NCBI GenBank assembly: GCA_000934665.2
Contig: KZ538909.1
Location: forward strand, 1 to 40,882
DNA length: 40,882 nt
Direction: 5' to 3'
Origin: Catajapyx aquilonaris
Taxonomy: Eukaryota
Shown: positions 1 through 40,882 of the stretch, piece after piece
Numbering within the stretch: the stretch's first letter is position 1
Layout of the letters: every line of letters begins with the position of its first letter
The notes under the pieces: generated by a model
Database searches by the model: none
What the model saw: only the letters and a program-made list of their open reading frames with translations
What the model was told of the DNA's origin: nothing
Translations under genes and position numbers: made by a program

Positions 1-1797
1 CGCCCCTGTCAACACTCCAGTCAGTGACCAGCTGCCCGTCTGAACAGTCGCAAGATCTGGGTGTTCCTGCTCCATCATGGCCAATACACCGTCGCCTACT
101 GCTGTCAACCCAATAAGATGACCCAAAAAATGTGAAGGCTGACCACTCTAGGCAAATAATCCTCATCCACTGGGTCATGGTCCAAGTAAATACCAGTTGC
201 AGATAACCAGGGCCGGATTGAGGGGGGAGCAAACGGGGGCACCTGCCCCAGGCGGCAAGAAGGTGGGGGCGGCATGTCTTGTCACTGGAAATGAACTTGT
301 CACATGCACATTGCACTGTTCTGTGTGTCCTTTTCTGTTTTGCGGTCACGACCCCAAATTGGGGTCGCACGGAAGGGTAACTATAGTTATTTGTGCAAAT
401 TGATTCATATCTCTGGAAAATTTGCCTGTAAACAAGATATGTTAATTTAGCAATTATTGTAATTAACTACCACCGAGGGGGTAGGGTTGAATTGGAAGTG
501 ATGGTCGTGAATTTTACGCATCTATTTTCTGGGGTCGCCAACGAAACAGATTGGGAAGCACAGCTCTAGAATGATCGAAAACCCGCTAATGTTGACAACA
601 CTGTGGAATTGTTTGTGAACTTGCAACGACAAAACTACAGCCACCTAAGCAGAACTCCTTTAAAGTGCAATATGCAGATCTGAAATAGTTATTAACCTTC
701 TTGTTGTGTATTGTCCGGGACAATGACAAGACGTGCGCTCATTACGAAAATAGATCTGCGAACAGCATATTATTTGGACTGGTACCGTAGTCAAAACTGT
801 AGTGCATCTTAGCCCTAATAAGACGGGTGGTTTTTCGCGTTTTTGCAAGTATCTGCAAAAAAATTCGCTTTTTTGGGACTTGGGGGACTAGACTTGCAAA
901 CACTAGTGAATAAGATCCTACAGTGTCCAGGCTTGATCCTGAGGCCATCTATGTGACCCTCCTCTCATGCATACACAGTGAAAACTCTCAAATGCAAAAC
1001 AAGGTGGCGCAGAGGGGTATGTTTCATGCCTACTCCAATTTTTTGTCACTCTGCTTGCTTGACAAAAAATTATGGGTATGTAGCCTTGGCACCGCTGAAC
1101 AAAGCAGTACATAGCACATAGCATGAATTACGGCACAGGCCTGCCAAGCGAGCTGTGTTGATAAACACTCACGAGTATAAACCTCCTTGAGCAACAGCTA
1201 TTCAAAAGGCGCGGGGGACCTGCACCCTCCAGCCAGCCTGAGGCCGGTGTTGAAGTGCTTGCCTCCCGCCAACCGTTAATTGGCATTTACAAACATTATT
1301 TATTTATTTTAAAACTATTGAATCATCTTTTGCACTAATTTTAGGGTGGAATCTCTTGAGGAGGTTTGGGGCCAACTATGTATGCCAACAATTTGCCGGT
1401 CAAGGTCGGATTTTGTTGTTTTTTTAAAAGTTTTTTTTCCAGGGGCCGCAAAAAGATGATTTCATTCAAGTTAATTGGTTAATCCGGTTTATTTATGCAT
1501 GATTTTGTAGTCCAAAACACGCGATTTTTTACGCGAGAGAAAATTTAAAAAGCCACACAGAAACCACGTTACATAGTGGGAAAACGCGATAGTTTCGCCA
1601 GCAGAATTTTTTAAAGCCACCGTATCAGCATATGATACGACCATCTTATTAGGGTTAGGGACTCTTTCCAAGAAATGCAAAACAAAGCAGAAGATGATAT
1701 TTCTTTCTGGCATCTTCTTTCTTAGCATCTTCAGCTTGTGTGACCTTGAACACAAAAAATTTCCTTGCCTACCAACCCCCAACCCCCCCCCCCCCCC

Positions 1798-1859
1798 NNN
1801 NNNNNNNNNNNNNNNNNNNNNNNNNNNNNNNNNNNNNNNNNNNNNNNNNNNNNNNNNNN
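1798..1859. other. Assembly gap between a poly-C and a poly-G run
   Basis: 62 N bases. Confidence 0.95.
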
Positions 1860-2243
1860 GGGGGGGGGGGGGGGGGGGGGCAGAAACTTTTCCTGCCCCC
1901 CCTCTAAAATTTCGCAGATCCGGCACTGCAAGATAACATGCTTAATCCTACTATCATCAACTGAGGTGACACCAGATTACACCAGAGCTCATAACCTCCC
2001 CCCAATGATTATTATGACAATTCATGGAAAGTATTGCGTGAGACTCAACATATACGGGCTCTTTTGTTTTATTAACTGTGTCATAATGTACACAAATGGG
2101 ACTATCACTTCACAAGTTGACTTTAGCAATCCATTTCACTCGAGAAAACCTTAGTGTCCTGCCTCTAGTTGGTTCATGACAGTGAGATTTAGTGCCTTTT
2201 AAAAATGATTTCATGAACAAGACTATCATTTCTCAAGATGACT

Positions 2244-2281
2244 TTAGCGGTCAATCTCACCAAAGACAACATCTAGTGTGC
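2244..2281 (-). CDS. NDUFS2: NDUFS2 last coding exon
   Basis: ttttcag|GTLDVVFGEIDR-TAA, the conserved C-terminus; candidate AATAAA at 2068-2073 (minus). Confidence 0.95.
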
Positions 2282-2365
2282 CTGAAAACCCCAAGGATAC
2301 CACGGTCATTAGTATATGCAATATCCTTTCAAAAACTTAATACAGCCAAGGAATATGATACTCAC

Positions 2366-2506
2366 CAATAATGGCCACAATATCTGCGAGGAAGTGGTTC
2401 TTTCCAATCTTCTCCATGGCTGCCAAGTGGGCAAAGCCAGGAGCTTTGATCTTGCACCTGTAGGGCTTGGTGCCACCATCTGCCACCAGATACACACCAA
2501 ATTCAC
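2366..2506 (-). CDS. NDUFS2: NDUFS2 coding exon 5
   Basis: [47 protein letters not shown]; cag acceptor, GTGAGT donor. Confidence 0.95.
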
Positions 2507-2567
2507 CTGCCAAATTAAATTTTACAACCTGTCATCTTCCTCAGTTGTATGAATGGGCAAAATTATG

Positions 2568-2674
2568 AGTGGAATTTTCATCTCAATGATAGTCACTGCT
2601 GACTTATCAGTACCATTGCCAACATTAGTATTGCTAAGTTAGCAGTGACTATCAGTGGGATGAAAATGCCACCC
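2568..2674. mobile_element. Short palindromic MITE remnant
   Basis: gtggaattttcatc..tgatagtcactgct pairs with agcagtgactatca..gatgaaaatgccac; similar ends at about 5860 and 7500. Confidence 0.5.
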
Positions 2675-2816
2675 TATGTCTTAATAGTCACGTGCATAAC
2701 GAGTCAGAATAATGGCTTTCATCACTTTCCATGTGCTGAGCCCATTGACACTTCTAGTATCAGCATAGCTTTGACTGTTACAATCAGTCCTATGAACTTT
2801 GCAAGCACTTACATTT

Positions 2817-2841
2817 TTTATTATTATTTTTATTATTTTTA

Positions 2842-2904
<63 letters not shown>

Positions 2905-3618
2905 TTATTTACCTCCCTGCCTCCAAACGCAGGGAGGGACAACTCAGACATCCAATACCCTTTTGTCTTACAATATTAAATACATGTCCAACATTTAATG
3001 TGTACATCTCACTGCATCTCAATTCCATTAACAATTGTGCACCCAGTCTGCTATGTAAGAAAAAAAATTTAAAAAGTACCCGCAATTGCTCATCCGAGGG
3101 GTTCAACAATGCCCTTGATAGATTATCCCTGTCGAATTCTGCAAACACCTCCCTCACCTTCCCCCCCCCTCAAACAATTTACATTCCCACCATAAATGGA
3201 ACCAATCGCCTTTATTGCCGCGATAACATAAACTGCAGTTCTCTTCAGGCACGATAGTGATTTTCCTGTCTTTTCCCAATGGCATCCATCTCGCTCCCAA
3301 TCTTAGGCAAGCTAGCATTCTTGTTAGAGTAATCGGTCGAGTTGCCGTTATGTAGTGGGCCACCATGTATCTATTCTCAGCGTATAATCCAATTTTACTA
3401 CAATTTATTTTTGAGAGTTTTAACTTATTAATATCATTCACGACCTCCATATCTTTCATGGTTTGCTGCAGACTAACTAACTGACTTGTCCAATTGATGT
3501 CCAATATTTAAAAATTTTCAACCGATTGCCCAAACCTACGTAATTCCTTATCGAGTTGTCTTACCCAGTTGTAATTTGGGGCTGCATCTTTCTGGTAAAT
3601 CAGATAATTTAGTGCACG
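2817..3618 (-). mobile_element. 5'-truncated non-LTR retrotransposon (LINE) 3' end
   Basis: Disrupted ORF with C-x2-C-x8-H-x4-C knuckle (CSLCYRGNKGDWFHLWWEC); (TAA)n tail; 12-bp TSD gcacttacattt at 2805-2816 and 3619-3630. Confidence 0.85.
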
Positions 3619-3677
3619 GCACTTACATTTCAAGACATCCAGAGAAGTAAAAGCAACCAGATTGCATTATGACCTTG

Positions 3678-4745
3678 TACGAGGGCGGATCAAATGAAAC
3701 CCGAATATGGTGTCTGGACCGGATACTACTTAAGGCATGGATTTGAAACTGCCGGCACAGGAAGATGGTATCGATACTTCCTATTGGCATGAGTCAGAAT
3801 TTTCACCATACCACAGCCACATGCATTCCAAGATGGCATTCTCCCTATCTCACGTGTCCTAGAGGGATCAACGCATTGTCGTTCAATTTTTGCTGGCCAA
3901 AGGCAATACACGGGAGCAAATTTATCAGATGGTGCTTCCCATATACGGCAGCAACTGCATGGGACAGACAACTGTATGGGAACGGTTAAGGAAATTCCGA
4001 AATGGCAGAGAATCCACGGACAATCCTTCCTTATCAGCTTGTCCACACATGCAATGATGGCAGGCGTGTGGGGAAGGTCGTCTGTGGATTCTCTACCATT
4101 TCGGAATTTCCTGAACGATTCCCATACGGTTGTCTTTCCCATGCAGTAGCTGCCGTATACAGGAAGCATCCTCTGATGTTTTTTTTATTTTTATTTTTAT
4201 TTTATTTTTAATTACCCCGTGATAGGGTGGAGCCCTTTTAGGGGGGAAGGGGAGGTTCCTGAGGGAGGGCGCTGTAATTATAGTCATTTCTGACTTTCTG
4301 AAATACGCTAGACCTTTTCTCCTGGCCCTGAGCAGAGCAGGGAGTGCAATTCTGCTCCGGCATGTTGGGTGAAAAGCATAAAAAAGACCAGGCCAAGCAG
4401 AGGTGACAGGGACGGGATTTGAACCCCAGCCTCCCGCTTGGCTGGCCAGTGGTGTAACCACCAGACCACCATGCCTCCCTTATCCTCTGATAAATTTGCT
4501 CCGGTGTATTGACTTCAGCCAGCAAAAATTGAACGACAATGCGTTGATCCCTCTTGGACACGTGAGATAGGGAGCACGCTATCTTCGAATGCATGTGGCT
4601 GTGGCCGTGGTATGCGCGCAAAAATTCTGACTCATGCCAATAGGAGGTATTGATACCATCTTCCTGTGCTGGCAGTTTCAAATCCATGCCTAAGTAGTAT
4701 CCGGCCCAGACGCCATATTCGGGTTTCATTTGATCTGCCCTAATA
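3678..4745. mobile_element. Palindromic mariner-derived element (two inverted 5' ends)
   Basis: TA-CGAGGG terminus; about 350-bp inverted arms, each with a transposase N-terminus (QRIVVQFLLAE..TPEQIYQR; TVWE..RKFRNGRES); right arm split by a SINE. Confidence 0.85.
4178..4481 (-). mobile_element. tRNA-derived SINE (family A)
   Basis: A box TGGTCTGGTGG, B box GGTTCAAATCC, A-rich tail; 10-bp TSD atcctctgat at 4168-4177 and 4482-4491. Confidence 0.85.
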
Positions 4746-4794
4746 TATGCCTAAAAACATGCAAATCACCTACAGAAGTAAGAGACCACTTTAC

Positions 4795-5493
4795 CTTTTG
4801 GTGCCTCTATCGCAGTGTAAGTTGCCCCAGGTGGCACAGGGTACCCTTGGGTGAAAAGCTTGAAGTGGTGGATCAGTGCCTCCATGGAGGTTTTCATCTC
4901 ACCCCTCCTTGGGGGAACGATCTTGCAATCATCAGTCCGAACTTCCCCAGGTGGCATCTTGTTGAGGCATTGGTCAATGATTCTAAGAGACTCACGCATC
5001 TCCTCCATCCGGCATAGATACCGGTCGTAGCAGTCACCCTTGGTACCAATTGGTACATCAAACTCAAAGTCCTCATATCCATCATATGGCTGGGACTTGC
5101 GAAGATCCCACTTGATTCCAGAACCTCGCAGCATCACCCCACTAAAACCCCAGTTGAGGGCATCTTCTGCGCTGACAATACCAATGTCCACAGTGCGCTC
5201 CTTCCAGATGCGGTTAGTAGTCAGAAGGTCTTCTACTTCATCCAAGCGCTCTCCAAATTTCGAAGCAAATTCATATATATCATCCAACAGCCCCAAGGGT
5301 AGGTCCTGTGCAACACCTCCAGGTCGGACATAGGCAGCATGCATGCGAGCACCAGATACCCTCTCATAAAATTCCATCATCTTCTCACGCTCTTCAAAGA
5401 GCCAGAAGAATGGGGTAAGGGCACCAATATCCAAGGCATGTGTGCCTATTGCCATGATGTGATTCAGAAGGCGGGTGATCTCCGAAAACAACA
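4795..5493 (-). CDS. NDUFS2: NDUFS2 coding exon 4
   Basis: [12 protein letters not shown]...[19 protein letters not shown]...EAPK; 699 nt, phase 1 to phase 1. Confidence 0.97.
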
Positions 5494-6159
5494 CTAGGGG
5501 CATAAAGATTTCTCATTACTTCAGTGGCTCTTTGGGATGTAAATATTAAGAATATGGTATGTTGCATGGGCATCCTAAATGTACTCTACGCTGATTTGGA
5601 ATGAACAATGTCAATAATGATACTCCATAGTACTTTCTAATGTTGCTCACATCACTCAATTGCGTGAAGGGAACATGACGTCACATTATTGTCACCACTA
5701 ATTCAGCAAATTTATACATGCTTGTTGGCAGAACAAGATGAGGTCACAATCTGCAGTTTCCCTAGGAATATTTAAATTACACAGGTGGCCATACAAATGT
5801 TAAAATTTAACAAGAACTAGCCTTGGAAAGTTTTGCACTACAAGATTTTTAAAAACTTGGGGTGGAATTTCGTCCATTTCCTTAGCAGTGACTTATCAGC
5901 ATTGCTGCTTAGCAGCTGATAAGCACCTGCTAGCTTACTACTTAAATTGAATTTTTGTCACACTGATATCCGCTTCTTGTAAGCAGATGCGAAAAACCCA
6001 GGTAGGTGGGAGGGGCTTGTTGATGCCTGCGCAGTGTTAGGAAGAGATTTGGCAACCTCAGGATGTATCAGGGAGCGGGAAGATTTCAAAGATGGCGACC
6101 ACGCAAAGTGATGCAAAGATTCCGAGGATGAATAAAGTAATAAGCACTGGGGACGATTA

Positions 6160-6608
6160 TACAGGGTGGACCAACTTCAAGTGTCGTTTTATAATGGCTA
6201 TTAATAGAAGGGCTTTACGATTGACGTCGCAGCGACGTGTAAAATGGCCCACTTCGGCGCCATGGAAAATATTAGCTGGCAATAGCAGCACACATGTAAT
6301 GAACCCTGTTCAACTACATGCGGCACCAATGCCAATTCGGCAGTCCTTAAAGAAGGCTGCCTCGCCCACGCAATATGCGGTGTAAAATGGCGTCACCCAT
6401 TTCACCCAGGCGCATCTCAGGTCATGTGTGCACCTACGTTTTTCCAGGTCAACCCAGCAGCAGGGTTGATTACACGTGAGCTGCTATTGGCAGCTAATAT
6501 TTTCGATGGCGCCAAAGTGGGGCATTTTACACGTCGCTGCTACGTCATCGAAAATCACTGCTATTAATCGCCGTTATAAAACGACACTTGAAGTTGGTCC
6601 ACCCTGTA
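6160..6608. mobile_element. Tc1/mariner-type MITE
   Basis: TA flanks; TIR CAGGGTGGACCAACTTCAAGTGTCGTTTTATAA; arms continue internally. Confidence 0.88.
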
Positions 6609-6624
6609 TGTACGGTGGACAGGT

Positions 6625-6910
6625 GCATAGCTGGGACGGATTCATACCAGGTACGGGTGTTTACAGCGAACGGTATGTACCAGGTACGGGTGTGTACCGG
6701 ATATGGGTGCATACCGAGTCCGGGTGTGTACAGCAGGTATGCAGCGAACGGTATGTATCAGATATGGGTGCGAACGGAGTATGGGTGTGTACAGCAAACA
6801 GGTATGTATACAGGGTACGGGTATGTACCAAAGATGGGTTCATACCGGGTACGGATGTGTACGGGTGCGCACCGGAAACAGGTACGTACGGCGGACAAAT
6901 GTACATCGGG
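6625..6910. repeat. Degenerate minisatellite, about 17-18-bp unit
   Basis: Recurrent cgggtgtgtacc/aggta-like units; explains the overlapping low-complexity ORFs. Confidence 0.7.
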
Positions 6911-7072
6911 TCTTTGGATGATTTATTTGTTACAGAACCAACCACTGCACCACCTATGCATTTAATATCAGGATGTAGCCCAGCGATGAACATCCCAGGC
7001 TCCGGTAAATTAAGGTTTTTTTCTCACATTAGATGTGTTTCCTGCCTTAGCAGTAATTTAGAGTCCTTCTAG

Positions 7073-7458
7073 TTAGGGGTCGTCCATATACCACGTGACC
7101 GATTTTTGGCCACTTTTTGACACCCCCCCCCCCCTCCCCCCAGTGACCGACCGTGGTATCCATTGGACCCCCCCCCCTCCCCCCATTTTTCACGTGGTTT
7201 TTTAAAATGTCAATGTATTCAGAAAAAACGCAATCGAAATTGATAGCTCCTCAACTAAACTGTTTAAGCACGTAAAAAACATGTCTCCCCATGTTTTCGG
7301 GGTCACTGATTTCGAATTTTAGGTTATTTTGAACCCATGTGCATCTGCAAAAGCCCCCATATGTGCCAATTCACTGTGTTCAGAGATACAACGTGAATTT
7401 TCGCCGAACCCCCCCCCCTCCCCCCAAAACGGTCACGTGGTATATGGATGACCCCTTA
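7073..7458. mobile_element. PIF/Harbinger-type MITE
   Basis: TTA TSD; TIR GGGGTCGTCCATATACCACGTGACCG. Confidence 0.85.
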
Positions 7459-7895
7459 GCAGTAAGTGTGCTTAGCAGTGAGATGGAAATTCCACGCCCC
7501 TGATAATTGTGGGTGGAGCATCTTAGAAGTGGCTGACAGCAGCTATTACTTGTATTGCCTTAATAGCAAGACAAAAATTTGACCCTTGCTATAACTTGAA
7601 TCTTCCACAAGTCAAAACATGTTTCTGGTACCTTGGAGATTCGAGACAAGTTCCACTGTATATAAACCTGAAAATGGTGTTATTTTGTAACAAAAAACGC
7701 CAGCAGATTTTTTTAAATGCTGATGTGCGAGAATCATCTGCCATTCTTATTAATGTTAATGTTCATCTGAGATGTGATTTTGATTTTTGTGAGCAAAAAT
7801 CCCATGTATAACCATGTATAAAAAGTAACAGTACTTGAATAAAAATGACATCAGATGCTGGGAAAAAACTCAGCAGTTACTGATCCATTGCTCAC

Positions 7896-8097
7896 CTCGA
7901 ATGTACTTGGCCCTCTTGGGTATGTCAATGTTGAGAAGCTTCTCCACAGCGAGGGAGAAGCACTGCTCATTGCACATCATGGACACGTAGTCAAGGCGAT
8001 CGAAGTAAGGAAGTGCCTGGGTGTAGGTCTTGTATTCAATCAACTTCTCTGTGCCTCGGTGCAGCAGACCAATGTGTGGGTCGGCCCTCACCACCAC
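7896..8097 (-). CDS. NDUFS2: NDUFS2 coding exon 3
   Basis: [41 protein letters not shown]...; AG acceptor and GTGAG donor in phase. Confidence 0.97.
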
Positions 8098-8155
8098 CTA
8101 ATGAACTCTCATCAATAGGAATCCTTGCGGGGGGAAAATAATTCATGTCACTTAC

Positions 8156-8381
8156 TTCACCATCCAGCTCAAGTACCAGACGAAGCACACCATGAGCGGC
8201 AGGATGCTGTGGCCCAAAGTTGAGTGTGATGTTCCTGACTTGCTTCTCAACTGGGGCTAGCTTGGAGTTCCATGGAGGAAGCTTCCACTTGGAAGTCACT
8301 TCATCTGGATACATCACAGGGCCATCAAACTGCTGTAGGAACTGCGGGTCTGGGTACCATCTTTTGGCACCCCGCTCCTGA
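8156..8381 (-). CDS. NDUFS2: NDUFS2 coding exon 2
   Basis: tttcag acceptor; [11 protein letters not shown]...[22 protein letters not shown] (hallmark motif); GTAAGT donor. Confidence 0.95.
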
Positions 8382-8496
8382 CTGAAACACACCAGCAACC
8401 TCATGTTATGGCAAAGATATGCATGATTTCCAATGATGAGGTTAAGGAACAAAAAATGTTACTTGCATGCACAAATAATGTGAAGGACAGGTGATG

Positions 8497-8641
8497 TACC
8501 AACAGTGCAAAATGAACTGTCCCAGTCATCCTGACGTGTGGGCTGGCCGCTCGACACACACCATGTAAGTTACATGGTGTGTGTCGAGCGGGCAGCACAC
8601 ACATCAGGATGACTGGGACAATTCTTTTTGAACTGATGATA
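8497..8641. mobile_element. Hairpin MITE, older copy
   Basis: TA flanks; imperfect full-length palindrome related to 8802-8947. Confidence 0.75.
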
Positions 8642-8801
8642 CACATTCATATGGAGATGAGGTTAGTGGATTATTATTAATCTATGAGTGGACCATAAGT
8701 AAATTAAAAGAGCAGGTCTCCTTTTACTGCTCTATATAGTGCTAAGTGTGGAGCAGGAGCAGGAGCAGGTCATATGATATTGGAGTTCAATAATGTCATG
8801 G

Positions 8802-8947
8802 TATCAACAGTTCAAAAAGAATTGTCCCTGAGCGTCGAGCGGGCAGCCACGCGTCAGGATGAAAGGAACCAGTTAACTGGTTCCTTTCATCCTGACGGGT
8901 GGCTGCCCGCTCGACGCGACGGGACAATTCTTTTTGAACTGTTGATA
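8802..8947. mobile_element. Hairpin MITE, near-perfect palindrome
   Basis: TA-TCAACAGTTCAAAAAGAATTGTCCC...centre GTTAAC...GGGACAATTCTTTTTGAACTGTTGA-TA. Confidence 0.85.
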
Positions 8948-9698
8948 CAACAAATCTCCATTCCATAAACAAAATGCTGAATGCAAGTTTCAGTGTGGCA
9001 AGTTAGCAGAACCTGGCTTGTCATGAGCCTAGTAGTTCTACTGCCTCGGCTTTCAGAGGCAATTAATTCTAGAATGCACAGATACCCATTTTAAATTTTT
9101 ACAAAAAAGTGCAGGTGCCCTCCTGTTTTCAGTACTTCACCTGGGCGCTTTGAACGTAATCCAGCTAATTGCAGAAGTGTCAAGTTCATATTTTTGACAA
9201 AAGTTCCACATGCTTGATATAGACATGACTCGCTGTCTGAACTCTCACAATTTTTGCTCCTTTTAAAATTATTTCAGATACAATCTTCAGTAAAAGTGTT
9301 CACACAATGTGTTCCAAGCACAGTGAAACCTTGCCCTATCATACCCAGATGTATCATTTTTCCCGATCCATTGTTCAATCCCTAGGGTCCTAGAAAAAAT
9401 CCTATTTAAACTATGTAAATTAAACAAGCATCTCTTGTTCCTTGATTTATCGTTTTCCTGCATCTGTCATTCAGAATTTTTGATCCAGAAAACACAAATG
9501 TGGATTGACGGTTGGCATCCTTTTACTTATAAGAACTTTTGCCCAAAGCTGTTCTTTTTGTGTAGCCTCCTTCTGGAATGTGATTGGTGAACTGCTCTAG
9601 GAAGCTGAGGGAGGAGTGGGCGTAACCTAAAGTGTGTAGGGTAGGAAAGACTTCAAAGCGGGAGGACTCCGCCACATAGTTACAATCACGAGTGTATA

Positions 9699-10245
9699 TA
9701 GAGGGTGTTTCTTACGCGTAGCAGGTCAACCAGAAGTCAGCGTATTCCTTTGCCTAATCCACGTCTAAAATGTAGGGGGGAGAAATGTCGAGGGACCAAC
9801 CTGTAACGAGGTAGACAGACAACCAGAAACATTGGCCTACCCATAGACACAAGTAGCAACACACTCCCTTTGTAGGAAGATCACCTGGCAGATGGACACA
9901 TGTGCCTTACAGTGGTTGCCTAGGGAGCAGGATATGAGCGTGATAATCATGACTGTTGGTATTTTGCGAGATCACCTTTTTCACAGAAGTGATTATCACG
10001 ATCATATCTTGCTCCCTAGGCAACTATGTGTCAGGAACGCAAGTCCATCTGCCAGGCCCTACAAAGAGGCATCGTGTGTGTTTCCGCATGTGTCTAGGAG
10101 TAGGCCAATGTTTTTTTCTAGTCGTCTACCTTGTTACCAGTTGGTCCCTCTACATTTCTCTCCCCCCCCCCCCCTACATTTTACACTTGGTTTGGGCCAG
10201 GGAATAAGCTGACTTCCGGTTGACTTACTAGTGACAGACCCGGTA
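9699..10245. mobile_element. Palindromic MITE (TA-flanked)
   Basis: Long imperfect inverted arms; related fragments at about 16285-16540 and 18620-18670. Confidence 0.75.
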
Positions 10246-10274
10246 TGAGCAGTATTTTTGCATTCATGCATTTA

Positions 10275-11766
10275 TACAGGGTGTATCAGAGTCACGGGTC
10301 AAGCGCACGCGAGGGGGTGGGGAAAAATCGTAGGTGGTGATAACCCCGGTCGGTTTTATAAAACAATTAGAAATAAGGGAGTAATCAATTTTTGATTACG
10401 GCGTGACATCACGTGCTTTCCGTTCGAATTGAGAGGCGCGGAAAGGCTAGTACGGTGCGTACAGCGGCTCTCGAGCCGTGCCGGTTGCACTGAACAAGGT
10501 CCTCTCATGCTCTCCCGCCTTCCCACGCAAAGCATGGGACCAGGCTTGGACCTCGGCAACCCCTCTTCACGACCTGCCCATGCAACGGTGCACTGGGAAA
10601 TGGCTGAGGATGTCGAGCACCGATGTCTCTGTACAAATGTACAGGCAGGAATGACAGTACGCATACCATGTAGACATCATCCTCATCAAAAAATCGCGAA
10701 TAATGTTTCTTGCGGTGGACAGACAGCTGCGTGAGGCTGGTACATTGCGAGGCAGGCGAGATACGTCAGGTACGTACAGTTAGTACAGATTGTTGAACAC
10801 CTGTACTGTAGTACAGCACTGCACTGGCTGGATAATGCCTGTGTACGGTACTGTACGGTACTGTAACAGTACTGTATCGCACAATGCACCTTGTACCGCA
10901 CGTACCATGGCAATGGAGGAAGACGTTCTGGACCATAGACCCATCGATCAGCACCCGTGAAGTCGGGCGTAGAGTGCACAGCATTCATTCCAATGTGTGA
11001 AGGATCATCCATGACAGCATCAGAGCAAATGGCTCCCAGTTCCAGCATTTGCTGTAGTCACGGTATGCGTACTGACAGTACGCATACCGACTTCACGGGG
11101 TACTGATCGATGGGTCCATGGCTACCATGTCCAGAACGTCTTCCTCCATTGCCATGGTACGTGCTCTCCGAGGTGCATTGTGCGATACAGTACTGTACAC
11201 AGGCATTATCCAGCCAGTGCAGTGCTGTACTACAGTACAGGTGTACAACAATCTGTACTAACTGTACGTACCTGATGTATCTTGCCTGCCTCGCAATGTA
11301 CCGGCCTCATGCAGCCGTCTGTCCACCGCAAGAAACATTATTTGCGATTTTTCGATGAGGATGACGTCTACATGGTATGCGTACTGTCATTCCTGCCTGT
11401 ACACTTGTACAGAGACATCGGTGCTTGACATCCTCCACCATTTCCCGGTGTACCGTTGCTTGGGCAGGTCGCGAAGAGGGGTTGCCGAGGCCCAAGCACA
11501 GCCCCATTCTTTGCGTGGGAAGGCGGGAGAGCATGAAAGCGCCTCATTCAGTGCAACATGCACAGCTAGAGAGCCGCTGTACGCACTGTACTCGTCTTTC
11601 CACGGCTCTCAATTCGAATGGAAAGGATGTGACGTCATGCCGTAATCAAAAATCGATTACTCCCTTATTTCTAATTGTTTTATAAAACCAACCGGGGTTA
11701 TCGCCACCTACAATTTTTCCCCACCCCCTCGCATGCACTTGACCCGTGATTCTGATACACCCTGTA
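10275..11766. mobile_element. 1.5-kb fold-back element with CAGGGTG termini
   Basis: TA flanks; about 690-bp inverted arms (10277-10965 and 11087-11764); mirrored ORFs in the track. Confidence 0.9.
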
Positions 11767-12206
11767 GTATGTTGAAATCATATGCAAAGGGTGACAGTCA
11801 CGATCAATTCACATGCAGGTATGCAGCTTCCTGCATTGATATGAACAAATGGTTGGCACATGGCAAAAATGTAACTTTCCAAAAACTCTCCATGTAAACA
11901 AGTATTTGATATACAATAAAATTGCATGGTTTTTTTTTTAAAGGATGTAGCAATATATTATCCGCAAGACAATGGCGGATATCATACATTTAACGATCAA
12001 ATTTCTATCCAGCTTCTGCATGCATCACAGTCAGTGGTATCAACAATTGTCATTTTTCCACATCCATAAAAGGCCATCATATCATGGAATGATCGAGGAT
12101 GTAGATCAGTAGTCTTTGACTGGTATCCCTTAGAACCTTCCAGTTGTGGCCTGTCCACATGGTTCCATGACAATAATTGAGGCTGGTGTATTAGCCCAGT
12201 AAAGCA

Positions 12207-12398
12207 ATACACTATTAACCGCAAAATTAATGTCGCACTGTTATGTGATGGCGTCCGCAACTTGTTGTTTAGCATGGGTTGTGCATTCCAGAATATTGCC
12301 AAATTAACATCCGTAACTCGCTAACGCCCATACTAAACAACAAGTCGTGGACGCCATCACATAACAGTGCAACATTACTTTTGCGGTAATCTAGTATA
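12207..12398. mobile_element. Short palindromic MITE
   Basis: gcactgttatgtgatggcgtcc pairs with ggacgccatcacataacagtgc; TA flanks. Confidence 0.7.
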
Positions 12399-13004
12399 TT
12401 GTCTCCTAACGTGTCAGGGTGGAGGTATTCTGGCAACGCCCCCTCTTGCCCGCTGTCGACACTACCACTACCTCCCTCCCCCACCCAGACCTCTTATGCC
12501 CTACTGTGACGGCAATTAAACTTTGAAATATTGATAACGCGAAAATTGTTGCGACACACATCTTAAAGCAAACCTTTAATAACAATATGTAAACATGTAT
12601 TTCAAGCATCCGGCTTAGTTTCTGGCGAATGATCCGGCGGATGTTCCGGTGAATGTCACTCATCCCCACTTCACCTCAACTCCTCCATTTCCCCCATCCC
12701 AATCCAGGCAAGCCATTGGCTGAGAGTGTTGGGTAGGCGGACTGACAGATTACTCAGCCGGGAACTATAGTACCATGCTGCATTGTTACAGTTTTTAATT
12801 AATTTAAGTCCACAGGAATTTATCGCTGGGCTCCAGGCACTATCTTTAAGTTTAATAAAAAAGTTTCTGCCACAACCTTTTTCCCCTGGTGATATATAAA
12901 CTTTATTTGAAGCATTTGCAAATTAAGAATACTGTGTCACGATCACAAACCAAAGCTCCTTGGCATATTAATATACATCGGCAAACCAACTTAACCTCAC
13001 AACC

Positions 13005-13223
13005 TGAAGGGCGGTATCGACGTGCGAGTTCCTCGTATGCGAGTCCCCTTACGCGAGAAATCTTGTACGTCGAGACGGACTCTTTGTCACCTCAGGGCCC
13101 CTCTTCTCCCTCGAAAAGGGGATTAAAGTTGAAAATTTTCAACTTTTCCTCTTTCCTCGTATCCGGGCATGTGTAGTTGGCTCCTCGTATGCGAGAAACC
13201 TCGTACGTGGATACCGGCCTTGA
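13005..13223. mobile_element. PIF/Harbinger-like MITE
   Basis: 3-bp TGA duplication; TIR AGGGCGGTATCGACGTGCGAG / CTCGTACGTGGATACCGGCCT; internal ctcgtatgcgag repeats. Confidence 0.65.
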
Positions 13224-13392
13224 GGCGCACCTTACATTCAGCTTCCCTTTCAACCTCCACACCTTCCAGTCCACCCTTCCAAGCTGTTCCATGCAACAAA
13301 TGAAACATGACCACTGCCCTTAACACATGGCCCCTATTCTATCCCATCCCTAGTACACCCCGTACCCCAAACAACCAGTGTTCTACCCTTAC

Positions 13393-13496
13393 GTGACTGC
13401 AATGCATCTAGGTGTTGCCTGCAACAGCTGCCTGTGGCCCAGGTTCCATCCCAGGGCGGCCCCCCGTCGGACGCACAGGCCGACACAATTCGCCAT
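13393..13496 (-). CDS. NDUFS2: NADH dehydrogenase Fe-S protein 2 (complex I 49 kDa subunit), coding exon 1 (mitochondrial presequence)
   Basis: CAAGATGGCG start; MANCVGLCVRRGAALGWNLGHRQLLQATPRCIAV is Arg-rich with no acidic residues; donor AC|GTAAGG; phase 2 matches the exon 2 acceptor. Confidence 0.82.
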
Positions 13497-14000
13497 CTTG
13501 CCCGCTGGCTCGCTGGCTCTTCGTCCTTGCACAAGCCTGCCTATTTACAACTTGCTAGCCGACATGGTTTATAAAAATCTTGCACTTCGCACACCGGAGC
13601 TGACTTTTAGAACGAAATCCGGTGTAAAAAGAATTTGTGGCTCTTCCTGTGGCCCAATTTTGGAAGGATATTAAACGCTATTGCAACCTGCGATTTACAT
13701 TAGCGGCGATTTCGGTTACAAATTTAGTACTAAACTAAATATTAGAAAATAAATTCCATGCATATGTATTTGGCTAAATTAACTTAATTAGGGGCTCAAA
13801 ATTATGCTCAAATTGGCTAACTATTTCAGATTGTAAGGCGATGTAAGGTAACTCATAACGGCTAAGTAAATAGCGGTTATTTTGATAGCGACGCGATTGG
13901 CTAGCCGGCATTTTGGCTGGGCATTATGGAAGCATCACAGACGGTTTCATCCCTGGTTTCATGGTGTTTTTGATGAAGCGTTGTTGAGCGAAGGGTGAGA
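13497..14000. promoter_or_regulatory. Shared bidirectional promoter and 5'UTRs of NDUFS2 and RPB9
   Basis: Start codons diverge 504 bp apart; CpG-containing, no recognisable transposon. Confidence 0.7.
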
Positions 14001-14098
14001 ATGGCGAGCAAGCCTAATAAGGCTGGGACTGGCGCGAGTGGCTACGACACGCAGAGTAGTGGCCCTGGGTTTGTGGGCATCAGATTTTGTCAGGAGTG
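14001..14098 (+). CDS. POLR2I: RNA polymerase II subunit RPB9, exon 1
   Basis: MASKPNKAGTGASGYDTQSSGPGFVGIRFCQEC; donor TG|GTAAGA. Confidence 0.93.
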
Positions 14099-14155
14099 GT
14101 AAGAGAATAAGGATACCTGACAGGCTTCATGTATTGAACCAAATATTCATTCCAG

Positions 14156-14210
14156 CAACAACATGCTGTATCCAAAGGAAGATAAGGAAAACAAGGTGTT
14201 ACTTTATGCT
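14156..14210 (+). CDS. POLR2I: RPB9 exon 2
   Basis: NNMLYPKEDKENKVLLYA; ccag acceptor, GTAAGT donor. Confidence 0.96.
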
Positions 14211-14280
14211 GTAAGTATACTGCAACATCTGATTGAGATGGCAAAGGTAGCAAGAAACTTACATGATTTCTCTCTTCCAG

Positions 14281-14354
14281 TGCCGCAATTGCGACTACAA
14301 GCAAGTGGCTGACAACAACTGCATTTACGTGAACAAGATTATGCACGAGATTGA
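14281..14354 (+). CDS. POLR2I: RPB9 exon 3
   Basis: [24 protein letters not shown]; donor GA|GTCAGT. Confidence 0.94.
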
Positions 14355-14423
14355 GTCAGTATTGCTTCTGAAATTTTTGTTACGTAGAATTCAAAATGAA
14401 AATAATTATGTGTCAGTAACATG

Positions 14424-15390
14424 TAAAGCTTAGTTTATACTCTGCGTAAGAGGCGCAAAGTAGCAGTAGCGCTGTAAAGAAAGCGAGCCTGCTACTGTAA
14501 GCGGTTTATACTAGCTACTGTACGTCAAGCATTGCCGAATTCCTAATACCCGAGGTGTCCACAGATCCAGCCTGCCACGGATTTTGGACCGAAATTTTTT
14601 GATACTAAAAACGTCCATGGGTCTCGGCAATGATCATATTAGATGGCCAAAAACCAATTCCAGGAATATGCCATCTGAGCCAGAATTTTGTCACATACAG
14701 CAAGCTTAGCGGAGCCGCCATTTTTTTGTCGTACTGGCTTCATGAAGTAGCTAGAAAGTTGAGTTTTCTTCAACTTTCGCAGCGGCCATAGGGAGTTGAC
14801 ATTCATGCCATACTGCGCTGGCTGTACAGCAGCAGGCATTCAGTAAAGGTGGGTTTATACTCCGCCGTAAGGGGCGAGAAGCAGCAGTAGCGCCGTAAAG
14901 AAAGCGAGCCTGCTACTGCAAGCGGTTTATACTAGCTATTGTATGTGTACTGTATGTCAAGCATTGCCGGATTCCTAGTACCCACGGTGTCCGCCAGGTG
15001 TCCGCACCTCCGGTCTGCCACGGATTTTGGACTTAAATTTTTTAATACTAAAAACGTCCATGGGTCTCGGCAATGATCATATTAGCTGGCCAAAAATCAA
15101 ATCGTTCCGGGAATATGCCTAATGAGCCAGCTTTCGGACACATACGGCAAGCAGCGCGGCGCTTTGCGGAGCCACCATTTTTTTTTGCCGTAGTGGCCTT
15201 ATGACGTAGCTGAAAAGTTGAATTTCGTTCAACTTTTGCAGCGGCCGTAGGGAGTTGAAATTCACGGCGTAGTGCGCTGGCGATACCGCAGCAGCGTGCC
15301 GTAAGCTGCCGTAGTGCCCCTTACGGCGGAGTATAAACCCACCTTAAGCTGCTGTAATGCCCCTTATGGCAGAGTATAAACCAGATTTAA
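14424..15390. mobile_element. PIF/Harbinger-type MITE with a younger same-family copy nested at 14847-15344
   Basis: TAA TSDs for both; inner TIR AGGTGGGTTTATACTCCGCCGTAAGGGGC is near-perfect; bodies are colinear. Confidence 0.88.
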
Positions 15391-15659
15391 CTTGTACGGG
15401 GAGTAAGGTTATGTAGTAGTAACCAAAAACTAGGAGGAATACAAATTATTATTGTGTCCAGAATATGACAACATGTATATTAAAATCAACTAACTAAATA
15501 ATGATTGAATGATGGCGAAAATTTTAGTAGTGTTCTTTGGTTAACATCACATGTGACGCAATTAGAGAGGCAGAGAGGTGTCACTTGGGCATACTTAGTT
15601 GTCCATCATTTTATGCCTTTGGGACTGGTAAGCTGGACAGAGAAAGTAGGTAGGCAGTC

Positions 15660-15818
15660 CTCTGGGTGGTTAGTATAGCGGAGATCCACCCGAGGCAATG
15701 CTAGAGACAACGAAACTCTACACGAGATGAGAAAGGGAAAACCCAGGCTTGGGATCAAACCTGGTGGGACCTTTCTATCCATGGGCGCAAGCGTTACCAC
15801 TGCGCCACTCCGCCTCCC
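15660..15818 (-). mobile_element. tRNA-derived SINE (family B), diverged
   Basis: Similar to 22685-22909 and 29250-29585. Confidence 0.65.
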
Positions 15819-15916
15819 ATTAACTGCTTGTATGATAATGCATCGATTTCAAAATGGTGATACGGTACAGATGGTCTGGTTCTTAACACTGGGTGAGATT
15901 ATTTTGTTCTTTTTAG

Positions 15917-16043
15917 TGAACTGACGCATATTGTGTCCGATGTCATCTCCGACCCAACACTTCCCCGCACAGAAGAACACCCATGTCCAAAGTGTGGCCA
16001 TAGAGAAGCTGTGTTTTTCCAGTCACAGACCCGGCGAGCTGAG
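15917..16043 (+). CDS. POLR2I: RPB9 exon 4
   Basis: [42 protein letters not shown] (second Zn ribbon). Confidence 0.96.
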
Positions 16044-16123
16044 GTGAAATTGGCTCTTGTTTTAATAAGGTTCTTCTGCCACATGATTCTAGCAAATGAA
16101 CTAATTTGATAACTTACTTTCAG

Positions 16124-16186
16124 GATGAAATGCGACTGTATTACGTGTGCATCAATGTCCACTGCACTCATCGTTGGACAGAATGA
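16124..16186 (+). CDS. POLR2I: RPB9 exon 5 (last)
   Basis: [29 protein letters not shown] at 16210-16215. Confidence 0.96.
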   Translation, partial: [20 protein letters not shown]

Positions 16187-18892
16187 GAGGACATTTGTAA
16201 TTCCAATTGAATAAAGATAACATTGTTCAGAATACCAGGTTTTTAATTTTCATACATGCAAATGTTAACCATACAGCTTCTCTTCAGGTTGTTTCTTACT
16301 AGTAGGTTAATCGGCAGTCAGCGTATTCCTTGATCCAAACCAAGTTGAAAATGTAGGTGGGAGAAATGTCAAGGGACGAACTGGTAACGAGGTAGACAAC
16401 GACGGAGAGTTGGGGTCTCCTAAGACAAACACATCCACCCACCGGACAGCTCTGCTGTAAGGAAGGCGGCAAACTGCTACACTCCCTTACATGCAGTGGT
16501 TGTCTAACTGTCAGAGTGTGATCCCAATATTGATGACTGGGAAAAGAGATGACCTTGCCATAATAATTCCCATTAGTTCATTCTACGTAAATGGACTGAA
16601 ATGAATGCATCTCTGGGCAAACTAAGTGGAAGACAGGGTACTGATATTTTGTGGAAGCCATATTAATGCCAAGTACTAGGTGCAGGTCAGCATACTCTGC
16701 ATTCTTGAAGCTGATCATGTTGCCTTCTGCATTTTTTTGCTCCCTCTGGATCGGTTTTTCTATTGTGAATTGTCAAATGCCCATTATTGATAACTTGTAG
16801 TCAAATGTCATTCTTGTAACCCACACCCTTACAGTAAGGCTTAATCCACTACATGCTTTTCATCATGTAGCTTGCACTATTTAAATACAGGGAGCCGTCA
16901 CTGTTCTGAGTACAGCACATGTTTTTATCTTAATGGTAATGGTACATCATTAGCATCAAATTACTATTACCTTGAGGTGCTCGAACTGAAACATTGTCTT
17001 TTCCCAACATGTTACTGTGTCTCTCACTCTCTGCCTGGAAATCATCTCCGTGGCATTAGTTGTAGCCTATACAGTGCAATTATTATTAGTCTACCTTTTT
17101 AGTGGCAACAATGTCGAAGTAGACTACCTCGCCATTGCCAGGATGTTTTGAGCACATGGCTTGTCCATTCTTTCTCCAGTGCTCTGGAGGTAATTAATAA
17201 TCAAACTAATTTGGCTTTTGTCTTACAGGTACCACTGCTAGTCCCCTTCTATAACATGTCGGAATGCCCTTCAATTCAGTCTTATCTTTGAAGGCAGCCT
17301 CACCCACACTCATCCCACACTATTAGAGCCTGGTACAAGTTACGAGGATCAAAAAGTTCCCGGAATGCACTGATTACTCGGCTACTTTGATAAGTACAAA
17401 AACGCGCCTGTAAAATAATGTAACTGCACACAATCCTAATGGTACAGTCTGCCAAGTGGCATTGTCCTGTGTACTTCTGAACTTGTGTTGCACAAGATTT
17501 TGTGAACACATGTTACATCTTTTCAGCAATCATGTGATGCTGACAAAAACAAGCACTGTGTGTGGATCACATGCGATAATGCCTTTTCCCCTGTGTAAAT
17601 TTCTATGACAACTTTCGTCACCTATGTTATGAAATTTGTTGCGGTTTTTCAAAGCTCCTAGACACGTCGAGGCACTACTGTCATCCATGTGTTAGGAGCC
17701 TGGGGACACTCCACAATGCATGTTCATTTATGTGCAGCCATTTTAGGATTGCCGCTGAGTAGACATATAACAAGTGTTCACAAAAGCACGTGCAACAAAC
17801 GTTTGTACGTACCCAGGACGATACCACTTGGCAAACTGACTCATTAGGATTGTGTGCAGTTGCACTTAGAGGAGACCAGGGCACAGTGGTCATTTCCATT
17901 TTTTAAATAAGGTAAGTCGGGGAAGACGCTGCAGTTAAGCACTTTCGCTGGTGCAGAAGCAAACCTAATGAGTCAATCTCAATACCACCAATAGAAATAT
18001 ATTGTATGAAACCTTTGCTACATGCACATACCATAAAAAGTAGATAAAAGGGCGTATATCCATATTTACCATATTTGTGGATATTCGCCCTTCTTCCAAA
18101 ATTGTTAATTAATTTGTTAATTTATTACTATTATTATACAAATATAAATATTCTTTAATAATGATTGCCAAAGAAAATCAATGCATCACTCCAATACAAT
18201 CCTAAAATTTAGAGCTCATACAATGATCCTGTGATTTGTGAAGACAATTTTCAACCTATTATTATCTTTCCTGTAAAATTTCTAAAATGATTTATTCGCC
18301 CTTTCTCCTTAATGCCGACAAAATGTGGTCGCTAACTTAATCCCATTGTGTATGGAAATGTACTATTTTGGCACTTTAACACATCATAACTTTTGCAACT
18401 ATGGGCCATAGCATGAAATGACTTCACTTTTTGTTATCATATAATTATTGTCCTTTATTAGCATATTCAGTTTCATCCTGATCCATTATTATCACCCTGG
18501 AAAGTTCCCTTGTGAGTAAATTAAGTCATTCATACCTCAAGTTTCACACACCTAAAACAATTTCGTTAACCTTGGATGAACCATTCACCATACTAAGAAG
18601 CCCTGCCCTACACCCAGGACAATGTGTCTAGTCGTCTACCTCGTTAGTGGTTGGTCCCTGGACATTTCTCACGCTTACAGCATTTACTGATTGTTTGTGG
18701 CTGGTGGGGGAGGTAGGGGGGATACGAGGGATAACTTGTATTTATAAAGCAAAAAAAAACAAAAAAACGGCATGGACTAATGGACATACTGTACGAGTAA
18801 GTGGATGGTGTTATGGAATAATGTGTCAACCCACAAAACTGTCAAAATTGAGTTAACCCCAGGAACATATACCCAAATCATATACTGTAGCC

Positions 18893-19190
18893 CAGCGGTT
18901 CTCAAACTGTGTTCCGCGGAACCCTAGGGTTCCGTGACACCAGCGTAGGGGTTCCGCAAAAGATTTGGAATATATAAAAAATAAAATTTTGTACCTAAAA
19001 AACAATTGCATCATTGCCTTGAAGAAAAAAAAATTTAACATAACCTTGCCCTACCATTTAACAACAAAAATACTTATAGGTATTCCTACCATAAATTATG
19101 ACTTTATGAGTTAAGATAAGTGTTCAGGGTTCCGCGAAAGAATTATGAGGTAAATAGGGTTCTGCGGCCCAAAAAGTTTGAGAACCGCTG
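18893..19190. mobile_element. hAT-type MITE
   Basis: TIR CAGCGGTTCTCAAACT at both ends; subterminal gggttccgcg repeats; no 8-bp TSD preserved. Confidence 0.8.
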
Positions 19191-19776
19191 AAATGACTGA
19201 AAAGGACACTGAATAAATTACACAGGTCTGACATTCAACGCCCTTTTTCTCAAAACTGTTCTCATGTGGGTTGACTCTTTATTGCATAACAGTCCAATTA
19301 TGCTCTTGGCAACTCCTTGTCTACATGTAATGTACCCCCTTATGGAAATGAATGACTCGGCGTCAGTAATTCAATCACTAATATATATATATATCCAGTA
19401 TTTTGCAGTAATTCAATCACTAAGCCTGCAGCAAGTATTGGAGGACCTTCACGTCATATATGTTACCTTCCAGTGTGTGTCATCTCTTTTTGTATTATTT
19501 GCCTGCAGGCTGCTTTAAAAAAAAAGACTGATTGTAATTCATAATAAATCACATTTCATTATTGCTCTTTTGTTTTGAGTGTAAGTGACCATCCCAATCC
19601 CTACTGTGCACCAAGTGATCCTTCAGAGAGCTGATGTCCGTTTTAATATGACAAGAAAATATTTCCATTACTATGCAGATCATTCTTGCATAGGCTACCC
19701 CAGGCTACCCCTATCTCTATCACCACAACACACCCGAGCAATGCCGGGGTACTTGCTAGTATACTAGTACCGGTAA

Positions 19777-20435
19777 TACAGCTGACTCCTGATATAAGGT
19801 AACAAACTTCAATAAGGGAACAGGGGAAAAAGTCTGTCATAGGCTAATAGCCGAGGTCTGTTATAGCCAAATCGCCACTTTTGCAACGAATGCACAAGTT
19901 TTCTGCTTTCCATATGCTTATTACAATGCACACTACTGTAAAGTTATTGTGGACACATACGGTATCCCAAAATGCACCTGCATCCACACTTAACGCAAAA
20001 CTATCCACACGAAAAATGCAAAATTAGCCCACCCGTGAATTACACAGGACCAAAAGAAATCCGTAATTTTCTTCTGCAGTCTCCTTGTTGGCAATATACC
20101 AGAAAAAGTATGATTTTGAGTAACTTAGACCAGTGACAGATATAGATATGATATTATTTACCTTCCTGCAGGTGCGAAAGGCATAGTTGAATAATCAAAA
20201 GTCGCATATTTTCCCTCCGAGGAGCCAAGAAATGGTATGTCATACCCAAGGTGAGGTGAAAATGGGTCTGTTATATCAGGAGTAAAAATACACTGAAAAA
20301 TACCAAACGAGCTTTATGGTAAGTTTGCCGGGACCAGCCCTTCGAGTCCATTATAACCTAAAGGCCGTTATAACCGAGGCTGTTATAACTGAGAATCCGT
20401 TACAACGGAGGCTGTTATAACCGGAGTCAACTGCA
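19777..20435. mobile_element. pogo/Tigger-like MITE
   Basis: CAGCTGACTCC / GGAGTCAACTG ends; repeated gttataac subterminal motifs. Confidence 0.6.
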
Positions 20436-21055
20436 TTTAAAACTCCATGGATAATAATACATAATAAACGTATTAAAAGGACGACAATGACGCACAGGTG
20501 TCGCCGCGGATAATCCTTAAATGGCCCTAGATACCGTAAAACGAGCTATTAGAGGTTTTTAATGTACACAGTACTACTGCAACATACAGTAGGGTAGTTT
20601 AATCAAAATAATGTAAAATATTACCGTAGATTTTCAGTTTTTCTCCTAGAAACAGTCTGTTAAATGTTTCTTCGTTTACAAGACAATTGACATTTTTTCG
20701 GACTTTAATTTTTAATCCTATTTTTAGGCGACGCACGGATAATCCGCACCCAGATAATGTGGAGTACAGCGTATTGTACTGTACCTACTCCACAAAAACC
20801 CGAAAGAGTGCGTAAACTATATAAAAAAAATAATAAGAAAATAAATAAATACCCATTTCACTTGAACTGGAGCTTAGGTATTAGTATGCCTACATGTCGC
20901 ACCTGCTTGACGCAAATGAGAAAGAGAGAAAAAAAAGTACCCACATGGGATTCGAAACCGGATTCATCACAACGGATGGCATGGCATGGCGCGGGAGCGG
21001 GACAAAACTAAACAGAAAAAACGAATAGGTAAAATAAATAAAAAAATAAAAAAGA

Positions 21056-21191
21056 TAGTGCGAGACGGATTCGAACCGCCGACTTGAGATGGCCCCCCAC
21101 CTGCCCTGCTTCGGGCGCTACAGTTAGCGCTCTTGCCGGGATAAATTGGGGGATAAAGGCCTCACGCTCTAACCAACTGAGCTATCGCACT
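21056..21191 (-). tRNA. Atypical intron-containing tRNA-like gene (anticodon register TTT, 63-nt intron at 21091-21153)
   Basis: Stems AGTGCGA/TCGCACT, GCTC/GAGC, TGAGG/TCTCA, GGCGG/CCGTC; A box TAGCTCAGTTGG; B box GGTTCGAATCC; T6 run 2 nt after the 3' end; TATAAA at 21224-21229. Confidence 0.7.
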
Positions 21192-21470
21192 ACCGTCCTG
21201 TGGGGCCTCTCCTTTTGAGGTGCTTTATACCCAATACNAGGCGATTCTGTTTCGTTCTGTTTGCAAGTATGGCGGCTCCACGTGGTGAGCCCTGCTGGTC
21301 GCCTCTTTCGCCCCTTCTCTGCCTTGCCCCGGGGCAGGAAGTTGTTGGAGGAGTGAGGCCTCCATCGCATCGGCCCCCATCCGTGCCCCTCCAGTCAGGC
21401 CCATCTCCTCCACAAGCACGGGGGAGTATAAGAAGATTATCGTCTCCGGACCACTTGTTTTTTTGTTTGT

Positions 21471-21503
<33 letters not shown>

Positions 21504-22684
21504 TTGAAAGGTAACAGTTATGATAATCAAAATTGAAGTCATTTCAGGCTGAGGCCCATATTTTCAAAAGTTATGATGTGTTAATTAACTGCCAAAATTA
21601 ATACATTTTTATGCACAATGGGATTACATTAGCCCCCGCATATATAATCACATTGAAGTATGTAATCAGTTTTATTGTACCAAAATTCACATTATTTAAC
21701 TGTCACCCAATTTATTTACACATACACAGCTAGTTCACTTTTTAATGAATGGTTTGTACAGAACGACCTAAATGCACTGCTGTATAAACACTATACAGAA
21801 CCACCTAAGTGTCCTGCTGCATAACCACTATAATATAAACAATTCATTAAAACGTGAACTGTGTATGTGTAAATAATATTACTATGTTGCTGCAGCTGTT
21901 CTTCCTGGCCCTAAATAAGCCTCCAATGCACCAACCTAGTGTATGACTTTAAAGTACAGTACGTGGAGTTCTCACAAGCTTTCACTTCACTTCAACTACA
22001 TGTAAAAGAGCATGTCTCTTTTTTGCATCAAAAATCGTATCAAAGTAATGACTAATGACTTGTAAATATTTAAAATGTGGAAAGATGTTACCAGGAGAGG
22101 AGGCAGGAATTCAGGAATGTATTTGATATTAACCTGCACTCCCCCCAAAAGGGTTATGCTCTCGAAAGGGGCTTCATAATAAATAATAAATAAATAAATA
22201 TTAACATGCACTATTTCAATAAATTTAAATATGGCCTCAATAATTTTTCCAATATTGTGTCAGTTACAGTGGAATTATCCTGGAACAAAATCAATGCGAA
22301 GTTGTACACATAAAAGACGAATTGTGATTGTGTAGTACGGACTCCAAGGTTTTAGTCAGGTTATTAGGAGGACCACTCCTTCTGATGTCCTGGACATCCA
22401 CGTAATTGCAAACAGAGACTTTGCGTCCCTCCTTGTGACCAATCTAACCAGGAACCATTTTTGTGTAATTCGGAATGAAGCTACAGGACGGGTATTTTTG
22501 AATATTTTCTGTTCAACTCTGAGTAGAATTTCTAGATCAAGAAGTTCTCCATAATTTAAACTACTCCTAATAATAATATTATAATAATCCCGGTAGTGCT
22601 TGACCTCATCAGAGGTATATAGCACAGACCTTTATTATGACCTGTACATTTATTGGAACATTTTTACTTAACGCCCGGGCCCAC

Positions 22685-22909
22685 GGGCAGGATGACAGGA
22701 GGGGATGTGCAAAGTGCAGTGCAATGTCGTTGGTGTGATCATTTTGTGAACTCCCCCGGGTGGATTAGTCTATGGAAATTCCACCCGAGACGAATCCAGA
22801 GATGGCCCAACTCTGCACGAGATGAAAGGGGGAACCCTGGGCTTGGATCGAACCAGGGACCTCAACATCCGTGGGCTCATACATTACCGCAGCGCCACTC
22901 CACCTCCCT
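22685..22909 (-). mobile_element. tRNA-derived SINE (family B)
   Basis: Reverse-complement match to 29250-29470; A and B boxes present. Confidence 0.8.
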
Positions 22910-24196
22910 TGCTCCTAAAACTTTACTATGTAATTTGTGCATTGGAATATTTGGAATCGATAATAATAATGAAACGGGCCCACGCCCAAAATGAAGATAA
23001 TGGTTGAAGATACTGCTCTGAATGGACATAATCTAATAATATGATTACCCTATGTCCTTATTCCCATGGAATCCCATAAAAAGAAATAATGTTGAGAAAA
23101 TAGCTCAAATCCGGAAATTAAATAGACTCTTATCCCTTTCAAAAAGGAAGCACGAGGTGACTTGTGATGAGATCTAAAGATAATGTAGGACTAGCAGGTT
23201 ACCCGGTGTTTCCCGGGTATGTTGGGGTGCTGGTAAAGGTAGGGGTACATATACTACGCTTTAACCGAAATCTATCACTATCTGTGATAGATTACCTACT
23301 TCGGTTATAGCGCAGTCAACGTAGATATGATGATTGGATGTGTAAAAAGAGGAATGCGGATGGAGTTGGCCCAGGAAAAGACTGCACAGCCATGTGTTTT
23401 GTTTTATTCAGAGTTTTTGACCCCTTGACCCCCCAACCCCACCTCGTCCCATATTTTTGCCCTGAAGAACTTTAGAAATATATGTACAGACACCTGGTGG
23501 GAAATTTTGTTTTCAGCACTGTGAGTAATTTTTGTAAATACCTCTTTTCTTGTATTAATTTGTGTCTTGAAATCTACTTTCAAATCCCACAAAATGCCGG
23601 AATGACCATACGAAACGAACACACATGAGGTGGCCAATTGGCGTAATTGGCGGACGCGTTGAATGTATGGCGATGGGACATGCAATAAAGAGATGCAATG
23701 CTGCCAAACCCCATTATGGTTTGAATGCTACATAAATCAGTATTTATGTAGCATTCGAATAACCTTCAACACATGGGAGTACTTGTGCCCCTCTTCTTGC
23801 CGGGGTGTGATATATATCCATAGGACCTTATCCTGGTGCTGGGGTTTGCGTTTCTCCCATGACCCCAAGAGATATGCCGGCAGTAGCTTCGTCTACTGGT
23901 AGGGCCACCCAAGCAGGACAGGTCTTTGGGATAGGAGACAGACTAATAGAGATACCAGTCTTTCCTCTCTTCTTTTTCCTCTTCGTTTCTCTCTCCATCT
24001 GCTCCACCTTTGAATCTTCTATAGCCAGATAGCCACAGTTGCTTTGGCTTCTTCCTAATAAACCAAACCAAACCAACAATCCAACCTTTCACCAGACATT
24101 CAGTTTGTGTGTGTTCATTGTGTATTATTGAAATTAGACCGCATAGAAGGCAAAACCTTTCAAACTGACCTCGTATATCAATATTAGCCCTTCAAC

Positions 24197-24645
24197 AACT
24201 GCTTATGTGATAATGCAAAGGATTCAAAGTCATGCACTATAGACTGCCCAGTTTTTGACACTCACTTGTCAGCATGATTATTGTCGTTCTTTTTAGTGAC
24301 CTCAAGGTCATTGTTCCAGATGATCTCTGACCCGACACTTCCCTGCACAGAAGAACACCCGTGTCCCAAGTGTGGCCATAGAGAAGCTGTGTTTTTCCAG
24401 TAACATACCTGGGGAGCTCAGGTGAAATTGGCTCTTGTATTTAAAAACTCCTTCCACATGATTCTAGCAACTGAACTAATTTGATAAAATACTTTCAGCC
24501 TGAAATGTGACTATATTGTGTGCACAAATGTCCACTGCACTCAACGGTGGACTGAAAGGTGAATGAGGGGGTTTGCAAGTGACTGAATGTTGAATAAAAA
24601 CAGTCCCTCAGAATACCAGGTTTTTTATTTTCAAATATGGAATTG
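24197..24645 (+). pseudogene. POLR2I: Partial unprocessed RPB9 duplicate (end of intron 3, exon 4, intron 4, exon 5, 3'UTR)
   Basis: Colinear with 15822-16264 including the intron; in-frame TAA at 24401-24403 and indels; no copy of exons 1-3 seen. Confidence 0.9.
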
Positions 24646-24726
24646 TTAACCATCCTGCTTCTCTTTATATGTAACAGTCCCTCTCTGAATCATCTCAGGA
24701 ATCTCTACTGCTAGCCATGGCCCCAA
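24646..24726 (-). CDS. UFC1: UFC1 exon 4 (last)
   Basis: tttcag|[35 protein letters not shown] (minus) at 24624-24629; spliced total 167 aa. Confidence 0.95.
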   Translation of the reverse strand: [26 protein letters not shown]

Positions 24727-24788
24727 CTGAAATAAAAATAATTTACATGATAAGTTTTAATGCAAACAATAAAGGTAAGTTTAACATA

Positions 24789-26210
24789 TACGAGGTAGGC
24801 GCCAAAAGTTTCCTGCCTGACAATGTTCCAGGGGTGATAGAAATAAAACAACTATAGTGTCAGTTAGTCCCAACTATGAGCGGAGGATGTACTATCGGAC
24901 GCAAAAAGAATGTCCGGGGAGAGTCTTCGTTCAGCCTGGTGGAGGCAAACCATTGCACAGATGTGTACACACACACTTGTGTGTACGTCCGTGCTTATCT
25001 GCTGAGCTTTTTCCCTCCTCCCTTAGCTACCCAGGTGCAATGGTTTGCCTCCACCAGGCTGAACGAAGACTCTCCCCGGACATTCTTTTTGCGTGCCTAT
25101 GTACCAGTTTCACCCGGAAACATCAGTCGGTCTCTTAGAAAAGTCAACTTTAGTCAGACGAGTTGCAACATGGTGAAAATCGATTATCGAGAGTGATCAA
25201 GTTCCTCACCAAGGAAGGCCTTACTCCCATGTCTACTAAACAGGGCTTGGATGGTGTGTATGGTGAAGCTTCCTCTTCATATTCCACAATGAAGAAATGG
25301 GCTAAGCAGTTTCGTTTGGGCTGAGAGAGCATCGAAGGCGAGCTATGCGACTTTCAGCCCAGACCGTCTCTCTTGTGGAAAAGTAGCTGCTGCAAGCAGG
25401 CCCTTGGATGTGGAGGAACTCTTAGCAAGGTTGGGGCTTTCAGACACCACCTTTCCTCTCATTCTTCATGAACACCTTCACATGAAAAAGGTCAGCACAA
25501 GATGGGTGCCCCGACTTCTGTCAGCATTTCAAAAGCAAAAATGCGTAACATGTCGCGAAACGTTTTCCGACCTTCGCCGTGGCAAACGGAAGTACTGAGG
25601 TCCATCGACACAGGAGATGAAACTATGGTCCTGTGCTATGATCCTCTATCAATAAGAGAATTAATGGAATGGAGTAGGGCGAGCAGAAAGCGGCCGAGTA
25701 ACACGGTCAACCAAGAAGACCATAGTGACGATTCTTACTGATAGACTTCAAGGATTAAAACACGATTGTCTACGGGGAGTCCTACTCTGGCCTGCTGCAC
25801 AGGTTTCGTGATGCCATGAAGAGGAGATGTGGGAAGCTGAGTTGGGGTGTTCGCCAACTTCAGGATAATGCACCAGGTTACAGGACAATGTTTCCAAGGC
25901 TGCTGTGAGGAACTGTGGCTTCGAGGAGCTTGATCACCCACCCTACTGGTCCCTAATGACTATTACCTGTTATCCAAACTCAAAAAAGAACTTCAAGGTA
26001 CGATTAAAAGGTGATGAAGAGTTGCAAGAGACAGTATATGAGCATTTTGTAGAGAAAACTTTGGACTATTTTTCCAGAGGTATTGAAATGATAATTATGA
26101 GATATGAGCATTGATGTACAAGGAGACTATATTGAAAAATGGCACTGTCGTTTTATTTCCATCACCCCTGGAACATAGCCAGGCCGGAAACTTTTGGCGC
26201 CTACCTTGTA
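24789..26210 (+). mobile_element. Full-length decayed mariner transposon in UFC1 intron 3
   Basis: TA flanks; about 60-bp TIRs (CGAGGTAGGCGCCAAAAGTTTCC...); frameshifted transposase from ATG 25170 with WVPRLL, TGDET, QDNAP and HPPY motifs. Confidence 0.92.
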
Positions 26211-26334
26211 TGAAGTATTAATAAGCAGGAACCACCAAAACTAGGTCTGGCTGTTTTAAATGACCAAACCTAGATCTGGCCGTTTTTTTCCGTCCAATGG
26301 CCATTTTCAGGGTTTGAGCCTAACATGTCCATTT

Positions 26335-26970
26335 TACCGTATTACCTCACTTAAAGCGGCATGCCGGTGTAGTCGAGGTCAACCAGTTTTTAGAAATTCG
26401 CGATCTGGTGGCTATACCGGCATGCCAGTCTAAGACAGGTATGCCAGTATAAGGCGAGGTTTTCTTACGATCTCTATGAAAATTATTATTACTCAAAGGA
26501 ATGCATTACACCATGTTCTACAGTACAGACACAGCCCAGGACACTTCTATCGCCTGTCACATCCCATAAGATCGTTCATTGAGATCAAATTTTACGGCAA
26601 CGAGATCTGCGATCAGCGAACTATTGATAGCAAAATGAAGGACTGAAGGAATTTGACTTGATCCTTTGCAGAGCCTTTGTAATGTTTAGGGAGGTTCCCG
26701 TCTCAGAGCAGGCTGACAGTCGGATTGGTCACACTCTATGACCTGCGAAAAAGATGAACTTGCATATTCTCACAGCCCTGTACTTGCACATTTTTCCCCG
26801 TAACATTATTTTAGTACAGCATCAGATGCATTCCAAAAAATTTAACAAGGATCAAAATTATGGAAATCTACCTCCGGTATTACGGCATGCCGGCCACCCC
26901 CGGGTGATGCCGGCATGCTGGTCGACCTCGTTTTATACCGGCATGCCGCTTTAAGTGAGGTAATACGATA
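26335..26970. mobile_element. MITE with CCGTA termini
   Basis: TA flanks; TIR CGTATTACCTCACTTAAAGCGGCATGCCGGT; ccggcatgcc subterminal repeats. Confidence 0.82.
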
Positions 26971-27509
26971 AATGTACACTGTACTCCCAATTATCCAGGT
27001 ACGGATTATCCGTGTTGCAGATAATAAGGTTTCCCTGACTTGTCTTGGAGGACTCTGCCCCAGGGCTGGCCAACTTAGGGAATACCACCCCTATTTGATA
27101 TGAAAATACATAATTACAGTTTGATTCAAACTTACACAGGTGCAATTGCACACTGTTTGTGGTAGGCTGTGACATAAAGGACCACAACAAACAACGTTAC
27201 GATAGTATACCATAGTATGAAATATATTAAGGTGGGTGTTTCTTGAAACGACTATCCTTGGCCACTTAACCCCACCTTCAGCATTACTGTTAGCCTGATT
27301 CAAGTTTAACTCAATCATGGAGGATCTGTTTTGTACTTGTGCTGTGAGACAAACAGGTGTAACCAGGACCAGACAGACTTAGAACTGACTCTCACCAAGA
27401 ATATGTCATGTTTCTTTTCTCGCTGCCCTCTGTGTGGCTGCCACCAATCCAAGCCACCACAACCCCTCCCAAAATGAGAAACAAAAATTATCTTATACCA
27501 GTAACTTAC

Positions 27510-27677
27510 CCCCAATGCCATAGCATGGGCTATGCCAAATTTTCCAACATTTCTACCCCACAGAGGCTTGAAATGGTCCGTGAGGCAAATTTTCCCCCCT
27601 CTGTACATCTTGGCTGTTTTTCCATCTAATTCAGGTAGTGCTATTTCTGGTGCTGTAGTTGGATAAGTCACTGGAAT
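27510..27677 (-). CDS. UFC1: UFC1 exon 3 (catalytic Cys)
   Basis: [56 protein letters not shown]. Confidence 0.97.
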
Positions 27678-28380
27678 CTACGGAGGGAGAACAATTACCA
27701 AATTAAATCCTATAGCATAATTTCATTGTGTATTACAGAGTTCGAATCTTTAATGTTTCGTCTGGGTGTAGAGGGTAAACACAAAGGACAAGCTTACACT
27801 ACCTGAGACATGAAGACTGACCTAGGTGGGCCGCTCCTTTTCATTCTGCGGGTGTGGGCACTCGCTCAGCGCTCCACGTCAGTACCTATAGCTTTGTAAC
27901 CATTTCGTATTCCAAAATTCCGTTTGTATCACTGATAGAGGTGTATTTTGATATCAATGTGATGACATTTGACTGGCTCTTTTTTGAAAATGTAATTTGT
28001 TAGCAAAAATGTCGCTTTTTGACATGAATTTGCACAGCTATCGGAAAGTGACTATTTTTGTCGTAAAGAGGAGACAATTTCACACATGAAACATGTATTA
28101 CATCATGCATTTACGTTGTCATGTAAATCTAATAGGGGGCGCTTCTGTGATACAAGTGCAATTAGCACCTGTAGATAGGCAACCACGCATTAGCAAACCA
28201 AATCCTTATGGGAAAGGTCCTAACGTGACCTAGACCTAAACATATCTCACGCTCATCAATGGGCAAATTTTTTCATGCAAAAGGTGATCACGTTCACGAG
28301 GAATTGCCCTTCCTTAGCTCAATGGGAATATTGAAAATTTTGGCCAAACATTAGCATTATGTCCAATGGGGGTGGGGGGT

Positions 28381-28462
28381 GGGAGAGAGCATAGTGGTCT
28401 ATTGGCTATGCCACTGGCCAGCCAAGCGGGAGGTCTGGGGTTCAAATCCTGTCCCCGTCGGG
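28381..28462 (+). mobile_element. SINE family A 5' fragment
   Basis: ccactggccagccaagcgggagg..gggttcaaatcc matches the head of 4178-4481. Confidence 0.7.
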
Positions 28463-28989
28463 TCTTTTTCCACGAAATGACTTGAAACTATTTACAGTCT
28501 ATCAGATCTAGCTTTGTCCAAATGCAATAAGTCAACGCACTTGAAGCAGAGTACTTTTAACAGTACTTTTAAAATGACCAATACACAGTTATATATTTTT
28601 TTATAAATATCTCAAAAATGTTAAATGTGGGGATCAATTCTCGGATGCGCTTTCCCCCCCCCCCCCCCCNCCCCCCCCCGCCCTAATCCGAGCAGTCACC
28701 TCTTTTAATCCACCTCGTCAATAATACTCGGATTCGGGGGGAAAAGAGCATAAGTCAAAAAATTATTTTTTTGACTTATGCTCTTTTTCCTGCGCATCTG
28801 ATTGTGAGAATTTTAATACTGTCAGCCCCTTCAACTACCATTTTAAAAGCAGCCATGCCATATTTTTAATACAATTATCTGATAATATTTTTTTAAATAT
28901 ATAGTACCCCATGAGACTAGTGTCATTATTGGGGGGGTGGAATACCACCATATTTCCATATCCATTTTCTTATTTTTCACTTCAGCTCT

Positions 28990-29234
28990 GTGCAGGGGAG
29001 AAAGGACATTAGGTAGGGATAGGGATTATTGGGGAGGGGACATGGGTGCAGGTGCAATGTCGGAAAGTGGGTCATGTGCACTCCCCCAGGAGGCTAGGTT
29101 GCCAGACACCTCCAAGACACAGGTCAGAGACCCTCCTGACACAGGTGAAAGGGAGCTCCCGGGCTGGGAGCGAACCCGAGACCTTTCACTCAGCAAGCCG
29201 AGACATTACCATCTCGGCCACCACACCTCCCCCT
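28990..29234 (-). mobile_element. tRNA-derived SINE (family C)
   Basis: Head GGGGGAGGTGTGGTGGCCGAGATGGTAA...GGGTTCGCTCCC with A and B boxes. Confidence 0.7.
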
Positions 29235-29249
29235 AATATGCTAGAATTT

Positions 29250-29585
29250 AGGGGAGGTGAAGTGGCGCTGCAGTAACGCACACGCCCACGGATATTAAGG
29301 TCCCGGGTTCGATCCCCACCCGGGGTTCCCACCTTTATCCGTGCAGAGTTGGGCCATCTCTGGCTTCATTTCGGGTGGCAATTTCCGACAGACTAAGGCA
29401 CCCGGGGGAGCTCACAAAATGACGATTAGAGACATTGAACTTGGACTTTACACATCCCCTCCCACCTACCCTGGAGTAATTAATTAAGATCTTATACGGC
29501 TCCAATTTCCTATGGTGGTAATCCACCCCCCTAAAGGATATGGTAAATCCCAATGGGGTAAATGAAAATAAATAAAATAAATAAA
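29250..29585 (+). mobile_element. tRNA-derived SINE (family B), full length
   Basis: B box GGTTCGATCCC; A-rich tail; 15-bp TSD aatatgctagaattt at 29235-29249 and 29586-29600. Confidence 0.88.
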
Positions 29586-29609
29586 AATATGCTAGAATTT
29601 GTGATCAGG

Positions 29610-29944
29610 TCTTGACTAAGGTCTGGGGACGGAAGTCTGTGGTTTTACTGTAGCTGTGGGGACCAGTTCCAATTGTGGGGACATTTGTCGGTCCCCACAG
29701 TCTCACACACGCGAAGTGTACCATTACAGTGGGGACATGTGTAAATTAGTGGGGACATGTCCCCACTATTTTCATTTGTAGGGTTTCACAAAAGTCCATT
29801 TTTCTCAGCCTAGGTTACTTAGGGTAGGGTAGGTTAGGTAGGTTAGGTTAGGTTAGGTTAGGTTAGATCAGTTTAGATCAGTTTAGATCAGTTTACACTC
29901 GCAGTGAAAAGTGATCAATGTCCGTCCCCACGCCTTAGTCAAGA
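29610..29944. mobile_element. TIR element containing a (TTAGG)n run
   Basis: tcttgactaagg..tggggacgga pairs with tccgtcccca..ccttagtcaaga; gtggggac repeats; TTAGG run at about 29830-29866. Confidence 0.65.
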
Positions 29945-29946
29945 CA

Positions 29947-29992
<46 letters not shown>

Positions 29993-29994
<2 letters not shown>

Positions 29995-30949
29995 CGAGGG
30001 CTGTTCAATAAAGACTGGCACTGATTTTTTTTCCATGGCTATTACGTAAACTATTGAACAAATAAGGTGCGTGCACAATGATCTGTCGAATACGAGTTGG
30101 CACCCACATCGACACAGTGATATCTTGAATTGTCCTCCAGAGAGGGCAGCATTACTGACCCCCCTCTCGCAAATCGCCTCCGGCAATCACGGCAGCCATC
30201 AGGGACGAGCAGTACGCGGCGCTGAAATTCTGCTTCCGCTTGAAGAAGACTGCTACGGAAGCATATCATTTGTTGCAAGCAGCACATGGAGATTATGCCA
30301 TTCCCCGTCGATCCAGAAAGCAAACAGCAAAGCACAGTGTGGAAGTCTGTACGAACTCTCCAACACCGAAAAAAGCAAAGGTGCAGGCGAGTGCAGGGAA
30401 AATGATGGTGATAGGGTCTAGCGGTTTTTGACATTCGTGGAATGGTATACCAACATGTTGTTTCTCCGCATACCACCATTACTGGTGCCTATTATGTGTC
30501 TGTGCTGAGGGCCTTCTTGAAAAACCGCTATCACCATCACTTTCCCTGCACTCGCCTGCACCTTTGCTTTTTTCGGTGTTGGAGAGTTCGTATAGACTTC
30601 CACACTGTGCTTTGCTGTATGCTTTCTGGATCGAAGGGGAATGGCATAATGTCCATATGCTTCTTGCAAGAAATGATATGCTTCCGTAGCAGTGTTCTTC
30701 AAGCGGAAGCAGAATTTCAGCGCCGCGTACTGCTCGTCCCTGATGGCTGCCATGATTGCCGGAGGCGATTTGCGAGAGGGGGGTCAGTAATGCTGCCCTC
30801 TCTGGAGGACAATTCAAGATATCACTGTGTCGATGTGGGTGCCAACTCGTATTTGACAGATCATTGTGCACGCACCCTATTTGTTCAATAGTTTACGTAA
30901 TAGCCATGGAAAAAAAATCAGTGCCAGTCTTTATCGAACCGCCCTCGTA
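29993..30949. mobile_element. Palindromic mariner-derived element (two inverted 5' ends)
   Basis: TA-CGAGGG termini; about 420-bp arms encoding MAAIRDEQYAALKFCFRLK..TATEAYH.LQ.AYG; spacer carries FFDIRGMVYQH..TTITGAYY transposase remnant. Confidence 0.92.
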
Positions 30950-30957
30950 TATACATA

Positions 30958-31523
30958 TACAGGGTGTTTACGACCTAACTTTACAAACTTCTAGGGGTGA
31001 TAGAGGGGACCAAGACAAACATTTTTGACATAGGAAACCGTGTCTGGAAACGCCATCTAGAGGGGGTTCATAGACGAGGAACGGGTGCACTCAGACGCGT
31101 CACGCGAGAGGCGCAAGTCGAGCGGACTGTTTTGTTGATAGATAGCGCGCAGTTGTTGCCAGGTTATGGCGCATCGCGTCGTTGTAAGTAAACAACAACA
31201 CGATACGCCATAACCTGGCAACAACAGAACCGCTGTCGACTATCCGCGCGTCTCCTAGGAGGCGTACTTTAGTTGCTAGATGGCTCTGCTGTTGCCATGT
31301 TATGGCACATCGTATCGTTGGTTACTATCCGAGCGCCATCTATCAACAAAACAGTCCGCTCGCTTGGCGCCTCTCGCGTGACGCGTCTGAGCGCACCCGT
31401 TCCTTGTCTATGAACCCCCTCTAGATGGCGTTTCCGGACACGGTTTCCTATGTCAAAAATGTTTGTCTTGGTCCCCTCTATCACCCCCAGAAGTTTGTAA
31501 AGTTAGGTCGTAAACACCCTCTA
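30958..31523. mobile_element. Palindromic MITE with CAGGGTG-type termini
   Basis: TA flanks; about 190-bp near-identical inverted arms. Confidence 0.9.
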
Positions 31524-31770
31524 TATACACATACACACACACACCCACACACACATTAATGGTAGCTAAAATGTAATCCCGTAAGTCCAGACACATAGGA
31601 TACATCCATAACAAGTTTACTCAATTGGTCACTATACAACATTACTATGGTTGCATAGTAATCATATACTACAACACTGTAATATGAGAAACTCCTACAG
31701 GTCCAGATTTACAGGACATCCTATAATGAAATACTAGGTAGCCAGTTGCCAAAATTTGGCAAAAATGGTT

Positions 31771-31772
<2 letters not shown>

Positions 31773-31810
<38 letters not shown>

Positions 31811-31838
31811 CCTCCTCGCTGTCGCTCTCTCTCTCCCT
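31773..31838. repeat. (CT)n microsatellite
   Basis: Direct reading. Confidence 0.9.
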
Positions 31839-32156
31839 CCCACTCTCTTCTGCCTGGAAGACATCTTGCCCCGGTGTCGAGGATGGTGTTCATGATCAGG
31901 TTGCCTATATGTTGGCCGCACCTGTTTTCCTCTCTAGAACGTCTTCCAGTAGGGTTATTTTGTCGAACAGCAGGACTGGACCATCCCCCGGACACTACCC
32001 TCTTATCTGGTCTAGCCCCTGACGAAAAGCAGCCAAGGAGCTCTCATGCGGTCACCTCCCGGCCCCCGCAAACCACCCTGTTAGACCCCCCCAGTCGATA
32101 AGAGGAGATAAGGGGGTAGTGTCCAGACCTGAGTATTCTAAGGCCATGAGCAGGAT

Positions 32157-32176
32157 GGAGGGGGGAGAGGGGGAGA

Positions 32177-32240
<64 letters not shown>
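32157..32240. repeat. (GA)n microsatellite
   Basis: Direct reading. Confidence 0.9.
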
Positions 32241-32654
32241 CTCAGCAGGCAGCAGCATTGAAGCGACGTGCAACTGTAACGACATCTGGCGGTAACGTTG
32301 GGAAGTAGGCGAGCTGGCGAGCAGGCAATCTGAGAGCCAAGCGGCAGAATGGGGAAATGCGTGGAGCTGGCCTCGTCGCGTCGTGACCTTGAGCCTCGTG
32401 GTATTTGCAATTTACAAATATCCCTGGGCACCTTTTGCGAAAAACAAAAGTGGTGGGCAAATATAGAACACACAGGCTAAATTTTGAGGGCACTCCCAAC
32501 TCTGTAGGCCGTACACAGCGGGAGAAATCGTCCTCACAGTAGGGTATTAATAATATAGATAGGCCTTCAGCTAGCAGGATGCAAGACATTCCGTTCTTCA
32601 CCTTGACCAGCCCCCGAACACTTCTAACCCAGGCCAATAGAAAAAGCTGTGACG

Positions 32655-33150
32655 TTAACCCTTGCTGTATTGGCGCTAGTGTATATCTGCAATGGAATCA
32701 CACTGTGGAACTCACTGCATCATAGCAACTAGCAACCCTGACTGTACAACTCTGCATCCTGGTGTATTGCTATCATGATCACTATCGGTAGCTACGTGTT
32801 AATGCAGAATTGTACCGTCAGGGTTGCTGTCACTATGATGCAGCGAGTTCCACAGTGTGAGTCCATTGCAATTATACTAGCGCCAATGCAGTAGGGGATA
32901 CGGTGTCCAACTGCTAATCGGGAGGTCCTGGGATCAAATCCCGGGGCCAGCAACTCTGACCGTGGTTTTCTGTGGTTTCCCACGGTCCTTCCAGGAAAAT
33001 TCCGGAGTTGTTTCCGTAATTAACAGGCCACAGCCGCTTCCTTCCGTCCCTATCCCATCCCAAAAAGTGCAGTAAAATGAAAGCAAAGAGTTCCAGGCAA
33101 AAGAAAACTTCCCCCCTAAAGAGCCGAAAAAGGCTGATAACGGGGTATGA

Positions 33151-33186
<36 letters not shown>

Positions 33187-33211
33187 CTAGCGCCAATGCG
33201 GGAAGGGTTAA
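32655..33211. mobile_element. piggyBac-type palindromic MITE interrupted by a SINE
   Basis: TTAA-CCCTT...AAGGG-TTAA; internal inverted arms. Confidence 0.78.
32890..33180 (+). mobile_element. tRNA-derived SINE (family D)
   Basis: B-box-like GGATCAAATCC; (ATT)n tail; 19-bp TSD attatactagcgccaatgc at 32871-32889 and 33181-33199. Confidence 0.85.
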
Positions 33212-33659
33212 TGGCACGCAAGATGGCGGCGAGTGTCCCGACCTATTCTTCTAAGACCGTGACCTTGACTCACCTATCTGTGATCAATCACTAATTTTGT
33301 TTGTGGAGGTAATTTCCTTGGCAGATCAACATGTTTGAACTGTCAGGATGCAGTTAGCTGCATGTACAGTCCTGAGCATAATAATAGAGATGGACTTGGT
33401 CAGGGCCTCCAACAAAGTCAGTGTAAAGCAGTTAATTCCTCCGCCTTAATTCAAAAATTCCCTCTTGTACACACCAAGATCATACTGTCCACTACTGAAC
33501 AGCCATGTTGCAGCAGTAGCAGCACCCACTTTGCCAGTTTTACACGCAATTCGCTTACCCAGTCTGTCTCCATCATTATGCTTGCAACTGTGCATAACTG
33601 ACATTACAAAAGCAGCCGGTACGCTATAATTCCCACTCAACCAAACACAATTAACTCAC

Positions 33660-33791
33660 GTCGAACTCAACGTCGAACTCGTACTTGAGCAAATTGTGGA
33701 TGTACCAGCATTTGCCAAACCACCTGGTGCCATCCTTGTTCGACTCCAAGCGGAACCAATCGTTATCAGCATCCTTGTTATTTTGCACATA
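33660..33791 (-). CDS. UFC1: UFC1 exon 2
   Basis: [44 protein letters not shown]; ttgcag acceptor, GTGAGT donor. Confidence 0.96.
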
Positions 33792-33874
33792 CTGCAAAGA
33801 GAGAAAACCAGAATCAAATTAGTTAAGAAGCACCTAGCCACCTAATATGATCAACAATTAAGATGTGAACAAGC

Positions 33875-33997
33875 CTTAATCAAAGACTGGTATTCCTCCT
33901 TGAGACGCTGTGGCCACAAATCCTTATCTCTAGGACCACCTTTCGTCCGAAGCAAAGGAATATTGCTCAGAGTTTTCCTGGTTGCCTCGTCCACCAT
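33875..33997 (-). CDS. UFC1: Ufm1-conjugating enzyme 1, exon 1
   Basis: [41 protein letters not shown]; ends at a GC donor (AAG|GCTTGT). Confidence 0.93.
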
Positions 33998-35523
33998 CTT
34001 GCACAAACTTATTTCCAATCCACGATGGTGACGTCCCACTTGCGTATTTCCAAGGATCGGGCTGGATCACGTGGGCTGAATTATAGGTTGGCAGCTTGTT
34101 GACAGCCATTCAGCAGTTGGCAACCTTGTTAAACTTGGCGGGATTTATGCTACAGCCTACAGGACTGCCGTAAACGACAAGAGTGCTCATCCTTTGTACT
34201 GTACTTTGAGAGACAGGGCCAAGGATAGGGTAGCCTCTGTTGATTGGTGAATCTGAAAGACAAGGACCCAGCCTGGATGCAGCATCCTTGAGGGTCATGA
34301 CATTCTCCTGCTAGAAAGCGATTCTGACGGCCCAAGTGAAAACCCTGTATCTCACCTTTTTGTCATTTCAAGATATTCGCGTTGGAAGTTTTTTGTTTCC
34401 AGTATCATACATGGAAGTGCATGACTTCAATTGGCCAAAACTTTGCAAGGGCTGCTCCTACAGTTACGGGATTTGTATACCAAAAGTAAGGTGCTGTGGC
34501 TTGCAAAGAGGAGTGCAATGATCCATTTATGTTTATCTCCATTCACGGGATTTTCGAAGATATAGGATTTTCACGTGGCCCGTCAGCATTCAGTCTCAGC
34601 CTGCCAGTTCTACTGTAACCTACATGAATAATGAAGTGCAGGTTTACTCTGAAGTTAGGTGTTCTATTGATGAACAGAACTCTTGACATAGACACACTGT
34701 CGTAAAAGTTATACAGTATAGGATTCCAGGCTATTCCCTCTTAATAGTTTCAAAACTTGAACTTTCCCACATTCAGGCGGGGTGGCACCAGCTCCTGGAA
34801 AATTTATCTGGCGGAAGAAGAGCCAGAATGGTTTGTTATTCATTGTTGGCAGAATTGTTGACAACAATGAATAACAAACTATCCGGGCTCTTCTGCAGCC
34901 AGATAAATTTTCCAGAAGCCGGTGCAACCTGGCCTCAGTAACATGTTTTGCTCTTCGCCACACAAGTTATGACAGTGGCAGGGCCTTTATAGTGGGGTCG
35001 CCGTAATTCTGACACCATTGGTTATACCGAAGCCGTTTTCCCTTTTAGGTAGGCTCATAAAGGTGTACCGTCAGAAATTTACTTGCAGTATCACTATTGA
35101 CATAAATGATAGAAACACATCACAGCAGCTGCCAAAAAATAAAACAGGTGGAAATATTAAAACTTGCTATTCAGCATTTCTTTTTATCCTTAAATACATA
35201 ATACCAGTATGAAACACTGCCACTCATGTTCACTTGCACGTAGGTTGTCTTCAAATTGTTCTTTTTAAGGTACTCACTCGAACTAATAAAAAATAAATAA
35301 AGTCTGCCATATTACCACTGTGTACAGGTTCAACAGTAACTGGCATTTAAATCTCATGCTATCCTCTCACTTTGAGACTATCTTTGAACTGACGCAAGCT
35401 GGAATTTCCATCCCTGAAAGAATTAGTTTCCTCAACAAGAATCATCAACACCACTCATGAGACTCAGAACTTTATGAATGTAATTTAAGAGCTATCATTC
35501 GTTGGTCTTTGGCTGCTTGAAAT

Positions 35524-35622
35524 CTAGAGAGTTCCATTGTTGCTACTGGCTAGTTGCTGGGACGAAGACGACGGTGAACTCTCAGCCGACAAAAGCTTTT
35601 CCTTCCGCCTCATCTTGGCTTT
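35524..35622 (-). CDS. capu: Formin last coding exon (Spire-interacting-type basic tail)
   Basis: KAKMRRKEKLL...NGTL-TAG; the junction KPR..GGL|KAKM resembles the FMN/Capu C-terminal motif. Confidence 0.8.
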   Translation of the reverse strand, partial: KAKMRRKEKLLSAESSPSSSSQQLASSNNGTL

Positions 35623-35706
35623 CTGCAAAAATCAAACAACAAGAATGACTTTTACACAACGCAACAAATAACTTCTACACAGGTGAATGATGAATGCTAT
35701 ACATAC

Positions 35707-35797
35707 CAATCCTCCTTCTTCCTTTCTAGGCTTTGTGACAACCTGCTCCTTTCGTTCTTGAGCTTTCTTTTGGACGATTTTCTTGGCATCACTCAAC
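35707..35797 (-). CDS. capu: Formin tail exon
   Basis: LSDAKKIVQKKAQERKEQVVTKPRKEEGGL; GTATGT donor. Confidence 0.85.
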
Positions 35798-35898
35798 CTT
35801 CCAAGAATAAAAGGGATCAGTATGATAATTTGAATTAAATCCACTTTGTAGTATTGAAGCACTAATCAATAATTTTGAATTTAAGTAACAATGCTGAC

Positions 35899-36051
35899 TT
35901 TTGTTTTGCAACTTTTTGCTGCTGTTTCTTCCATATGTCCTTGAAGTCACTGCAAAACGGAGCCCACACACTAAAAAGATCCTTTGGGGCAGCATCTACT
36001 TCCTTGACTCCTTTTGGTACGAATTGATAAAATCTCATGGTTGCCATAAAC
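35899..36051 (-). CDS. capu: Formin exon (end of FH2)
   Basis: FMATMRFYQF...PKDLFSVWAPFCSDFKDIWKKQQQKVAKQK; GTCAGC donor. Confidence 0.9.
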
Positions 36052-36112
36052 CTGCAACAAAATGTACATATAAAAAATTTATGCTTTGTCACAATTTGTT
36101 TAAAGCACTCAC

Positions 36113-36164
36113 TTGCTCTGACAATCCTGCAGGTTGTCTTCCTGTTCCTTCAACTGTCGTCTTG
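36113..36164 (-). CDS. capu: Formin exon
   Basis: ARRQLKEQEDNLQDCQSK; phase 1 to phase 2. Confidence 0.87.
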
Positions 36165-37572
36165 CTGTAAGATACACAAAGGTATCATACCAATGTTTTG
36201 TTCCACTGATTTTCAGGAAAATGCAAAAATGCATAAAGTAGCTTATGGTCCAAAGCATTTTCAAATTGCAGTAAAATTTAATGTGGCTTGTGACGATCTT
36301 AAAAACCTCTGCTAGTCTTAGAGGGTTATTAACACCTAATCCTATTTTGAACTTACAAGTGGAATGGATTTATAGGAGTCCCTCGTATCCACCAATTTAC
36401 ATATGCCACAGCAGAAATATATTAATCCGGTTGAAATACAGAGATAAGGGTAACTGCAATGCCTGCCCATACCAGCTGCTTCTCACCACATGGCATCACA
36501 AGCAACATAACCTTGAAGATGTCTTTGGAAACATCAGCGAGGGTGGCTTCATCAAGGAATCAGCACTGTTAAGGGAATTTTGGATATCTGGAAGGATCAC
36601 TGCCTCATTCCAGATTTGGAGTAGCCCCTTATTTTTCTAAACCCTTGGCCAGCACTTGTTTGTTGGAAAAGAATTACTGACCTACCATTCTCCCATGAAA
36701 ACACAAAAAAGAAGATTTAAACATAGGCTAGGTAGGTAATTCTGGACACCTGGGTATGCACTAACTCTCAGACCCAGATATCCAGATAAAGCTTCAGCTC
36801 TTGGAACCTTTCAGGTATTTTATGCTGTTTGAACTATTGCACATCATAACCTGTACGGAGAGGCTGTGACTAATTATGTGGACTTCATAAAAAGGCATAG
36901 CCAGATCCGTGGTTTTAAAAAAACGATCAGAACTGGGATTCATGATTGCTGGTGCCTGTCTGCCATTAGGGTTTATCATACTACCTGGACACCCAAATTA
37001 CCTGGACCCTCTAAATGACCCTGCACCTCAACATGGACTCATAGGTTCACTGCTTCTGGGCAATGAAAGCACCCCTCCAATGAGTGAGTGAATTAATAGT
37101 TCTTCACCTGCCACCTCTCAGTTCTTGCTAACAACCTTTTCTAGAGGATATTGTGCTTTGGAAATCAACATGAGCCTTTCTGTTGGCTATTCTTACTATA
37201 ATGGCTCCTTAATAGCTGCACAAATGCGATGTATTACTGTTAAAGCCAACAGCAGCCACCAAGGTGCAGCTGTAAGCTTTGCCTGAATACCCATAAATTC
37301 TAGCCACATGTATCATACAGTCTTATGACTCTCCACCAGTTCCAAAGGCTTTAAACTGAAAGACCTTACCTTCTACTTGGCATGTCAAAAATTTTTATTG
37401 GCATGCTTTCTAATTCGGATGCCATATGATTGGTATGAAACATAATTTTGGCGATAATGGCCCTTTACCCAATTTCCCTGTTGATTTTCCTTTTCATACA
37501 ATGCAGTGCAATTTCACTTGATCTCTGGTCTGCAGTCCAAAAGCTGCAGAAAATATACATCTAGAATCGCAC

Positions 37573-37801
37573 CATTTGCAAGAAATTCTTCCATCTTGTC
37601 TTTGAATGGCTGAAGGTGCTCCTCATTAGACGAATCCCCAATCACTTTTTCCACTTTCATTTGGCATCCTTGAAGACTTGCCTGGAGCTTCTTCAAGTCT
37701 GTTGCCATATCTTCAAAATTGACATTGTTGGCTCGTTCAATGTCACCAGGTTCAGGAACAGGTAGCTTGGCCTCAGGGCTGCCAGCATTTTGATCATATT
37801 T
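37573..37801 (-). CDS. capu: Formin FH2 exon
   Basis: KYDQNAGSPEAKLPVPEPGDIERA...HLQPFKDKMEEFLAN. Confidence 0.92.
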
Positions 37802-38180
37802 CTAAAAAACAGTGACAAAAAGTCATGGTCTTGCTCAATCATACAAGGAAAATATGTCACTCAAAACGACTGTTATAAACACATTCAAGTAATAGCATAA
37901 ATTCGAAAAAGAAAATGCAATTAACAATCAACATGGCAAATATGCACACATGAAAAACATTCAGAATAAAAAAATTTGGTCACATCACTTGTACAGACAG
38001 CTAAAGGATTACCTTTCCACACCAGGCTCAGAAATTAGCCTCCAACAGAGGTGCTACCTAGGGGAGTGCAAGTCATTGCATCAGGGAGAGGCAGCACCTC
38101 TGTTGGGGGCTAATTTCTCAGCCTGGTGTAGAAAGATAATCCTTAGCCCCTTAGCCAACTGTACCCCACTCTCCCCTTAC

Positions 38181-38505
38181 CTGTATGTACAATTGTACAA
38201 TGTAATGAAGCAGGGTGAGGGAGTTGTCTTTACTCTTAACATCCCTCAGCTTCGGCAGGATCTCCAGTCCAAATCCATCTGCTTGTCCCCGTTGCCTATT
38301 CCCACCATTCATATAGTTCCCCAATGACAGTATCATAGCAAATATGCGCTTGAGGCATTCAGATGTGGTCACCATCTCACAGAGGGACTTCAGGTTGTTC
38401 AGGCGATTCTCTATCACACTCATTCTTTCTGTGAAGTCAGACTGAAACGTGAAGCACGCAATCCTTTCCGCGAAGTGAGGGATCTGGGCCAGGTCGTGCA
38501 GAAAC
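38181..38505 (-). CDS. capu: Formin FH2 exon (GNYMN motif)
   Basis: FLHDLAQIPHFAERIACF...LGNYMNGGNRQRGQADGFGLEILPKLRDVKSKDN. Confidence 0.95.
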
Positions 38506-38561
38506 CTGGACAATTCAGAATGTTAAAAATAAACTTTTATTTTTTCCATCATATGACTCAC

Positions 38562-38641
38562 ATGTCTGGCCTGTCTAGAGGCACATCGGGGTTGAGTTCT
38601 AGCTGAGAACGAATCATATTGAGCTCATCATCAGTGCCTCT
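38562..38641 (-). CDS. capu: Formin FH2 exon
   Basis: RGTDDELNMIRSQLELNPDVPLDRPD; cag acceptor, GTGAGT donor. Confidence 0.9.
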
Positions 38642-38828
38642 CTGAAAAAGTCAGACATTTTCATCTAATTTACTGTATGTCCTCTATCCACACATATTGC
38701 CAGCACTGAGACAGTTGCTTGCAGGAAGGAACATGTTACAATGAGTTACTTGTGGGAAAAAGTAAAGTCAATCTGCATCCAAAAAGCTAGAATTCAGACC
38801 ATTATGTTCCATAGCAAAATTTCCTCAT

Positions 38829-39093
38829 ATATCGCACCCCGGCAATAACAGGGGCACAAGTCCAAAAAGTCAATATCACAGGAGAGCACTTTGAAAGTTG
38901 TATAGTGTTGGTATAGTGTTATCATAAATCAGGTATTGATGCAGCATTCGAATAATCAGAATTGCTAATTTTATTTTTTGTTAAAATCAGAATATGCATT
39001 CTGATTGTGCCCACGGTCATGGACCCTGCTCTAGTAGTAAGTCAAAATCGTCATTGTTGGACTTGTGCCCCTGTTATTGCCGGGATGCGATAT
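38829..39093. mobile_element. MITE in a formin intron
   Basis: TIR ATATCGCAcCCCGGCAATAACAGGGGCACAAGTCCAA at both ends. Confidence 0.8.
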
Positions 39094-39286
39094 GTTGGCA
39101 CAACTCAGAAAGAAAACTTCAGACAAGAGGAAGTGATTTTTCCCCCCTTACTATGCTTTCACTTTGACAATTTCCCTGCTACCTTTTCTGCAAAATTAGT
39201 GTCCAAGCTATACAGTGAATTGAAAACAAAATATTGCCTGTCCCATCAAGCTGCTTCTCATTACTGTAGTATTTCAAGAGTCTTAC

Positions 39287-39348
39287 TATCTCATATATCT
39301 GCTGCAATGATTCCAGGTCTAGGACGGAAGTGTCAAAGTTGTATATAG
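39287..39348 (-). CDS. capu: Formin FH2 exon
   Basis: AIYNFDTSVLDLESLQQIYEI; phases join both neighbours. Confidence 0.9.
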
Positions 39349-39411
39349 CTGGAAAGTAATCAGAAAATTTATTTTCATTTCACTTGACATCATCTTTTGA
39401 CTTGTGCTCAC

Positions 39412-39653
39412 CATTCTCTATGTCAGTGATCTCCAGATGGAGGCTGGAGACCAGAATCCCCACATTTTGTGAGCGCTTGCTGTCGAGCACCTTGGCTGTC
39501 TTCACCTTCGCAGGTTTGCTGCTTTCTGCCTTTGGTTTGGGCACCTTCTTCTCTACCACCTGCCTGGAAAACAGGTCGACGAAATCTTCCCAGTCATCAA
39601 CAGGGTCTTCCTCCTCTAGCTTGTCCCATAGTGGCACGTGAGTTTCACCATCC
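39412..39653 (-). CDS. capu: Formin (Cappuccino/FMN family), FH2-domain exon; upstream exons lie outside the window
   Basis: LWDKLEE...FVDLFSRQ...KVLDSKRSQNVGILVSSLHL, the FH2 N-terminal motifs. Confidence 0.92.
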
Positions 39654-40414
39654 CTGAAAATTTTAAATGCAAAAATTAGTTTTGAAAATAAATTAAAACA
39701 ATCTATAACTGACACATTTGTTTAATCATTCTTTGCCATTGTGCAGATATGTATACATATCAGAAATAATCTATCACCTACTTTCAAGGTTTAAAAAGCA
39801 TTGTAGTTGATCCTTCTGGCTGTGGAATCGTCAGGGCTTTCTGCCAATACTCATGTTATGCTTATACTGTATGTGTACGGTAACCTTGGAAAGTCCAGCA
39901 AATGCAACAGAATGAAATTTCCTCACAATTTTGTCCATTAATGGGTGCAATAAAAATGTTGGGACTCTTTTTCGCTTAGAAATTTCTACAACGTTCTTTT
40001 CGTATATACAGACTGTCCACCATGAAACTCCAACATTTTGAAAGTATATTATTTTTACATGTCAGGTATAATACAGCAGTGATTATGGATGGAATGGTAG
40101 CAGACACTCACAAAAGTTCATATGAAAATTTTGTTGTAGTTATTTAAACTATTTGCCTTGCACTAAAATTGTGAAAGATTTCAGACAGGTAGGTGGTACC
40201 ACTATGGTCCCAAAAAAGTAGTTCCCATTGTTTATACACTTCTGGTTCAGTTGATAAAAGCACAAATACCATCAAACTATAACAATCATCATCATCATCA
40301 TCATAATAATAATGGGTAGTTCAGACCTCCTTGGAGGTATTAGACGGACCTTTATTTAAACGCAAACATATATAATATCCTTGTTCTGCTGCAACGCCCT
40401 GGTCCATGGGCATG

Positions 40415-40657
40415 GGGGGAGAGGGAGGTGTGGGGAGGTGCCCAAGGGAGGGCACTGTTATAGTTTTTAGTATTTTCAGACAGTCATCTTACCAGACCTT
40501 TTCTCCTGGCCCTTGGCAGAGAAGAGAGTGCAATTCTGCCTGGACATGTCAGGTGAAAAGTGGAAAAAGACCTGACTAAGCGAAGGTGATGGGAATTGAA
40601 CACCCGACCCCGCTTGGCTGGCCAGTAGCATAGCCACTAGACCACCATGCCTCCCCT
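40415..40657 (-). mobile_element. tRNA-derived SINE (family A), diverged
   Basis: Colinear with 4240-4481. Confidence 0.8.
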
Positions 40658-40815
40658 ATCAAAAGATCATATTTCAGGGTTAGGCTAAAGCACGGTCATA
40701 TAAGTAAGGTCTGGTCACTCCCACCCACCCCCTGCCGAGGAGTTTTGCAGCGGGTGCTCACCTGAGACCGCCATGAGACATTTCGGAGGCCAGGATAAGT
40801 GGCGACCCTACCGGG

Positions 40816-40882
40816 CTAGGCTGAACTTTATAGGTACCCCCAATGTAGCCCTCCCCTTTCGTACCTATAAAGTTCAGCCTAG
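40816..40882. repeat. 22-bp perfect inverted repeat at the window edge
   Basis: ctaggctgaactttataggtac at 40816-40837 and its complement at 40861-40882; may extend past the window. Confidence 0.7.

Follow-up and report, generated by a model that had tools for sequence, protein, structure and literature searches.

Is the tRNA-like stretch at positions 21191-21056 on the minus strand of contig KZ538909.1 of Catajapyx aquilonaris (assembly GCA_000934665.2) a genuine gene, and if so, what kind of tRNA would it encode? The question was raised by a sequence-only reading, which described this stretch as a stand-alone tRNA-like Pol III gene with a structured 63-nt intron and a non-standard identity. 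Below, the window denotes the whole stretch of DNA that was analysed (40,882 nucleotides, positions 1 to 40,882), and all coordinates refer to it.

Results

Architecture of the tRNA-Type Gene

We found that the minus strand from 21191 to 21056 reads exactly as it had been transcribed earlier. When compared with Rfam, this stretch matched the tRNA model RF00005 over its entire length (model positions 1-71 of 71) and scored 51.3 bits, where the gathering score is 29, at E 2.8e-8; the numbering of exons and intron was derived from this alignment. Exon 1 (21154..21191, minus strand; 38 nt including an extra D-loop base) comprises the 5′ strand of the acceptor stem, the D arm with the A-box-like motif TAGCTCAGTTGG (21184-21173), the 5′ strand of the anticodon stem and the loop bases 32-37, CCUUUA, of which bases 34-36 at 21155..21157 form the anticodon. 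It is followed by an intron of 63 nt (21091..21153, minus strand) and by exon 2 (21056..21090, minus strand; 35 nt), which provides A38, the 3′ strand of the anticodon stem, a 4-nt variable loop, the T arm with the B-box-like motif GGTTCGAATCC (21077-21067), the acceptor stem's 3′ strand and the discriminator A73. The gene thus has a single intron between bases 37 and 38, with borders at 21154/21153 and 21091/21090; both the insert placement by RF00005 and the reading of the borders confirmed the 37/38 position that had been proposed.

All 21 of the 21 stem pairs form, with G31.U39 and G50.U64 as the G-U pairs, so that the earlier description of four paired stems with two G-U pairs holds. When the exons were joined in silico, the minimum-energy fold of the resulting 73-nt RNA was a perfect cloverleaf (−23.0 kcal/mol). 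The conserved tRNA core is therefore evident both from the full-length match to the model and from the spliced fold.

Among the 26 Rfam matches at E ≤ 10 in the whole window, there was no second tRNA-like match. ARAGORN at default settings did not find the gene at 21191-21056. With introns allowed, it proposed a Phe-GAA gene in which the intron would measure 42 nt and the extra arm would be long, a model that we rejected as implausible, and seven further calls at a lowered threshold were rejected as having no Rfam support. An exact search with the 35 nt of exon 2 gave 0 matches in metagenome, prokaryote-genome (one genome per species) and viral contigs, exact matching being unable to detect diverged orthologues.

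Transcription Signals

The motifs typical of Pol III genes, that is, internal boxes, a T-run terminator and an upstream TATA, were all read directly in the sequence; the internal boxes were judged by eye against the usual consensus, hence the names A-box-like and B-box-like. A TATAAA on the minus strand (21224..21229) lies at −38..−33 relative to the mature 5′ end, and at the window's own density the chance that a TATAAA starts in a given 16-nt span is about 0.007. On the other side, a terminator-like T6 (21053-21048) begins 3 nt past the discriminator A73 and is followed by a T7 (21046-21040), both on the minus strand within 21040..21053; the chance of a run of at least six T starting within 10 nt is about 0.0095 by the same measure. 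The TATAAA 33-38 nt upstream and the T6 almost directly after the tRNA, both noted in the sequence-only reading, were thereby confirmed, each having a chance of less than 1%. Together with the RF00005 match, these signals support the description of the locus as a probable stand-alone tRNA-type Pol III unit. We conclude that the locus is a real tRNA-type gene with its own promoter, its own terminator and a correctly placed 63-base intron.

Several other motifs lie near the gene. About 100 nt downstream, a B-box-like GGTTTCGAATCC (20959-20948, minus strand) is followed by a T8 (20936-20929). The stretch 20929-20959, which gave no tRNA match in Rfam, may be what is left of another tRNA-like unit. 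Inside or beside this B-box-like motif are two polymorphic flank sites, 20957 and 20967. A 16-nt imperfect inverted repeat (21002-21017/21245-21260, 88% complementary) brackets the tRNA unit including the TATA and the terminator, and a second one (21152-21178/21340-21366) is short and imperfect; both are probably due to chance.

Genomic Setting

The window has 43.6% G+C and contains four open reading frames of at least 150 aa in 40.9 kb. Exon-sized pieces of Complex1_49kDa (NDUFS2-type), UFC1 and formin FH2 domain genes were found in it on the same strand as the tRNA-type gene. Since the last coding exon of UFC1 ends at about 24,650, the tRNA gene lies about 3.4 kb past the UFC1 stop codon, and the NDUFS2-type exons are located downstream of it. 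Most likely, then, the gene resides in intergenic DNA with UFC1 and the NDUFS2-type exons on either side.

The NDUFS2-type gene (4766-8458, minus strand) and UFC1 (24650-27677, minus strand) are same-strand neighbours with the tRNA gene in between; in the human genome, too, NDUFS2 and UFC1 lie close to each other and near a cluster of tRNA genes. The translations show a run of unknown residues around 1600-1900, and the window has 64 N in total, one of which (21238) is 9 nt upstream of the TATAAA. Inverted pairs of similar ORF-like segments occur at 10356-10676 (minus) and 11365-11685 (plus), and at 30050-30421 (plus) and 30479-30892 (minus), which suggests foldback or transposon-derived palindromes.

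An archaeal or contaminant origin was brought up by the TATA box and by a motif similar to the bulge-helix-bulge of archaea, as a conserved 4-bp helix between bases 32-35 and the intron can be drawn with 3-nt bulges at both cuts. We rejected this origin because, unlike in the archaeal case, the locus is situated between intron-containing animal genes on one contig, and the exact search for exon 2 in one genome per prokaryotic species gave no match.

Copy Number

Five sequencing runs from two studies contain the stretch, each recorded as DNA or with its kind unrecorded and none as RNA, and contigs of four of them were aligned with it at a likeness of at least 80%. The alignment covered 20700-21237 only, the upstream flank past 21237 being left out owing to the N. 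In run X1, the contigs over the gene add up to a depth of about 100-280, whereas a repeat at 20736-20753 reaches about 10,000. Contigs run unbroken from each exon into its flank (20992-21090 and 21156-21232). As a second copy with the same exons elsewhere would split such contigs, none is visible. A flanking direct repeat around the gene was looked for and not found. The gene is single- or low-copy and does not form the head of any dispersed repeat.

Around the repeat, the whole segment 20718-20775 has a depth near 10,000 against about 100 in its surroundings and has many different continuations on both sides, as a very high-copy repeat would.

Many copies, an unrelated body with a tail, and a target-site duplication, by which a tRNA-derived SINE is recognised, are all missing at the locus. 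The earlier statement that there is neither a SINE body nor a target-site duplication was thus borne out by the terminator 3 nt after the tRNA, the lack of a direct repeat and the low depth.

Natural Forms of the Locus

The contigs of the four runs, which come from both studies, revealed three natural forms of the locus. Sample S1 (runs X1-X3) has two of them over the contig 21061-21185. One is identical to the window and has a depth of 62, 49 and 40 in the three runs; the other differs by 16 substitutions and 3 indels and has a depth of 32 in X3, with partial contigs at a depth of 40 in X1 and 32 in X2. Run X5, from the other study, has a single form, the third, in which 15 substitutions and 3 indels were counted, most of them common to the second form. 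The kind of sample behind X5 is not on record; its depth is even over the gene and flanks (about 4.5-5), and so it looks like DNA.

All differences near the gene fall within 21091-21155, that is, in 65 nt comprising the intron and anticodon base 36. There were 0/176 differences in exons and near flanks: the exons show 0/72 with base 36 aside (1/73 counting it), and the near flank of 105 nt is also invariant. Farther out, about 13/235 positions of the distal flank (20757-20991) are changed in the minor form of S1. Its depth there (36, 30 and 27) is in line with the depth of the second intron form, as two haplotypes at one locus would lead one to expect. Relative to the distal flank, the intron region is enriched in differences (16/65 vs. 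13/235, Fisher p 3e-5) and the exons with the near flanks are depleted (0/176, p 8e-4); taken by themselves, the exons show a marginal depletion (0/72, p 0.04). The sequence-only reading had suggested selection on the structure of the tRNA body. This was not borne out: since the near flanks are as invariant as the exons, purifying selection specific to the exons cannot be claimed from these forms. These forms could represent either alleles or duplicates of very recent origin.

How the changes came to be concentrated in the intron was also considered. Active tRNA genes show a pattern of variation pointing in the direction of the intron enrichment seen here, according to PMC6130373; transcription-associated mutagenesis as described there would by itself account for the intron, yet it does not fit inner flanks that are invariant. 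A paralogue with the same exons is an unlikely source of the diverged intron by gene conversion, as the contigs are unbranched at the exon-flank borders. In this quasi-palindromic, G+C-rich intron, the cluster of changes could have arisen by a few template-switch events and not by 16 independent mutations.

Splicing Signals and Structure of the Intron

The pairing between anticodon loop and intron was then compared across the three forms. The 3′ arm of the anticodon-intron helix (21093..21096, minus strand) is the GGGG at intron positions −3 to −6, which pairs with C32, C33, U34 and U35 (21159-21156). The four pairs (C-G, C-G, U-G, U-G) are unchanged across the forms, including the proximal pair G21093:C32 (C21159). 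The third-last G of the intron is thus able to pair with C32, as had been proposed, and this pair has an ensemble probability of 0.71. The 3-nt bulge at the 3′ cut consists of intron bases −2 and −1 and A38. The features of the locus agree with what is known for eukaryotes in general, where tRNA introns are located at position 37/38, measure up to 133 nt and have C32 or U32 paired with an antepenultimate A or G (PMC10275265). They agree equally with the fly rules: in all 16 intron-containing fly pre-tRNAs, according to PMC6614914, the proximal pair is C-G, the bulge is invariantly 3 nt long, the helix is weak and 6 nt lie between the C of the proximal pair and the exon end; over-tight helices are reported there to reduce splicing in fly reporters.

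The two intron stems named in the sequence-only reading, formed by a C-run with a G-run and by GCGCTA-ACTG-TAGCGC, are present. In the central hairpin GCGCUA-ACUG-UAGCGC (21115..21130, minus strand), the six stem pairs are invariant in the three forms, and the loop differs between forms by one substitution and one inserted base; the other stem is CCCCC(A)/(U)GGGGG. Compared with shuffled sequences, the folding energies are only modestly better, z being −1.8 for the precursor and −2.1 for a segment of 63 nt that is shifted against the intron by one base. The intron has 65% G+C against 44% in the window, and no Rfam family matched it, be it C/D-box or another class of RNA.

In the window form, the canonical, splicing-competent fold (−43.0 kcal/mol) is 8.8 kcal/mol above the minimum-energy fold (−51.8 kcal/mol), and the canonical anticodon-stem pairs have ensemble probabilities of 0.18-0.30. 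This fold is disfavoured because the GGCC end of the intron competes for G30-C33; the two other forms are without the terminal CC that competes in the window form.

The five anticodon-stem pairs are identical in the three forms. Within the bulge, intron bases −1 and −2 are CC in the window form and UG in the other two. Just inside the 5′ cut, the pair 21152:21097 is C-G in the window form and U-A in both others, a two-sided compensatory change. In the intron helix 21145-21139/21100-21106, three positions change from G-U or mismatch to Watson-Crick in both other forms, and each of these forms loses one pair, at different positions. The comparison was made pair by pair and base by base, ignoring indels in the 5′ part of the intron, and it covers three forms with one two-sided change. 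Helices that are kept together with a bulge that changes freely fit a splicing substrate.

Anticodon and Identity

With the predicted cut 6 nt after C32, the mature anticodon loop would be CCUUUAA for the window form, and for the two others CCUUAAA. Accordingly, the anticodon is UUU, reading lysine codons, in the window form and the contigs identical to it, and UUA, corresponding to the ochre stop, in the second form of S1 and the sole form of X5 (21155 A>T on the plus strand, seen in X3 and X5), base 36 being A in both. The earlier suggestion that a shifted, less well paired register would give a TTA anticodon proved unneeded, as two natural forms have TTA in the standard register.

Position 33 is C (21158) in all forms, and the near-universal U33 of elongators, which makes the U-turn, is absent. 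Initiator tRNA-Met has the anticodon CAU, three G-C pairs at 29-31:39-41 and no known intron. The gene shares with it A1:U72, A73 and a loop starting with CC and ending with AA. It differs in having an intron, an elongator-type T loop TTCGAAT, UUU or UUA as the anticodon, and A29-U41, a G-C pair and G31.U39 in place of the three G-C pairs. According to PMC8887486, C33 is carried by the initiators of multicellular organisms, Drosophila included, and is reported in no other tRNAs there; among human ANN-decoding tRNAs, it occurs in the initiator only.

The gene also falls outside the families in which animal tRNA introns have been described. Intron-containing human tRNAs belong to Tyr, Ile-UAU, Arg-UCU and Leu-CAA (PMC10275265), and the fly list of 16 intron-containing tRNA genes, as given in PMC4536317, comprises Tyr, Ile-UAU and Leu-CAA only. 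With C33, A1:U72, A73 and UUU, the gene supports the non-standard identity claimed in the sequence-only reading, and it is probably not an ordinary lysine tRNA.

The Drosophila Tyr-GUA, Leu-CAA and Ile-UAU genes nonetheless offer the closest parallel in organisation. They too have an intron at 37/38, the proximal pair is likewise C-G, the bulge measures 3 nt, the exon ends 6 nt after C32, and the helix contains weak G-U pairs; the intron length here is in the fly range, and fly introns likewise vary among copies with identical exons. In contrast to them, the present gene has UUU/UUA, C33, A1:U72 and a 4-nt variable loop, is apparently single-copy and is known from DNA alone. By eye, its body is alike to fly tRNA-Tyr at about 51/74 positions, a likeness that is not diagnostic.

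As to the two anticodons, UUU and UUA are one base apart (position 36), just as in the Lys-UUU and predicted Sup-UUA genes of animals. In zebrafish tRNA sequencing, Sup-TTA clustered with Lys-TTT (PMC11417395); in planarians, 17 Sup-TTA genes were predicted and one was detected by northern blotting (PMC7962491); and anticodon-switch alleles segregate in nematode populations (PMC13010820). Unlike in the animal Lys-UUU and Sup-UUA genes, both anticodons are found here at one apparent locus, together with an intron and C33.

Discussion

From the features, the low copy number and the pattern of variation that we observed, we infer, at about even confidence, that this is a genuine single- or low-copy Pol III gene for an atypical tRNA that would be transcribed and spliced and would do little or no standard decoding. 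TFIIIC would bind the internal A and B boxes, and TFIIIB/TBP the upstream TATAAA; the T6/T7 runs would end transcription, and RNase P and RNase Z would trim the ends. The tRNA splicing endonuclease would make one cut 6 nt past C32 and another within the 3-nt bulge beside C32:G(−3), after which RtcB would ligate the exons into a 73-nt L-shaped RNA. By analogy with other arthropods, the 63-nt intron may be circularised by RtcB as a by-product. Little or no standard decoding would be expected since U33 is missing and the anticodon varies. On this reading, the gene would be an orphan or drifting gene of the Lys-UUU/Sup-UUA type in which the signals for transcription and splicing have been kept.

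The alternative that survives best is that the gene is a silent relic or pseudogene, copied recently from an intron-containing tRNA gene that was once standard; it would still look intact while having ceased to be transcribed or used, and C33 and the anticodon change would reflect neutral decay. C33 and the polymorphic anticodon do resemble the decay of a critical loop, the exons are no more constrained than the near flanks, and the Rfam score of 51.3 bits is moderate. Nevertheless, we consider such a relic rather unlikely, as the 21 stem pairs, the A- and B-box-like motifs, the TATAAA and the T-runs are all intact, and the splice-site pairings have been kept by way of a compensatory change at a low-copy locus. 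Moreover, the distal-flank rate of 13/235 predicts about four differences in the 73 exon bases, where one was seen.

An ordinary Lys-UUU isodecoder with a lineage-specific intron appears improbable. Animal tRNA-Lys has G73, and the A73 and A1:U72 of the gene are both unlike it; the body as a whole presumably differs from animal tRNA-Lys as well. UUA in two of the three forms and the presence of C33 speak against this identity too, as does the lack of a second visible copy, major isodecoders being usually multi-copy. On the other hand, the cloverleaf is perfect, and Lys-UUU is one of the intron-containing tRNA families of budding yeast. Ten such families exist in this yeast (PMC10275265), as opposed to the fly list of Tyr, Ile-UAU and Leu-CAA only in PMC4536317. 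Furthermore, the window form has C32, U36, A37 and A38, and PMC8887486 states that t6A formation required C32 and A38 and that animal KEOPS tolerated C33.

It is still harder to see the tRNA as a scaffold whose real product is the 63-nt intron, released as a circular tricRNA having its own function. The high G+C content of the intron relative to the window would suit such a product, as would the hairpin stem and basal helix that are kept in the three forms with one compensatory change; in flies, tRNA introns are circularised, with junction reads for 13 of the 16 genes (PMC4536317). The intron is, however, the most variable part of the locus, the hairpin loop included; its folding is better than that of shuffles by only about two standard deviations, it matched no Rfam family, and the stems that are kept are those needed for splicing plus one hairpin. 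The suggestion in the sequence-only reading that a tRNA scaffold releases a functional intronic RNA is therefore weakened by the variability of the sequence (15-16 substitutions and 3 indels in 65 nt), while the preservation of the stems still speaks for it.

Equally doubtful in our estimation is that one locus segregates lysine-type UUU and ochre-suppressor UUA alleles, both on a body that is competent for splicing and has the initiator-like A1:U72 and C33, with C33 damping decoding such that a natural stop-codon suppressor or AAA mis-reader can persist. If this dual identity were true, genotype-dependent readthrough of UAA would be possible in an arthropod population.

Finally, the gene as the head of a tRNA-derived SINE or another dispersed tRNA-like repeat, for which the very high-copy repeat at 20718-20775 about 300 nt downstream and the B-box-like fragment 20959-20948 might be adduced, is scarcely credible, given a depth about 1% of that of the nearby repeat, exons continuing unbroken into unique flanks, a T-run directly after the tRNA without body or tail, no flanking direct repeat and no second tRNA-like match in the window.

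Intron-containing nuclear tRNA genes and atypical Lys-UUU/Sup-UUA predictions are already known as kinds. What we did not find described in the literature searched is their combination, namely an intron at 37/38 in a tRNA that does not belong to the usual animal families, C33 on an elongator-type body and two anticodons at one apparent locus. Should the RNA not be made, the gene merely joins the atypical tRNA predictions that gene finders turn up in most animal genomes. Should it be made and spliced, it would represent an arthropod intron-containing tRNA family beyond Tyr, Ile-UAU and Leu-CAA, as well as a natural case of C33 on an elongator-shaped tRNA. The invariant exons and flanks around a diverged intron amount to a natural experiment on what the splicing machinery needs, and the occurrence of UUU and UUA at one locus would make it possible to study directly how anticodon switches and potential suppressors of stop codons are tolerated by animals.
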